From a virus, in IMG/VR virus record IMGVR_UViG_3300043570_002836, positions 32,512-96,511 of that record: a DNA stretch of 64,000 nucleotides; one strand, written 5' to 3'. The notes beneath the pieces were generated by a model. It made no database searches, had not been told where the DNA came from, and saw nothing but the letters and a program-made list of their open reading frames with translations. This document shows, one piece after another, positions 1 to 64,000 of this stretch (its first letter is position 1; each line of letters starts with the position of its first letter). The translations under genes and the position numbers were made by a program.

Positions 1-1699
1 TTGATTCAGGTGTTAGACCCGCGTCACCACCTGGTACAGGACCTGGAGGTGCTGGAGGACCTTCCATTCCACCACCCATGTCGGGAGCTCCCATATCACC
101 GCCTGGCGCTGGCGGAGGAGTTGTTGTGGCATTTTGAGTACCACCTGATTTAGTTGCGTACAATTTGTCGATATTATCAAATAAACCTGTATGAGTGATA
201 ATTGTTGCCGTATTAACTAATTCAGCACCGACTGCTCTTTCAATTCTTTGTTGTTGTAAATCAAGTTTAATTTCATCATCTGAGAAACCTAAAATATGTT
301 TTTTAGCCCATGACGCTGAAACAGGTGCGATACCTTCTTGTGCTGGCATTACCGCATCTTTGTATAATAACATTTTTTCTTTCCAAATGTCAATTTTTAA
401 TAAATCGGCTTGTGAAGAAGGATTAGTTAAACTTAATGTAAAGTTAGATAATTCATCCTCAAATCCTAATAAAAATAAATGGATAATCGCGATTTTATTC
501 ATCTCAGCAATCATACATTTCTGTATTTTATTAATAGTTCTTGCAAAACGAATATCCATTAATGATAAGTCTTTACCACCACCGACAGGTTCCTCAAATC
601 CTAAGAATGCTTTTGGTACACGTAATGCCGTTAATAATTTCTTTTGGATGTATTCGATATCGGCAATCTCACCTAAGTTCTGAGCGCCTGGTAATGTTTC
701 GATTGGGGATGCTTGTGCGGGGTCACGTACAGGAATAAAATAATCTTGGTCAACCGCCATTTGGTTAAACCTCATATCAACATTACCTGTTGCTGAGTCA
801 ACAACTTGACTTCTTTTGAATTTGTTAGCAACACGTTGTACGTATGGTTCAACATCTTTATCATCCATGTTACCAACGAATACTTTAAATACACGTCTTT
901 CAGGTGCTCTTGATGTACGATAAATCAACATCGCATCCTCAGATAACAATAACTGTTTCCAAATACGTCTTGCTTTTTCTAACATTGAAGTACCATAAGG
1001 AAGTTTTCTATCATCCCCCAATAAACGGAAGTGAGCGATTTCCCATGTGTTAAATTCCATGTCTTTAACTTTCCATTTGAATCTTAAACCTTTGTTTTCA
1101 ATTGGTTCATCAACATTTGCTGATTTGGCAGCCATACCTCTTTCCAAACGTTCAATCTCGATGTTTGGTAATTGCATACAACCAATAATACCTTTTTCAG
1201 TATCTAACTTTAAGTAAACAAAGTTATCCCCATACTTACATGTGTTTCTTGTCCACATAGGTAAGTTGGTATTGATATCTAAAGCGTTATTAAATAAATC
1301 GGTTAGAATTGATTTAATACGTTTAGATTCTGAGTATATTTGTAACATGTAACCATTTTGGTCAACTGTTGTAGATTCCTCACCGTAGATGTCTAATGCT
1401 GCAGAAATCTCAGGAGTGTACTCCATTGATTCGTAATCATAAAATGACGCCAAACGTGTTGGTTCATAATAAACGGCTTGTGTGTATAGATTACTTTCAA
1501 TTTTAGACCATTGGTTAGCTAAAAAATAAGTTTGTTGTGCTTGTAATTTTTCCCTATCATAATCGTCCTTTGAAGTTGTTTTTAACAACTCTTTTTTGTC
1601 AAATTTATATGTGGGATAATCTTGATTTAATAATGAGTTTGGACCAAACGCGTGTGATAAACGTTGCCAAACTGTCAGATTATTTTGTTTATTTTCCAT
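1..1699 (-). CDS. Portal protein, T4 gp20-like (3' end runs off the window)
   Basis: Not in the ORF track; translated by hand from ATG at 1699: MENKQNNLTVWQRL...YDYESMEYTPEISAALDIY...LPYGTSMLEKARRIWKQLLLSEDAMLIYRTSRAPERRVF...IETLPGAQNLGEIADIEYIQKKLLTALRVP. These are gp20 portal hallmark motifs; adjacent to terminase. Confidence 0.92.
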   Translation of the reverse strand, partial: MENKQNNLTVWQRLSHAFGPNSLLNQDYPTYKFDKKELLKTTSKDDYDREKLQAQQTYFLANQWSKIESNLYTQAVYYEPTRLASFYDYESMEYTPEISAALDIYGEESTTVDQNGYMLQIYSESKRIKSILTDLFNNALDINTNLPMWTRNTCKYGDNFVYLKLDTEKGIIGCMQLPNIEIERLERGMAAKSANVDEPIENKGLRFKWKVKDMEFNTWEIAHFRLLGDDRKLPYGTSMLEKARRIWKQLLLSEDAMLIYRTSRAPERRVFKVFVGNMDDKDVEPYVQRVANKFKRSQVVDSATGNVDMRFNQMAVDQDYFIPVRDPAQASPIETLPGAQNLGEIADIEYIQKKLLTALRVPKAFLGFEEPVGGGKDLSLMDIRFARTINKIQKCMIAEMNKIAIIHLFLLGFEDELSNFTLSLTNPSSQADLLKIDIWKEKMLLYKDAVMPAQEGIAPVSASWAKKHILGFSDDEIKLDLQQQRIERAVGAELVNTATIITHTGLFDNIDKLYATKSGGTQNATTTPPPAPGGDMGAPDMGGGMEGPPAPPGPVPGGDAGLTPES

Positions 1700-1756
1700 A
1701 TAGTAATTTTAAATCTATTTATCAATAATTAAATAGTAACTCGTAATCAATAAATA

Positions 1757-3523
1757 TTATCTACGACCAAATAACCACCCATAAGTTTCATAATCATTTC
1801 GACTTGGGTTATATCCATTCGATTGTCTCATTCTATCTTGATAATGTGGTATAACGGGATTAAAATCTAAGGTTTTACTAGCTTCCTCATTATCACTAAC
1901 AGTCCAAGATTCTAACATTGATTTTGTTAATTCGGTTACTTTTGTTAAATTACTGAAAGATGATTCGCCAACATAAGTAGCCATTGCGATAGACATAAGT
2001 AAATCGTCATGTCGTCCTTTTTGGTGGTCAGGTCTACCATTAATGTAAATGAACGTATCCATTTCATTGTACAAACGATGACTATATATTTTAAAATCGT
2101 GTCTCATCGCCTCTTCATATGATGCGATAATCTGAACACGTTTATTATTAAAGTTAATTCCTGGTATCTTCTCTGCAGATTTTGGATTATATTTCCAAGT
2201 GTTACCTAATTCAACACCATCAACATATAAATCTTTATATCCTAATTCCTGTAATTTACGTGATGTGGATACTCCCATACCACCCGTGATATCTATTACG
2301 ATATAGGCTGAATACATATTGGCCCATTTATAACATATTTCAGCCATAGTGTCAGGAGGTAATTTACCGACAAATTCTGCAACTTGTTCACGAGTATCAA
2401 AATCGACTAATTGAAATGAACTAAAATCCTCACTATCCCCACGACTGACATCGACACCCATAATGTATTTATGGCCAATAACAGGGTCCTTCCAAATCCA
2501 TAATTGATTACCCAACATTTTATTTTGAGGTTCAACCAAATAATTCTCACGGATTTTTTGCATTAATCTTGAGTCAAATACGTTATCCCCTGAACTAAGG
2601 AAGTTACACTCTAACTCTTGAGAAACTTTACGTTTGTCGTATTTAAGTTTTTTAACCATTCTTTCAAACCAATCAGAACATGGTTTGTGCCCATCCTTAA
2701 TTAATTCTTTAGCAACCTCAAAATCTCTCTCTAAAAATGGTTTGTCAGCCCAACTAATAATTTTGGTTGGGTCATATTCTTCTTTATTTAAAAGATAATG
2801 AATAGCATCATCAGTTTTAACAAAATATAAGTCGCTAGTATAACGAGGGTCACGATACCAATACATTTCCGTAATTTTGAAATCATTCATATTACGTAAC
2901 GCTTGGTCATAAATCTCATAGTAAATTGGGTCATTACCGTTAGGTGTTGATACCACAATTACTTTACCCCCTGTAGATAGGGACGCCATACAGGCAGACC
3001 AAAAGTCACTGTCGGCTTCGATAAACGCTGCCTCATCAAATACAAGTATTGTTGGAGTAAATCCACGTAAAGCATCCTTAGATGTTGCAACCGCTTTAAC
3101 CTCACAACTATTTGTTAATTTCCAATGTTTGGTAGATTTTTTATTTGGGTCAATTCCGACATTAGTCCATGACGGCCATTGAGTTACAAACAACCTAATC
3201 TTATTCGCCATCTCGATTGATGTATCAAGTTTGTTGGCAATAATAAGAATTTTCTCAGGTTTTTCTTTTTTAGCAAAAGCTAATTTTTTTGATATCCAAG
3301 CGGCGGTAACTGTTGATACGCCCGCTTGTCGATATTTTAAGGCAATGTTCTCATTATAATCTTCATAATCCTGTAACAATTTGATTTGGTCAGGGAATAA
3401 TTCTAGTGGAACAAATTTTGATACTGTGTTATCGTATGTTTGTAGATACGTTCTTAAAGCGTATGAGGTGTCCCTCATACACTTTACGTATTCTAGTAAT
3501 ATTTGTTCTTTAGTTAATGACAT
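1757..3523 (-). CDS. terL: Terminase large subunit (T4 gp17-like)
   Basis: Walker A-like KYRQAGVST, Walker B LVFDEAAF, motif III VSTPNG, nuclease motifs GVDVSRG and HDDLLMS. Confidence 0.95.
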   Translation of the reverse strand: MSLTKEQILLEYVKCMRDTSYALRTYLQTYDNTVSKFVPLELFPDQIKLLQDYEDYNENIALKYRQAGVSTVTAAWISKKLAFAKKEKPEKILIIANKLDTSIEMANKIRLFVTQWPSWTNVGIDPNKKSTKHWKLTNSCEVKAVATSKDALRGFTPTILVFDEAAFIEADSDFWSACMASLSTGGKVIVVSTPNGNDPIYYEIYDQALRNMNDFKITEMYWYRDPRYTSDLYFVKTDDAIHYLLNKEEYDPTKIISWADKPFLERDFEVAKELIKDGHKPCSDWFERMVKKLKYDKRKVSQELECNFLSSGDNVFDSRLMQKIRENYLVEPQNKMLGNQLWIWKDPVIGHKYIMGVDVSRGDSEDFSSFQLVDFDTREQVAEFVGKLPPDTMAEICYKWANMYSAYIVIDITGGMGVSTSRKLQELGYKDLYVDGVELGNTWKYNPKSAEKIPGINFNNKRVQIIASYEEAMRHDFKIYSHRLYNEMDTFIYINGRPDHQKGRHDDLLMSIAMATYVGESSFSNLTKVTELTKSMLESWTVSDNEEASKTLDFNPVIPHYQDRMRQSNGYNPSRNDYETYGWLFGRR

Positions 3524-3526
3524 ACA

Positions 3527-5185
3527 TTAATCCTCGTCCATCCAAGACATGTCATCGTCAGAATCATCGTCTTCGTCTTCGTCAGGTTTATTACCATATT
3601 GTTTTTTAGTCATATATGATGGGTTTTGGTCCATTTGTTTTCTAAGACTTCTTGATTTTTCAACCAAACTACCGATATAATTCTCAGCAAATTCAGGGTC
3701 TTCTAAACCTAATGTAAATAATGACTTAGTTAATTTAAATAATTTATCTTTATTTTCGTTAGATAAAAATTTAAGTAAAAACGGTGTTAATTCTCTTTGT
3801 TCATTCACATCACTTACAACTCTGTTAAAAATTTTGTAAAATTCAATGTAAAATTTTTCACTGTATACCAAATCGTATGCTTCAACTTCTAATGAAGTGG
3901 CAGCTTTTTTAGTAAGTTCTCGTTGTCCTTTATCTTTAGGTCCACCAGCTGATGTAAAGAACATGATAACACCTTTAATTAATTCGTGAACTAATAATGG
4001 TAATGTTGATGCTCTTGCCTCAATAGTAAAAGGACCATTAGCTTTTTTAGGTTCTTGTGATGGGGTTCTTTCAGGTTCTTGAGATGGTTTTCTTTTAGGT
4101 TCTTCTGAATCATCAGAATCTTCAGAATCATCAGATGATTTACTTTTAGGTTGTTCAGAATCTTCGGGTGGTTTAACTTGGATTTGACCAATTTGTCCTC
4201 CACCTGAATTACCAACATTCCCGATGTCATCAAATAACCAATACATATGTAACATAATTGGTTGTATAACATTTGATATTTGGATAATTCTCTCACCACC
4301 AGGTAGTTCTGAAATTTTATCAGCACAAATTTCATATGCGTTTGAGTAGTATAATGACATACCTCTTCTGAACATATTAATAATCATTCGTCTTGATACC
4401 TCATCAGAAAATTCGTTCTTAGCTTTCTCAACAGTTGATGGTGAAATTTTAAAAGTTGACTCAACAGATTCTTTAACTTTTTCTTCATCAAAATCAACAC
4501 CTGCAGATTCGATATCACGTTTTAAATCTTCAATTTGTTGTTGTTTTTCAGCGTCGATGTCGGCAAATTTTTCGGCAATTTCCTCATCAGAAAAATTCTC
4601 AACTTTTGCTTTCATTCCTTGAAGTTGTTTTAAAAACCCTGTTGTAAGTTTACCATCCAATTTCAATTTAGCATTAAAGAACTCTCTATCAATACCCATC
4701 GCTTTTTCAACTGATTCTGCTGCAATTTCTTCAATCTCATCTTTGTTTCTCATTTGTAGTGAAATTAATTCACCCATCAAGTCACCAACAACACCCATGA
4801 AAACACGGAATGCGTTTTGAGAATCGGTTTTAAGATTTTGGTTAGCAATTGTCAAACGTCTATCAATACCTGAATTTCTACCCAATAATTCTTCTAAACG
4901 AACTATTGAATCTTTAAATGCCATTGAAGTAAAGAAATCAACTTGTGCTTGAGTTAAACCAAATTTACTAAGTGGTAATTCACCTCTTTCAATTTTACCT
5001 TGTAAATTTCTACTTGGTCTACCACCACCAACTTCAGACCCAAATGTCATTGGGGCTTCATTAATTTCTTTTTTAACTCTTTCTAAAAGATATTTTTCAT
5101 CTCTAGTTAAACCTTCACTAACTAATTTTCTTTCTAAAGTTTTTTTAACTTTAAAATATTTTTCCATGTTTTTGTTTAAGCTCAT
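3527..5185 (-). CDS. Hypothetical protein, probable virion/head component
   Basis: 552-aa ORF in the packaging gene block; acidic C-terminus. Confidence 0.6.
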   Translation of the reverse strand: MSLNKNMEKYFKVKKTLERKLVSEGLTRDEKYLLERVKKEINEAPMTFGSEVGGGRPSRNLQGKIERGELPLSKFGLTQAQVDFFTSMAFKDSIVRLEELLGRNSGIDRRLTIANQNLKTDSQNAFRVFMGVVGDLMGELISLQMRNKDEIEEIAAESVEKAMGIDREFFNAKLKLDGKLTTGFLKQLQGMKAKVENFSDEEIAEKFADIDAEKQQQIEDLKRDIESAGVDFDEEKVKESVESTFKISPSTVEKAKNEFSDEVSRRMIINMFRRGMSLYYSNAYEICADKISELPGGERIIQISNVIQPIMLHMYWLFDDIGNVGNSGGGQIGQIQVKPPEDSEQPKSKSSDDSEDSDDSEEPKRKPSQEPERTPSQEPKKANGPFTIEARASTLPLLVHELIKGVIMFFTSAGGPKDKGQRELTKKAATSLEVEAYDLVYSEKFYIEFYKIFNRVVSDVNEQRELTPFLLKFLSNENKDKLFKLTKSLFTLGLEDPEFAENYIGSLVEKSRSLRKQMDQNPSYMTKKQYGNKPDEDEDDDSDDDMSWMDED

Positions 5186-5193
5186 CTTATAAA

Positions 5194-6087
5194 TTATTTA
5201 ATCATTCTATTTTTTTTAACTTGTCCCATAAAAAATCTAAATCCGTCAGATTTTGCTTCAGGGTCATCAGATGGGTCTGGGTCATCAAAAGGGTCAAAAT
5301 CAGGTTTTGGTGTAATTGTCGGTGCTGGTTTTGTACCAGGTTTAGGTAATACTTCAGGATTTCTAGCTTCAGGGTCGTCAGATGGGTCTGGGTCATCAAA
5401 AGGGTCAAAATCAGGTTTAGGTGTGATTGTTGGTGCAGGTTTTGTACCAGGTTCAGGTAAAACTTCAGGTGACTCCATAATAGTTCTAATGAAATCTTTC
5501 TTAGTCATTTTAGGAAAAATCGAATTTTCAATAATTTGTGAAAATTCATCTTCTAAAATACTTTCCCATTTTAAACTTGGTTTAATGTCGGCAATTTTAT
5601 TACCCATGTTTTTGTTTGATGCTTTACCAATCATATCCATATAACCACCTTCTTTAGTTTCCACTTTTTTAGGTAATCCTTTATGTTTAGTTGATGCAAA
5701 ATCTTTAACGTCTTTCTTAGACATTTCTTTAGCGGCTTCACCCGCTTTACCTTTTTTAGGTGTTTTACCTTTTTGCATACTTCTAACAACACCAAAAAAT
5801 TCTTGTTGTTTTTTAGATACTGATTTTTCATTTACTTCATCTTCACGAATTTCTTCTTCATATGTTACAAAAGGTTTTTTTTCGGATTTTGCTTTATTAA
5901 TTGAAACCATATCAGTTTTTGGTATGTTCAATGTTTGTTCTTTAACAGTTTTTCTCTGTTTAACCAATCTTACGTGTAAGTGATTAATTTGAGATTCGTT
6001 AAGAGACATAACCAAAGATGGTTTTAACCCATAACCAATTAAGCTCAATTTTTTTTCGTTAGTTTTCATATACAACTTTTTTTTCAA
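5194..6087 (-). CDS. Hypothetical head-associated protein with DUF3008-like segment and tandem Pro/Asp repeat
   Basis: SVSKKQQEFFG...KDVKDFASTKHKGLPKKV resembles DUF3008; duplicated 35-aa unit near the C-terminus. Start probably near 6069 (MKTNE). Confidence 0.6.
   Translation of the reverse strand: MKKKLYMKTNEKKLSLIGYGLKPSLVMSLNESQINHLHVRLVKQRKTVKEQTLNIPKTDMVSINKAKSEKKPFVTYEEEIREDEVNEKSVSKKQQEFFGVVRSMQKGKTPKKGKAGEAAKEMSKKDVKDFASTKHKGLPKKVETKEGGYMDMIGKASNKNMGNKIADIKPSLKWESILEDEFSQIIENSIFPKMTKKDFIRTIMESPEVLPEPGTKPAPTITPKPDFDPFDDPDPSDDPEARNPEVLPKPGTKPAPTITPKPDFDPFDDPDPSDDPEAKSDGFRFFMGQVKKNRMIK
5255..5469. repeat. Tandem duplication, period 111 nt, encoding PEVLPxPGTKPAPTITPKPDFDPFDDPDPSDDPEA twice
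   Basis: Two near-identical copies visible in DNA and protein. Confidence 0.9.
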
Positions 6088-6469
6088 ATTCTAAAACGAT
6101 ATCACGTTCATATAATTTATCTTTAACTTTTTGTTCTTCATCACCAAAGTTAAACACTAATCGTTTTTTATAATTAAAGTCAATGTCATCATTTTCTTTT
6201 TCCCAACACAATGCGATAATACCATCCATTGAATCGGTCATACAAAAATAATCAGAATTTTGAATAACCTCCATTTCTATGGTATCATTTTTTAAAACTC
6301 CGACTTTCTTAATTAATTCTAAACTTGGAGGACTTGGGTATCCATTAGATGGTTTGGACTCCCAAGATTCTCCCCAGATTTCTTCCAAAGTATCTGAGAA
6401 AATAAATTCGTAAATATTATCTCCCTTATAGTTTGGCCCTAATTCATTGACATATATCAAATAACTCAT
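6059..6469 (-). CDS. Hypothetical protein
   Basis: 136-aa ORF overlapping neighbours in an operon-like arrangement. Confidence 0.7.
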   Translation of the reverse strand: MSYLIYVNELGPNYKGDNIYEFIFSDTLEEIWGESWESKPSNGYPSPPSLELIKKVGVLKNDTIEMEVIQNSDYFCMTDSMDGIIALCWEKENDDIDFNYKKRLVFNFGDEEQKVKDKLYERDIVLEFEKKVVYEN

Positions 6470-7791
6470 AGTAATTTAAAACCACCTTTAGTCGATACTT
6501 TTAATCTTTTATCTTCAACTTCAAACACGATGTCTTTACCAACTGTTTTACCTACTAATTTAGCCGTAGGGTATTTGCTTAAAACTTTAGCTGACGCTGC
6601 CTCTTGAGATTTACTCTCAGAAAGTTTTTGTATTTTATTAAATGTAGTTTCTTTTCTTTGTACGTTTTCTTTAACCAATTTTTTTGTTGGTTTAAAATAT
6701 TTACCTAATACTCTATCAACACTTGATTCAGAAAAAAGACTTTCAATCATGTCCTCAACTTGGAATGATTCGTCATCACTCATTTCATCGTGGTGAATTC
6801 TTCTACGTCTCGAACCTCTTGGTTTGAAATCTTCTTCTTCATCTTCTTCATCATCATCAAAGTTAAATCCTTCGGCCATTTCAGGTTCAGGTACTGCAGG
6901 TACTTCAGGTTCTAATTCTTCACCTTCTTCATCACCCATTTCATCACCCATTTCAGGTTCTTCCATATCCATGTCCATATCATCACCTTCTTCGTCATCA
7001 CCAAGACCTTCCAATTTGTCTAAGATATCTTCTTTATCTTCTTCTTCTAAGTTATTTAAATCTAAAGCCGATAATACAGAATTGATAACGTACTTAATAT
7101 CTTTTGATGGCATTTCATTTTCTTCGTCAGATAAAAACGTTCTAATTTTTTGTCCTAATTTTCCTGTGATTTTTTGAATTGATTTAAAAGTAACAACTTC
7201 ATCCTCATCATCTTCAGGTTCTTCCATGTCCATATCGTCTTCCATATCCATATCCATGTCTTCATCACCCATTTCAGGTTCAGGTAACTCTTCACCTTCA
7301 GGAGAAGGAATTGCCGAAGGGTCGGGAGCAGGTGCGGGTGCGGGAGCTGGTACAGGTGCGGGAGCTGGAGCGGGTGCCGCTTGTTCATCAGTTTCACCAC
7401 CACCTGAATTTAATTTTAAATAATATTTCATTTCCTCATCTTCACTTTCAAACAAAGAAACGTTTTTGTCGTAACCTTCGTTAACATTCACTTCTTTAGC
7501 GATTAAGTTTAATCTTTTAAATGCTTGTGAATATGAAGAATAGTATTTTCTATTTTTCATCGGTTCAATATAATCAGTCGATTCGTTCAAACCTTTTTTG
7601 ATTACATATCCGTTACGCTCTTTATCAATACGATAAGTATTTCCATCCGCCAAAGTAATAGTGTACTCAACAGACTTATCTTCATTTAGAGGTTTTGGTA
7701 TATTCTCTTTATATCTCGCAATTTCCATAATACGATTTATTTTAGCTAAACCTTCTAGTTTTTCACTACCAATTGGTCTTATTTTTCCCAT
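6466..7791 (-). CDS. Highly acidic putative prohead core/scaffold-like protein
   Basis: D/E/M-rich low-complexity tracts, (PA)n linker, TATTTAT motif upstream, close to portal and terminase. Confidence 0.5.
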   Translation of the reverse strand: MGKIRPIGSEKLEGLAKINRIMEIARYKENIPKPLNEDKSVEYTITLADGNTYRIDKERNGYVIKKGLNESTDYIEPMKNRKYYSSYSQAFKRLNLIAKEVNVNEGYDKNVSLFESEDEEMKYYLKLNSGGGETDEQAAPAPAPAPVPAPAPAPAPDPSAIPSPEGEELPEPEMGDEDMDMDMEDDMDMEEPEDDEDEVVTFKSIQKITGKLGQKIRTFLSDEENEMPSKDIKYVINSVLSALDLNNLEEEDKEDILDKLEGLGDDEEGDDMDMDMEEPEMGDEMGDEEGEELEPEVPAVPEPEMAEGFNFDDDEEDEEEDFKPRGSRRRRIHHDEMSDDESFQVEDMIESLFSESSVDRVLGKYFKPTKKLVKENVQRKETTFNKIQKLSESKSQEAASAKVLSKYPTAKLVGKTVGKDIVFEVEDKRLKVSTKGGFKLL

Positions 7792-7868
7792 CTTATTTTT
7801 TTTTAAAAATTATTTTATATATAAATATGTAATCAAATAGAAATGTTAATTAATTCTATTTAATGGCG

Positions 7869-8621
7869 TTAATATCTAAACTCTTTTAACGTAAGTTTTT
7901 TATCCGTTAGTTCATCTTTTAAATTTCTTATTTTTTCTAAATACCCATTTCTTCTTAGTACTTTGAAGACCAAATTTTCTTCGGAATATTCACCATCTTT
8001 TTGTAATCCACAAGTACGGTATTTTCTAAGTTTTTCATTATACTTATCAATCAGTTTTTTGGACTCATCAAAATCTTCATCTTTAACATTATCAACAAGA
8101 TTATCAATGATGTTCATCCATTGTTGTGATTTTGATTTAATTTTACCGTGATTGATATCAACAGTTTCACTAACAGGTGTCTCAACCCATTCGTCATTTA
8201 AGATTGAATATTTAGCGATACTCTTAACCTCATTTACCATAGACTCATCTTCAACATATAATTCAACTTCATAACCATAGATTGTGATATCGTGTTTTTT
8301 ATTATAAATTGTTTTCTTTAATTTGAATAAGTCCTCATATAAAGGTTTTTCTGAATTATTAAATTGTGAAAAATCCGCTAAGATATGTATATCAACATCT
8401 GAGTAATCGGACCAATTATAATTTGCCAATGAACCTGACATTATAATATCAGATATTACAAGATTCACATCTAAAAATTCAATAAAATCATTACCAATTT
8501 TTAATAATCGTTCTCTAACTTTTGGTTTCATGGTATAACTACCATTTGTTTTTTCCCAAATGTCAGTATTTAAAGTTTCCTTTAATTTGAAACTTTTTAA
8601 TATTTTACGAAAGTCACTCAT
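7869..8621 (-). CDS. Pol-beta superfamily nucleotidyltransferase-like protein
   Basis: GS...DxD signature SGSLANYNWSDYSDVDIH; later acidic residue in VELYVED. Confidence 0.7.
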   Translation of the reverse strand: MSDFRKILKSFKLKETLNTDIWEKTNGSYTMKPKVRERLLKIGNDFIEFLDVNLVISDIIMSGSLANYNWSDYSDVDIHILADFSQFNNSEKPLYEDLFKLKKTIYNKKHDITIYGYEVELYVEDESMVNEVKSIAKYSILNDEWVETPVSETVDINHGKIKSKSQQWMNIIDNLVDNVKDEDFDESKKLIDKYNEKLRKYRTCGLQKDGEYSEENLVFKVLRRNGYLEKIRNLKDELTDKKLTLKEFRY

Positions 8622-8651
8622 CAGTAATAAATACTTGATAAATATAATTTA

Positions 8652-8894
8652 TTACAGTTTTTTGAATTTATATACTTTCGCAATTTTACCACTAAAAAAT
8701 TTACCCTGAGATTCTGAAGTTCTCATTTGCGTAAATAATTGATGAGGTACGTCTAAATACTCATATCGAATACCTGTGTTAAATTCAATAATTAAATGTT
8801 TGGTTGCGGTATCGTATTCCGCTCTTTTAAAATTACTTGATTTAACTTCACAAATTATTTTAGTTCCGATGATTTCTTCTTTTAAAATTGACAT
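8652..8894 (-). CDS. KTSC domain protein
   Basis: SSN...YD...LIIEF.TG..YEY.DVP...ESQGKFF pattern. Confidence 0.8.
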   Translation of the reverse strand: MSILKEEIIGTKIICEVKSSNFKRAEYDTATKHLIIEFNTGIRYEYLDVPHQLFTQMRTSESQGKFFSGKIAKVYKFKKL

Positions 8895-8897
8895 AAG

Positions 8898-9344
8898 TTA
8901 AGCTATTTTAGTTAATGTTGCGGAATAATCACCTTCAACACCTTTTATTTCCCCAACACCCGCAAGTGTAAATTGGCTAGCTTTTGTTTTTGCGGCTTGA
9001 ACCATTTTATTAATTTGGTTTTGGTCAAGTTTAAATAATTTATCTGTATTATCTTTCGCCCAAACCATTCCTTTACTATCTTTCCATATTGCAACAACAC
9101 CAATACCTCCTTTATAAACACTGAAACCTAACTTTGTAACATTCACGGCAACTTTATATTTAGTCTTAACACCATTGTATTCCAACGATAATGGACCACC
9201 ACTTGATGTGTTTGTCGGAGATATTTTAACGTTATTAACAACAACTTGTTCCATTAATGGTTTTTTCGATTCTTCAATAACTCTTTTGACAATTCTATTT
9301 AAATCAGACTCAGTTAATCTTATTACTTTTTTCATTTTTTTCAT
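8898..9344 (-). CDS. Hypothetical virion protein with shared N-terminal leader
   Basis: Begins MKKVIRLTESDLNRIVKRVIEE. Confidence 0.65.
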   Translation of the reverse strand: MKKMKKVIRLTESDLNRIVKRVIEESKKPLMEQVVVNNVKISPTNTSSGGPLSLEYNGVKTKYKVAVNVTKLGFSVYKGGIGVVAIWKDSKGMVWAKDNTDKLFKLDQNQINKMVQAAKTKASQFTLAGVGEIKGVEGDYSATLTKIA

Positions 9345-9440
9345 TTTTTTATTATAGTGTTTTATGGTATTAAAACATCAATTTATTTTATGATTGAGTT
9401 TTAATAATAATTATCCTATAATTAATAAAAAAACAAAAAT

Positions 9441-11477
9441 ATGATTGAATCTGTAGAAAATAGTGGTAAAGGTAAAAAAGGTGATTCATCAACTCCTGTT
9501 TTAGATAACTTTAGTCGTGATTTAATTAAATTGGCTGAGGAGGGTAAATTAGACCCTGTAATCGGTCGTGATAGGGAGATTAATAGAATCGCCCAAATTT
9601 TATCAAGACGTAAGAAAAATAACCCAATTATTATTGGTGAACCAGGTTGTGGTAAAACTGCGATAGTTGAGGGATTGGCGATTAAAATTTACAACAACGA
9701 ATGTCCAAGAAATTTAATGGATAAAAAAATCGTATCGTTAGATATGACTTCAATTGTTGCAGGTACAAAGTATCGTGGTCAGTTCGAGGAAAGGATGAAA
9801 GTAATTATTGAAGAATTACAAACAAACCCAAACATTATTGTATTCATTGATGAGATACATACAATTGTTGGTGCTGGTAATTCATCAGGTTCAATGGATG
9901 CGTCTAATATCTTTAAACCCGCATTAGCAAGGGGTGAGATTCAATGTGTCGGAGCAACAACATTAGATGAATACCGTAAAAACTTTGAGAAAGACGGAGC
10001 GTTAGAAAGACGTTTCCAAAAAGTTATTGTTGACCCAGCGACCAAAGAAGAAACTTTTGAAATTCTTAAAAACGCTAAAGACAAATATGAAAATTACCAC
10101 AAAGTAGTTTATAGTGATGAGGTATTAACATTGTGTGTTGATTTGGCGGAAAGATATATTACGGATAGAGAATTTCCTGATAAGGCGTTTGACATCTTAG
10201 ATGAGGTTGGGGCTCGTAGTCAAGTTGAAGTTAAAATTCCTGATGAAATTGAGAAACTTAAATTAGAAGCTCTTGATATTAAACAAGAAAAATTGGATGT
10301 TGTAAAACGTCAAGATTACGAAGAGGCCGCTAATCTAAGAGATAAAGAAAAACGTATTCTAAACAAATTAGAAACTGAGAAAAAGAAATTTGAGGAAGAA
10401 CTAAATCAACAACGTAAAGAAATTAGTACTGAACTTGTTTATGACGTAGTTTCAAACATGACCAAAATTCCAATTTCTAAATTAAACGCTGATGAGACAA
10501 AATCATTAAGTGAAATGGAAGGTAATTTAAATGATAAAGTTATTGGTCAACCTGAAGCGGTTTCCAAAATTGCTAAATCAATTAGACGAAATCGTTTAGG
10601 GATTAAGGACCCGAACAAACCAATTGGCTCATTTATTTTCCTTGGTTCAACAGGTGTTGGTAAAACTCACTTAGCAAAACAATTAGCCAAACAAATTTTT
10701 GGTACTGAAGATGCGTTAATCAGAATTGATATGTCGGAATATCAAGAGAAACATAATATCTCAAGATTAATCGGTTCACCTCCAGGATATGTTGGTCACG
10801 AAGAAGGGGGACAATTAACCGAACAAGTTAAAAACAAACCTTACTCAGTGATTTTATTTGATGAGGTTGAGAAAGCGAACAAAGATATTTTCTCAACATT
10901 ACTTCAAGTACTAGATGATGGTCACTTGACAGATAGTTTAGGTAGAAAGATTAATTTCAAAAACTGTGTAATCATTATGACTTCAAATATTGGGGTTAGA
11001 AAATTACAAGATTTTGGAACAGGTATCGGATTTGGAACATCGGCAAAAACTTATGTTGAAGAAGAACAAAAACGTGATATGTTGAAAAAAGAACTTCAGA
11101 AGTTTTTCGCTCCTGAATTCTTAAACCGTATTGATGAGATTGTTGTATTCAAAAGTTTAAATCGTGAGGATGTTAAGAAAATAGTTCTATTGGAAGTTGA
11201 AAGATTACAAAAACGTTTAACAGGATTAAAATACAACTTCACATTTGACGAATCCGTTATTGATTTAATTTCTGAGGTTGGTTACGATGAAATATACGGT
11301 GCAAGACCTTTGAAAAGAGCTATCCAAGATAAGATTGAGGATTATATCTCAGAAGAAGTGTTGAAGGGTACTTTAGTGGAGAATGTTTTATACCGATTAA
11401 TTGTGATTGATAAAGAAGTTAAAATTGAAGAAGATAAACCTGTAAAAAAAGGTAGAAAGAAAAAGGGGGTTGAATAA
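9441..11477 (+). CDS. clpC: ClpC-type AAA+ chaperone/protease subunit lacking the N-terminal Clp repeat domain
   Basis: Two AAA modules (GEPGCGKT/FIDEIH; GSTGVGKT/LFDEVEK), UVR-like coiled coil QDYEEAANLRD, ClpP-docking IGF loop (GIGFG). Confidence 0.9.
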   Translation: MIESVENSGKGKKGDSSTPVLDNFSRDLIKLAEEGKLDPVIGRDREINRIAQILSRRKKNNPIIIGEPGCGKTAIVEGLAIKIYNNECPRNLMDKKIVSLDMTSIVAGTKYRGQFEERMKVIIEELQTNPNIIVFIDEIHTIVGAGNSSGSMDASNIFKPALARGEIQCVGATTLDEYRKNFEKDGALERRFQKVIVDPATKEETFEILKNAKDKYENYHKVVYSDEVLTLCVDLAERYITDREFPDKAFDILDEVGARSQVEVKIPDEIEKLKLEALDIKQEKLDVVKRQDYEEAANLRDKEKRILNKLETEKKKFEEELNQQRKEISTELVYDVVSNMTKIPISKLNADETKSLSEMEGNLNDKVIGQPEAVSKIAKSIRRNRLGIKDPNKPIGSFIFLGSTGVGKTHLAKQLAKQIFGTEDALIRIDMSEYQEKHNISRLIGSPPGYVGHEEGGQLTEQVKNKPYSVILFDEVEKANKDIFSTLLQVLDDGHLTDSLGRKINFKNCVIIMTSNIGVRKLQDFGTGIGFGTSAKTYVEEEQKRDMLKKELQKFFAPEFLNRIDEIVVFKSLNREDVKKIVLLEVERLQKRLTGLKYNFTFDESVIDLISEVGYDEIYGARPLKRAIQDKIEDYISEEVLKGTLVENVLYRLIVIDKEVKIEEDKPVKKGRKKKGVE

Positions 11478-11489
11478 CCCCCCTTTTTT
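11457..11489. terminator. Bidirectional intrinsic terminator
   Basis: aaaa-ggggggtt/aaccccc-ttttt type hairpin between convergent genes. Confidence 0.7.
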
Positions 11490-11499
11490 ATTACATTTA

Positions 11500-12315
11500 T
11501 TATCCGAGTATAGGGATATTTTTCTTTATAAACGGATAATAATTGTTACCCAAAGATTCAATCATTTCCTTACCCGTTTTAATTCCGTTATAAACGTCCT
11601 CAATAACAACGTATTCATTTTTTGTGTGGTAATCGTAATAACCAATAGCATAATTGATACAGGAGAAATCAAATTGTTTCTTTAATGCGTAAACATCCGT
11701 GTATGGGTGTGATTGGTACTCGTTACGACCCTCAAATCCTTCAGTCAATACTTTGTCACACTTGTCAAAGAAATCACCCTTACGGTCAAATAATTGAACT
11801 CCCATACAATACTCACTAACCATTAAGTTGCCAGGTGCGTCAAATTGGATTGCGTATCCAACATTTTCGAAAAACTCAGGGTCAGCATTTCTTGAACCGT
11901 GACAACCTGTTTCCTCAGATACGAAGAACGCAACTTTAAGATTTGGTAATTCTTTTAGTAATTCCAAACAAGCGAATACCCCACATTTATCATCACCACC
12001 AATACCTGTTGGATTACCTGAATTATTGTAAGCCTTTAACGCTGGTTTTAATTGACCTTGTTCGTTAGGTAAACTTTCTTCTCTAACGTTGATAGTGTCA
12101 ATATTATGAACCGTGTCAGTATGAGCAACAACACAAGGGAAATACTCAACCTCATCAGTTTGTTTCGTTACATAGATGTTATTCATATCATCTAAGTAAT
12201 ATTCGAAGTTGTTCTCAGTCAACCATTTTTCTAAGAAGTCAACCATTAGTCCTTCTTTATAAGTTTTTGTCGGTACTGATAAAACTTCTTTTAGTAAATT
12301 AAAATCTCTTTCCAT
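11500..12315 (-). CDS. M20/M28 family zinc peptidase
   Basis: Metal-binding motifs AHTD, GGDDK, SEETG, FD and YH. Confidence 0.8.
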   Translation of the reverse strand: MERDFNLLKEVLSVPTKTYKEGLMVDFLEKWLTENNFEYYLDDMNNIYVTKQTDEVEYFPCVVAHTDTVHNIDTINVREESLPNEQGQLKPALKAYNNSGNPTGIGGDDKCGVFACLELLKELPNLKVAFFVSEETGCHGSRNADPEFFENVGYAIQFDAPGNLMVSEYCMGVQLFDRKGDFFDKCDKVLTEGFEGRNEYQSHPYTDVYALKKQFDFSCINYAIGYYDYHTKNEYVVIEDVYNGIKTGKEMIESLGNNYYPFIKKNIPILG

Positions 12316-12355
12316 ATTGTAAATGTACGGAAAGTTTATTAATAATAAAATATTT

Positions 12356-13498
12356 TTAAAATTTATTATTGACCCCTAATAAATTTTTATTAAAGTTTGA
12401 CTCTAACTGTTCTCTAATAATTTTTCTGATTTTTTTATTTTCGAATAATTTATAATTCTCAATAAACGTTGGGAAATCCTCAAAACTAATTTTTCTAGCC
12501 TCCTGAGAACCTCCTGAATTTGAACGTACAATTATTGTTACACCATTAACAACATTAACATTTTTAATTGTGAACGAATATCCTTCCATTGTCGGGATTG
12601 GATACCAATTAACACCATTATGTTTAACATGGGGTAATTTTTTGATGTATTTCATAATTCGTTCATAACCTTCAAAATCAGCGTCACCATCTTCAAACGA
12701 TGATTCAACCTTTTCAAGAACTCTTTTTAAATAATAATTAACATCTTTATTATACGTATCTCTATCAAAATTTTGACATCCAACGTTCCAAACATCTTCA
12801 CTATAATTACCAAAACTTCTATCTAAATTAGTTATTAATTTTTCAATTAATTCTTTGATTGATAAATTTTGAGAATCTGTTTCTTCATATAACCTTACTA
12901 AATTAGAAGCGATTGTAACATATTCAGTTAATAATTCTTTTTCAACAATGTTATACGGTTCTAAGATATTAGATAATTCGCTTTTAACCAAGTCAACCAA
13001 CCCATTTTCCATACATTCATTATACCTATTTTGATATTCGGTAATCATATTACTAACGTCATAACCCCACTCTTTATCATGGTCAAGTAAAAAGTGAGAA
13101 ATTCCACCATCGTCATCAATACCTTCAACATTAGGACTGTATTTAATAAGTTCTTTTAAAATACCCCTATTCTCCTCATCAAATTGACCAAAGTGATATC
13201 CTTCTTTAAAATCATCTTCAGCACTATCCCAACTAAGATATTCTCGTGGTTCACGATAATAATAACTATGAATGTTTAGCAACTCGATGGCGTCCTCCAT
13301 ATCATACTCACTTAAATCATCAATTAGTTTAAGGAATTCTCTTTCCTCAAATGTCAATTTAATAAATGTTTTACCTGGACTATTTTGGTTAAAGTGTTTA
13401 ACTTCCATATTATCACCAACTTCGACATCATTCTCGTATTCACCGTCAACAATTGATTTCAATACTATATATTCGTCAGAAAATTCACTTTCATCCAT
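12356..13498 (-). CDS. Hypothetical acidic protein
   Basis: 380-aa ORF with TATTTAT motif upstream. Confidence 0.6.
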   Translation of the reverse strand: MDESEFSDEYIVLKSIVDGEYENDVEVGDNMEVKHFNQNSPGKTFIKLTFEEREFLKLIDDLSEYDMEDAIELLNIHSYYYREPREYLSWDSAEDDFKEGYHFGQFDEENRGILKELIKYSPNVEGIDDDGGISHFLLDHDKEWGYDVSNMITEYQNRYNECMENGLVDLVKSELSNILEPYNIVEKELLTEYVTIASNLVRLYEETDSQNLSIKELIEKLITNLDRSFGNYSEDVWNVGCQNFDRDTYNKDVNYYLKRVLEKVESSFEDGDADFEGYERIMKYIKKLPHVKHNGVNWYPIPTMEGYSFTIKNVNVVNGVTIIVRSNSGGSQEARKISFEDFPTFIENYKLFENKKIRKIIREQLESNFNKNLLGVNNKF

Positions 13499-13596
13499 TT
13501 TAGAAACTTTTTTTTATATAAATATACTCAGAGCTTGGTCTTTTCATTTTTTCCCCTATATTTGTATTAATAAACAACGAAAGTTCTTTGATTTAT

Positions 13597-13980
13597 GGGG
13601 ATAACTTGGAATTGACTGGCATTGTTAATTATTCGGGGCACGCAGTGAGAAGATTCCTATCACTTAAATCTATGGTGTCAAATTTCAAACGGAGACGTTT
13701 TAGACAAAATGGAAGTTATCGGATTAATCCGTACTTCTGAAGTTACTGTAGCCTAATAGCAAACGGAAACGCGGGTCGGTGAGCATATAACCAAGGAACA
13801 GAAGCTCTTACAAAGACGGAAAAACGATTGAGTCCGTAAATCGAATTGTCCATTGGTTGTTAGTTTACGATGGTGAAGAACAAACTTACTATTTTTGGAA
13901 CATTAGAAAATGTTATCCTAAGCGTGTAGTCCTTAGTCTTTAAGGTGTACAAGACGCGGGTTCGACTCCCGCTATCTCCA
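13597..13980 (+). ncRNA. ssrA: tmRNA
   Basis: 5' GGGGATA pairs with 3' TATCTCC-A, with G3:U70 Ala identity; T-arm GCGGG-TTCGACT-CCCGC; tag ORF 13691-13759 (GDVLDKMEVIGLIRTSEVTVA**); TATATTTG promoter and boxA-like GTTCTTTGA upstream; terminator at 14007-14037. Confidence 0.93.
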
Positions 13981-14057
13981 CTTTTAACCCTATCTCCACA
14001 CAAATAAAAAACCCCACTCTTTTTAGGATGGGGTTTTAATGTTTTATTATGGTAAAG

Positions 14058-14711
14058 TTATTTAATTCCTCCTTGTTGAAGTAATTTACCAAATGATTTC
14101 ATATCTTTAAATGCCGCATTTTTTATTTGACTAACATCAGTTTTTGCATATCTTTCCGCTTGATTAAATGCTTGTGTGAAATTTTTAGCGTCACCACGAG
14201 CTGCCGCGATTGACATATTTTTAATAACACCCGCTGGTGAAGTACTAATTAACGCTTTTAATGATTGTTTACCTGTATTAGTACTTAACACACCAAATAA
14301 TGGACTTGTTTTACTAATAATTTTTTTCCAAGTATCATCACCCGATAGTAAGGAGTATAATGGCCCTAATAACACATTTCCAACAGTACTAGATAAACTT
14401 TGTTCATCCATTCCACGTCTTGTTCTTACTTTGAACGGTTTACTATGTTTGTCTTTATACGTATCAAACATTTTTCTACCTGAATCACCTTTACCAAACC
14501 ATTTAGTATCATGACCATGTTTAGAATCTAAACTATCAAAATCATCAAATTCTTCTTCATCAAAATCATCACCCATATCATCAACTCTAGTAAATCTATC
14601 GTCTTTATCATACCATTCTTCGTCATCAAAAGAACCATATTTACTTTCACTAATCACTCTTTTAACTATTCTCATCAAATCTGATTCTGTTAATCTTATT
14701 ACTTTTTTCAT
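14058..14711 (-). CDS. Hypothetical virion protein with shared N-terminal leader
   Basis: Begins MKKVIRLTESDLMRIVKRVISE. Confidence 0.65.
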   Translation of the reverse strand: MKKVIRLTESDLMRIVKRVISESKYGSFDDEEWYDKDDRFTRVDDMGDDFDEEEFDDFDSLDSKHGHDTKWFGKGDSGRKMFDTYKDKHSKPFKVRTRRGMDEQSLSSTVGNVLLGPLYSLLSGDDTWKKIISKTSPLFGVLSTNTGKQSLKALISTSPAGVIKNMSIAAARGDAKNFTQAFNQAERYAKTDVSQIKNAAFKDMKSFGKLLQQGGIK

Positions 14712-14792
14712 ATAAATCGTTTTTTAATAAATATATTATAAAATAAAAAAACCCCTCCGTTGAAGAAGGGGTTTTAATGTTTTATTTAAAGA

Positions 14793-15545
14793 CTACGCCA
14801 CCTCCGCAGCCTTTGATTTTTTTAATTTTACCCATATTGATTTATCCGTTCTTAAATTTTCGTAATCAAATAATAAAAATACTGATGTCGGTTCAAGAGT
14901 TAAATCATAACTATATGATGTAGTATAATAATTTGCGGTGTATTCACCATCTGAGAATGATACTTTATTGTAATCAATATTGGTTAATACAGTATCACCG
15001 ATTAATTCAGATATCACACCTATTTTAACGTAGATATCACTTTTTTCTGATAACACCTCAACATTAGTATTTTTAACAATAGTTAAAGTTGCGGGATATA
15101 ATAATGACCCATTTAATGTTTCTTTAAGGTCAACAAATGTTTTTGTCAATCTAATTTTAGCCTCAAGTTCTCTTTGTAATGAGTCTTCTAATTCTTTATT
15201 TAATTCATTACTGTCTTTTTGTAACTGAGCAAGTTGGGCAGAATTTACTTTTATAGTACGATTATTTTCATTTATCGTACCCACAATCTCACTAGCTCTT
15301 TTTTTATAAGAATCCATTAATTTCTCTCTATCAGGAGTATTTCCTTCTCTTTCAATTAAAATCTGTAATACAGACGTTAATACTTGTAATTCTTCATTTT
15401 CAGTTGATAAAGAAGAATTAGATAACGTTAATTTACGGATTATACTTTCTTTTTGTTTTGAGCTAATAACGTTTAACTTAATTTCCGCGATAATTTCTTT
15501 AGATGGTCTTGCGTCTGGTGCTTTAATTGGACTTGAATCTGACAT
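14793..15545 (-). CDS. Hypothetical coiled-coil protein
   Basis: 250-aa ORF flanked by terminators; TATTTAT motif upstream. Confidence 0.6.
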   Translation of the reverse strand: MSDSSPIKAPDARPSKEIIAEIKLNVISSKQKESIIRKLTLSNSSLSTENEELQVLTSVLQILIEREGNTPDREKLMDSYKKRASEIVGTINENNRTIKVNSAQLAQLQKDSNELNKELEDSLQRELEAKIRLTKTFVDLKETLNGSLLYPATLTIVKNTNVEVLSEKSDIYVKIGVISELIGDTVLTNIDYNKVSFSDGEYTANYYTTSYSYDLTLEPTSVFLLFDYENLRTDKSIWVKLKKSKAAEVA

Positions 15546-15649
15546 TTTTATGTTTTTTAGTTTTTATTTGTTTATTATAATAAATATCTTAAAAACTAAA
15601 AATCCCACTTTTTAGGGTGGGATTTACTTTACTTTTTATCAATGTGTTG

Positions 15650-15722
15650 TAGCATCGGACTGGAATCGAACCTGCTTGAGTCGGCTTATGAGACCGATGA
15701 AATACCTTACCTCCCCCCTGCT
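15650..15722 (-). tRNA. Atypical tRNA-CAT (bulged acceptor stem, mismatched T-stem)
   Basis: Anticodon arm TCGGT-CTCATAA-GCCGA and TTCGATT T-loop; acceptor AGCAGG/CC(GA)TGCT. Confidence 0.6.
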
Positions 15723-15734
15723 ATATATAAAAAA

Positions 15735-16570
15735 ACGTTGAGATTACACGTATTATTGAGAACCTTTGGAAGGATTATTGTTTCCCTTCGTATCCACTTT
15801 CTTTTGAAAAGTATTCCTCAGTGTCGGTTTTTTAGGTGAACCACTCCTTGAGACATCAACTACTCTCTCATTACTTAACTCTCTTCGAGAATGCCTTCCC
15901 GACTAATCCTTGCGAGATTAGAGGTATTTGGTAAGAATATAGGTCAACTTGCGGTATTCCTATGCAATGAACAACTCATTACTATGTAGACACCTTTCGT
16001 TGATATCTGACGGACACTTTTGCTTTATAGTTATAAATGTTACTTCATTTCCTTAAAGTTTTTTGTGTTGTGGATGAATCAAAGCAGTGGTCCGTCTTTC
16101 AGATTCGTCGTCTTTTGAACAACGAAATACCAAACTACTCTGTGAAGTATCCCTACCTCAATATTTTAAGATTACTTCGAGATTATTCTTTTGGTAAAGA
16201 ATTATCAAGGAAAATTTCAGCACCACCTGTTTGTTTTCATACCTTTCGGTTTTAAGCCACCTTTTATAATGGAATACGCAATAATAAAATTGGATAATCT
16301 TATTTTTCACAAAATTCCTACGAGTTATTCCTATTAGAGTTCCCTCCTCAATCTGATGACCCACATCACCAAATCATATAACCACTTTCTCTACATCGTT
16401 GACCTCGATACTAAAGGTTATACGGTATCCCGCTTGTGTACTCGACCTCGGTTTCCCAAGACGCAAATCATTTACACTCATGACTCACTTTATCCTACTT
16501 TCGTAGTTTATTTTATGGACTATACACGGCCCAATATCTTTATCAGTTTCATTACTTACTCCTGAACGGA
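15735..16570 (-). ncRNA. Large structured ncRNA, GOLLD-like (~830 nt)
   Basis: No credible ORF, raised GC, several hairpins with GNRA loops (cuac-GAAA-guag; cuaaucuc-GCAA-ggauuag), tandem promoters and boxA upstream, tRNA directly downstream. Size and context match GOLLD RNA; family assignment not confirmed by a covariance model. Confidence 0.65.
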
Positions 16571-16777
16571 TAATCAATTTTTCAAAGAACGTCTCGGACA
16601 TTTCCGATTTGTTTTACAAAGTTACGACTTTACTTTTGTTTTGTCAAGTACCTTGTGAACTTTTTTTTGAGGTTTAGGAAACTCAACGTTTTATAACAGA
16701 TTGTCAACCTTTCCCTCATTTGTTTTACAAACTTACGACATTCATATTTGTTTGTCAAGCGATTTGTAAAACTTTTT

Positions 16778-16933
16778 TTAAATTTTTTCTAAGTAAACTT
16801 CGAATGTACCATATTGTGTAGCTCTTGCTTGAGCAAACATTACATTTGGAGTCCAAAGTAACGCTCCGTTATCTGTGCGATAACCGTACAATACATTCTC
16901 ATCGTTTTCTTGGTCAACTACTTTTTCTGACAT
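16778..16933 (-). CDS. Small hypothetical protein (51 aa)
   Basis: MSEKVVDQENDENVLYGYRTDNGALLWTPNVMFAQARATQYGTFEVYLEKI, read by hand. Confidence 0.5.
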   Translation of the reverse strand: MSEKVVDQENDENVLYGYRTDNGALLWTPNVMFAQARATQYGTFEVYLEKI

Positions 16934-17036
16934 TTGAAAAGAATTAAAGGGTTAATAAAAAAAGAACTGTTTGTTTCTAATTGTTTTACAAATGTATGTA
17001 ATAAATATTGATTAGAAAAGCGAAAACAGTTATTTA

Positions 17037-17594
17037 TTAGAATAATTTTTTCATTCGATTAATTTCCTCTTTAATTAATGTCGATTTCTCTTCGATTTCC
17101 TGTTCATTTAAATCTTTTGATTTTAAGTTTAATGCCCCTTGGGCGAATGTTACAGGCGATAAGAATATTTTTAATAGACCTTTTAATACGTCATCCTTAG
17201 ATTTATATTCTTCATCATTACCGTGAGATTCAGTGTCTTTAGATTTAAAATTAGATGAATTAACACCACCACTAATTAAATCTTCTACATTAACATTAGG
17301 TGAAATATCAAATGTGAATTTACCATTTTTGGTTTGACCAATTTGTCTTCCTTGGTGAACAATCTGACTATTTGTGACAGTTGGATAAAATCCTTCTAAT
17401 GTACTGACCCATTTATCACTTCCTATTTTGTGAGTAATTTCAACCGAGTCATGTCCTATTTTAGTAACTTTACCTTCATATGGACTAACAATATTATCAC
17501 CACTCTTAGTGGTGAATTTAAGTTTACTTTTATTTAAAAATGAAGTTCCTTCAGGAGTTCCATTAGGACATGGGTTTTCAAATTTTATATTCAT
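17037..17594 (-). CDS. Degenerate M23 peptidase-like protein
   Basis: IVSPYEGKV...VEITH...VHQGRQIG pattern; catalytic HxH not evident. Confidence 0.5.
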   Translation of the reverse strand: MNIKFENPCPNGTPEGTSFLNKSKLKFTTKSGDNIVSPYEGKVTKIGHDSVEITHKIGSDKWVSTLEGFYPTVTNSQIVHQGRQIGQTKNGKFTFDISPNVNVEDLISGGVNSSNFKSKDTESHGNDEEYKSKDDVLKGLLKIFLSPVTFAQGALNLKSKDLNEQEIEEKSTLIKEEINRMKKLF

Positions 17595-18214
17595 TTCATT
17601 AAATTTTTAATCCTTTTAATATCTTCTTGAACATTGGCAAAACCTTTAGCTAAATCATCCAACCCTAAATTAGTTGACAAAACACCTTTTAATAAATTTT
17701 TACCTTCCTCCTTATAATCTGTGGATGATGAACTACTTGATGATGAATTATTATCTGATGACCCACTTGATTCAGGTGAGTCGGTTGTTGTGTTTGTGGC
17801 ATTTGAACCCATATTTTTAGAGCTTTGTTTGTGTTCCCAATGCCAAGGTTCTCTTGGTATAGTTGTAAACCCATACGTTGCCGCATTCTTTTTTAACCAC
17901 TCAAGGGCGTTACCTTTACCTACCTTAAAATTTAAATCAACGGCACCACCCCATCCATGGTTAGATGTACCAGGTTGTGCGGCTAATCCCCCTTTAGAAT
18001 ATAAACCTTTTCTTTTTACTAAATCTTTTTGAGTTTCTAAAGTTCGATATGAATCAGTTACGCCCCATTCAACACCTTCAGCTTTAGCTGCGGCAACCAT
18101 TTTAAGATAAGCAACTGATGCTTCAGAATTTAATTTATGATTACCACCGATGGATATTAAATAACTACCATTTAATAACCCATTTGACGCTTCGTTTAAA
18201 TTAGTTCTATTCAT
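17591..18214 (-). CDS. M15 family (VanY-like) peptidoglycan peptidase
   Basis: Motifs SYR, PGTSNHGWGGAVD and EPWHW. Confidence 0.88.
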   Translation of the reverse strand: MNRTNLNEASNGLLNGSYLISIGGNHKLNSEASVAYLKMVAAAKAEGVEWGVTDSYRTLETQKDLVKRKGLYSKGGLAAQPGTSNHGWGGAVDLNFKVGKGNALEWLKKNAATYGFTTIPREPWHWEHKQSSKNMGSNATNTTTDSPESSGSSDNNSSSSSSSSTDYKEEGKNLLKGVLSTNLGLDDLAKGFANVQEDIKRIKNLMK

Positions 18215-18215
18215 A

Positions 18216-18815
18216 TTAATATGTCATTAACACACCACCTAAAGCGGATGCGTGTTTTTCAAGTTCGTTTATTGAATGTTGACTTAAATTCATTTTTTGT
18301 TTGGTATAATCTAAACCTAAAGTTCCAATGAATTTGTCATCAATGGTCTTTATTGCAAATAAATACCCTGATTTACAATCTGTGGTTTCAGCAACATACT
18401 TTAGACCAAATGTAGCAATTGATTCGTCTTTATAATCGGGTATAATGATTTTATTATTATCTAATAATTCATTGATTGATTTACTGAATAAATTAACAGG
18501 GATATTTCTAAAATTAGTTTGTATTGAAGTAACATTAACATTAACTGTTTCATATATAACACTGAATTTAGCAATTGATTTACCTGTAGGGTAAAAATTA
18601 CCACCATTGTGAAATTGGGTAATCCAAACTCTATCGGCCTTAAATTCTTCACGAATTTCATCAATACTATGTGTAACTAATTCACTCACTTTTAAAGTTT
18701 CTTTAATCATATCAGGTTTTGACTTTCTCTTATCTAAATAGGTCTTTAATAGAACTAAAACAACAGGACCAAGAATACCCGTTAAAAACGCAACAACAAT
18801 TTCCTTACTCATCAA
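18216..18815 (-). CDS. Single-TM protein with GAF-like domain (possibly T4 holin T-like)
   Basis: N-terminal hydrophobic helix, then ADRVWITQFHNG...FIGTLGLDY GAF-like pattern; directly upstream of the peptidoglycan peptidases. Confidence 0.5.
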   Translation of the reverse strand: MMSKEIVVAFLTGILGPVVLVLLKTYLDKRKSKPDMIKETLKVSELVTHSIDEIREEFKADRVWITQFHNGGNFYPTGKSIAKFSVIYETVNVNVTSIQTNFRNIPVNLFSKSINELLDNNKIIIPDYKDESIATFGLKYVAETTDCKSGYLFAIKTIDDKFIGTLGLDYTKQKMNLSQHSINELEKHASALGGVLMTY

Positions 18816-18871
18816 TAATTTTTATTTTATAAATATCTCTGAACATAAAAAAAAGTCCCGAAGGACTTCTT

Positions 18872-19906
18872 TTATTTCTCGTTAAGTAAGAATTGATTAC
18901 TAATGGATTTAAAACTTATTGTTCTATCGTAAGAACGAACAACAACACCTTCTCGTCCAAAATTAGAATTTAAGTTAGAAGGACTTTCGGCGTATTCTAA
19001 CATATTGTCAATTGAATTAGGTAAATCAAAATCAAAATCTAATATTGGCACTGTAGTTAATCCAAATTTTTGAGTTATCTCAGTAAATTGTAAGAATGGG
19101 ATGTTTTCTTGTGTATCAATATTGAACCCGTTGAAAAATCTTACAGTCTGTCCTTTAATTTTGTAAGGATTACCTTGAACACCTTCACCAATTAATTCAC
19201 CTTGTAAACATACGTTAAATCCTAATGTTTTTAACTTATCCTCAAGTTCTAACTCTCTAGCAACTTTCCAAAATGTATTATCATCAGTTTCAAGTAATTC
19301 TAAGTTACGGGAACATACACTAAACACCTCATCTTTCACGTAGAATGTTGCTGAAGAACCATCTAACTTTTCAGTCACGTAAAACTTCATCCCCAATTTA
19401 TTTTGGGTTCTGTATTTTTCGTAATCAGACGCCAAATTTTGAACTCTTTCTTCATCAGTCTTACGGATGAAAGATGGGAACAAACCTTTAACTTTACCAG
19501 CCAAAGATGCTGGAATTGGTGGTTCGTATTTAACAATGTCCAACATTTCAGTAACATCTAACCCTTCAAATGGGGTTACGTTAATGTTTGCATCAGGTGG
19601 GTTTAATACTACAATAGGTAAAATCAAACCTTGAGATACTTGACCTCGTAATCTTATAGTTTTCAAACGGAAACCTTCTTGGTCACCCATTTTTTTGAAT
19701 GAAGTTTTTCTTAAAAATTCAAATTCTTCACGAATTGGTAAGAACGAATCTACTTCACAGTAAACAATTAAATCACCTACTTTGTGATTCACATCTTTAG
19801 CAACAACAACTTTCCATCCGTCAATTGTTGCAAGTTCGATTTTATCGGCCCCCTCAATTGGTTGGATGTTACTTATTTTTCTAACGGTTGCTAATTTTCT
19901 TTCCAT
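18872..19906 (-). CDS. RNA ligase, DRB0094/Rnl5 family
   Basis: N-terminal OB-like domain (RKLATVRKI..IQPIEGADKIE; RLRGQVSQGL); ligase motifs TEKLDGSS, GELIG, REGVV, FKSIS. Confidence 0.9.
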   Translation of the reverse strand: MERKLATVRKISNIQPIEGADKIELATIDGWKVVVAKDVNHKVGDLIVYCEVDSFLPIREEFEFLRKTSFKKMGDQEGFRLKTIRLRGQVSQGLILPIVVLNPPDANINVTPFEGLDVTEMLDIVKYEPPIPASLAGKVKGLFPSFIRKTDEERVQNLASDYEKYRTQNKLGMKFYVTEKLDGSSATFYVKDEVFSVCSRNLELLETDDNTFWKVARELELEDKLKTLGFNVCLQGELIGEGVQGNPYKIKGQTVRFFNGFNIDTQENIPFLQFTEITQKFGLTTVPILDFDFDLPNSIDNMLEYAESPSNLNSNFGREGVVVRSYDRTISFKSISNQFLLNEK

Positions 19907-27361: not shown

Positions 27362-27482
27362 AGTCGTAATGTTTTTAAATATTAAGTCGCGGGGAATCCA
27401 TCTGCCGCTTATTACTAGAATCTTGTGGTTTACTTACTATAGTTCATACCGTTACCACTAGGAAACCCAACTTAATATTTTG

Positions 27483-27554
27483 TAGCCCCTGTAGGACTCG
27501 AACCTACACTATTTTGTATGTAAAACAAACACTTTTCCTTTAAGTTAAGGAGCT
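27483..27554 (-). tRNA. tRNA-Val(TAC)
   Basis: TTTGT-TTTACAT-ACAAA. Confidence 0.85.
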
Positions 27555-27562
27555 AATTATTG

Positions 27563-27637
27563 TGTCCCCGACAGGAATCGAACCTGTGACCCTTCCATTA
27601 AAAGTGGAATGCTCTAAACCAACTGAGCTACGAGGAC
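27563..27637 (-). tRNA. tRNA-Lys(TTT)
   Basis: TTCCA-CTTTTAA-TGGAA. Confidence 0.92.
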
Positions 27638-27648
27638 ATTTTTTTAAG

Positions 27649-27722
27649 TCGGAATGGTAGGGTTCGAACCTACGACCTTTCACGTATCAGGCGAATGCTC
27701 TAACCAACTGAGCTACATTCCG
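27649..27722 (-). tRNA. tRNA-Ile(GAT)
   Basis: TTCGC-CTGATAC-GTGAA. Confidence 0.92.
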
Positions 27723-27729
27723 TTATTTT

Positions 27730-27804
27730 TGGTCGGGGTAGCAGGTGTCGAACCTGCCGCCTCTTGGTCCCAAACCAAGCGTCTCTCCCCAAGACTATAC
27801 CCCG
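27730..27804 (-). tRNA. tRNA-Pro(TGG)
   Basis: CTTGG-TTTGGGA-CCAAG; CCA encoded. Confidence 0.9.
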
Positions 27805-28200
27805 TTATTTTGTTTTTAAGATATCCCCCAACTTCTTTACACGATTTTTGAAAGTTGTGTTGTAGAACTTTTCAAAATCTTGTTTAAGGTAGTTGAATCT
27901 GATATCACACCCATTTTTTAATTCTTTGTATGTGGAACCCCAATTCATCCCATCATTTACCATATCAATAACCAAGATTCCTACAGATAAGTTAGTAACA
28001 TTCCCAACCCATATTGATATCTTCAATTCAGGGTTATATAAACCTCTACCATAAGATTCACCTCTTGGGTCAATAACAAAACCTCTTTTTTTGAACTCAT
28101 CTAAAATGAAAGTTACCATTTCAGGTTTTAAACCTGATTGAATAGATTTAATCTCGTTATTTAATCCTTGAACTTTAGTTATTTTGTCTGTAGTTGTCAT
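27805..28200 (-). CDS. Hypothetical protein inside tRNA array B
   Basis: 131-aa ORF with its own TAGATTTG promoter (28229-28236); stop abuts tRNA-Pro. Confidence 0.65.
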   Translation of the reverse strand: MTTTDKITKVQGLNNEIKSIQSGLKPEMVTFILDEFKKRGFVIDPRGESYGRGLYNPELKISIWVGNVTNLSVGILVIDMVNDGMNWGSTYKELKNGCDIRFNYLKQDFEKFYNTTFKNRVKKLGDILKTK

Positions 28201-28280
28201 ATGTATGGGTTTATCGTTGTTTGTCTTACAAATCTACGAAATCATTTCCATTCTCACAACACTTTTGTTATTTTTTTTTG

Positions 28281-28350
28281 TACCGAGTATGGGTTTCGAA
28301 CCCACTTGACCATCCTTATGAGAGATAGTTCTTTTCCTTTAAGCCTCGGT
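28281..28350 (-). tRNA. Atypical tRNA-CAT (probably elongator Met) with shortened D-arm region
   Basis: TATCT-CTCATAA-GGATG; T-arm GTGGG-TTCGAAA-CCCAT; acceptor ACCGAG/CTCGGT. Confidence 0.65.
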
Positions 28351-28357
28351 GTTTCTG

Positions 28358-28445
28358 CGGAAGATGTAGGGTTCGAACCTACGCATCATATTTCAGACCT
28401 ACTTGTTTAGCAAACAAGCCTCTTTACCGATTTGAGTAATCTTCC
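28358..28445 (-). tRNA. tRNA-Ser(GCT)
   Basis: CTTGT-TTGCTAA-ACAAG; long variable arm. Confidence 0.9.
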
Positions 28446-28485
28446 AAATTATACCGACCTAGCTCGGTATCACACATCGGATACG

Positions 28486-28557
28486 TAGTCCCCCAAGGAC
28501 TCGAACCTTGACAATAACATCCGTAGTGTTAAGTGCTATCCATTACACCAAGGAACC
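28486..28557 (-). tRNA. tRNA-Arg(ACG)
   Basis: TAACA-CTACGGA-TGTTA. Confidence 0.9.
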
Positions 28558-28613
28558 AAATTATTAGGTCAGGACCTAATAATCACTCATTATTAGGTTT
28601 TAACCTTATATTG

Positions 28614-28688
28614 GGAGTATAGTGAGATTTGAACTCACCCTATTATCACCACAAAATAACGTGCTCAACCACTGACACTATATACTCC
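28614..28688 (-). tRNA. tRNA-His(GTG)
   Basis: TTATT-TTGTGGT-GATAA; G-1:C73. Confidence 0.88.
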
Positions 28689-28766
28689 ATAAAAACCCCA
28701 CTTCATCAGCTTAACGGACTGACTGCCATATCGGAGGTGGGGGTATCCTGTTAATTCAGGACCTCG

Positions 28767-28839
28767 TGGGACAGGAGAGAATCGAACTCTCATTGCTTGT
28801 TCTTCAAACAAGTGCCTTGACCAACTTGGCAACTGACCC
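28767..28839 (-). tRNA. tRNA-Phe(GAA)
   Basis: CTTGT-TTGAAGA-ACAAG. Confidence 0.88.
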
Positions 28840-28848
28840 AATTTATTG

Positions 28849-28921
28849 TTGTCCCACAAGGGTTCGAACCTCGACTCTTCTGTACCAAAAACAGACGTGT
28901 TGCCAATTACACTATAGGACA
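28849..28921 (-). tRNA. tRNA-Gln(TTG)
   Basis: TCTGT-TTTTGGT-ACAGA; U1-A72. Confidence 0.9.
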
Positions 28922-28927
28922 GTGAGA

Positions 28928-29053
28928 TTACTTTTGTAATCTTTTTAATAATTTTTTAATTAACTTAAATTTGATTTTAATCCCTTTAGGTTCTTGTCTC
29001 AAAAACACTCGACTTGATTCGAATGTTCCTGTTAATACTTCTTTTCTTTTCAT
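28928..29053 (-). CDS. Small basic peptide (41 aa)
   Basis: MKRKEVLTGTFESSRVFLRQEPKGIKIKFKLIKKLLKRLQK, read by hand. Confidence 0.35.
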   Translation of the reverse strand: MKRKEVLTGTFESSRVFLRQEPKGIKIKFKLIKKLLKRLQK

Positions 29054-29072
29054 AATTTATTTTTCTTTTTTG

Positions 29073-29155
29073 CGGAAGACAGAGGAATCGAACCCCTAAA
29101 GCTTTTACACCCAGCTGATTTCAAGTCAGTGTCCTCGTCCATTCGGGCGCCTTCC
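29073..29155 (-). tRNA. tRNA-Ser(TGA)
   Basis: ACTGA-CTTGAAA-TCAGC; long variable arm. Confidence 0.9.
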
Positions 29156-29243
29156 GTATTTTTATCTTTACCAATATGTCAAAGAACTTTTCATTTTACA
29201 AAGTTACATTTTTTATTTTGTAACTTCCTAATTTTTATTCCAT

Positions 29244-29274
29244 AAAAAAACCCCCGAACTTTTGGTTCAGGGGT
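29244..29274 (-). terminator. Attenuator terminator upstream of tRNA array B
   Basis: ACCCCTGAAC-CAAAA-GTTCGGGGGT followed by a U-tract. Confidence 0.85.
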
Positions 29275-29300
29275 CTTACTAAATTAATATACGTTTATAT

Positions 29301-29420
29301 TTAACTTAATATGTTTTCTGAACCATATGACATGCTAAACCACATCGGATACGATACGCAACAAACGCGAATCTGTTTCGATGGACTTACTTGTTTAATA
29401 TGTTGTTCAGTTGCTCTCAT
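29301..29420 (-). CDS. Putative leader peptide of tRNA array B (MRATEQHIKQVSPSKQIRVCCVSYPMWFSMSYGSENILS)
   Basis: 39-codon ORF behind a TAAATTTG promoter box (29447-29454); codons 6-32 match the array B anticodons; contains TGGTTCAG, complementary to the terminator 5' arm. Confidence 0.82.
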   Translation of the reverse strand: MRATEQHIKQVSPSKQIRVCCVSYPMWFSMSYGSENILS

Positions 29421-29490
29421 TTTTTTTATTCTTTAATATATATCTACAAATTTAGTAAAAGTTTGTTGAATGTCAATGTTTTTTTAAATT

Positions 29491-29673
29491 TTAACTGTTT
29501 TTCCACTCTTTCCAATAGTCAAATTCTTTTAAATTTTCTAAAAATTGTTTCTCAACCATTACATAGTTACTTGAGTTTTCCATTTCAGATAACATATTGA
29601 AAAATTGTTGTCCATCTAATGACTCGGCAAACTGTCTATGTTCTTCTTCTAATATTTCGTGAAATCTTCCCAT
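29491..29673 (-). CDS. Hypothetical protein
   Basis: 60-aa ORF. Confidence 0.5.
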   Translation of the reverse strand: MGRFHEILEEEHRQFAESLDGQQFFNMLSEMENSSNYVMVEKQFLENLKEFDYWKEWKNS

Positions 29674-29674
29674 C

Positions 29675-29854
29675 TTATATTTTCTTTACGTGGTATTCGT
29701 GACCTGAATCAGAATTTGTTTGAAAGATGTCTTTCATTGTTTCAGCTTCATTTTCGGTTTCAAATTCCCAAACCTCAATATCAGTGTTTAATAAAATAAC
29801 AGGTAAACTTTTTCCTGTTTTTTTGTTTTTTACGTTTTTGATAATTACATACAT
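29675..29854 (-). CDS. Small hypothetical protein (59 aa)
   Basis: MYVIIKNVKNKKTGKSLPVILLN..., with TAGATTTG promoter upstream. Confidence 0.5.
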   Translation of the reverse strand: MYVIIKNVKNKKTGKSLPVILLNTDIEVWEFETENEAETMKDIFQTNSDSGHEYHVKKI

Positions 29855-29906
29855 AGTCTCGATATTTTTTTTACAAATCTAATAACAATTTAGATATTAA
29901 ACAACT

Positions 29907-32573
29907 TTAAAATCTGTTTTTTTTCTTACCACCAAACATTCTTAAATTTTGTTCGGCTAACGTACCCTTCTTTAATTCAAAGATTTCATTTCGGTTAAGG
30001 GGTTTATTAACTTGTTTTGGTTTTTCATCCTTAGATGGATGATAAATATCTTTTCGGTTTTGGATGTTATTGATTAAATCGTAATTTATTTTGGCGTTTT
30101 CTTGTTTTGGTTTAACATTTAATTTGAGAACATTGGTTAATAAATTTTCAATTTTATCCTTAACTATGTTGAATTCGGATAAATTTGACGAGTTAATTAC
30201 TTCAATTGTTATTTCTTTAAATTTTTCGGTAATTAACTCGGATAATGGTCCAAAATCTTTTTTTGTTTTACTAATTTTTGAATAATTACTTCTAATTTTT
30301 GACGACATATTAGTGTCAGGATGTTGTGTTAAACTATTTGGATGAATACGTCGATAAAACCCAATTTTTTTAGTGTGGGTTAATTTTACTTTATTTTTAT
30401 ATAATCGACCCATTAAATCGGAATCAGCCGCACATCTCCACCCCTCAAATCCATTCATATTTAAAAATAAGTTTTTATTAATACCGAATACACCTTCACC
30501 GTATGTGTTAGTTGTGGTGATGGTTTTATTAATTCCTTTAACGTCACCTTTAAAATCTAAATACATAGGTTTAATTAAGTCATGCGTACTTTTTTTGGCC
30601 ATGATATCTTGTATTAATTGTTCTGTCATAATATCGTCAGAATCAAAAAATAAAATATAATTAGATTTACTAATTTTAGTTAAACTATTTTTAATAATAT
30701 ATGGACCAACATTTTTTTCAAAGTATTGAAAACTTATTCGACTATCAAAACTATTATTTTTCACATATTCTAATGTTTTTTTACAACCATCAATTCCGAT
30801 GAAGATTTCACATTCAAGGTTTTTGATAGACTTAATTATGGATTGTAACGTTTCATCAAGGAATTCAACATTGTCGAATGTTGGTAATATAATTGTTATT
30901 TCTTTCTCTTCATTTTTAATATCGAATTCATTAACTATTTTATCAATAAACAACAAATCTTTATATACCAATATGTTTTCGTTATTTTTATCATTTCCGA
31001 TAACTATAACTTTATCACCATGTGACCATTTTTGTAAATTTTCCAAAATTACAACTGAAAAATCTTTTTTAGTTTTATCAACATTAAATAAAATTTTACT
31101 ACCTATTTTCTCTTTAAAGTTATTTTCTAAATACGTTAAATGGTGCATGTTCATTCGTGAAATTAAGTACTTATTCTCAACCATTTTTCTTGCAGGGTCA
31201 GAAAGAACCGAACTATAAATATGTCTACCGTATTTTCTATCATCTATCTTATATATTGATGGTACATAAAGTTTATCTTCTAAAAAATAGTATTTATCAC
31301 TTTTATAATATGTAATTATTGGTGAATATAATGTATCAATATTATTAAGTTTCATTAAATTCACCTCCTCTCTTAGTTGACGGTCATTATAACATTCATC
31401 ATTATCTAAAGTCATAATATATTCACAATTCACCGATTTACATTTTTCTAAACCCAAATTTCTTTTATCAATCATACCATCAATTTTATCGGTATATTCG
31501 GTTTCATAAATAACTAACTCATCAATATATCCGTAATTTTGTAATTCAAGTAATAATTGTTCATTTTCATATGAACCAATTTCACCCGAAAAACTTTTTT
31601 TCTGATGTATAACACAAACATAATCAACAACATTAATAATTGACTCAATTGATTTTTTTAACACATCAACATTATAAAATGAATTATATGATACACCAAC
31701 TTTAATATTATGTAGATTTCTTTCTTTAAACTTTGTTTTAATATTTTTACTTATATCGTACCATTTATTATCTTTTAATAAATTAGATAGTAATCTTTCT
31801 AAGTCGTTGTAATTTTCATACTCATGAATCAAATCACCAAAATAATTTTTTTTACTTTTTTCAGAAACTACACATTTATTGTTATTTAACAAATAAAATA
31901 ATCTTACTTGTTCTTGTATTGAGGTTTCATAAAAATGGAGGTTCAACACTATTTTTGAGTTTGAAATAACTTCATCTAAATTATTAGTGAAATCTTTAGG
32001 TAAAAAATTTATATTTGAGTTACTAATTTCATTACCTGAGACATCATAACTATCACCAATAACAACCAAATTAAATTTCGAATTTAATTTTTGTAATATC
32101 TCAAATCTTTTTTTGTTAACCGACCCATAAAATAAAATGTCATACTTTGGGTTTTTTTTATTTTCAAGAATATCTAAAGATTTGGAATATTTCATAGGCA
32201 TAAATTTTACTTTATTATAACCTATATTTTCTAAGAACCATTTGTTAGACATATCATAATCCCAAATTTCATCACATTCATCTAACCATTTTTTTAAATG
32301 AAGTGTTCTCTTCTTTATTACTGGTGATTTACTTTTGGGGTTAAACCAATTTGGATTGTAATTAAAAAGTTGTTCTAACTGATAGACAATTATTTTTTTA
32401 TTTGGGTAATTTTCTCTATAATAGTCAATATTTTTCCCCAAATTATACCCAAGAATAACTAAACAATTATTGTACTTAGAGTCATTAGAATATAAATCGA
32501 CTACCATTTTTTTTACATGTGAAAACGTTCCGTTATCATTGTCACGATTAATTACACATTTAATACTTTCCAT
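29907..32573 (-). CDS. Multidomain glycosyltransferase (GT-B-like plus two GT2-like domains)
   Basis: YDILFYGS..KR / SKIVLNLH / EQVRL; KRNLGL...MTLDNDE; ITIILPTF...GIDGC...YILFFDSDD...GFE..AADSD. Confidence 0.75.
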   Translation of the reverse strand: MESIKCVINRDNDNGTFSHVKKMVVDLYSNDSKYNNCLVILGYNLGKNIDYYRENYPNKKIIVYQLEQLFNYNPNWFNPKSKSPVIKKRTLHLKKWLDECDEIWDYDMSNKWFLENIGYNKVKFMPMKYSKSLDILENKKNPKYDILFYGSVNKKRFEILQKLNSKFNLVVIGDSYDVSGNEISNSNINFLPKDFTNNLDEVISNSKIVLNLHFYETSIQEQVRLFYLLNNNKCVVSEKSKKNYFGDLIHEYENYNDLERLLSNLLKDNKWYDISKNIKTKFKERNLHNIKVGVSYNSFYNVDVLKKSIESIINVVDYVCVIHQKKSFSGEIGSYENEQLLLELQNYGYIDELVIYETEYTDKIDGMIDKRNLGLEKCKSVNCEYIMTLDNDECYNDRQLREEVNLMKLNNIDTLYSPIITYYKSDKYYFLEDKLYVPSIYKIDDRKYGRHIYSSVLSDPARKMVENKYLISRMNMHHLTYLENNFKEKIGSKILFNVDKTKKDFSVVILENLQKWSHGDKVIVIGNDKNNENILVYKDLLFIDKIVNEFDIKNEEKEITIILPTFDNVEFLDETLQSIIKSIKNLECEIFIGIDGCKKTLEYVKNNSFDSRISFQYFEKNVGPYIIKNSLTKISKSNYILFFDSDDIMTEQLIQDIMAKKSTHDLIKPMYLDFKGDVKGINKTITTTNTYGEGVFGINKNLFLNMNGFEGWRCAADSDLMGRLYKNKVKLTHTKKIGFYRRIHPNSLTQHPDTNMSSKIRSNYSKISKTKKDFGPLSELITEKFKEITIEVINSSNLSEFNIVKDKIENLLTNVLKLNVKPKQENAKINYDLINNIQNRKDIYHPSKDEKPKQVNKPLNRNEIFELKKGTLAEQNLRMFGGKKKNRF

Positions 32574-32750
32574 AAAAATTTAAAATTTATAACAATATCT
32601 GTCTTTCAATCGTTTAACTTTGTTGTAATACTCTGTTTTATCTACTATATTCATACTTAATAAATATAAACTAATAAAAATTATAATGTATTTTATAATA
32701 TTAGTTTTTTAACTTGAATGTTTTTTAATTTTTGTATAAATTTAGTCATA

Positions 32751-33239
32751 ATGGAAAAGGTATTAGTGTTAAATTCAGATTATACCCCAATTAATGTTAC
32801 GTCATTAATAAGGGGTTTTATATTGGTGGATAAGGGTAAAGCTGAGGTTTTAAAGTCAGGTAACAACCCTATTATGTCAGATGATAAAGAATATATCCGA
32901 CCGTTAATTATAAGATTATTAAGTTATGTTAGATATCGTGTTAAATCATTGAAGATTAATAGACAACGAATCTTTAAACGTGACGAATTTAAATGTGCTT
33001 ATTGTAATTCATCTAAGAATTTAACTATCGACCATATCAGACCTAAATCAAGGGGTGGTGATAATACATGGTTGAACTTAATTACGTGTTGTAAAAACTG
33101 TAACCGAATCAAGGATAATAAAACTCCTGAAGAGGCTAATATGAAATTACTTAGAAGACCATTTGAACCATCAATATTCTCCGAGGTGATTAACCCAACT
33201 ATATCTCAAATTTGGGATGAATTTAAACAAACGTACTAA
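32751..33239 (+). CDS. HNH endonuclease (McrA-like)
   Basis: VLVLNSDY..., IFKRD.FKCAYC...LTIDHIRPKSRGG..TW.NL.TCC..CN..K. Confidence 0.88.
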   Translation: MEKVLVLNSDYTPINVTSLIRGFILVDKGKAEVLKSGNNPIMSDDKEYIRPLIIRLLSYVRYRVKSLKINRQRIFKRDEFKCAYCNSSKNLTIDHIRPKSRGGDNTWLNLITCCKNCNRIKDNKTPEEANMKLLRRPFEPSIFSEVINPTISQIWDEFKQTY

Positions 33240-33328
33240 AAGCAAAAAGGTGTCTCACGACACCTTTTCACCAGATTTGCTCTCCTTTCTTTAAAATGTT
33301 AAGCCTTTTAGACAAATCTAAAAGATTG

Positions 33329-35098
33329 TTATGATACCAAACTTTTTATTTTATCAATACCTGTGGTTGCTAATCCTTTAACTTTACTACCAACGTTTGA
33401 TGTATTTGTACTTAAAGCGTTTGATTTTATCTTTTGAGTAACATCACCTAATTTACCTGTTAAACTTTGTAATTTAGGACAAATGTAGTCACTAATTTTA
33501 TGTTCGATAGTTTGTCCAAATGTACTTTGTTCGGCCATCTCAACCATAGCATTTCTTAATATGTCATATCCAGGACCTGTTAATCCTTGTTCGTTTTTAA
33601 TTTTATTAATAGCACCTTCGGCAATATCTTTTGCTAACATTTTACTAACAAAACTACAATTAGTTAAATTATGTAATTCTGTTAATGGTAAGTTACCCAC
33701 CGCAACTATTACAATGTTCCCTAACCAACTATTTGGGTCGAAACCAAACTTAGTTACCAACCATTTAGCAATATGTTCTTTAAAGTACTGAAATATACCT
33801 GTAGAGGCGTTTCCGAATAATCCACCTAATAAATCAAAGAAACTTTCCTTAATCAAATCTTTATTAAATTCTTGAGAATGTAAATAAGCGGTTTCAGTGA
33901 TTACTAAGTCAAAAAACTTTTTAACGTCTTTTTTACTTTTAGGGTTAATGTTTTCAGTTAATAACTTGTAACGATTAACGATAATTGTACTTTCAGATAA
34001 TAATCTATTTTGTTTTTTTACTGAGGTTTTAATCAAATTTTCTTTGATTATTTTTTTCATATCCATAGATTCATTTGTTTGTCTTGATTTATTTCTCATG
34101 AATTCATAAAGACCATACTTACTTGAATCTTGTAATAAATTATCTAATTCATCTTGAACACCAAAAGCCCCTGAATTAAATTTGGTGTTTTGTTCATAAC
34201 AACCAAATACCATTTTCTTTAACGCCATTAATGTTGCGTCATCAATTTTAGTATTACTATCTTTCATGTTGTAAAGTGCTTTAATCGACGTTCTACAATT
34301 ACTTTTAGTATACTGTTTAGTGTTTGCTAATTTTAACAATTCTTTAGGGTCCGTGACAATTTTTACTGATTCGGTATCGCCACTATTTGCGTCTTTATAG
34401 GCCTCTTTTTGTTTTTGAGTCATTTGATAAACAATAGTTGGACTACCCATGTCAACTAATTGTTTGTAATATTCCTTGTATTTACCCGCCATTAAGTCTC
34501 TAATATCAATGTGGTCATCATGTTCGGGTTGAGGGACTTCAGGTTCTTCTAAAGTATATCCTGCTAGATTTAACGCGGTTTCAATTGGTGTTTGTTGTTC
34601 AATTTTAGTATTAACCGTATTAATTTTTTGATATATGAATCTTTCACCAGGATTAAAGATTTTGGATAATGTACTTAAATCAACTTTTTTATATTCACGA
34701 CCTTGTTTAAATTCACTTGGTTCGTCTTTAATATAATCTTTATTATTCCCAATAAAGTCGGTAATAAATGCGTCTTGTTTACCTTTAGGACTTTTAGGGT
34801 CTACTGTTGTATCACAAGCCCATGTAAATTCTTTTTGAGTTTTTCGATTAACACCTTTTCCTGTGGTCTTACCGATTTCCATCTCATAAAGCCAAACATC
34901 ATCACCTTTACTATTTTTACCCGTTACAACTAATTTGTCAGCTTTTGTTGTTTTAGGTTGGGTACCAATATCAATGGTAAACCAAGGGAGTTTTTCTTTT
35001 GTGAAACACCCTTGATTTATCGCCTCTTGAATAGTTAACGGTTTATTTTCTGTATCTTGTTCGTTAATGTTTTTTCTTCCCATTTTGTTTTTTAACAT
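33329..35098 (-). CDS. Hypothetical virion protein
   Basis: 589-aa ORF with internal leader-like segment (NESMDMKKIIKENL). Confidence 0.55.
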   Translation of the reverse strand: MLKNKMGRKNINEQDTENKPLTIQEAINQGCFTKEKLPWFTIDIGTQPKTTKADKLVVTGKNSKGDDVWLYEMEIGKTTGKGVNRKTQKEFTWACDTTVDPKSPKGKQDAFITDFIGNNKDYIKDEPSEFKQGREYKKVDLSTLSKIFNPGERFIYQKINTVNTKIEQQTPIETALNLAGYTLEEPEVPQPEHDDHIDIRDLMAGKYKEYYKQLVDMGSPTIVYQMTQKQKEAYKDANSGDTESVKIVTDPKELLKLANTKQYTKSNCRTSIKALYNMKDSNTKIDDATLMALKKMVFGCYEQNTKFNSGAFGVQDELDNLLQDSSKYGLYEFMRNKSRQTNESMDMKKIIKENLIKTSVKKQNRLLSESTIIVNRYKLLTENINPKSKKDVKKFFDLVITETAYLHSQEFNKDLIKESFFDLLGGLFGNASTGIFQYFKEHIAKWLVTKFGFDPNSWLGNIVIVAVGNLPLTELHNLTNCSFVSKMLAKDIAEGAINKIKNEQGLTGPGYDILRNAMVEMAEQSTFGQTIEHKISDYICPKLQSLTGKLGDVTQKIKSNALSTNTSNVGSKVKGLATTGIDKIKSLVS

Positions 35099-35117
35099 TA
35101 CTGTTTTTTATTTTGTC

Positions 35118-36896
35118 TTAAGCACTTGGGTCAAGAGGTTTTAATTCATCAGGGGCTGGTGCGACTAAATTGTTGTTACCACCTGTAGTACCACCTGAGT
35201 TACCTTGTTTAGCCTTAAACTCGGCCATGATTTTATCGTAAAGTTCTTGAGTTAATGACCCGTCAGTTGAACCATTGTCTTTTAATGCTTTCTCAGTTTC
35301 AGGACCAAATATTCGGTCAATTTTAATACCAAGTGCTGATTGGATTTCACCAATTTTATAACCTTTACAACCTTTTTTAATTGGGAATGAACCACATTCT
35401 GGTAAATTTTTAATTGTTGATGTTGATGTTGATGTTGATGTTGATGTACTTGGTTTAATATCAGTTTCACCTGCAATAGGGAAATCAATTTGTTCCATCA
35501 TGTTTCTACGTGATTCAACTAATACTGTATCACCTCTTAATGAACAAGACCATTTTTTACCGATAAATTTCGCTCCTTCAGCATCCCAAATTTCACCATC
35601 AGAATAAAATCTATAATTTTTCTTATTTAATCCGTTTAAGTTAATAAAATATGTGTAACCCATATTATCGGTTAACGCACTTGAACTTGGGAATTTAGTT
35701 TTTAAACAAGGGTACTTTTTCAACCATACAGGCCAAGCAGCAACTTTTTTACCATCTTCCCATCCTTCAGAATCTTCGTCAACATCATTGTCATCAATAA
35801 TTTTAACACCAGTATCGTCAAAAACTTCATGTATTTTATTTCTTCTGATGTATGCCTCATATAATGATTCATTCATTTCGACTTCAGATGATTGACCACC
35901 ACCTATCTGTGCTACAGGTCTACCACTAACACACGCCAATGTTGCATTAGTATCTTTAGGTTGATTATTGCTGGATGTTGTAGTAATTCTTTGACCTTCA
36001 GCATAAAATCTGTATTGTTTTTGATAAATTGTACCATCAGTTTTTTTACGTCGTTTACCATTAATAACAACATATGTATATCCTTCAGGGTCAGCTCTAA
36101 CACCATCAGGTGTTACAGTTCCTTTACTTTGGTAAAGACAAGGGAAATGTTCTTGATAATATTTTCTACTTTTAGATTCCGCAGGAATTAATTTAATACC
36201 ACCACCTGACCATTTACTAACCGCTCTTTTAAATGCGGTTATTACAGGAGCTAACTCACCTTCAGATAAATCTTCAGCTAAATCATCCGCAAAATCAGCA
36301 CCTTGATATTCATATATAACACCACATAAATCGGCAACATTTGCGTTTTTCAGTTTAGAAGCTGCTAGATTAACTTTATCCTCATCAGTTCCCCATCCTA
36401 TTATCCCTGTGTAAAATAATTCGGCAATTTCTAAATGAGCTGATTTATCTAAAGCCGCCTCTTGCATAAGACTGTCTTCTTTACCGTATTTCTCAACAGT
36501 TGAACAAGCCTCCATAGTTTTTCTTAAAACTTCTTCATTATCGGCATTTCTATAGGCCGAATATAAAAATATACCAGTTAATGCTATGACAGGAAGTGCG
36601 ACCGCAGCACCAACAGGTGTCATTAATGCGGCTCCAAGTGCTGCAGGGGTTGATATAGCGGATAGAGCCCCCGTTCCTGCTGCGGCACCACTTGCGGCTG
36701 CACCTGCGAATGCCGCACCTGCAGTACCCGCAACCATCCCACCTGTACCTACAACTGCGTCTTCGGCATCACTTTCTTTAATTAACGGTAACTTAATCGT
36801 ATCTTGATTCTCAGTTAACGTTTTATTAGAATCATATTTCATTAACAATAATGCTCTTGAGACAACATCGTTAGGGTTAAAATTTTCTTTACTCAT
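35118..36896 (-). CDS. Putative virion protein with hydrophobic Ala/Gly segment, annexin-like GWGTDE motif and C-terminal peptidoglycan-binding-like domain
   Basis: IKKGCKG..IGEIQSALG...D.IFGPETEKALK resembles PG_binding_1; (ST)n linker. Confidence 0.55.
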   Translation of the reverse strand: MSKENFNPNDVVSRALLLMKYDSNKTLTENQDTIKLPLIKESDAEDAVVGTGGMVAGTAGAAFAGAAASGAAAGTGALSAISTPAALGAALMTPVGAAVALPVIALTGIFLYSAYRNADNEEVLRKTMEACSTVEKYGKEDSLMQEAALDKSAHLEIAELFYTGIIGWGTDEDKVNLAASKLKNANVADLCGVIYEYQGADFADDLAEDLSEGELAPVITAFKRAVSKWSGGGIKLIPAESKSRKYYQEHFPCLYQSKGTVTPDGVRADPEGYTYVVINGKRRKKTDGTIYQKQYRFYAEGQRITTTSSNNQPKDTNATLACVSGRPVAQIGGGQSSEVEMNESLYEAYIRRNKIHEVFDDTGVKIIDDNDVDEDSEGWEDGKKVAAWPVWLKKYPCLKTKFPSSSALTDNMGYTYFINLNGLNKKNYRFYSDGEIWDAEGAKFIGKKWSCSLRGDTVLVESRRNMMEQIDFPIAGETDIKPSTSTSTSTSTSTIKNLPECGSFPIKKGCKGYKIGEIQSALGIKIDRIFGPETEKALKDNGSTDGSLTQELYDKIMAEFKAKQGNSGGTTGGNNNLVAPAPDELKPLDPSA

Positions 36897-36943
36897 TTGT
36901 TTAATTTTTATTATAAATATTTGTTTATTTTAAAAAATGTAAA

Positions 36944-37192
36944 TTATAACAGAGTATTTGCTTTTCCTCTGTTTATTTTTACGATATCGGCCCATTTAAC
37001 TAACGCGATTTGATTAGCGGGACCTCTTGTTACTCCTGACTCCCATTTAGTAACTGTTGGATATGGTGGTTTTACACCGTCACCACCCGAAGCGGCACCA
37101 CCAGCATCATCTTGTTCAATTAAATCCGAATAACCATCAATATCTATGACTTTATTCATTATACTAATAATGTCGTCTATATTTGTTCCCAT
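36944..37192 (-). CDS. Hypothetical protein
   Basis: 82-aa ORF with TATTTAT upstream. Confidence 0.55.
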   Translation of the reverse strand: MGTNIDDIISIMNKVIDIDGYSDLIEQDDAGGAASGGDGVKPPYPTVTKWESGVTRGPANQIALVKWADIVKINRGKANTLL

Positions 37193-37243
37193 AATGATAA
37201 ATACTCATTTAAATAAAAAACCCCCAATTATATGGGGGCCTTT

Positions 37244-37561
37244 TTAAAAAAAGTCAGATGGGGGTAAGTTTTTAGGATTGATTAAGTAGTATTCATTTAA
37301 AAATGATATTACCTCATCCTCTAATTCTTCATCATCGTACATATCGTCAAAATCGTCATAATCAATTTCGTCTTCATCTATTAAATTTTCAAATTCATCA
37401 ATTTTATTTAACAAAACATCGTAACCGAAGTTTTTAATTTCATTGAATTCAATTTGACTTGTTCTTATTTCATCATCACTATCAAGTAAAGTTCTAAATG
37501 TAACGTCTAATGTTTGTGATGATTCGTTTATGTAAAAAGAGACTAATTCTTTTATTTCCAT
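37244..37561 (-). CDS. Hypothetical acidic protein
   Basis: 105-aa ORF. Confidence 0.6.
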   Translation of the reverse strand: MEIKELVSFYINESSQTLDVTFRTLLDSDDEIRTSQIEFNEIKNFGYDVLLNKIDEFENLIDEDEIDYDDFDDMYDDEELEDEVISFLNEYYLINPKNLPPSDFF

Positions 37562-37562
37562 T

Positions 37563-38000
37563 TTAGTATTTGTTGAATCTATTGAACATATCTAAAGATT
37601 TATTTAGTTGTTCTTGTAATGAAAAGATTTCAATGTCATCCATATCATCAAAAATATCGTCATCTTCAAAGTCTACTGTTCCGTTCTCTAAATCATCAGG
37701 ACCATCACCTATTGTGTCAAGTTCCATCTCATCAATTAAATCTTCAGTGGTTTCACCTGAGAATAATCCCGTGTTTTTTCCATCATGTTTCATTTCATTG
37801 ATACCAGTATTTCTGTATGTACCAACCTCACCTCTATTATTAACGGTAATTCCATTTTTGTCATTCGCTAAATCTTGGACATATAATGGTTGTTCGTTAG
37901 TATTTGCGTATTGGGTAACATATCCGTCATAAATTTCTTTATGTTGGTCAAGGATGTTAGTTCTTTCCTCGTTAGTCATTTTAAAAAAATAAGCGTTCAT
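37563..38000 (-). CDS. Hypothetical acidic protein
   Basis: 145-aa ORF with TATTTAT upstream. Confidence 0.6.
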   Translation of the reverse strand: MNAYFFKMTNEERTNILDQHKEIYDGYVTQYANTNEQPLYVQDLANDKNGITVNNRGEVGTYRNTGINEMKHDGKNTGLFSGETTEDLIDEMELDTIGDGPDDLENGTVDFEDDDIFDDMDDIEIFSLQEQLNKSLDMFNRFNKY

Positions 38001-38058
38001 AATTTTTTTTATTTATAAATATGTTGATTAACGGCAATATTAAAATTATCATTAGATT

Positions 38059-38349
38059 ATGAAAATTGATATTGATGAATACGCAGAAAATGCGGTGTTG
38101 TTAACAGGTCTCGAAGAGGCTATAATAGGGATTGTTGAGGAGTTTGGGAATGGACCAAGAATATTATATTCTAAGTCAAAAATCATTAATATTCTTTGTG
38201 AAAGAGATTTAATGACTGAAAGTGAAGCTGAAGAATTTTATGATTACAATATTATTGGTCTTCATGCTGGTGAACAAAACGCGGTATTTTTAGATTTACC
38301 AATTAAACCCATCAAAACTAATGATGGGTGGGATTATGAATTAGAATGA
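38059..38349 (+). CDS. Hypothetical protein
   Basis: GLEEAIIG...EAEEFYDYNIIG pattern; 96 aa. Confidence 0.6.
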   Translation: MKIDIDEYAENAVLLTGLEEAIIGIVEEFGNGPRILYSKSKIINILCERDLMTESEAEEFYDYNIIGLHAGEQNAVFLDLPIKPIKTNDGWDYELE

Positions 38350-39114
38350 TTGAAGATATATTTGAAAGACTTTACTAGCTAAAGTTTTAATATGTTTATT
38401 AACTAATTGTAATACTTTATCTTGATTTTCATCTTTATCATCCTCATCGTCATTATCGTACACACTTGAGTTGATATCATATTTATCATTAACTAATTCC
38501 ATAGTAACCATAATCATAATAGTCCTAACATTATCAGCTTCGTCTAATAGTTCCTGAAATTTTTCCTCGTTATTCATAACTTGGTCACCATAATGTCTAT
38601 CAATATATTCTCTACCCATATACAAAAACGGTGCTGATTGGAACATATTAACAAGTGACACTTCTCTAAGGAGTTTTAAAAATCTAACCAAATCCACAAA
38701 ATAATTTTTACCATTAATTTTAAAATATTTAATGACATCGGCATTTCTAATAAACGTGTCCATATCATTATTTTCGGTAATTTTATTTCTACCCTGACAA
38801 TGTGCTTTTTGTGAAAAACCTTTTGGGTTTTTACAATCTATACTCTTTTTATATTTTTTAGACCATTTCTCTTCAATAGGTTTTTCTTCTCTACCACCAA
38901 AATCCCATGCGTCAGTTTCAGATATTAAATTTAATTGACTGATTTTTTCCCCAACATTATCTTTATCACCGTCATCCCAAACAACTGAATAATCGTCAGA
39001 ACCAAAAACATTATATACCGATTTAACTGTACCCCAAGTATTTGGTGTAAGAGATTCACCATCCATATATAATAATCTAACTCTATCTCCTGGTTTTAAT
39101 TTTGGGTTTAACAT
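38341..39114 (-). CDS. Hypothetical virion protein
   Basis: Contains the basic Cys module EEKWSKKYKKSIDCKNPKGFSQKAHCQGR. Confidence 0.6.
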   Translation of the reverse strand: MLNPKLKPGDRVRLLYMDGESLTPNTWGTVKSVYNVFGSDDYSVVWDDGDKDNVGEKISQLNLISETDAWDFGGREEKPIEEKWSKKYKKSIDCKNPKGFSQKAHCQGRNKITENNDMDTFIRNADVIKYFKINGKNYFVDLVRFLKLLREVSLVNMFQSAPFLYMGREYIDRHYGDQVMNNEEKFQELLDEADNVRTIMIMVTMELVNDKYDINSSVYDNDDEDDKDENQDKVLQLVNKHIKTLASKVFQIYLQSF

Positions 39115-39165
39115 AATTTCAAAATATTTATAACAATAAATATGCGTGATATATTTATATTGTAT

Positions 39166-39792
39166 ATGAAGACTACGATTTTAATCACTGAACAACAAAA
39201 AAGACGACTTATCATTGAATCATTGAATGATGAGGTAAATGATAATGTAACAGAAAATGTGTCGTTATTTAAAAAAATAGCACAATTTTCGTCTGATGAA
39301 TTTTCTAATAATCTTGGTTTCCTAATAACTTGGGGAGCGGGTATTGGTGGTTTCATGGGACCTGTTAATAGTTTCTTATCTGGTCAGTATCCTAATTTAA
39401 GTGAAACCGATACAAGTCTAATTTTATTAGGTGTTCTTGGTACTATTTTTATGAATGGTAAAGATTTAATTTTTGACGTTATTAATAAGATTAAGGAGAA
39501 TGGTTTAACTAAAGAATTTAAAACTACGTTGGGAAAAGCTAAAGACTTAAAAACAACATTTACATCATTCTTAAAATCAATTGACGTTAATGTTGGTAGT
39601 ATTATGACTATGTTATCATACGCGTTTATGATACCTTCATTAGGACCAATTATTCACTTTATACAATCGGGTAGTGTTAGTCATGATGACATTAAATTAT
39701 TTATCGCGTCGTTAGGGATGTCAAAGTTTATTACGTTGTCTACTAAAACTTTAAGTGTTTTTATTAAAAAATTAATGGATAAATTGAAATAG
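39166..39792 (+). CDS. Hypothetical protein with leader-like N-terminus and hydrophobic segments
   Basis: MKTTILITEQQKRRLIIES; ATATTTAT at 39151. Confidence 0.55.
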   Translation: MKTTILITEQQKRRLIIESLNDEVNDNVTENVSLFKKIAQFSSDEFSNNLGFLITWGAGIGGFMGPVNSFLSGQYPNLSETDTSLILLGVLGTIFMNGKDLIFDVINKIKENGLTKEFKTTLGKAKDLKTTFTSFLKSIDVNVGSIMTMLSYAFMIPSLGPIIHFIQSGSVSHDDIKLFIASLGMSKFITLSTKTLSVFIKKLMDKLK

Positions 39793-40794
39793 TTACACGT
39801 TTTGTAATAATGTGTTGATTACTGTTTCTTGGTCTCTTTGATTTAGTGTGTGAATATCAGGATGGGTTTCGAACCAATTTCTAATTACAGATTCCAACGG
39901 AATTCGTCTTACTTTAGATAATCTTTTAAAACCTTTAACTTGGGCCTTTATTTCATATGGTTTTGTATAATAATGTAATGATTCCTCACTTTTTTCATCA
40001 TCTTCAAAATCATATTCACCTGTAGTATATTGATTGTAATGTTCTAATTCATGGGCAATTAAATCATTTAACTCACCAATAATATCATACATCATTTTTT
40101 TAATGTCCCCATTAGGGTTATACACAATAAGAACTTCAATGGTGTCTTCGTGTTTAACATAATTACCATTAACTAAAAATGTTTTCACATCTTCATTAGG
40201 TCTAATCACAAGTTCAACTGTAATATTTTTAGGACCATTAATGAATTCATATGTCATATCATCACTAATGTCTTCAGGTAAGGCATATTCCCCATCACCT
40301 TTGGTTTTTAATACTTTAACAATATCTTTTACAATTGTTCTAATTGCGTGTCTATTCATTTTACCTTCTAATAAATTATTAACTTCATCAGTAACCACAT
40401 CAATGTTTTCAATATTAACAATTCCATCAAATCCAATTCTACTTTTTAAAACTCCTTCAATATCATGTTTGATAACATTAATCATTTGTCTTGAAAAAAG
40501 TCGTATAATGTTGTTAAATTGGTCATAATCCAATATAGTTTTAATTTGTTTTAACCGACTTAAATAATCAACATCACCACCAACAATTGAAATATTCAGA
40601 TAGATTACGGGCATCCAATCACCAACAACTATCTTGTTTTTAATGTCAATAATCTCATCAACAACATAATTAATGTGTCCCTCCATTTTTTTAGTGGAAT
40701 ATGAATCATCAAAAGTAAGTCCGTCATATCCAAAGGTATTATTCTTTAATATTCGACTTATAAAACTTATATTGTATTGGTCTTCTTGTGACAT
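39793..40794 (-). CDS. Hypothetical protein with HExxH zincin-like motif
   Basis: IAHELEHYNQ...YYTKPYEIKA. Confidence 0.55.
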   Translation of the reverse strand: MSQEDQYNISFISRILKNNTFGYDGLTFDDSYSTKKMEGHINYVVDEIIDIKNKIVVGDWMPVIYLNISIVGGDVDYLSRLKQIKTILDYDQFNNIIRLFSRQMINVIKHDIEGVLKSRIGFDGIVNIENIDVVTDEVNNLLEGKMNRHAIRTIVKDIVKVLKTKGDGEYALPEDISDDMTYEFINGPKNITVELVIRPNEDVKTFLVNGNYVKHEDTIEVLIVYNPNGDIKKMMYDIIGELNDLIAHELEHYNQYTTGEYDFEDDEKSEESLHYYTKPYEIKAQVKGFKRLSKVRRIPLESVIRNWFETHPDIHTLNQRDQETVINTLLQNV

Positions 40795-40917
40795 TTTAAC
40801 TCTTTATATACTTATAAATATATTTTATTTTTCATTTGTGAACTTAATAAATATTTTGAAAAATAAAATTATAGATAAAGGTACAAAAAAATACATTAAA
40901 TGTTTAAAAATATTGAC

Positions 40918-41343
40918 ATGGAATTACTAAATACTCACCCAATAAAAAAGTCAGACCTAGGTTTTCACGGAAATCTATTCGGGGGGAAATTACTTGCTTG
41001 GTTAGACGCATCAGCCGTTGCTTACGCAATGCAATTGTGTGATACACCAAGAATGGTTACAGTGTCGATTGATAAATGTGTTTTTGAAAAACCCTCAAAG
41101 GAGGGTCAATTATTAAAGATTTTTGGGTGGCCGTCAGCTATCGGAACAACCTCAGTAACATTATATATTGAAGCTCGAGCTCACAATGTTAGGACTGGTA
41201 AACAATTTATAGTCTTAAAAACACATACTAAATTTGTTTATATTGATGAAGATGGTGCTCCGTTACCGTTGAAGGATAAGTCAATCAAACGAATTAATGA
41301 TATGATTGAATTAAATAAATTAGAAACTGAAGATTCTATATAA
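40918..41343 (+). CDS. Acyl-CoA thioesterase (hotdog fold)
   Basis: DLGFHGNLFGGKLLAWLD...VTVSID..F..P...FVYIDEDG.P pattern. Confidence 0.85.
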   Translation: MELLNTHPIKKSDLGFHGNLFGGKLLAWLDASAVAYAMQLCDTPRMVTVSIDKCVFEKPSKEGQLLKIFGWPSAIGTTSVTLYIEARAHNVRTGKQFIVLKTHTKFVYIDEDGAPLPLKDKSIKRINDMIELNKLETEDSI

Positions 41344-42535
41344 ATTGAATAGAAACTTTTAGATTCCCATCACCTTTAATTACTCTGTGGTATACACCTT
41401 CAGGGATGATGTATTGTTTACCAACTTCAAGTTGTTTAGGTAATTCATTATCTATTTGGATTCCCCAACCATTACCTTCAATAATTGTAATTAATCGGTC
41501 TTCTCTATCTCTATGCCATTTAAACTCGTCTGAGTTAGTTTGTTCACTAAAAACTCGTACTTTATTATCACCCTCTTTAATTTCGTCAAACGGTAATTCC
41601 TCGGTTTTAGATTTTTTGTTTTTAAATAACTTTAAAAGAAATAAAAACACAGTTCCTCCAGGTAATAAGAATATTCCAGCCATACCAACTTTTACCATGG
41701 TTCTTTTAAAAACACCTTTAAGTTCGTTACCAATTTTTTCACGTTCTTCTTTACTAATTGGTTCATCACTATTAACTAATTTCGTTAAATTAGAATACGC
41801 ACTTTTAGCATCATCACCTGAATTTTTCAATTCTTCTAAGAATGTTTTTTTAATTGATGAACTATGTTTGGTAAAAAAATTTTTTACTTTGTTCTCAGAT
41901 AACTCAGTAGATATTTGAGCAATTTCATTAATGTTATTATCCATTTCCTCAACATCAGTGTATAATGAATACGCAACAAAATCACTATTTTGAATCATAC
42001 GAGTTAACACTCTATTAAGTGTTTTTTCTGCGGCATCTCTTAAATCATCGTCGTTAGGGTCTTTAATATATAGAGTAATAATTACTCTTACTGAAATATC
42101 CTCACCCCTACTCCAATTTGTGTTTTCGGGTTTAACGTATTCAACCACAAATTTAGATTCTTCCGAATCATAACCCGACAAATATTCTTGCAACTCAGTT
42201 TTAAATTTTTCAGCGGATGATACTAAAGAATCAAATATTTCAGGAACAATGGTATTAAAAAATAATTGAGTATTATACTCGTTGAACAATTGTACAAATC
42301 TACAGGTTTCACGTAATATTGAGCCAAATTTTTCATTTAGACCACCTTCACTATTAAATGTGTTAATATATACCTCAAAAGTATCTTTACTATTGTAGAT
42401 ATTGTATTTTAATGAAACTAACTCAACTTCAGGAGTTTTCTCAAAAGTTATATCATACTGTTTTTTTAACCGTATTAGTGTTACTTGAATAAACTTTTCA
42501 AAATTTGTTTTAACTTTTAATTCTCTTTCGTTCAT
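41336..42535 (-). CDS. Hypothetical protein with C-terminal cupin-like domain
   Basis: WHRDREDR...IPEGVYHRVIKG. Confidence 0.6.
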   Translation of the reverse strand: MNERELKVKTNFEKFIQVTLIRLKKQYDITFEKTPEVELVSLKYNIYNSKDTFEVYINTFNSEGGLNEKFGSILRETCRFVQLFNEYNTQLFFNTIVPEIFDSLVSSAEKFKTELQEYLSGYDSEESKFVVEYVKPENTNWSRGEDISVRVIITLYIKDPNDDDLRDAAEKTLNRVLTRMIQNSDFVAYSLYTDVEEMDNNINEIAQISTELSENKVKNFFTKHSSSIKKTFLEELKNSGDDAKSAYSNLTKLVNSDEPISKEEREKIGNELKGVFKRTMVKVGMAGIFLLPGGTVFLFLLKLFKNKKSKTEELPFDEIKEGDNKVRVFSEQTNSDEFKWHRDREDRLITIIEGNGWGIQIDNELPKQLEVGKQYIIPEGVYHRVIKGDGNLKVSIQFI

Positions 42536-42536
42536 A

Positions 42537-43529
42537 TTACCAATTTCTTGATGATTTTAGTCCCAATTTTTTTGCGTATCTCCCGACATTACAACTCCAA
42601 TATCCTGCCATAGTTCTATCTTTCTTTTGGTCACAATTATGTCTCGCTCTAAATGATTTGGCTCTATCTTTATTACCATTTTTAACTCTTAAATTGGGGT
42701 CACCAAATGTAACCTTTTTTACGGTACCTTTAGGAGTTTTAACATAAACTGCGAATTTTTTTGGTCCACCTGGTGTTCTAAATGGACTACCTAATTTAAC
42801 ATTTTTACCACGGTGTAATGCCTCACTAATTAATTCCTCCAAATCCTCTTCATACATTGGAGCGTCCAAATAAATTTCTTCACCACTTTCAAGGATTACT
42901 TTTTTTCCTAAGTCAGATTCAACAATCCAACTGTCTTCATCATTTAATGATATTAAATTTTCATTATATAGTCTTCTAACTTCATTAATTATTCTAAAAT
43001 AATTTTCAGAATAAACTCTAAATACATTATCAGATAATGATATGTTATTATCTAAATGATATTTTAATTCGTTTGATATTTTAATATTTTCAGTTAACTT
43101 CATTGGTGTCTTTTTACCCCATTTTTTACCTTTACCTTTTGTCCCACATGCGGATGGTGTTGGTCTACAAGCAGGATATTTTGCTCTATCCTCACCGTCA
43201 CTTCTACCACATGATTTACACGTTTTTTTACCGTTAGAGTCGGTACGACAGGTATTACAATCAACCCATCCTTGTGATTTGCCTTTACCTCCTTGTCTTG
43301 AAAACCATCCGTGTAATCCTGATTTATTTTCTTTTGAGTAATCAGTTTTAGTTCCTTCATCAATTTCGGTTTCCTCTTTCCAAATTTTACCTTGTCGACA
43401 TTTAACTACCGCACCTGAGGCGTATGCCGATGGCCAAACATCGTACTTTTGTTTTGCCAATCTTGTACATCTATCATCCTTTTTTTTAGCTTCTAATAGT
43501 ATCTCATGAATTATTGTTTTAATATTCAT
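42537..43529 (-). CDS. Modular basic/Cys-rich virion-associated protein
   Basis: Modules KYDVWPSAYASGAVVKCR, KYPACRP and KKFAVYV...FGDP...SFRARHNC...GYWSC, separated by xxE sites. Confidence 0.6.
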   Translation of the reverse strand: MNIKTIIHEILLEAKKKDDRCTRLAKQKYDVWPSAYASGAVVKCRQGKIWKEETEIDEGTKTDYSKENKSGLHGWFSRQGGKGKSQGWVDCNTCRTDSNGKKTCKSCGRSDGEDRAKYPACRPTPSACGTKGKGKKWGKKTPMKLTENIKISNELKYHLDNNISLSDNVFRVYSENYFRIINEVRRLYNENLISLNDEDSWIVESDLGKKVILESGEEIYLDAPMYEEDLEELISEALHRGKNVKLGSPFRTPGGPKKFAVYVKTPKGTVKKVTFGDPNLRVKNGNKDRAKSFRARHNCDQKKDRTMAGYWSCNVGRYAKKLGLKSSRNW

Positions 43530-43571
43530 AAATATCTTTTTTATTTTAATAAATATCACTATATTTGAGAT

Positions 43572-43976
43572 ATGAAAGAAAAAACGTTATATATTCTTAG
43601 GGGTATACCAGGTGCGGGTAAAACCACATTGGCAAAGTCTATTGGTGCGGTTCATTTTGAAGCTGATATGTACTTTATGGTTGGTAAGGAATATAAATTT
43701 GATGTTACCAAATTAAAACAAGCACACGCTTGGTGTCAAGACCAAGTTAGAATCTCAATGAAGAACTCTGATAACAAAATTGGGGATTTAAGAATTGCAG
43801 TGTCCAACACATTCACACAAGAGTGGGAAATGGAACCGTATGTCGAAATGGCGAAAGAATACGGATTTAAAGTTTTCACACTTATTGTTGAAAATCGTCA
43901 CGGGGGTGTTAATCAACACGAAGTACCTGAAGACAAAATTGAATTAATGAAAAACCGTTTTGAAGTAAAATTATGA
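43572..43976 (+). CDS. P-loop kinase (polynucleotide kinase-like, AAA_33)
   Basis: RGIPGAGKTT, EADMYF, VSNTFT; TATATTTG promoter upstream. Confidence 0.8.
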   Translation: MKEKTLYILRGIPGAGKTTLAKSIGAVHFEADMYFMVGKEYKFDVTKLKQAHAWCQDQVRISMKNSDNKIGDLRIAVSNTFTQEWEMEPYVEMAKEYGFKVFTLIVENRHGGVNQHEVPEDKIELMKNRFEVKL

Positions 43977-44191
43977 AAATGTTCCGAAGATTGTTAAGTT
44001 CAGTACTACTTGTTGCAAGAATAATAGTAATGTTTAAATTTATAATGTTATCGTGGTTAACTATCTTTTATCCCACAGATTACCCATCGTCAGTATTAAC
44101 TTGGTGGGTTTACTATATGATATTCGATATGTGGATGATATTAATGTTACCGTCTGATGAAATTATCCCTGACGATGAAGATGAAGACTAA
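43973..44191 (+). CDS. Small membrane protein
   Basis: Two hydrophobic segments; overlaps the stop of the preceding gene. Confidence 0.5.
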   Translation: MKMFRRLLSSVLLVARIIVMFKFIMLSWLTIFYPTDYPSSVLTWWVYYMIFDMWMILMLPSDEIIPDDEDED

Positions 44192-44527
44192 TTTATTTAG
44201 AAAATTTTCGAAAGTAGAAATACAATCCAAAAAATAGTCCCGATATACAATACAAAACGAAGTTTGCGTAGAATAAACTTCCTGTTAAGACTATCAGATA
44301 GTATTGTACAATGTCGAAACCAAATGGATTGAAGAACATTGCCAACATAAGGAACTTTATTGAAAGGTTTCCTAAAAATATTTGTTTCCATGTTTTGATT
44401 CTGCTCATAATCATCCATATGTGTTAATTTAACTTTTATGTAATAAATAATTACGAAATTTAATATAAATTAATTGTTGAGTTATTTTGATTTATACTAA
44501 TATTTATTATTATAAATAAGCAAAAGT

Positions 44528-45034
44528 ATGAAAAAATATATAATTAACGAAAATAAACTTCGTACCGCGATACGTCAACATCTTCTTGAGCAAGAGTCAA
44601 CACAAGAACCTAAAGAAGAACAAAAAAGATGTTTAACAACTAATACGGTTAACTTGGATGAAATCGTTGGATTAAATGATGGATTTAAAAATTACACTTC
44701 AAAACTTTATAAAAGAAGTGGTGGAATTAGTGGTATGGTTGATGCCTTGGACATATTAAGAACTTTAAGGTTACATCCTGATGTTAGTGATTCAGGTGAA
44801 CACTTATCTTATGATTTAATGAATCACTTAAACACATTCCGTGGTAAAAACTATATGGATGAAACAACTAGTAATTGTCACAGTGCTATGGATAAAGTTA
44901 TCGAACTTTATAAAGAAAACCAACATGGTGAAGAATTAGTTAAAGATATTGAGAAAGTATTAGCACACGCAGACCCGTCGTCAAGAGCTAAAGAATATTT
45001 AAAGAGATGTTTACAATTAGTAAAAGAAAAATAA
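44528..45034 (+). CDS. Hypothetical virion protein with leader-like N-terminus
   Basis: MKKYIINENKLRTAIRQHLLEQ; ATATTTAT upstream. Confidence 0.6.
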   Translation: MKKYIINENKLRTAIRQHLLEQESTQEPKEEQKRCLTTNTVNLDEIVGLNDGFKNYTSKLYKRSGGISGMVDALDILRTLRLHPDVSDSGEHLSYDLMNHLNTFRGKNYMDETTSNCHSAMDKVIELYKENQHGEELVKDIEKVLAHADPSSRAKEYLKRCLQLVKEK

Positions 45035-45143
45035 CCCTCTTTACTGAGGACGTTTAGGACCGTTACTGTTATGGTAACAAACTAAGGGGAGGTTTCGCTA
45101 CCATCCCCTTTTTTTATGCGAGATATTTATCAATAAAAACGTT

Positions 45144-45398
45144 ATGGAAAAAATTAAATGGTTCTTTACAGAAATCATAAACATCTATTCAACAAAAAAA
45201 TCATACTTTTCAAAAAAAAGGATTGAGTCAGGAATAGCGTTTGTGATTGCACAATGGGGTATGATTTTCTTTTTATTAGAAAAACATATAAATTTGTCAA
45301 TGGGTGAATTCTTATTATGGGCGGCGGCTGAGTTTGCGGTTGCTGGTTGGATGATTCACAAAATCCAAAAAGAAAAGAGTGATAACACACCTTCTTAA
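45144..45398 (+). CDS. Small two-TM membrane protein (holin candidate)
   Basis: Two hydrophobic helices, charged C-terminus, late-type motif upstream. Confidence 0.4.
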   Translation: MEKIKWFFTEIINIYSTKKSYFSKKRIESGIAFVIAQWGMIFFLLEKHINLSMGEFLLWAAAEFAVAGWMIHKIQKEKSDNTPS

Positions 45399-45430
45399 AC
45401 TAAAACCCCCCAAGTGATTGGGGGTTTTTA

Positions 45431-46447
45431 CTATGTTTTACCAAATCCAGCATTTAATCCAGTATTTACCACCCTACTTTGAATATCTCCTTTGACGTAT
45501 TCTTTGGCAACTTTTACAACAGGTTTAACCATAGGTTTAAGCACTTTAGCAACTGTCGTAACAGGTTTAACCATAGGTTTAACCACTTTAGCAACTTTCA
45601 TAACAGGTTTAATTTTACTAAATTCCACAAAAGTTTGTTCAATTCTGGTTAAAACACCACCAACACGATTAATTATCCCCAATAATGGGTTTAACAGACT
45701 TTTTAATGTAGGAACTTTATTTATTATCGCACTTATCGCTTGTCTAATTTGCAATATTACTTTAGAACCGTAACTACTAATTTTGGTTAAAAACAGTTTA
45801 AGATGACTCCACCAAGTTGTTTTAGACGCTTTTGTGAAGATGTTTATTAATTTAGTTTCACCTTTCAATATAGGTTTAAGAGCCCCCATTATTTTACCAC
45901 CAACACCTGCCAACAATAACCAAATTAAATCGTTAAGAAGGTTAAACCAATTAACGACCCCTTTTTGTACCCAAGAATAAATATCATAAGCAACTAATAA
46001 TCCCCAAGCAACCATATTTATTACGTGACCACCAAAGAGTGATATAACAATTTGTGCAATGCTTCCACCAACACCACTCATAGCATCTCTAAATCCATTC
46101 GCAACTTGTTCCAATGTTAAACCTTGAAAGGGATTTGGAAGCTTTTTAGCTTCACCTTTAGGTGCTGTACTTTTACATATAGTATTCGCGTTTTTATATA
46201 TATAGTCACCCGTCCCGTCAGTTGTATTAGACCAAGGTTTAACCAATTTTTTAGAGTAAGAACTTATTTCTTGTTGTGTCATTTGTCTAAACCCTATGGG
46301 ACATACACTTTGATTTTTACCAGAATTTTTCAAATTGGTCATCCAATCATTACTAATTTTGGGATTACTAATTTTGGGTTGTTCGGATATAACTTTTTTA
46401 ACTAGTCTAACCAAATCGGACTCGGTTAATCTTATTACTTTGCTCAT
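45431..46447 (-). CDS. Hypothetical virion protein with shared leader and KPxV repeats
   Basis: MSKVIRLTESDLVRLVKKVISEQ. Confidence 0.6.
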   Translation of the reverse strand: MSKVIRLTESDLVRLVKKVISEQPKISNPKISNDWMTNLKNSGKNQSVCPIGFRQMTQQEISSYSKKLVKPWSNTTDGTGDYIYKNANTICKSTAPKGEAKKLPNPFQGLTLEQVANGFRDAMSGVGGSIAQIVISLFGGHVINMVAWGLLVAYDIYSWVQKGVVNWFNLLNDLIWLLLAGVGGKIMGALKPILKGETKLINIFTKASKTTWWSHLKLFLTKISSYGSKVILQIRQAISAIINKVPTLKSLLNPLLGIINRVGGVLTRIEQTFVEFSKIKPVMKVAKVVKPMVKPVTTVAKVLKPMVKPVVKVAKEYVKGDIQSRVVNTGLNAGFGKT

Positions 46448-46480
46448 AAAATGTTTTTACTATAAATACATTAAAATGTG

Positions 46481-47005
46481 TTATAGTAAAAATTTAAGTA
46501 TTTTTTCTTTGATACCTGATTGTTTAATCCCTTCTTTCATTTTTTTAGTATGAACGAAGTTAGGTAATTTACTTAAATCCAAATCATCAATAGCTACCCA
46601 ATGTGTTACTTCAGGGTGGTTATTTAACCAAGTATTGATTTCTGACACTCTGTTACCTTCTAAATCAGACATGCGTTTAAGTACGGTGTCAGGTGTAACA
46701 TCAATAGGTGACTTAATCACACCGTATTCTTTAAACATATGTTGTAAGTCTACCAAGGTACAATGTAGTTTCCAATCTGAGGATACAACAATCTCAGCAT
46801 CAGTTAATTCCAATATTTCATTTAGAACTTTAACCGCTTTGGAGTTGAAGTTATCCATCTTGATATGTGCGGGAATTTTTGGGTCGTTAACATAACCCTG
46901 ACTTTCAGGATTGTTTAACTTCCATTTTTTAATCTTTTTCATGCGTCCACCCCACTCGGTAGATAAACACATAACACCATCGTTATCTAAAAATATTACT
47001 TTCAT
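46481..47005 (-). CDS. HAD-family phosphatase (Swiss-Army-knife RNA-repair type)
   Basis: FLDNDGV, IVVSSDWK, WVAIDD. Confidence 0.8.
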   Translation of the reverse strand: MKVIFLDNDGVMCLSTEWGGRMKKIKKWKLNNPESQGYVNDPKIPAHIKMDNFNSKAVKVLNEILELTDAEIVVSSDWKLHCTLVDLQHMFKEYGVIKSPIDVTPDTVLKRMSDLEGNRVSEINTWLNNHPEVTHWVAIDDLDLSKLPNFVHTKKMKEGIKQSGIKEKILKFLL

Positions 47006-47008
47006 AAG

Positions 47009-47491
47009 TTATATAATTTGGTATGCGAAATAAATTTCTTTTTTCAATTTTATTGAGTCTTCGTAATTACCTATAACCACACCATTCTTAATTGTGAACG
47101 CGTGACCTCTAACTAAGATGAAGAATGTTCCTTCAGGGTTTTTCTTAATGAATGTCCCAACAGTCATTTTTCTTTTAACTACCTCACCCTTCACTTTAAC
47201 ATCGTAACGTAAGTCTCCGCGAGTTTTACCAATTGGTTTAATTTTCTTGTAATTACAAGTATAACGAACCTCAGACAATTTATTTAATGTTGAGTACGTA
47301 CTATAAGTCCCTTGTCTTGGTTTTCTATCAAATTTCTCAGAGATTATCCCCCAAGCCTTGTCATAAGGTATGTCAAACGCTGATGCGAATGCTCTTACAA
47401 CACAATCATTTCTCTCCGCTTTAGCGATTGTTGATTCATCATAACCTTTAATCGCGTTAGATGTCATTTCGTATGGTACAGTTGTTTTCAT
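47009..47491 (-). CDS. Hypothetical protein
   Basis: NDCVVRAF...GHAF pattern (possible Cys-His dyad). Confidence 0.55.
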   Translation of the reverse strand: MKTTVPYEMTSNAIKGYDESTIAKAERNDCVVRAFASAFDIPYDKAWGIISEKFDRKPRQGTYSTYSTLNKLSEVRYTCNYKKIKPIGKTRGDLRYDVKVKGEVVKRKMTVGTFIKKNPEGTFFILVRGHAFTIKNGVVIGNYEDSIKLKKEIYFAYQII

Positions 47492-47558
47492 ATATCAAAG
47501 ATACAAAAAAATCTTAAATTACCATAACCACGGAGATAACGTTTTCTAAAATTATCAA

Positions 47559-47762
47559 CTATTCAAAATCTTTATCTTTGATTTTTCTTTCTAATTCAAC
47601 AATTTGGGCAAAACCGCTCAATGCGAACAAAGCAGCACAAGCCCAAGCAACCATTTCCCACGTACTTTTAGTACTGAAATACGAGTTATAAAACGATGAT
47701 ATACCACCAACTAATAATGAGTATTTATTAATCACTGACATTACTTTTTCAAACTTTTTCAT
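47559..47762 (-). CDS. Small membrane protein
   Basis: 67-aa ORF. Confidence 0.45.
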   Translation of the reverse strand: MKKFEKVMSVINKYSLLVGGISSFYNSYFSTKSTWEMVAWACAALFALSGFAQIVELERKIKDKDFE

Positions 47763-47816
47763 AATTTTAAATTTTAGGTTTTGTGTGTTTTATACTTTGT
47801 ATTAATTTATCATATT

Positions 47817-48203
47817 TTATTTATTTAAAACTTCTAAACAATTTTTTTGCCAATCAAAATGGCCAACGTTTAATGGTTGACAACTATCTTTAGATTCCAT
47901 AATTGATATTAATTCGTGTAAGTCATCATCCAAGTGGAATACGAACCCCATACCTTCTAAAAACGTAATCTTATCTTTATGTGCGGTAAACTTAACTCTA
48001 CTATTTGGAATACCAATCCTTTCACAACTTTCCCACAAATCTTTATTCCAATCAGGTTTTGTCCAAGGATGGAGTATAGACTCATCTTCACTTACTCTTG
48101 AAGTAACAACCCATACCTCATACCCTTGTTCGACTAGTTCTTTTGCGAATTCCTCGACATGAGGTAACGATAAGGTACCGTCGTAATCAAAACTAACTTT
48201 CAT
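47817..48203 (-). CDS. HAD-like protein
   Basis: SFDYDGTL, VVTSR, HLDD. Confidence 0.7.
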   Translation of the reverse strand: MKVSFDYDGTLSLPHVEEFAKELVEQGYEVWVVTSRVSEDESILHPWTKPDWNKDLWESCERIGIPNSRVKFTAHKDKITFLEGMGFVFHLDDDLHELISIMESKDSCQPLNVGHFDWQKNCLEVLNK

Positions 48204-48293
48204 AATGTGTGATTTAACTTGTCCTACAAATATAATAAAAAAATCCCAAACTTAAAAGAATGGGATTTTAATTTTATATTAAATTAAGGTTAT

Positions 48294-50165
48294 CTATTTC
48301 ACTTCTTCAAATTCTACATCAGAAACATCGTTTGTGTCATATGATTCATTAGTAGGTTCTTGATTAGATTTATTATAAAGGTTCTCACTGATTGATTGGA
48401 ACTTAGTATTAATAGATTCAATCTTAGAATCTAAAATAGTTATTTCTTTTTTCTCAACTGACTCCTTCAAACTAGTAATAAGTTCATTAATATCTTTTTT
48501 ATCGTCTTCAGAAATTTTATCATCTAAATCTTTTAATGACTTTTCTGATTGGAAGATTGTCGTGTCAGCCTTATTGATTAATTCAACCTCTTCTCTTGCT
48601 TTTTGGTCAGACTCGGCGTTTAATTCAGCGTCGGCCTTCATTCTTTCAATTTCTTCTTTAGATAAACCTGAAGACGCTTCAATTTTAATTGATTGTACTT
48701 TGTTAGTTCCTTTATCCAATGCTGATACGTTAATGATACCGTTAGCATCTATGTCAAAGGTCACTTCTATCTGTGGGACCCCTCTTTGTGATGGTGGGAC
48801 ATCAGTTAATTGGAATTTACCAATGGTTTTATTGTCGCTAGCCATGGCTCTCTCACCTTGTAGTACATGGATATCAACACTTGGTTGATTATCAACTGCC
48901 GTTGAGAATACTTGTGACTTTTTAGTTGGAATTGTTGTGTTTGACTCTATTAATTTAGTGAATATACCACCCATAGTTTCAATACCTAATGATAATGGGG
49001 TAACATCTAATAAAAGTACGTCTTTAACGTCACCAGCTAACACACCACCTTGGATAGCGGCACCTAACGCAACTACCTCATCAGGATTTACCCCTTTTGA
49101 AGGTTCTTTACCGAAGAAACTCTTAACTGCATCCTGAATAGCGGGAATTCTTGTTGTACCACCAACTAAAATAATTTCATCAATGTCAGTTATTTTAATA
49201 CCAGCGTTTTTTAACGCATTTTTACACGGTTCAATTGTTCTCTTAACTAAATTATCAACAAGTTGTTCAAATTTAGATTTTGTTAAAGAAACCACTAAAT
49301 GTTTTGGAATTCCATCAACAGGGATTAAGTATGGTAAGTTAATTTCAGTTGATGATGATGATGACAACTCAATTTTCGCTTTCTCAGCCGCCTCTTTTAA
49401 TCTCTGAAGAGCCATTGGGTCTTTACTTGGGTCAACACCGTTCTCTTTCTTAAACTCATCAATTAAAAAGTTGATAATTGTTTGGTCAAAGTCATCCCCA
49501 CCTAAATGTGTGTCACCATCTGTAGATAATACTTCAAATACACCATCACCTAACTCAAGAATTGAAACATCATGGGTTCCACCACCGCAATCGAATACTA
49601 CAACTAACATATCTTGGTTTTTCTTATCAAGACCGTAAGCCAATGCTGCCGCGGTTGGTTCGTTGATGATACGTCTTACAGTTAAACCCGCAATTTCGCC
49701 AGCTTCTTTGGTTGCCTGACGTTGAGCGTCGTTAAAATGAGCGGGAACTGTAATAACCGCTTCAGTAACTGTTGTTCCCAAGTAATCTTCGGCAGTTTTT
49801 TTCATTTTTTGTAGAATAGTTGCGGAAATCTCCTGTGGAGAATAATCTTTACTCTCAATTTTCACTCTAGGTGAGTTATTCTTACCTTTTATCACTTCAT
49901 ATGGTACTTTCCCTATTTCTGACTTAGATTCGTCAAATGTAGTACCCATAAATCGTTTAATAGAATATACCGTTTTAGTGGGGTTAGTTACAGATTGTCT
50001 TTTTGCGGGGTCACCTACCTTTCTTTCAGATTCGTTAATATATCCAACAACTGAAGGTGTTGTTCTTTTACCTTCACTGTTAGGGATTACCACAGGTTCC
50101 CCATTTTCCATAACCGCCACACATGAATTTGTGGTTCCTAAATCAATACCAATAATTTTACTCAT
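48294..50165 (-). CDS. dnaK: Hsp70 chaperone DnaK
   Basis: [46 protein letters not shown]. Confidence 0.97.
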
Positions 50166-50301
50166 AATTTTTTTAATTTTTATTTTAATTTACAAAAACA
50201 CTATTAAAATCATACCATCTGTCAAAGTATGACAAAATGTCAGGTTATTTTTTTTTTGTGTCAGTATATAATTATATTAAAAATATTTGTAAATTTGTAG
50301 T

Positions 50302-50469
50302 ATGATAAAGAAAAAAGTAGAAATAGAACATAAAAAGTGGGAAAGAGTGTTTGAAGACGACGATTCAATCACAATCTTTAAATATGATAGTAAACGAAGT
50401 ATGGTTAATCCATATGAAGTTGAAATCAAATATAAGAATGAGAAGAGAGCACCTAAACGTAAAGTTTAA
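50302..50469 (+). CDS. Small hypothetical protein (55 aa)
   Basis: MIKKKVEIEHKKWERVFEDD..., with TAAATTTG promoter upstream. Confidence 0.45.
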   Translation: MIKKKVEIEHKKWERVFEDDDSITIFKYDSKRSMVNPYEVEIKYKNEKRAPKRKV

Positions 50470-51143
50470 CCGTTGTCTTTTGACGCATACTTAATACCCA
50501 TAATGGTTCCAACAATTGAGAACGCGTTTGTAAGTAAGATTCCAAACATATTTGCCCAAGCGGCACTAATAACTTGTGTGTCTTTACCCATAGTAAGGGT
50601 TATGATATAAACTAAGGTTGTTACTAAACCAACACCAATTATCATCCATAAAGCAACCTTAACAATAATTGAGATTAATTCCGTTTGATTTCTTTTTTGG
50701 ATAAAATCTAAGTCATTTTCAGCATTTTCTTTAGCGGTTTCTGCGGTCAGTCTGGCCTGTTCAGATTTAACCATTTCATGTTTTAATTCCTCAGTTAAAC
50801 GGATATTTTCTAATTTCCACTCATTAAGTTCTCGATTTTGAACTTCGTAGGTTAATTTATCTTGACCAACTTCATCTAATGTTTGATTTAATTCGCTTAA
50901 AATTCGACTATTCTCATCATTTAAATCACTTAATTCTTTATTTTGAGATTGAATTTTTTTGGTGATTTCAAGACGTTTTTTTCTTTTATCACTGTCTTTG
51001 GTTTCACATTCCTTTAGATAATTTTTAAAGTCATCGTCATCTTCACTATCAATAAGTTTAGTAATGTTACCTTCAAGACCCACACGTTTGGTAACGTATA
51101 GGTCCATCAATAATTTTTTAGTATTACTATCTATTTTAATCAT
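50466..51143 (-). CDS. Coiled-coil protein with two C-terminal TM helices, coupled to the two-component system
   Basis: Overlaps the response-regulator stop (ATGA). Confidence 0.65.
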   Translation of the reverse strand: MIKIDSNTKKLLMDLYVTKRVGLEGNITKLIDSEDDDDFKNYLKECETKDSDKRKKRLEITKKIQSQNKELSDLNDENSRILSELNQTLDEVGQDKLTYEVQNRELNEWKLENIRLTEELKHEMVKSEQARLTAETAKENAENDLDFIQKRNQTELISIIVKVALWMIIGVGLVTTLVYIITLTMGKDTQVISAAWANMFGILLTNAFSIVGTIMGIKYASKDNG

Positions 51144-51577
51144 TTGTAAACTTTAAATGGTAATGTTCTGTTTTTATAACCTTCATAATCTTTTCTGAAC
51201 TCTTCTAAACGAGGTTCAATGTCATCAGATTTAATAATCCAAAATTGTGCACCCGCTTGAACCGCTTTTGCTTGTTCTTCGGCTTCGTTTGAAGATGATA
51301 TAATCCCAATTACAACGTGATTACCAAACTCAAAATTTATTTTTCTGATTAACTCAATACCATCAAAAGAACTACCAATAATGTTTAAATCAACAAATAC
51401 ACATTCTGGTTTATCATAATTGTCCCCTTCTTGGAACCATTTTTCAAATAGTTTTGCGGCTTCATCAGAACTATTTAATGCGTTTAAAGATAAACTTATG
51501 TCAAGTAATGAACACGCATCTTCAAATACTAAATGGAATAAATCCTCATCATCCACTAATAAAATTGAATCAATCAT
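51140..51577 (-). CDS. Single-domain response regulator (CheY-like receiver)
   Basis: ILLVDD, VFVDLN (phosphoacceptor Asp), DGIELIRKI, ISSS, IIK. Confidence 0.9.
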   Translation of the reverse strand: MIDSILLVDDEDLFHLVFEDACSLLDISLSLNALNSSDEAAKLFEKWFQEGDNYDKPECVFVDLNIIGSSFDGIELIRKINFEFGNHVVIGIISSSNEAEEQAKAVQAGAQFWIIKSDDIEPRLEEFRKDYEGYKNRTLPFKVYK

Positions 51578-51596
51578 TTTTTTTTCGTTTTTTATA

Positions 51597-53720
51597 TTAT
51601 TTTATTTTTATTTTCATTTTTGTACCTGTTTCATTTTTCTCACAGGTAATACTAAATCCATGTTCTTCCAAAATCGCCACACAAATATTTAGACCCAAAC
51701 CAGTTCCTGATTCTTTTTGACCTTCTTTTCTAGTGTAAGGTTTTGATAACTCATCAAAATCTTTTTGGTTAATCCCTCGACCATTATCTTGTATATTCAG
51801 AGTATCACCTTCAAAATAAATTTTAACAAATTTAGTGTCCGAATCATTATACTTTAAACCATTTCTAATCAAGTTGTCAACTGCGGTACAGAATAGAGGT
51901 TCGTTTACCTCAATAGTTGGTAATTCGTCAATAATAACTTGACTAATATATGCCGTTGATAATAAGTAGTCAGTTAGAATCATTTTTAAATCACATTCGG
52001 TTTTGTTTAATACAACATCTTTCTTTACAAGATTGGTAAATTCGTAAACTCCTTTATAAACTTTTTGTGAGTGTTTAAGACCTTCCTTAATCATTTTAAG
52101 TGGGGCTTCGATTTTAAGATTAGTAATATCTTCTTGAGTTAATCTTCTTTCTAATGAGTTAACACCTCTTGGGATGTAAGTATTAATCCCTGAGTGCATA
52201 TCGTGTCTTAATATCTTTGCCGCGTGTTCTAAATACGTGTTTTTCTTTTCAATTTCTTTCTTTTGTTCGTGAGAGTTGGTAATATCTGTGGCTATTTTCA
52301 TAACACGATAAATTTTACCATCTATACCAACAATTGGATTATAAGTCGCCTGCAAATACACTAAGGTCCCATCTTTTTTAGTTCTATTAATTTCCCCTGA
52401 GAATAATATACCTTCTTTTAATTTTTCCCAAAAAACACGATACTCATCACTATTTAAGTCATCATCTGAGATAAACATACTATGGTGTTTTCCGACTATT
52501 TCATCCTGTGATGAATAACCCATAGTATTTAAAAACAATTCATTAGCAAAAAGAATATTTCCATCTAAATCAAACTCAATCACTGCATTAGATTTATTAA
52601 TTGCGTTCATTCTATTACGAATTTCAAGTTCCTTTTTTTTCAGTTCGGTAACATCTTGTCTAATTGATGAAAAACCTTCTAATTTTTGTTCTTTGTCAAA
52701 TAATGCTTTGATGTATGTGTCAACATAATACAGTTCACCTGTTTTTGTTTTATTAGTAACAACATCATTCCATATTTTACCTTTTAATACTTTGTCATAC
52801 ATCTTACCCCAATATCCGTCAGGTTGTGAATCGGAATTAACGATACTATGGTCTTTACCCTTCACATCTTTTAATTTCCAACCCGATACCTCTTCAAATT
52901 TAGAGTTTACGTGAGTTATTTTTCCTTTGTTGTCAGTAATTGAAACAATCGCCGCTTCATTTATGAATTTTTCAGTTTCTATATTTCTTCTCGTTAAATC
53001 ATTACTTTCTTTAACCCAACATGAGAATGAGTAAGTAGACGATAATAATTGAGAAAACTCTAGTTCAGATTTTTTCCACTCACGAGGAGTTAAACTTTCA
53101 ATACATATAACACCAATGACTTCCCCCTTAAAAATAATTGGAACATCCAACATAGATTTTATACCAAGAGGTTTTAGATATGTTTCAGTAAAACAAGAAG
53201 TTGCGGTATGTGTTTTGGCATCATTGGCAACAATTACAGGGTTAATTAAAAGAGCTAAAAAATATGGTTTGAAATCTTTCTTGTTTAGTTTAATGTCTTG
53301 GTACCAAGTGTCTTCTGATTTAACATATAGTTGTTCACATATAATTGAAGTTTTATCGTGATTATATAACCATATAGAACATCTATCCGTATTCATTGTT
53401 TCAGATACTTCTTTAGTTAAAACTTTAGCACCTTCAGAAGTGTTACCTTCATAAAACAAAGTATTATGTGATTGAGAAATTAATACTTCAGTTAATTTTA
53501 CACTATATTTTGATTCAGTATCAATTTGTTTGTTTTTTTTCAAATATTCATTAATGAAGACCATTAAACTTAATACGATTAAACCTTTTGTGTAAAAACT
53601 AAAATGGATTATATTCTCAGTGACTAAGATTAATTCTGTGTAAATTAATACGTGCATTAAGAAAAAAGATAATAACCCAACTACACCAATGGTTAACGAA
53701 ATTCTAGATAATTTATTCAT
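51597..53720 (-). CDS. Sensor histidine kinase (2TM-GAF-PAS-PAS-HisKA-HATPase)
   Basis: H-box ILRHDM, N-box NLIRNGLKY, G1 DNGRGI, G2 GTGLGL; two PAS/PAC repeats; GAF (DRCSIWL...GIKSMLDVPI). Confidence 0.92.
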   Translation of the reverse strand: MNKLSRISLTIGVVGLLSFFLMHVLIYTELILVTENIIHFSFYTKGLIVLSLMVFINEYLKKNKQIDTESKYSVKLTEVLISQSHNTLFYEGNTSEGAKVLTKEVSETMNTDRCSIWLYNHDKTSIICEQLYVKSEDTWYQDIKLNKKDFKPYFLALLINPVIVANDAKTHTATSCFTETYLKPLGIKSMLDVPIIFKGEVIGVICIESLTPREWKKSELEFSQLLSSTYSFSCWVKESNDLTRRNIETEKFINEAAIVSITDNKGKITHVNSKFEEVSGWKLKDVKGKDHSIVNSDSQPDGYWGKMYDKVLKGKIWNDVVTNKTKTGELYYVDTYIKALFDKEQKLEGFSSIRQDVTELKKKELEIRNRMNAINKSNAVIEFDLDGNILFANELFLNTMGYSSQDEIVGKHHSMFISDDDLNSDEYRVFWEKLKEGILFSGEINRTKKDGTLVYLQATYNPIVGIDGKIYRVMKIATDITNSHEQKKEIEKKNTYLEHAAKILRHDMHSGINTYIPRGVNSLERRLTQEDITNLKIEAPLKMIKEGLKHSQKVYKGVYEFTNLVKKDVVLNKTECDLKMILTDYLLSTAYISQVIIDELPTIEVNEPLFCTAVDNLIRNGLKYNDSDTKFVKIYFEGDTLNIQDNGRGINQKDFDELSKPYTRKEGQKESGTGLGLNICVAILEEHGFSITCEKNETGTKMKIKIK

Positions 53721-53863
53721 GCTTAATAAATATTCTAATAAACCAAAAAACCCCCAAGTTTTAACAAGGGGGTCTTAAACGAAAAAAACTAAATTATTTA
53801 TTTTCGGAATGTCGTTATTTATTCAAATTATAAACCAATGTCTAATATTTATCAATATAAAAT

Positions 53864-54703
53864 TTGAATATTATGTTAAAAATTGGTTCAACAGGGGAAG
53901 ATGTAAAAACGTTACAATCTAAATTGGGATTAACACCTGATGGTGTATTTGGTCCTGGCACTGAAAAAGCGGTTAAATCATGGCAAACTAATAATGGTTT
54001 GACTTCCGATGGTATTATCGGTCAACAATCGTGGAGTAAATTATTTGGTGATACAAAATCTATAGTTAAAGAAGATGTTGTTATTACCCCAACAACAAGT
54101 GGGTTAAACATTGATAAATTACGTGGTCATATACCTGACACTGTTTTATCTCAAATTGATGAAACCGCAAAAAAGTTTCGTATTACAACAAATTTAAGAT
54201 TAGCTCATTTCTTATCACAATGTTCACATGAAAGTGGTGGTTTTAGAGTAACAGTTGAAAATTTACATTACTCGTCAGATGGTCTTAAAAAAGTGTTCGG
54301 AAAGTATTTTCCAGGAAATCTTTCAGAATCGTACGCAAAACAACCTGAAAAGATAGCTTCAAGAGTTTATGGTGGAAGAATGGGTAATGGTGATGAAACG
54401 ACCAAGGAAGGGTTTAAATTCCGTGGACGAGGGTTCATCCAATTAACAGGTAAATCTAACTATGTAAACTTCACTAAGTTCATTGGTGAGGATTGTGTTT
54501 CTAATCCTGATTTGGTTTCAACTAAATACCCATTAGCATCTGCAGCTTATTTCTTTGATGCTAACACTTTATGGAGTGTTTGTGATAAAGGTGCTGACGA
54601 TAAAACAGTTGCTTTAGTAACAAAAAGAGTTAACGGTGGAACTAACGGTCTTGAGGATAGATTAAAACACTTTAAAGAATATTACAAATTATTAACCCAA
54701 TAA
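53864..54703 (+). CDS. Endolysin: peptidoglycan-binding domain plus GH19 (chitinase-like) catalytic domain
   Basis: DGVFGPGTEKAVK.WQ...DGIIG; AHFLSQCSHESG, FRGRGFIQLTG, VNGGTNGL. Confidence 0.9.
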   Translation: MNIMLKIGSTGEDVKTLQSKLGLTPDGVFGPGTEKAVKSWQTNNGLTSDGIIGQQSWSKLFGDTKSIVKEDVVITPTTSGLNIDKLRGHIPDTVLSQIDETAKKFRITTNLRLAHFLSQCSHESGGFRVTVENLHYSSDGLKKVFGKYFPGNLSESYAKQPEKIASRVYGGRMGNGDETTKEGFKFRGRGFIQLTGKSNYVNFTKFIGEDCVSNPDLVSTKYPLASAAYFFDANTLWSVCDKGADDKTVALVTKRVNGGTNGLEDRLKHFKEYYKLLTQ

Positions 54704-54736
54704 AACAAAACCCCTCGTTTGAGGGGTTTTTTGTTT

Positions 54737-55447
54737 TTATAAGAATGTGATTTCATTTGTTACAGAATCCCATTCGAATTTCCATGGTGTTTGAGAGTAT
54801 AAGTATTGTTCATTCAATAATGACGCATTGAAGAAGTGAGTGTGTCCATCGAAGTAGTGACCGTGTCCTGTGTGGATGTGACCACATACGTGAATCTTTG
54901 GTTTGATTTGTTTGATTTTCTCAGCAAGTAATTCACAACCTAAGTGGTCTCCTCGGCGACCATCAACATCATCTAAGAATCCCCATGCTGGCCCGTGAGT
55001 GATTAAGATATCAATATCTTCAGGAATCATATCCCATTTCGCTTTTAACTCATCACCATTTTTTGGTAAGTTGAACGCCCAATTGTAGAATTCAGGTTGC
55101 CAAGGAGAACCCCATATTTTAACTTCAGGTTTGTCACCATCTTGGATAGTTAACAATTCATCTTGGATGTAATCAATACTTTTGTATCCTGTTAAGTTAC
55201 CTTTAACTTTTTCAGCGTTATTTTGGAATCCCCAATCGTGATTACCCGCGATGAATATTTTGTGGTCATAGTTAAGACCATCGTACCATTTAGCGAATTC
55301 ATTTATTTCGTGTTCGTAACCCATAGATGATATGTCACCTGCGTGGATTAAGATATTTCCCCCAGGTAAGTCACCCAAAGAGTTGTTGTGAACATGTTTA
55401 TGTTTGTTGTGTGTATCACTGATTAATGTTACTGTGTATTTTCCCAT
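54737..55447 (-). CDS. Metallophosphoesterase (MPPED/239FB-like)
   Basis: ISDTH, HAGD, AGNHD, THGP, GHIH. Confidence 0.88.
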   Translation of the reverse strand: MGKYTVTLISDTHNKHKHVHNNSLGDLPGGNILIHAGDISSMGYEHEINEFAKWYDGLNYDHKIFIAGNHDWGFQNNAEKVKGNLTGYKSIDYIQDELLTIQDGDKPEVKIWGSPWQPEFYNWAFNLPKNGDELKAKWDMIPEDIDILITHGPAWGFLDDVDGRRGDHLGCELLAEKIKQIKPKIHVCGHIHTGHGHYFDGHTHFFNASLLNEQYLYSQTPWKFEWDSVTNEITFL

Positions 55448-55471
55448 TTTAAAAGTTTTTTACAAATATAA

Positions 55472-55666
55472 TTAAAATTTATTATTTTGGGTTAAATGTT
55501 TTATTAAATCATCAATTGATAATTCATCTTTTGGTTTACCAAGATTATATGAGGTAAAAGTTTTATCTCCGTTTTTTAATTTAACCATCAGATAACCTAG
55601 TTCACTTAAATATATTTTTTCTAATTCACCCACACCATTGGGGGTGTTAATCGTCAATCCCACCAT
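55472..55666 (-). CDS. Hypothetical protein
   Basis: 64-aa ORF in operon. Confidence 0.5.
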   Translation of the reverse strand: MVGLTINTPNGVGELEKIYLSELGYLMVKLKNGDKTFTSYNLGKPKDELSIDDLIKHLTQNNKF

Positions 55667-56268
55667 CCCTCGACACGATTTGACATTATTTTGAATACTA
55701 ATTTACGACATCTATCTTGATTTTCGTGAGCAATTTCCATTGCAATTAGGTTTTTATCTTTTTCTTCTACAGGTCGACTGAATCGGTTAACCTCACCTGA
55801 CATCACACGTTTGTATTGACGTGGGTATTTTTTGAAGTATTCATCAAAATTCTCACTAATTTCTTCAATCTCCAATCTTTTGGAATCTTTATATTTTTCA
55901 GGGATATTATCTACATCTGTAACATCCAACCAAAGAATGTTAGATTCGTGATAATCCATATATTCCATATTGTAGTGGTCATCTTGACAACGTTGGATTA
56001 AACGTGAAGTTAATCTCATTAATTCGGCATCACGTTTAGCATTAGTGTGTCTATTTTTCCCACCGATATATTCAGCTTGGTTGTTCAATTTAACTCTAAT
56101 AACTTCATAAATGAAAAATGAATCCCAATCACGGTCTTTCCATATTACAGGAAACCATTTCCATAGGTTTTTAACACCTTCAATAAAGTTTTTGTGGCAA
56201 TATTTACCATCAAATCTCCACCATAAACGGATTTTTTCAAATATGGTTATTTTTTCATCTCTTACCAT
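55654..56268 (-). CDS. Hypothetical protein
   Basis: NLWKWFPVIWKDRDWD...GWWD, Trp-rich pattern. Confidence 0.65.
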   Translation of the reverse strand: MVRDEKITIFEKIRLWWRFDGKYCHKNFIEGVKNLWKWFPVIWKDRDWDSFFIYEVIRVKLNNQAEYIGGKNRHTNAKRDAELMRLTSRLIQRCQDDHYNMEYMDYHESNILWLDVTDVDNIPEKYKDSKRLEIEEISENFDEYFKKYPRQYKRVMSGEVNRFSRPVEEKDKNLIAMEIAHENQDRCRKLVFKIMSNRVEGWWD

Positions 56269-57080
56269 CCTTCAAAAGTTTTTTTAGATTCTTCATATAA
56301 TTCATAAAATACTTCAGGTTTTACCCAATCGTATCTATTTTCTTCATGACCTTTAAGTTTAAAAAACATTTCACCTTCAAGTTCAATGTATTTTTTAACT
56401 TTACCCGTAATCGGGTTTAATATCAAATATTCGTTTATTATCTTCATAGAACAAATATAGTAATTATCTATCAATAAAAAAAGGGGTTAGTAAATAAATT
56501 ACAAACCCCCATTATATATAGGCACTCTGATGAGTGTGATAGTATTAATAAATATATCTATTTTTTTAAAAAATTAACGTTTTAATAACATTAGTTAATA
56601 TTTTTTTGGATTTCAATAGTTCTCAACGATTTTTGTCGTTCATATGTTGAATTAATAGTCATTAATTTAATGTCAGATAACTCATCGGACCATTTAGTTA
56701 AATACGATTCAAATAATCTATCACTCACATTAATGTGGTCAAGTGTTAATGATGAATTTAAAGTTTTTAATACCCATTGGTATTCAGTTTCAATTGAAAT
56801 TATGTTCATAGTTATTTATTTTGTTTTGACATGTGAGATAATAATGATTTTAAATTAACACTCGGATTATCGGTTTTACCTTTAACTTTCTTGGTAGTTG
56901 TGAACTTAATATGTATGAATTTCTTAAAATGGTTATACAATAATACCATAAAATAAATTGGGAATCCAATTACGATTAATAAGATAATGAATAAGAATAT
57001 TTTCATTGTTACAGTTATTTATATTAATTATTGACCAAACCTGAATTTGACCTTATACTGAATTATAGTATATTTTTATT

Positions 57081-57359
57081 ATGAAAAAAGCTTTAGAAGT
57101 TTTATTGAACAAAGTTTTCAAAAAAGATTTAGAACTTCTATATGGGGACGGGTGTTATATTATAGTTAATCGAGTACATTTTTCTCAGTATCAAAAGTGT
57201 TATATGGTTGATTGTAAATTAATGATTCCCAAAGATAATAAACTTGAGGACTTTGAGATAATTTATCCTGATGGATTAAATTATTTAATGAATGAATCGT
57301 GGAAATATATGGTGGTATCAGAAAGTACACAATTTATGTCCACTGTAGACTTTTTTTAG
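57081..57359 (+). CDS. Hypothetical protein
   Basis: 92-aa ORF. Confidence 0.5.
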   Translation: MKKALEVLLNKVFKKDLELLYGDGCYIIVNRVHFSQYQKCYMVDCKLMIPKDNKLEDFEIIYPDGLNYLMNESWKYMVVSESTQFMSTVDFF

Positions 57360-57382
57360 TATATTTGTGAAAAAAACGAACT

Positions 57383-57712
57383 ATGGGAACTTTAGCACTT
57401 GTAAATGTATATAACGAAAACGGGGATAGATTATTCAGTCTACACGTACAACACGATGGTGGTTCATTACTAAAAAAACGATTAGAAAACATTATAGATA
57501 ATGGTCGATTAATCGGTAATTTAGGACTAACAACACCAAAATTAGGTGAGGCGTTTTTAAGTATGGGGTGCTTTGGAGCGTCTTTGGTTGCATTACTCAA
57601 AAATGAGTGTGGGGAGATATATATAACTAATAATACTAATACATTGGGGTTGTACAGTTACACCTACGATATTCGTTTTGACTACGAAACCAATAAAATT
57701 GTATTGAATTAA
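57383..57712 (+). CDS. Hypothetical protein
   Basis: 109-aa ORF with TATATTTG promoter upstream. Confidence 0.55.
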   Translation: MGTLALVNVYNENGDRLFSLHVQHDGGSLLKKRLENIIDNGRLIGNLGLTTPKLGEAFLSMGCFGASLVALLKNECGEIYITNNTNTLGLYSYTYDIRFDYETNKIVLN

Positions 57713-57759
57713 ACTTGATTATTAACAATAATAGACTATAATTACTAAAAAACTAAATT

Positions 57760-58185
57760 ATGAAAAAAGTACAAAATGGTGACACTGTTGTAGTTAATTA
57801 CACAGGAAGACTAGAAGATGGGACTGTTTTTGATTCATCTTTAACTGAAGGAAGAGAACCTTTAAAAGCTCAATTAGGACAAGGTCTTTTAATTAAAGGA
57901 TTTGAAGATGGTATTATTGAAATGACTATCGGTGATAAAAAAACAATTGAAATTGACCCATCAAACGCATATGGTGACGTTAACTCAGAAATGATTGTTG
58001 AAGTCCCAAGAGAACAAATACCTGAAGGTGTTTCAGTTGGTGATATGTTACAAGCTGAAGGACCAATGGGACCTGTTAATGTTAAAGTTGCCGAAATTAA
58101 AGAAGGAACTATCGTAGTTGACGCTAATCATCCTTTGGCAGGACAAAAATTAATCTTTGATTTAGAACTTGTTTCCATTGATTAA
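57760..58185 (+). CDS. FKBP-type peptidyl-prolyl isomerase (SlyD/SlpA-like, no His tail)
   Basis: VNYTGRLEDGTVFDSS, AYG, DANHPLAG. Confidence 0.92.
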   Translation: MKKVQNGDTVVVNYTGRLEDGTVFDSSLTEGREPLKAQLGQGLLIKGFEDGIIEMTIGDKKTIEIDPSNAYGDVNSEMIVEVPREQIPEGVSVGDMLQAEGPMGPVNVKVAEIKEGTIVVDANHPLAGQKLIFDLELVSID

Positions 58186-58320
58186 GACTAAAAAATAGAA
58201 AATCACGAGACCACCAATTAAACACTGGTGGTTCTTTTTTTTTATGGGGGTTTGATTGAATAATCCCCAAAATTTTATTAACTTTAACTAAAAGTTATTA
58301 ACAATCTAAACTAAACGATT

Positions 58321-58656
58321 ATGAAAGAAAAATTTGAAAAAGTAATGTCATTAACAAAACAATTTTTTAAAAACGTCATGGTATATGGTATTGTTATCAT
58401 ATCAGTAATTGCGTCATTCATTGTAGGGTATACGTACCGCAAATTGACAACTAAAACCATTGTACCTAAAACCGAAATGGAAAGGGTTAGAAAGAAAGAT
58501 GTAACATTGGCAATTGATGAAAGTCATCATCTAATCATCATTAACAACAACACAGGGGACTACACTGTCTACCAAGATTCAATAGGTAAAACTATTTTTA
58601 AACTTTACGCAGCGAATGTTTGGGGACAACACAATTCTACTAACACTTTAAAATAA
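58321..58656 (+). CDS. Single-TM membrane protein
   Basis: N-terminal TM; precedes the transglycosylase. Confidence 0.55.
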   Translation: MKEKFEKVMSLTKQFFKNVMVYGIVIISVIASFIVGYTYRKLTTKTIVPKTEMERVRKKDVTLAIDESHHLIIINNNTGDYTVYQDSIGKTIFKLYAANVWGQHNSTNTLK

Positions 58657-58663
58657 AAAACCT

Positions 58664-59221
58664 ATGAAAATTAAAGATTTAACACTAGTCTCATTATTTA
58701 CAGTTTCAATGTTGATTTTATTCACGTCTTTACAATCATTCTACCAAAAATCTGATTTTGAAAAAGAGATTGTGTTGGTAAAGAATCATTCAGATATAAT
58801 AACCCCAACACCAATGTTTATGTATGAAAACATTGAGAAATATTCAAAAAAATATAAAATACCTAAACATATTGCTTACAATATCTCGTTTTTGGAAACT
58901 CGTTATCAAGGACCATTTCATTGGAAATATAACCCACATCAAACATCATGTGTGGGGGCGTTAGGACCAATGCAAATCATGCCAGGAACGGCTCGACTAA
59001 TTCAGAAACATAGTGTACCTAATAATAAGTTGAAAACCGATGTTAGATTAAACATTGAGATTAGTATGAAGTTGTTACGAAAATTACACGACAAATATGG
59101 TGATTGGGAAATTGTTTGTGGTTGTTACAACACAGGAAAACCATTAGTAAATGATTACGCTAGATTTTGTGCTAACACATATGATTACCAAGATAATTGG
59201 GTACGACCAAATAATATTTAA
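58664..59221 (+). CDS. Lytic transglycosylase (SLT domain) with N-terminal signal/anchor
   Basis: LET (catalytic Glu), GALGPMQIMP, YNTG. Confidence 0.82.
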   Translation: MKIKDLTLVSLFTVSMLILFTSLQSFYQKSDFEKEIVLVKNHSDIITPTPMFMYENIEKYSKKYKIPKHIAYNISFLETRYQGPFHWKYNPHQTSCVGALGPMQIMPGTARLIQKHSVPNNKLKTDVRLNIEISMKLLRKLHDKYGDWEIVCGCYNTGKPLVNDYARFCANTYDYQDNWVRPNNI

Positions 59222-59608
59222 TTACTTATAAAGTATTGATTCAGAATCGGGAAAGTCACGTTCAAATTTTTTCATCATGGCTCCTGATTCTGAATTTGCT
59301 TCATCTTCATTCTCACCACCGATATCAGGACCCATATCTCGTTTCTTAACGTCCATCTGATGTTCATGAACCCATTCGTGAGCCAAGGTTCTTAAAATGT
59401 CACGATTCATCCTATTTTTAGATAATATTCGAATGTCATGAGGTAGTCTACTACCTGTGGTCATTTTACCAACTCTTTCACCAAGGAAAGTGATTGTTAA
59501 ATCGTGTTTTAATGGGAATTCCTTCTGAAGGTATTTTATAAATTTATTATAAACTTCTACCTCATCTTTTTTAATTCCTGATTTTTTATGTATAATAGTT
59601 ACTTTCAT
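59222..59608 (-). CDS. Zincin-like metallopeptidase
   Basis: RTLAHEWVH...EDEAN. Confidence 0.6.
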   Translation of the reverse strand: MKVTIIHKKSGIKKDEVEVYNKFIKYLQKEFPLKHDLTITFLGERVGKMTTGSRLPHDIRILSKNRMNRDILRTLAHEWVHEHQMDVKKRDMGPDIGGENEDEANSESGAMMKKFERDFPDSESILYK

Positions 59609-59675
59609 TCTGTTTATAAATATCTTATAATAAACTTTAAGAATAGTAAACTATTTATATATTAAAAGATTAATT

Positions 59676-60437
59676 ATGAAATTTATAATCACAGAATCGC
59701 AAAAAAACAAAATGGTTAAGAAATATTTGAAGGAACAAGATAGTAGTTCTGATGGTGGACTTAGTCTTGGTGACATTGGTAGACAAGCTATTGAATACGC
59801 TAAAAAATTAATTAGAGATAAAGATTCAGGTTCTTCATCATCATCAAATAATGGTAGTTCACATGATGGTGCGTCAAGTACCTCAAGTACTCCAAGTGGA
59901 CCTGTTAGTATTGGTAATGTATCGGCTAAAGGTCAAGAACTATTGAATAATCCAAATTTTAAATCTAAACTTAGTGAAATATCAAGTGCGATTGGTATTG
60001 ATGAGAATTCAATTATTAAGTTGATGCAACACGAATCAGGTTTAAATCCTTCGGTTAAAAATAGTATCGGATGTGTTGGTTTAATTCAATTTTGTCCAGA
60101 TGGTAAGAATGGAACAACTAAAACAATAAGTGGTAAGAAATACTCATTAGAAGATATTAGAACTAATTTAGATACTCAGATGGAGGCCATAAAAGAATTT
60201 TGGATGGCGGGACATAAAAGTGGTAAAATTAAAACACCTACTGATTTGTACATATTCAACTTTTGGCCTGTAGCCGCAGGTAAACCAAATGACTATGTAT
60301 TACAAACAAATGGTATGTCCGCACAAACAGTTGCAAAAGCGAACCCTGTATTTAACAAAAAATTAGGTAAACCTGTTGACACACCATTAACTGTTGGTGA
60401 TTTAAATCAGTACTACCGAACTACAGGAATGGTATAA
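59676..60437 (+). CDS. Virion-associated lysozyme/transglycosylase-like protein with leader
   Basis: MKFIITESQ... leader, Ser-rich linker, HESGLNP...GLIQF. Confidence 0.7.
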   Translation: MKFIITESQKNKMVKKYLKEQDSSSDGGLSLGDIGRQAIEYAKKLIRDKDSGSSSSSNNGSSHDGASSTSSTPSGPVSIGNVSAKGQELLNNPNFKSKLSEISSAIGIDENSIIKLMQHESGLNPSVKNSIGCVGLIQFCPDGKNGTTKTISGKKYSLEDIRTNLDTQMEAIKEFWMAGHKSGKIKTPTDLYIFNFWPVAAGKPNDYVLQTNGMSAQTVAKANPVFNKKLGKPVDTPLTVGDLNQYYRTTGMV

Positions 60438-60635
60438 ACATTAAAAAATATTAGTCATGAAAGATAAAGAAATTGATTTTGTAATATTCGACCCAGCGGT
60501 GAGCCCAACTCAGGATTGGGAATTATATAAACGATTGTATATTGACCCATATCCTGAGAAACAAATAATCTCACATGACACAATTATTGAGTATTCATAT
60601 ATTAAAAAAACCCCTAAACAATAGGGGTTTTTTAT

Positions 60636-60875
60636 TTAAAAGTACCATTTTCCTGTGTGACCGTTTACTTTAGTCATTCGAATAAAAGGTATTTTTTTCA
60701 CTAACGACTTTGGCATTACCAAAGAATCGTATGATACCCATCCAACTGTTTTAAGGATTCTTTTGTCGCCAGCAACAAACATATGATTAACACCGTTATA
60801 CGTAATAAAATCACCACTTTTTACTTCATAAGTAACTCTACCAATCTTAATCGTTTCTACTGTTATTACCGCCAT
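60636..60875 (-). CDS. Hypothetical protein
   Basis: 79-aa ORF followed by a terminator. Confidence 0.5.
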   Translation of the reverse strand: MAVITVETIKIGRVTYEVKSGDFITYNGVNHMFVAGDKRILKTVGWVSYDSLVMPKSLVKKIPFIRMTKVNGHTGKWYF

Positions 60876-61186
60876 CTGTTTTATCTTTAATTGGTTGAAA
60901 AATAATTTGATACCCTTTGAATATATCTTTAATACTTTTCAGGTCTTTGGTAAAACCCTCAATTATTATAATCTGTTTATCTTTTGTGTTTACGATATAT
61001 TTCATAGTCTAAAGATACAAATAATTATCATTTCACAAAGAAGTAAGACAAATAATTTATCTCTTAACTTATAATTATTGTTACCCAAGTCAGGTTTTTT
61101 AACCACACTATGAACTAACAAACAATATGTTACTAACATAATTCCAATTCCAATACTAAACATAATATCTTTCATTTTAAATTAAT

Positions 61187-61528
61187 TTATCGTCTTCTTT
61201 TATGTAATCCATGTCTAATTGATTCCTCAACTAAAACTACCACACCTGTTATAACTAATGTTACACCAATTCTTTGTAAGTTATAAATCTGTGGTTGTGT
61301 CGGTTGTTGTTGATTATACATAACAGGATAAAGTTGGTTAGCGTATAGGTATGTTACACCGCCCCCAATCATAAGAATTGAACCTGTAAAGGTCAAGTCC
61401 ACGTCATTACCACAACCAAATCTCAAACCATAATAACCTAATGGTGAGAATTGTGCTCTACTGAATGATGACATCAGTGTGAATAAGAACACTACCGTAA
61501 TTTGTTTAATCCAAGTTTTCATAGTCAT
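61187..61528 (-). CDS. Secreted/membrane hypothetical protein
   Basis: Signal-like N-terminus plus hydrophobic segments. Confidence 0.5.
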   Translation of the reverse strand: MTMKTWIKQITVVFLFTLMSSFSRAQFSPLGYYGLRFGCGNDVDLTFTGSILMIGGGVTYLYANQLYPVMYNQQQPTQPQIYNLQRIGVTLVITGVVVLVEESIRHGLHKRRR

Positions 61529-62061
61529 TTCAATTTAATTAGTACACTTAATCTATGGTATTTTTTCCAACTGTTTCTAATAATATCAACTTTGAATTCT
61601 AACTCATTCATGGGGATAAATGTATCAATCACTTGTACACCCTCAATTCCTTCATTCATCTTTTTTATTACTCGGTCAAATAAACCACTGTTCTTGTGGT
61701 ATTCATAATAATCTTCGACAAATTTATTGTAAACGTCAACACTTATTTGTTTAACGGCATTCTCACTAGCAATCTTAAAAAACGCTTCGGAATATAATGA
61801 CCACCCTTTTAAACTATCTTTTGGGTATTTCTTAACTTCACGTTTACCACCTGTGATTGTGTTATAGATGTCATACTTTGACATATTAGAATTCTCATCC
61901 AAAATGAACAACTCAGGGTTATAATTAATTGATTTAATCTTATCAATTATTGTTCTCCCGTTACCACCCCATTTTAATCTTGGGGATGTTGCCTTTCTAA
62001 CCCAACCATCACCAATAAATGAATTCTCAAACACAACACCACTTACCGCTCTTTTTTGCAT
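61525..62061 (-). CDS. Hypothetical protein, possible PD-(D/E)xK nuclease
   Basis: G..FE...YDI...EVK spacing. Confidence 0.35.
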   Translation of the reverse strand: MQKRAVSGVVFENSFIGDGWVRKATSPRLKWGGNGRTIIDKIKSINYNPELFILDENSNMSKYDIYNTITGGKREVKKYPKDSLKGWSLYSEAFFKIASENAVKQISVDVYNKFVEDYYEYHKNSGLFDRVIKKMNEGIEGVQVIDTFIPMNELEFKVDIIRNSWKKYHRLSVLIKLK

Positions 62062-62064
62062 ACC

Positions 62065-62370
62065 TTATTTGATATATAATGTTTTTAAATACTCAATGTC
62101 TTGGTCACTTATTAAATCATTAGACGCTTCATTCACCATTGATTGAAACTCAATACCAACATTTTCCAAGGTCTCTCTTAATGTTGTATATCCAATACTT
62201 ATACCTAAGAAAACAACGTTATCAAAATCTATTAATTCAACATCAACATCAATCTCATCACCTAATTCATATACGTGCACTTGATGTACTACAGTCATTG
62301 TAATTGACCCATTATGTAATGTGATATCATTCTCGATATTCACCATTAATGTTTTACTTACTATATTCAT
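62065..62370 (-). CDS. Hypothetical protein
   Basis: 101-aa ORF. Confidence 0.5.
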   Translation of the reverse strand: MNIVSKTLMVNIENDITLHNGSITMTVVHQVHVYELGDEIDVDVELIDFDNVVFLGISIGYTTLRETLENVGIEFQSMVNEASNDLISDQDIEYLKTLYIK

Positions 62371-62600
62371 ATCTTTTATTTTAAAACCATGTATTTAACA
62401 CCATCAACAATTTTAGTAACGTACTTACCACCATCTTTCTTCTCAACCTTTTTAGTTGACTTAGCGGTTTTAGTGTTTTTCTCAGGTTCACCGTATTTCT
62501 CCTTTAACACTTCTCTCATTGAAAATCTTTCCATAACTCTTATCGTTTTTACAAATATAAACAAAAAACCCCAACTTTTACATTGGGGTGTTAATTTTTT

Positions 62601-63431
62601 TTAATTTATTCTGTTTAATACGTCTTTAATTCTTGTGAATGTTTCAACCCCAACAGGTATTGACATTAAGGAAAATAAGAATTGATTAATGTACGCATAC
62701 ATTGCAATTGAATCCCCTTGAGATAAATTTGTGTTATTATGTGTAAACACGATTAATGCCAACACTAAAAAACTAACTCTTGTTCCAATCAATGAAACCC
62801 AATTTTTACCTTGTAATGTTGAACCATAAATCATTATCTTTCTTCGTCTGTTAAAGAAAGATTCAATCTTATCATCATCCCCTTCGGTAATTATACTTAT
62901 TTTATCCTCGTAGTGTGTATGGTTAACACGAGTACTTTGTGATATTTTTTTATAAAAATGGTACACAATAAATGATATTGGTATTACACAAGCCATTGAC
63001 ACAAAACCTGTCATTGGGTGTTCTAAAAATATAAAGATTAATGACCCCACCAATGTTATTATCGCCATTATATAGTAATGAATATCATTCTCTAAAAAAT
63101 TAATCAAATTATTGGTCAACTCAGTTCTGGCAATTTTTGTTGAATTATCGGAATCCTTTGAGTTTTTCAAAAATTTAAGAACAACACTATTATAAATTGT
63201 TGTATACACCTTAGTATCGTAAACCATTCTTCGGTAAATAAAGTAATTTTCAAATACCATAATACCTAAGAAACAATATAACCAATTATAATCATTTTTT
63301 AACAGACCATCAATCATTTTACCCAACACAAAAGGCTCAAGTAAAAATAAAAGTTGTGCGATAAACATATACGTATAAATCAATAGTAACGGATACTTAA
63401 ATTCTTTCGCTATTATGTAAATCTGTTTCAT
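62601..63431 (-). CDS. ABC-transporter transmembrane-domain-like protein (no ATPase)
   Basis: Multiple TM helices; PFVLGKMIDGL pattern typical of ABC exporter membrane domains. Confidence 0.6.
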   Translation of the reverse strand: MKQIYIIAKEFKYPLLLIYTYMFIAQLLFLLEPFVLGKMIDGLLKNDYNWLYCFLGIMVFENYFIYRRMVYDTKVYTTIYNSVVLKFLKNSKDSDNSTKIARTELTNNLINFLENDIHYYIMAIITLVGSLIFIFLEHPMTGFVSMACVIPISFIVYHFYKKISQSTRVNHTHYEDKISIITEGDDDKIESFFNRRRKIMIYGSTLQGKNWVSLIGTRVSFLVLALIVFTHNNTNLSQGDSIAMYAYINQFLFSLMSIPVGVETFTRIKDVLNRIN

Positions 63432-63434
63432 TTT

Positions 63435-64000
63435 TTAATTTGATAATGGAGCTTTGATAGTTCCGTGTGATTGGTAATTCTTAATAACAAAATCAGTGAT
63501 TAAACAACTATTTAAAAACTCATCAATCCCTTCATTAAAATTAACTTGATTAGATATTACTAATGTCGGTAATTCAAATGGTGTTCTCGTTCTTGTCGGA
63601 ATATTAAATTCATCACAAACTTTTGTGAATTCTTCATCACTCATTCCTTCCTGTATCTTAGACAAATCTAATTTGGGGTTTTCATAACACATACAAACTC
63701 TTTCATCAACTCGTAATTCTCTACCAATTTGTTCTTTTGCTTGTTCAATATGATTTGAATATAGATGAGTATCACCCAAGTTTCCAATCAATTCATCAGG
63801 AACCATATTAACTGTTTTAGCAATGATTTCCAATAACAATCCATAAGATGCGATGTTAAATGGTAAACCTAAAAATGTATCTACTGAACGTTGATTCCAC
63901 ATTAATGAGATTGCTCGTTTAGGGATATTAATAGAATCATAGTATTCCATAACATTTCCTATACCATCATAACATAATAACCCTTTGTATTTTTTTAAAA
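63435..64000 (-). CDS. thyA: Thymidylate synthase, C-terminal part (5' end outside the window)
   Basis: WNQRSVDTFLGLPFNIASY, GDTHLYSNH, IKAPLSN; frame open to the window edge. Confidence 0.93.
   Translation of the reverse strand, partial: LKKYKGLLCYDGIGNVMEYYDSINIPKRAISLMWNQRSVDTFLGLPFNIASYGLLLEIIAKTVNMVPDELIGNLGDTHLYSNHIEQAKEQIGRELRVDERVCMCYENPKLDLSKIQEGMSDEEFTKVCDEFNIPTRTRTPFELPTLVISNQVNFNEGIDEFLNSCLITDFVIKNYQSHGTIKAPLSN

What the first reader, a model, noticed from the sequence alone, without database searches (positions are those of the whole stretch)
29244..29454. Array B leader: 27 consecutive codons drawn only from the 13 amino acids of the downstream tRNAs
ORF 29420-29301: atg aga gca act gaa [caa cat att aaa caa gta agt cca tcg aaa cag att cgc gtt tgt tgc gta tcg tat ccg atg tgg ttt agc atg tca tat] ggt tca gaa aac ata tta agt taa. 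The bracketed run contains Q,H,I,K,V,S,P,R,C,Y,M,W,F, which is all 13 amino acids of array B, with both Ser boxes (AGY and TCN), and none of A,G,L,N,T,D,E. At its end, TGGTTCAG (29325-29318) is the perfect 8-nt complement of CTGAACCA (29270-29263) in the terminator's 5' arm and loop. A ribosome stalled in the run would leave this antiterminator free, while one passing it would mask it.
Basis: partly seen in the sequence, partly recalled or inferred. Interest (0 to 1): 0.9.

Follow-up and report, generated by a model that had tools for sequence, protein, structure and literature searches.

The report
Leader-peptide attenuator gating phage tRNA array
In front of this phage's block of tRNA genes sits a 39-codon mini-gene, written almost only in the codons those tRNAs read and joined to a switchable transcription stop; the phage probably reads through into its tRNA genes when ribosomes decode those codons slowly, a trp-operon-style control I found no published account of for tRNA genes.

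Summary
ORF 29420-29301 (minus strand) has 27 consecutive codons (29405-29325) that are all cognate to the tRNAs of the array downstream. This is the longest such run in any frame of the 96.5-kb contig. The 8-nt antiterminator/terminator complement is also real.

Comparison turns the anecdote into a pattern. In about 30 non-redundant phage contigs, mostly with Bacteroidota-type promoters, the layout is the same: promoter, 22-40-codon ORF, hairpin, intrinsic terminator, conserved box, tRNA array.
- Leader codons track their own array: 266 of 381 codons in 12 families against 182±14 when arrays are permuted. Own leaders cover 98% of array tRNA types.
- The match holds at isoacceptor level.
- The antiterminator covaries with the terminator arm.
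- In several lineages there is no room for a promoter between terminator and array.

Best reading (about 0.7): a ribosome-operated attenuator that senses the supply of the array's tRNAs.

Caveats for this window: a promoter-like motif lies downstream of the terminator; at equilibrium the terminator wins, so control must be kinetic; the Met tRNA is non-canonical; nothing has been tested experimentally.

The scan has reported the same device on other genomes. I found no published description.

The parts
29447..29476 (-). Promoter P1 of the leader. It has a TTGACA-like upstream element (29476-29471) and the -7 type motif TAAATTTG (29454-29447), which fits the TAnnTTTG consensus of Bacteroidota promoters (my own knowledge of that consensus).
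   Evidence: (consensus scan) and the sequence. A TAnnTTTG motif lies 25-35 nt upstream of the leader ATG in most related loci.
29421..29441 (-). A-rich 5' UTR without a Shine-Dalgarno sequence.
   Evidence: Only 5 of 75 long ORFs of this genome have an SD-like motif, and their upstream regions are 50% A, so SD-less initiation is the norm here.
29301..29420 (-). Leader ORF of 39 codons plus a TAA stop.
   Evidence: The frame is kept in diverged relatives, and every gap placed inside the ORF is 3 or 9 columns long (multiples of three). A homologous ORF lies at L001:9993-10109:+.
29325..29405 (-). Core run: codons 6-32, all cognate to array-B tRNAs. All 14 decoding units are present by codon 28.
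29318..29325 (-). Antiterminator 5' strand (region 2), TGGTTCAG. Its last base lies 14 nt upstream of the first base of the stop codon.
29277..29311 (-). AU-rich hairpin between region 2 and the terminator. Its 5' arm holds the last codons and the stop codon. It would stack under the 2:3 helix and is melted by a terminating ribosome.
   Evidence: It appears in the MFE structure. One search counts 15 pairs, 3 of them with compensatory changes among 4 distinct close relatives, with 98% of this helix's cells paired.
29263..29270 (-). Antiterminator 3' strand (region 3), CTGAACCA. It covers 6 nt of the terminator's 5' arm and 2 nt of the loop.
29244..29273 (-). Intrinsic terminator: 9-bp stem, 5-nt loop and a T7 tract.
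   Evidence: -14.2 kcal/mol. The identical sequence occurs in six IMG/VR contigs.
29199..29224 (-). A hairpin (GTTACA / TGTAAC) that overlaps a second promoter-like motif, TAACTTTG (29206-29199), the candidate P2.
   Evidence: Relatives keep the pairing with changed bases, seen by eye in the sequences. Lineages L001, L091, L185, L190, L179 and L191 have no such element.
29170..29186 (-). Conserved 17-nt box about 15 nt before the first tRNA. It resembles boxA only by recall.
25953..29155 (-). tRNA array B, interspersed with ORFs: Ser-UGA, Gln, Phe, His, Arg-ACG, Ser-GCU, a CAU tRNA-like element, Pro, Ile-GAU, Lys, Val, Cys, Trp and two Tyr. It is bounded downstream by the next leader and terminator.

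Best explanation
This is a ribosome-operated transcription attenuator placed in front of a phage tRNA array.

How it would work:
- Transcription starts at P1 and the 39-codon leader is translated.
- The core of the leader (codons 6-32) is a roster of the codons read by the tRNAs encoded downstream.
- If any of those aminoacyl-tRNAs is scarce, the lead ribosome stalls in the core. Region 2 (29325-29318), the hairpin 29311-29277 and region 3 (29270-29263) then stay free. They fold into an antiterminator before the terminator's 3' arm is made, and RNA polymerase reads on into the array.
- If decoding is fast, the ribosome reaches the last codons or the stop. There it sits on or between regions 2 and 3 and melts the hairpin. 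The terminator forms and P1 transcripts end at 29244.
- The net effect is negative feedback on the supply of exactly those tRNAs.

Shown by sequence and comparison: the architecture, the kept reading frame, the codon-to-array correspondence and the antiterminator covariation.

Inferred: translation of the leader, stalling, and conditional read-through.

In this window a second promoter-like motif downstream of the terminator probably gives basal array transcription, so the attenuator would add a conditional component.
For: 1. Architecture. Promoter, short ATG ORF (22-40 codons), stop, 22-37 nt spacer, intrinsic terminator, conserved box and tRNA array recur in about 30 non-redundant IMG/VR loci of many leader families. 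The window has the layout twice.

2. In L001, L091, L185, L190 (twice), L179 and L191 the terminator ends 12-16 nt before the box. No promoter motif lies between them, so the array can only be transcribed through the terminator.

3. Codon-to-array match.
- For 23 leader-array pairs, 471 of 703 codons are cognate. Free permutation of arrays gives 317±22; permutation within leader type gives 397±12. None of 100,000 permutations reaches the observed value.
- With one pair per family (12 families), 266 of 381 codons match against 182±14. Own leaders cover 98% of the array's units against 73% for permuted arrays, p<=5e-6.

4. Isoacceptor level. Where an array holds only one box of Leu, Ser, Arg or Ile, leader codons fall 89:15 in that box (57 expected). 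In the window, leader B uses ATT and CGC in its core, matching Ile-GAU and Arg-ACG in array B. Leader A uses ATA and AGA, matching the second CAU tRNA (tRNA-Ile-UAU in relatives) and Arg-UCU in array A.

5. Independent partitions. In L212 and L197 the amino acids are divided differently between two arrays, and each leader follows its own array (L212:1235-1324:+, L197:135-239:+). tRNA-Asn lies in the other array in L003, and Asn codons shift between the two leaders accordingly.

6. Antiterminator. In 20 of 27 leaders the best 7-10-bp complement to the terminator's 5' arm is stronger than at least 95% of shuffled controls (p<=0.05), and in most of them it lies at the ORF's 3' end, within about 16 nt of the stop. 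Own pairings sum to -203 kcal against -128±10 for swapped arms, p<=1e-5.

7. Window folding. Before the 3' arm exists, the 2:3 helix has probability 0.97 with no ribosome or with one stalled at codons 8-27. It is 0.00 with the A site at codon 32 and 0.44 at the stop. Several relatives switch terminator probability from about 0 to about 1 between 'stalled in core' and 'at stop' even at equilibrium.

8. Hold-out set. In 5 new leader clusters from metagenome contigs, the true pairing is the best of all 120 permutations.
Against: - There are no expression, ribosome or termination data.
- In this window a TAnnTTTG motif (29206-29199) lies between terminator and array, and another (28236-28229) lies inside the array. 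Part of array transcription is therefore likely independent of the attenuator.
- At equilibrium the full window leader keeps the terminator (P 0.99) in every ribosome state. The antiterminator (-12.3) is weaker than the terminator (-14.2). It also leaves three C of the 5' arm free as a toehold.
- Most amino acids appear as one or two codons. Classical attenuators use tandem runs, so sensitivity to a single tRNA is uncertain.
- No conserved anti-antiterminator (region 1) was found, so an untranslated leader would default to read-through.
- Counter-examples exist. L185 has nearly the leader of L091 but a different array (17 of 36 cognate). The L190 leader has Lys, Phe and Cys codons without those tRNAs in the called array. 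The closest relatives carry a non-cognate Thr at codon 30.
- Related leaders and arrays are inherited together, so permutation p-values overstate independence. The family-level test reduces this but does not remove it.
Confidence: 0.7

Rival explanations
1. The unit is an independent small gene, either a peptide or a small RNA with its own promoter and terminator, that merely travels next to tRNA arrays. The array is transcribed from its own promoter downstream of the terminator.
For: The window and its close relatives have a promoter-like TAnnTTTG between terminator and box. The unit is conserved almost base for base among close relatives while the flanks diverge, and substitutions in the ORF run 5 non-synonymous to 1 synonymous. 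The hairpin 29311-29277 shows RNA-level covariation.
Against: This reading does not explain why leader codons track the tRNA content of the array, down to codon boxes. It does not explain why a segment of the ORF always complements the terminator's 5' arm. It also does not explain how arrays are transcribed in lineages with no room for a promoter after the terminator. Peptide sequences are poorly conserved between families, while frame and composition are kept.
Confidence: 0.1
2. It is an attenuator, but a generic gauge of translation speed or transcription-translation coupling rather than a sensor of the particular tRNAs. On this view the codon roster is a by-product, for example because leader and array were both shaped by the same host tRNA shortfalls.
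For: Most tRNA types are represented by only one or two codons. Some leaders use 17 or more amino acids. L185 keeps its leader although its array differs. No region 1 was found.
Against: Within one genome the two leaders use complementary codon sets that follow their own arrays. That partition differs between lineages (window against L212/L197). Long ORFs of the same phage are only 50% array-B-cognate. The split-box result also argues against it.
Confidence: 0.15
3. The match arose by chance or from skewed composition.
For: The run was picked post hoc, and the Met assignment depends on a weak tRNA-like element.
Against: It is the longest run in the genome in any frame, and the only small ORF that covers all 14 units. 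The pattern is replicated in other families and in a hold-out set.
Confidence: 0.02
4. A direct RNA-tRNA sensor of the T-box kind, in which uncharged tRNA binds the leader RNA and stabilises the antiterminator without translation.
For: It would also link the leader sequence to tRNA identity.
Against: No T-box or other known leader family reached threshold in Rfam. The ATG, the frame, the in-frame indels and the stop position are all conserved. Many different codons are listed rather than one specifier.
Confidence: 0.03

Closest known systems
Multivalent leader-peptide attenuators of enterobacterial amino-acid operons (ilvGMEDA: Ile/Leu/Val; thr: Thr/Ile; also trpL, hisL, leuL, pheL). This is textbook knowledge, not tested here.
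   Same: A short translated leader, an intrinsic terminator, a mutually exclusive antiterminator that overlaps the terminator's 5' arm, and ribosome position as the switch. The sensed quantity is the supply of aminoacyl-tRNA for the leader's codons.
   Different: The regulated genes are tRNA genes, not biosynthetic enzymes. The leader lists up to 14 decoding units, mostly once or twice each, instead of tandem runs of one to three amino acids. No conserved 1:2 anti-antiterminator was found. The element is phage-borne, in SD-less genomes with Bacteroidota-type promoters. It has no sequence or Rfam relationship to those leaders (His_leader 19 bits against a threshold of 49).
pheST and other aminoacyl-tRNA synthetase operon attenuators, and T-box riboswitches
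   Same: They control translation-apparatus genes by premature termination that reports tRNA charging.
   Different: T-boxes bind tRNA directly and need no ORF. Here there is a conserved ORF and no T-box signature. The targets here are the tRNAs themselves.
Anabaena sp. PCC 7120 trn L-array (PMC8421152; PMC10272220)
   Same: A horizontally spread tRNA array whose expression rises when translation is impaired.
   Different: Control there is at the promoter, through direct repeats over the -10 box and TSS bound by a repressor (TrcR). Neither paper mentions a leader peptide, attenuation or a terminator.
rrn/lambda boxA antitermination element
   Same: The 17-nt box before the first tRNA resembles boxA (CTCTTTAACA-type core, recalled from memory). 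It sits at the head of a stable-RNA operon.
   Different: It lies downstream of the terminator in question, so it cannot act on it. In bacterial genomes the 17-mer occurs at about chance frequency and never next to a tRNA or a 16S start in the 120 loci returned. BoxA identity is not established.

Membership tests
Leader-peptide (ribosome-mediated) transcription attenuator | A promoter followed by a short translatable ORF in the leader transcript. | tested here: met
   P1 motif at 29454-29447, an A-rich 5' UTR, and an ATG ORF of 39 codons. The ATG, the frame and the ORF's position are kept across families, with in-frame indels. Translation itself cannot be tested with these tools.
Leader-peptide (ribosome-mediated) transcription attenuator | An intrinsic terminator between the leader ORF and the regulated genes. 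| tested here: met
   Terminator at 29273-29244, with a 9-bp stem and T7 tract at -14.2 kcal/mol. It is present in 33 of 47 loci where the box is followed by a tRNA.
Leader-peptide (ribosome-mediated) transcription attenuator | An antiterminator mutually exclusive with the terminator, supported by covariation. | tested here: met
   Pairing of 29325-29318 with 29270-29263. The test of own against swapped arms over 17 distinct arms gives p<=1e-5.
Leader-peptide (ribosome-mediated) transcription attenuator | Regulatory codons in the leader that correspond to what is being regulated. | tested here: met
   A run of 27 cognate codons, supported by permutation tests and a split-box test.
Leader-peptide (ribosome-mediated) transcription attenuator | Stop-codon and antiterminator geometry such that a ribosome that finishes the leader blocks the antiterminator. 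| tested here: met
   Region 2 ends 1-16 nt before the stop in most leaders. Masked folding of the window leader agrees. The ribosome footprint size is an assumption.
Leader-peptide (ribosome-mediated) transcription attenuator | An anti-antiterminator (region 1:2 pairing) that gives termination without translation. This is a trp-type feature and is not universal. | tested here: not met
   The best upstream partner of region 2 is no better than shuffles in most leaders. The window has a CTGAAC copy at codons 4-6, but with p=0.23.
Leader-peptide (ribosome-mediated) transcription attenuator | The regulated genes depend on read-through, with no promoter of their own after the terminator. | tested here: inconclusive
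   Not met by motif in the window, which has TAACTTTG at 29206-29199. Met in L001, L091, L185, L190, L179 and L191, where the terminator lies 12-16 nt before the box.
Leader-peptide (ribosome-mediated) transcription attenuator | Read-through responds to the supply of cognate aminoacyl-tRNA. | not testable with these tools
   This needs reporter assays, in vitro assays or Term-seq.
T-box riboswitch and known Rfam leader families | A match to the family covariance model. | tested here: not met
   Nothing reached a gathering score over 28200-29480. The best hit was rnk_leader at 27.9 bits against a threshold of 50, driven by the terminator.
boxA (NusB/NusE-dependent antitermination site) | The same element heads the host's rRNA operons. 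| tested here: inconclusive
   The 17-mer is common before phage tRNA arrays. In bacterial genomes it occurs at roughly chance frequency, and none of 120 hits lay next to a tRNA or a 16S start. Diverged host versions were not searched.

The most novel reading that the evidence does not exclude
Roster-coded leader peptides are a general phage device for monitoring the host's decoding capacity one tRNA species at a time. When the host depletes or cleaves particular tRNAs (anticodon nucleases, stress, codon-usage mismatch), the ribosome stalls on the matching codon of the leader. The phage then switches on the array that carries the replacement tRNAs. Each array has its own leader listing its own contents, and leaders co-evolve with tRNA gain and loss.
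Probability: 0.35. Interest if true: 0.95.

Novelty: new variant of a known kind. Interest (0 to 1): 0.88.

Why it matters
Why phages carry tRNA arrays, and how those arrays are expressed, are open questions. A leader that lists the array's codons in front of a switchable terminator would mean that phages measure tRNA supply directly and make tRNAs on demand.

It would extend classical attenuation in three ways: from amino-acid biosynthesis to the decoding machinery itself, from one to three sensed amino acids to more than a dozen, and to SD-less Bacteroidota-type systems.

It also gives a simple, testable sequence rule, leader codons equal array anticodons. That rule can be used to define transcription units of tRNA arrays in uncultured phages. 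It could also be used to build synthetic sensors of individual tRNA pools.

Tried and rejected
- **Phage database.** A DNA search of the INPHARED phage collection found no match. A protein search with the upstream 888-aa glycosyltransferase-domain protein found only weak Staphylococcus phage tarP hits. No annotated relative is available.
- **PHROGs.** Nothing was found for the leader peptide or for most of its neighbours.
- **Rfam.** No known leader or riboswitch family reaches threshold.
- **Terminator 3'-arm pattern.** Apart from the two related groups, it returned only unrelated terminators.
- **13-nt box pattern.** It seemed to give mostly random hits. Many of them were later shown to carry the full 17-mer.
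- **Scan of bacterial genomes with the 17-mer.** Hits were at chance level and none lay beside a tRNA or 16S. This gave no host assignment and no support for a boxA identity.
- **MAFFT alignment of diverged leaders (A1).** It misregisters the terminator arms by one column, so I did not use it for pair counts. I used per-sequence duplexes and the own-against-swapped test instead.
- **A trp-like region 1.** Not supported.
- **Equilibrium switching in the window leader.** Not seen. Only the co-transcriptional intermediate switches.
- **Literature.** Six searches for leader-peptide control of tRNA genes found nothing.

Full report
**What is in the window.** The contig is 96.5 kb with about 31% GC. 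It is a phage: it encodes a T4-type large terminase, along with DnaK, a ClpB-like ATPase and a histidine kinase. All 23 tRNAs that ARAGORN calls lie on the minus strand between 23942 and 28921. Rfam adds a weak tRNA-Ser(UGA) at 29155-29074 and a non-canonical CAU tRNA-like element at 28350-28281. The latter is the positional homologue of a tRNA-Met that ARAGORN calls in a relative.

The reported ORF (29420-29301), its 27-codon run, the terminator (29273-29244) and the 8-nt complement (29325-29318 with 29270-29263) are all exactly as described.

**Is the run more than chance?** Codons cognate to array B are 50% of the codons in the phage's 75 long ORFs, where the longest run is 14. The run of 27 is the longest in all six frames of the contig. 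The runners-up lie in an acidic low-complexity repeat. Among 540 small ATG ORFs, this is the only one with a run of 15 or more and the only one containing all 14 decoding units.

**Relatives.** Six IMG/VR contigs carry the identical terminator and an almost identical leader. A more distant group (L001-L003, 68% identity in the neighbouring protein) keeps a 38-codon ORF in the same place. Its sequence is different, its indels are in frame, its terminator arm has changed, and the upstream segment has changed to match that arm.

A conserved 17-nt box sits just before the first tRNA. Using it as a probe returned more than 112 phage loci. In 47 non-redundant loci the box is followed within 70 nt by a tRNA, and in 33 of these an intrinsic terminator lies upstream. 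Every one of those has a short ATG ORF of mostly 22-40 codons. That ORF starts 15-57 nt (mostly 25-40) after a TAnnTTTG-type promoter motif where one is present, and ends 22-37 nt before the terminator.

The window has the unit twice. The second copy is the ORF 25316-25248 with the terminator 25216-25188, in front of array A.

In L001, L091, L185, L190 (both arrays), L179 and L191 the terminator ends 12-16 nt before the box. There is no promoter motif between them, so transcription of those arrays has to pass the terminator.

**Do leaders list their arrays?** I split Leu, Ser, Arg and Ile into their codon boxes, giving 24 decoding units. I scored every non-start leader codon as cognate or not to the ARAGORN tRNAs between that leader and the next one.
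- For 23 representative pairs, 471 of 703 codons are cognate. Free permutation of arrays gives 317±22, and permutation within leader type gives 397±12. None of 100,000 permutations reaches the observed value.
- With one pair for each of 12 leader families, the figures are 266 of 381 against 182±14.
- On average 98% of an array's units occur in its own leader, against 73% for permuted arrays. Both results have p<=5e-6.
- Where an array holds only one of two codon boxes for an amino acid, leader codons fall 89:15 in that box, against 57 expected from genome usage. The match is therefore to tRNA species, not just to peptide composition.
- Cognate codons are concentrated in the core (74%). The first three codons (52%) and the stretch that encodes the antiterminator (58%) are less cognate.

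Lineages with a different division of amino acids between arrays give independent support. In L212 and L197, one leader follows the Phe-Lys-Val-Trp-Arg-Cys-His-Ile-Met-Thr-Asp-Ser-Glu array. The other follows the Leu-Arg(UCU)-Pro-Asn-Tyr-Ile(UAU)-Gly-Gln-Ser(GCU) array.

tRNA-Asn sits in array A in the window, where leader A has five Asn codons and the core of leader B has none. It sits in array B in L003, where leader B has three Asn codons and leader A has two.

A hold-out sample from metagenome contigs gave only five new clusters. The true pairing is the best of all 120 permutations.

**RNA switch.** In 20 of 27 leaders the best 7-10-bp complement to the terminator's 5' arm is stronger than at least 95% of shuffled controls, at -8.9 to -17.3 kcal/mol against -9 to -16 for the terminators. 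In most it lies at the 3' end of the ORF. Across 17 distinct terminator arms, the own pairings sum to -203 kcal/mol against -128±10 for swapped arms (p<=1e-5). The segment ends 1-5 nt before the stop in most leaders of the array-A type, and 6-16 nt before it in most leaders of the array-B type (13 nt in the tool's count for the window).

In the window family, a 15-bp AU-rich hairpin (29311-29277) lies between the two antiterminator strands and contains the stop codon. It keeps pairing through three compensatory changes among four distinct sequences.

Folding the window transcript up to the terminator loop gives the antiterminator a probability of 0.97 with no ribosome, or with one stalled at codons 8-27. 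The probability is 0.00 with the A site on codon 32 and 0.44 at the stop.

With the full terminator present, equilibrium favours the terminator in all states. Control in this lineage would therefore have to be kinetic, and three C of the 5' arm remain free as a toehold.

Other lineages (L091, L185, L183, L050, L034, L212, L197, L138, the second leader of L003) do switch at equilibrium between 'stalled in the core' and 'at the stop'. A trp-like region 1 is not supported.

**Translation signals.** Only 5 of 75 long ORFs have an SD-like motif, and regions upstream of start codons are A-rich. Together with the TAnnTTTG promoters, this points to a Bacteroidota-type host (my knowledge of that consensus). 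It also means the SD-less, A-rich leader 5' UTR is normal here.

**Caveats specific to this window.**
- A TAnnTTTG motif (29206-29199), overlapping a conserved hairpin, lies between terminator and box. Another (28236-28229) lies inside the array. Part of array expression is therefore probably independent of the attenuator.
- The Met assignment is weak.
- The closest relatives have a non-cognate Thr at codon 30.
- L185 and L190 show imperfect matches.
- No expression data could be obtained.

**Prior knowledge.** Six full-text searches found no account of leader-peptide attenuation of tRNA genes. The nearest published case is the Anabaena trn array, which is induced by translational stress. It is regulated at its promoter by a repressor, and the papers mention no leader peptide or attenuation. 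This scan has reported the same device on other phage genomes. I did not rely on those notes for the tests above.

Noticed in passing
window 25184-25361 (minus strand): A second leader unit sits in front of array A: an ORF at 25316-25248, an antiterminator segment around the stop, a terminator at 25216-25188, a canonical TTTG-N20-TAGATTTG promoter, and a box variant at 25116-25104. Its codons 3-17 are cognate to array A (Asn, both Leu boxes, ATA-Ile, Arg-AGA, Thr, Glu, Gly, Asp).
   Followed up: partly
window 29170-29186; many loci: A conserved 17-nt box lies 8-20 nt before the first tRNA of arrays in more than 112 IMG/VR contigs. It looks like boxA, but in bacterial genomes it occurs only at about chance frequency and never beside a tRNA or 16S in the loci returned. 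Its function is unknown; it could be an antitermination site or a processing site.
   Followed up: partly
window 29406-29398 and the same position in other leaders: The nucleotide motif AACATAT lies 12-20 nt after the leader ATG in both leader families, where it encodes Lys/Gln-His-Ile/Met or Asn-Ile. It also resembles the core of the 17-nt box. In the leaders of the array-A type it puts a His codon where no His tRNA follows. It is unexplained.
   Followed up: no
window 29074-29155 and 28281-28350 (minus strand): ARAGORN misses two tRNA-like genes: Ser(UGA), which scores only as a weak tRNA-Sec-like Rfam hit, and a CAU element with an aberrant D-arm region. The CAU element is conserved in L014 and is the positional homologue of tRNA-Met in L013.
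   Followed up: partly
window 29199-29224 (minus strand): A hairpin (GTTACA / TGTAAC) overlaps the P2-like motif. Relatives keep the pairing with changed bases (TACAAA/TTTGTA in L013; TACGAA/TTCGTA in L014). This suggests either an RNA structure in read-through transcripts or an operator.
   Followed up: no
window 28229-28236 and the ORFs inside the array (28200-27805, 27361-26954, 26568-26074, 25984-25382): Array B is interrupted by protein genes and an internal TAGATTTG promoter motif. The ORF 25984-25382 has a DOT1-like methyltransferase domain (Pfam 2.5e-16) and a weak PHROG hit to a tRNA methyltransferase. In relatives L014 and L138, a box with its promoter precedes tRNA-Pro at the corresponding place.
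   Followed up: no
L185:8584-8797 against L091:9356-9572: The two leaders are nearly identical but the arrays differ in content. L185 lacks the Asn, Lys, Thr and Gly tRNAs that the leader lists. This may be a recent rearrangement that the leader has not yet followed.
   Followed up: no
window 9441-11477, 48294-50165, 51597-53720: The phage encodes a ClpB-like double AAA+ ATPase, a full-length Hsp70/DnaK and a GAF-PAS histidine kinase.
   Followed up: no
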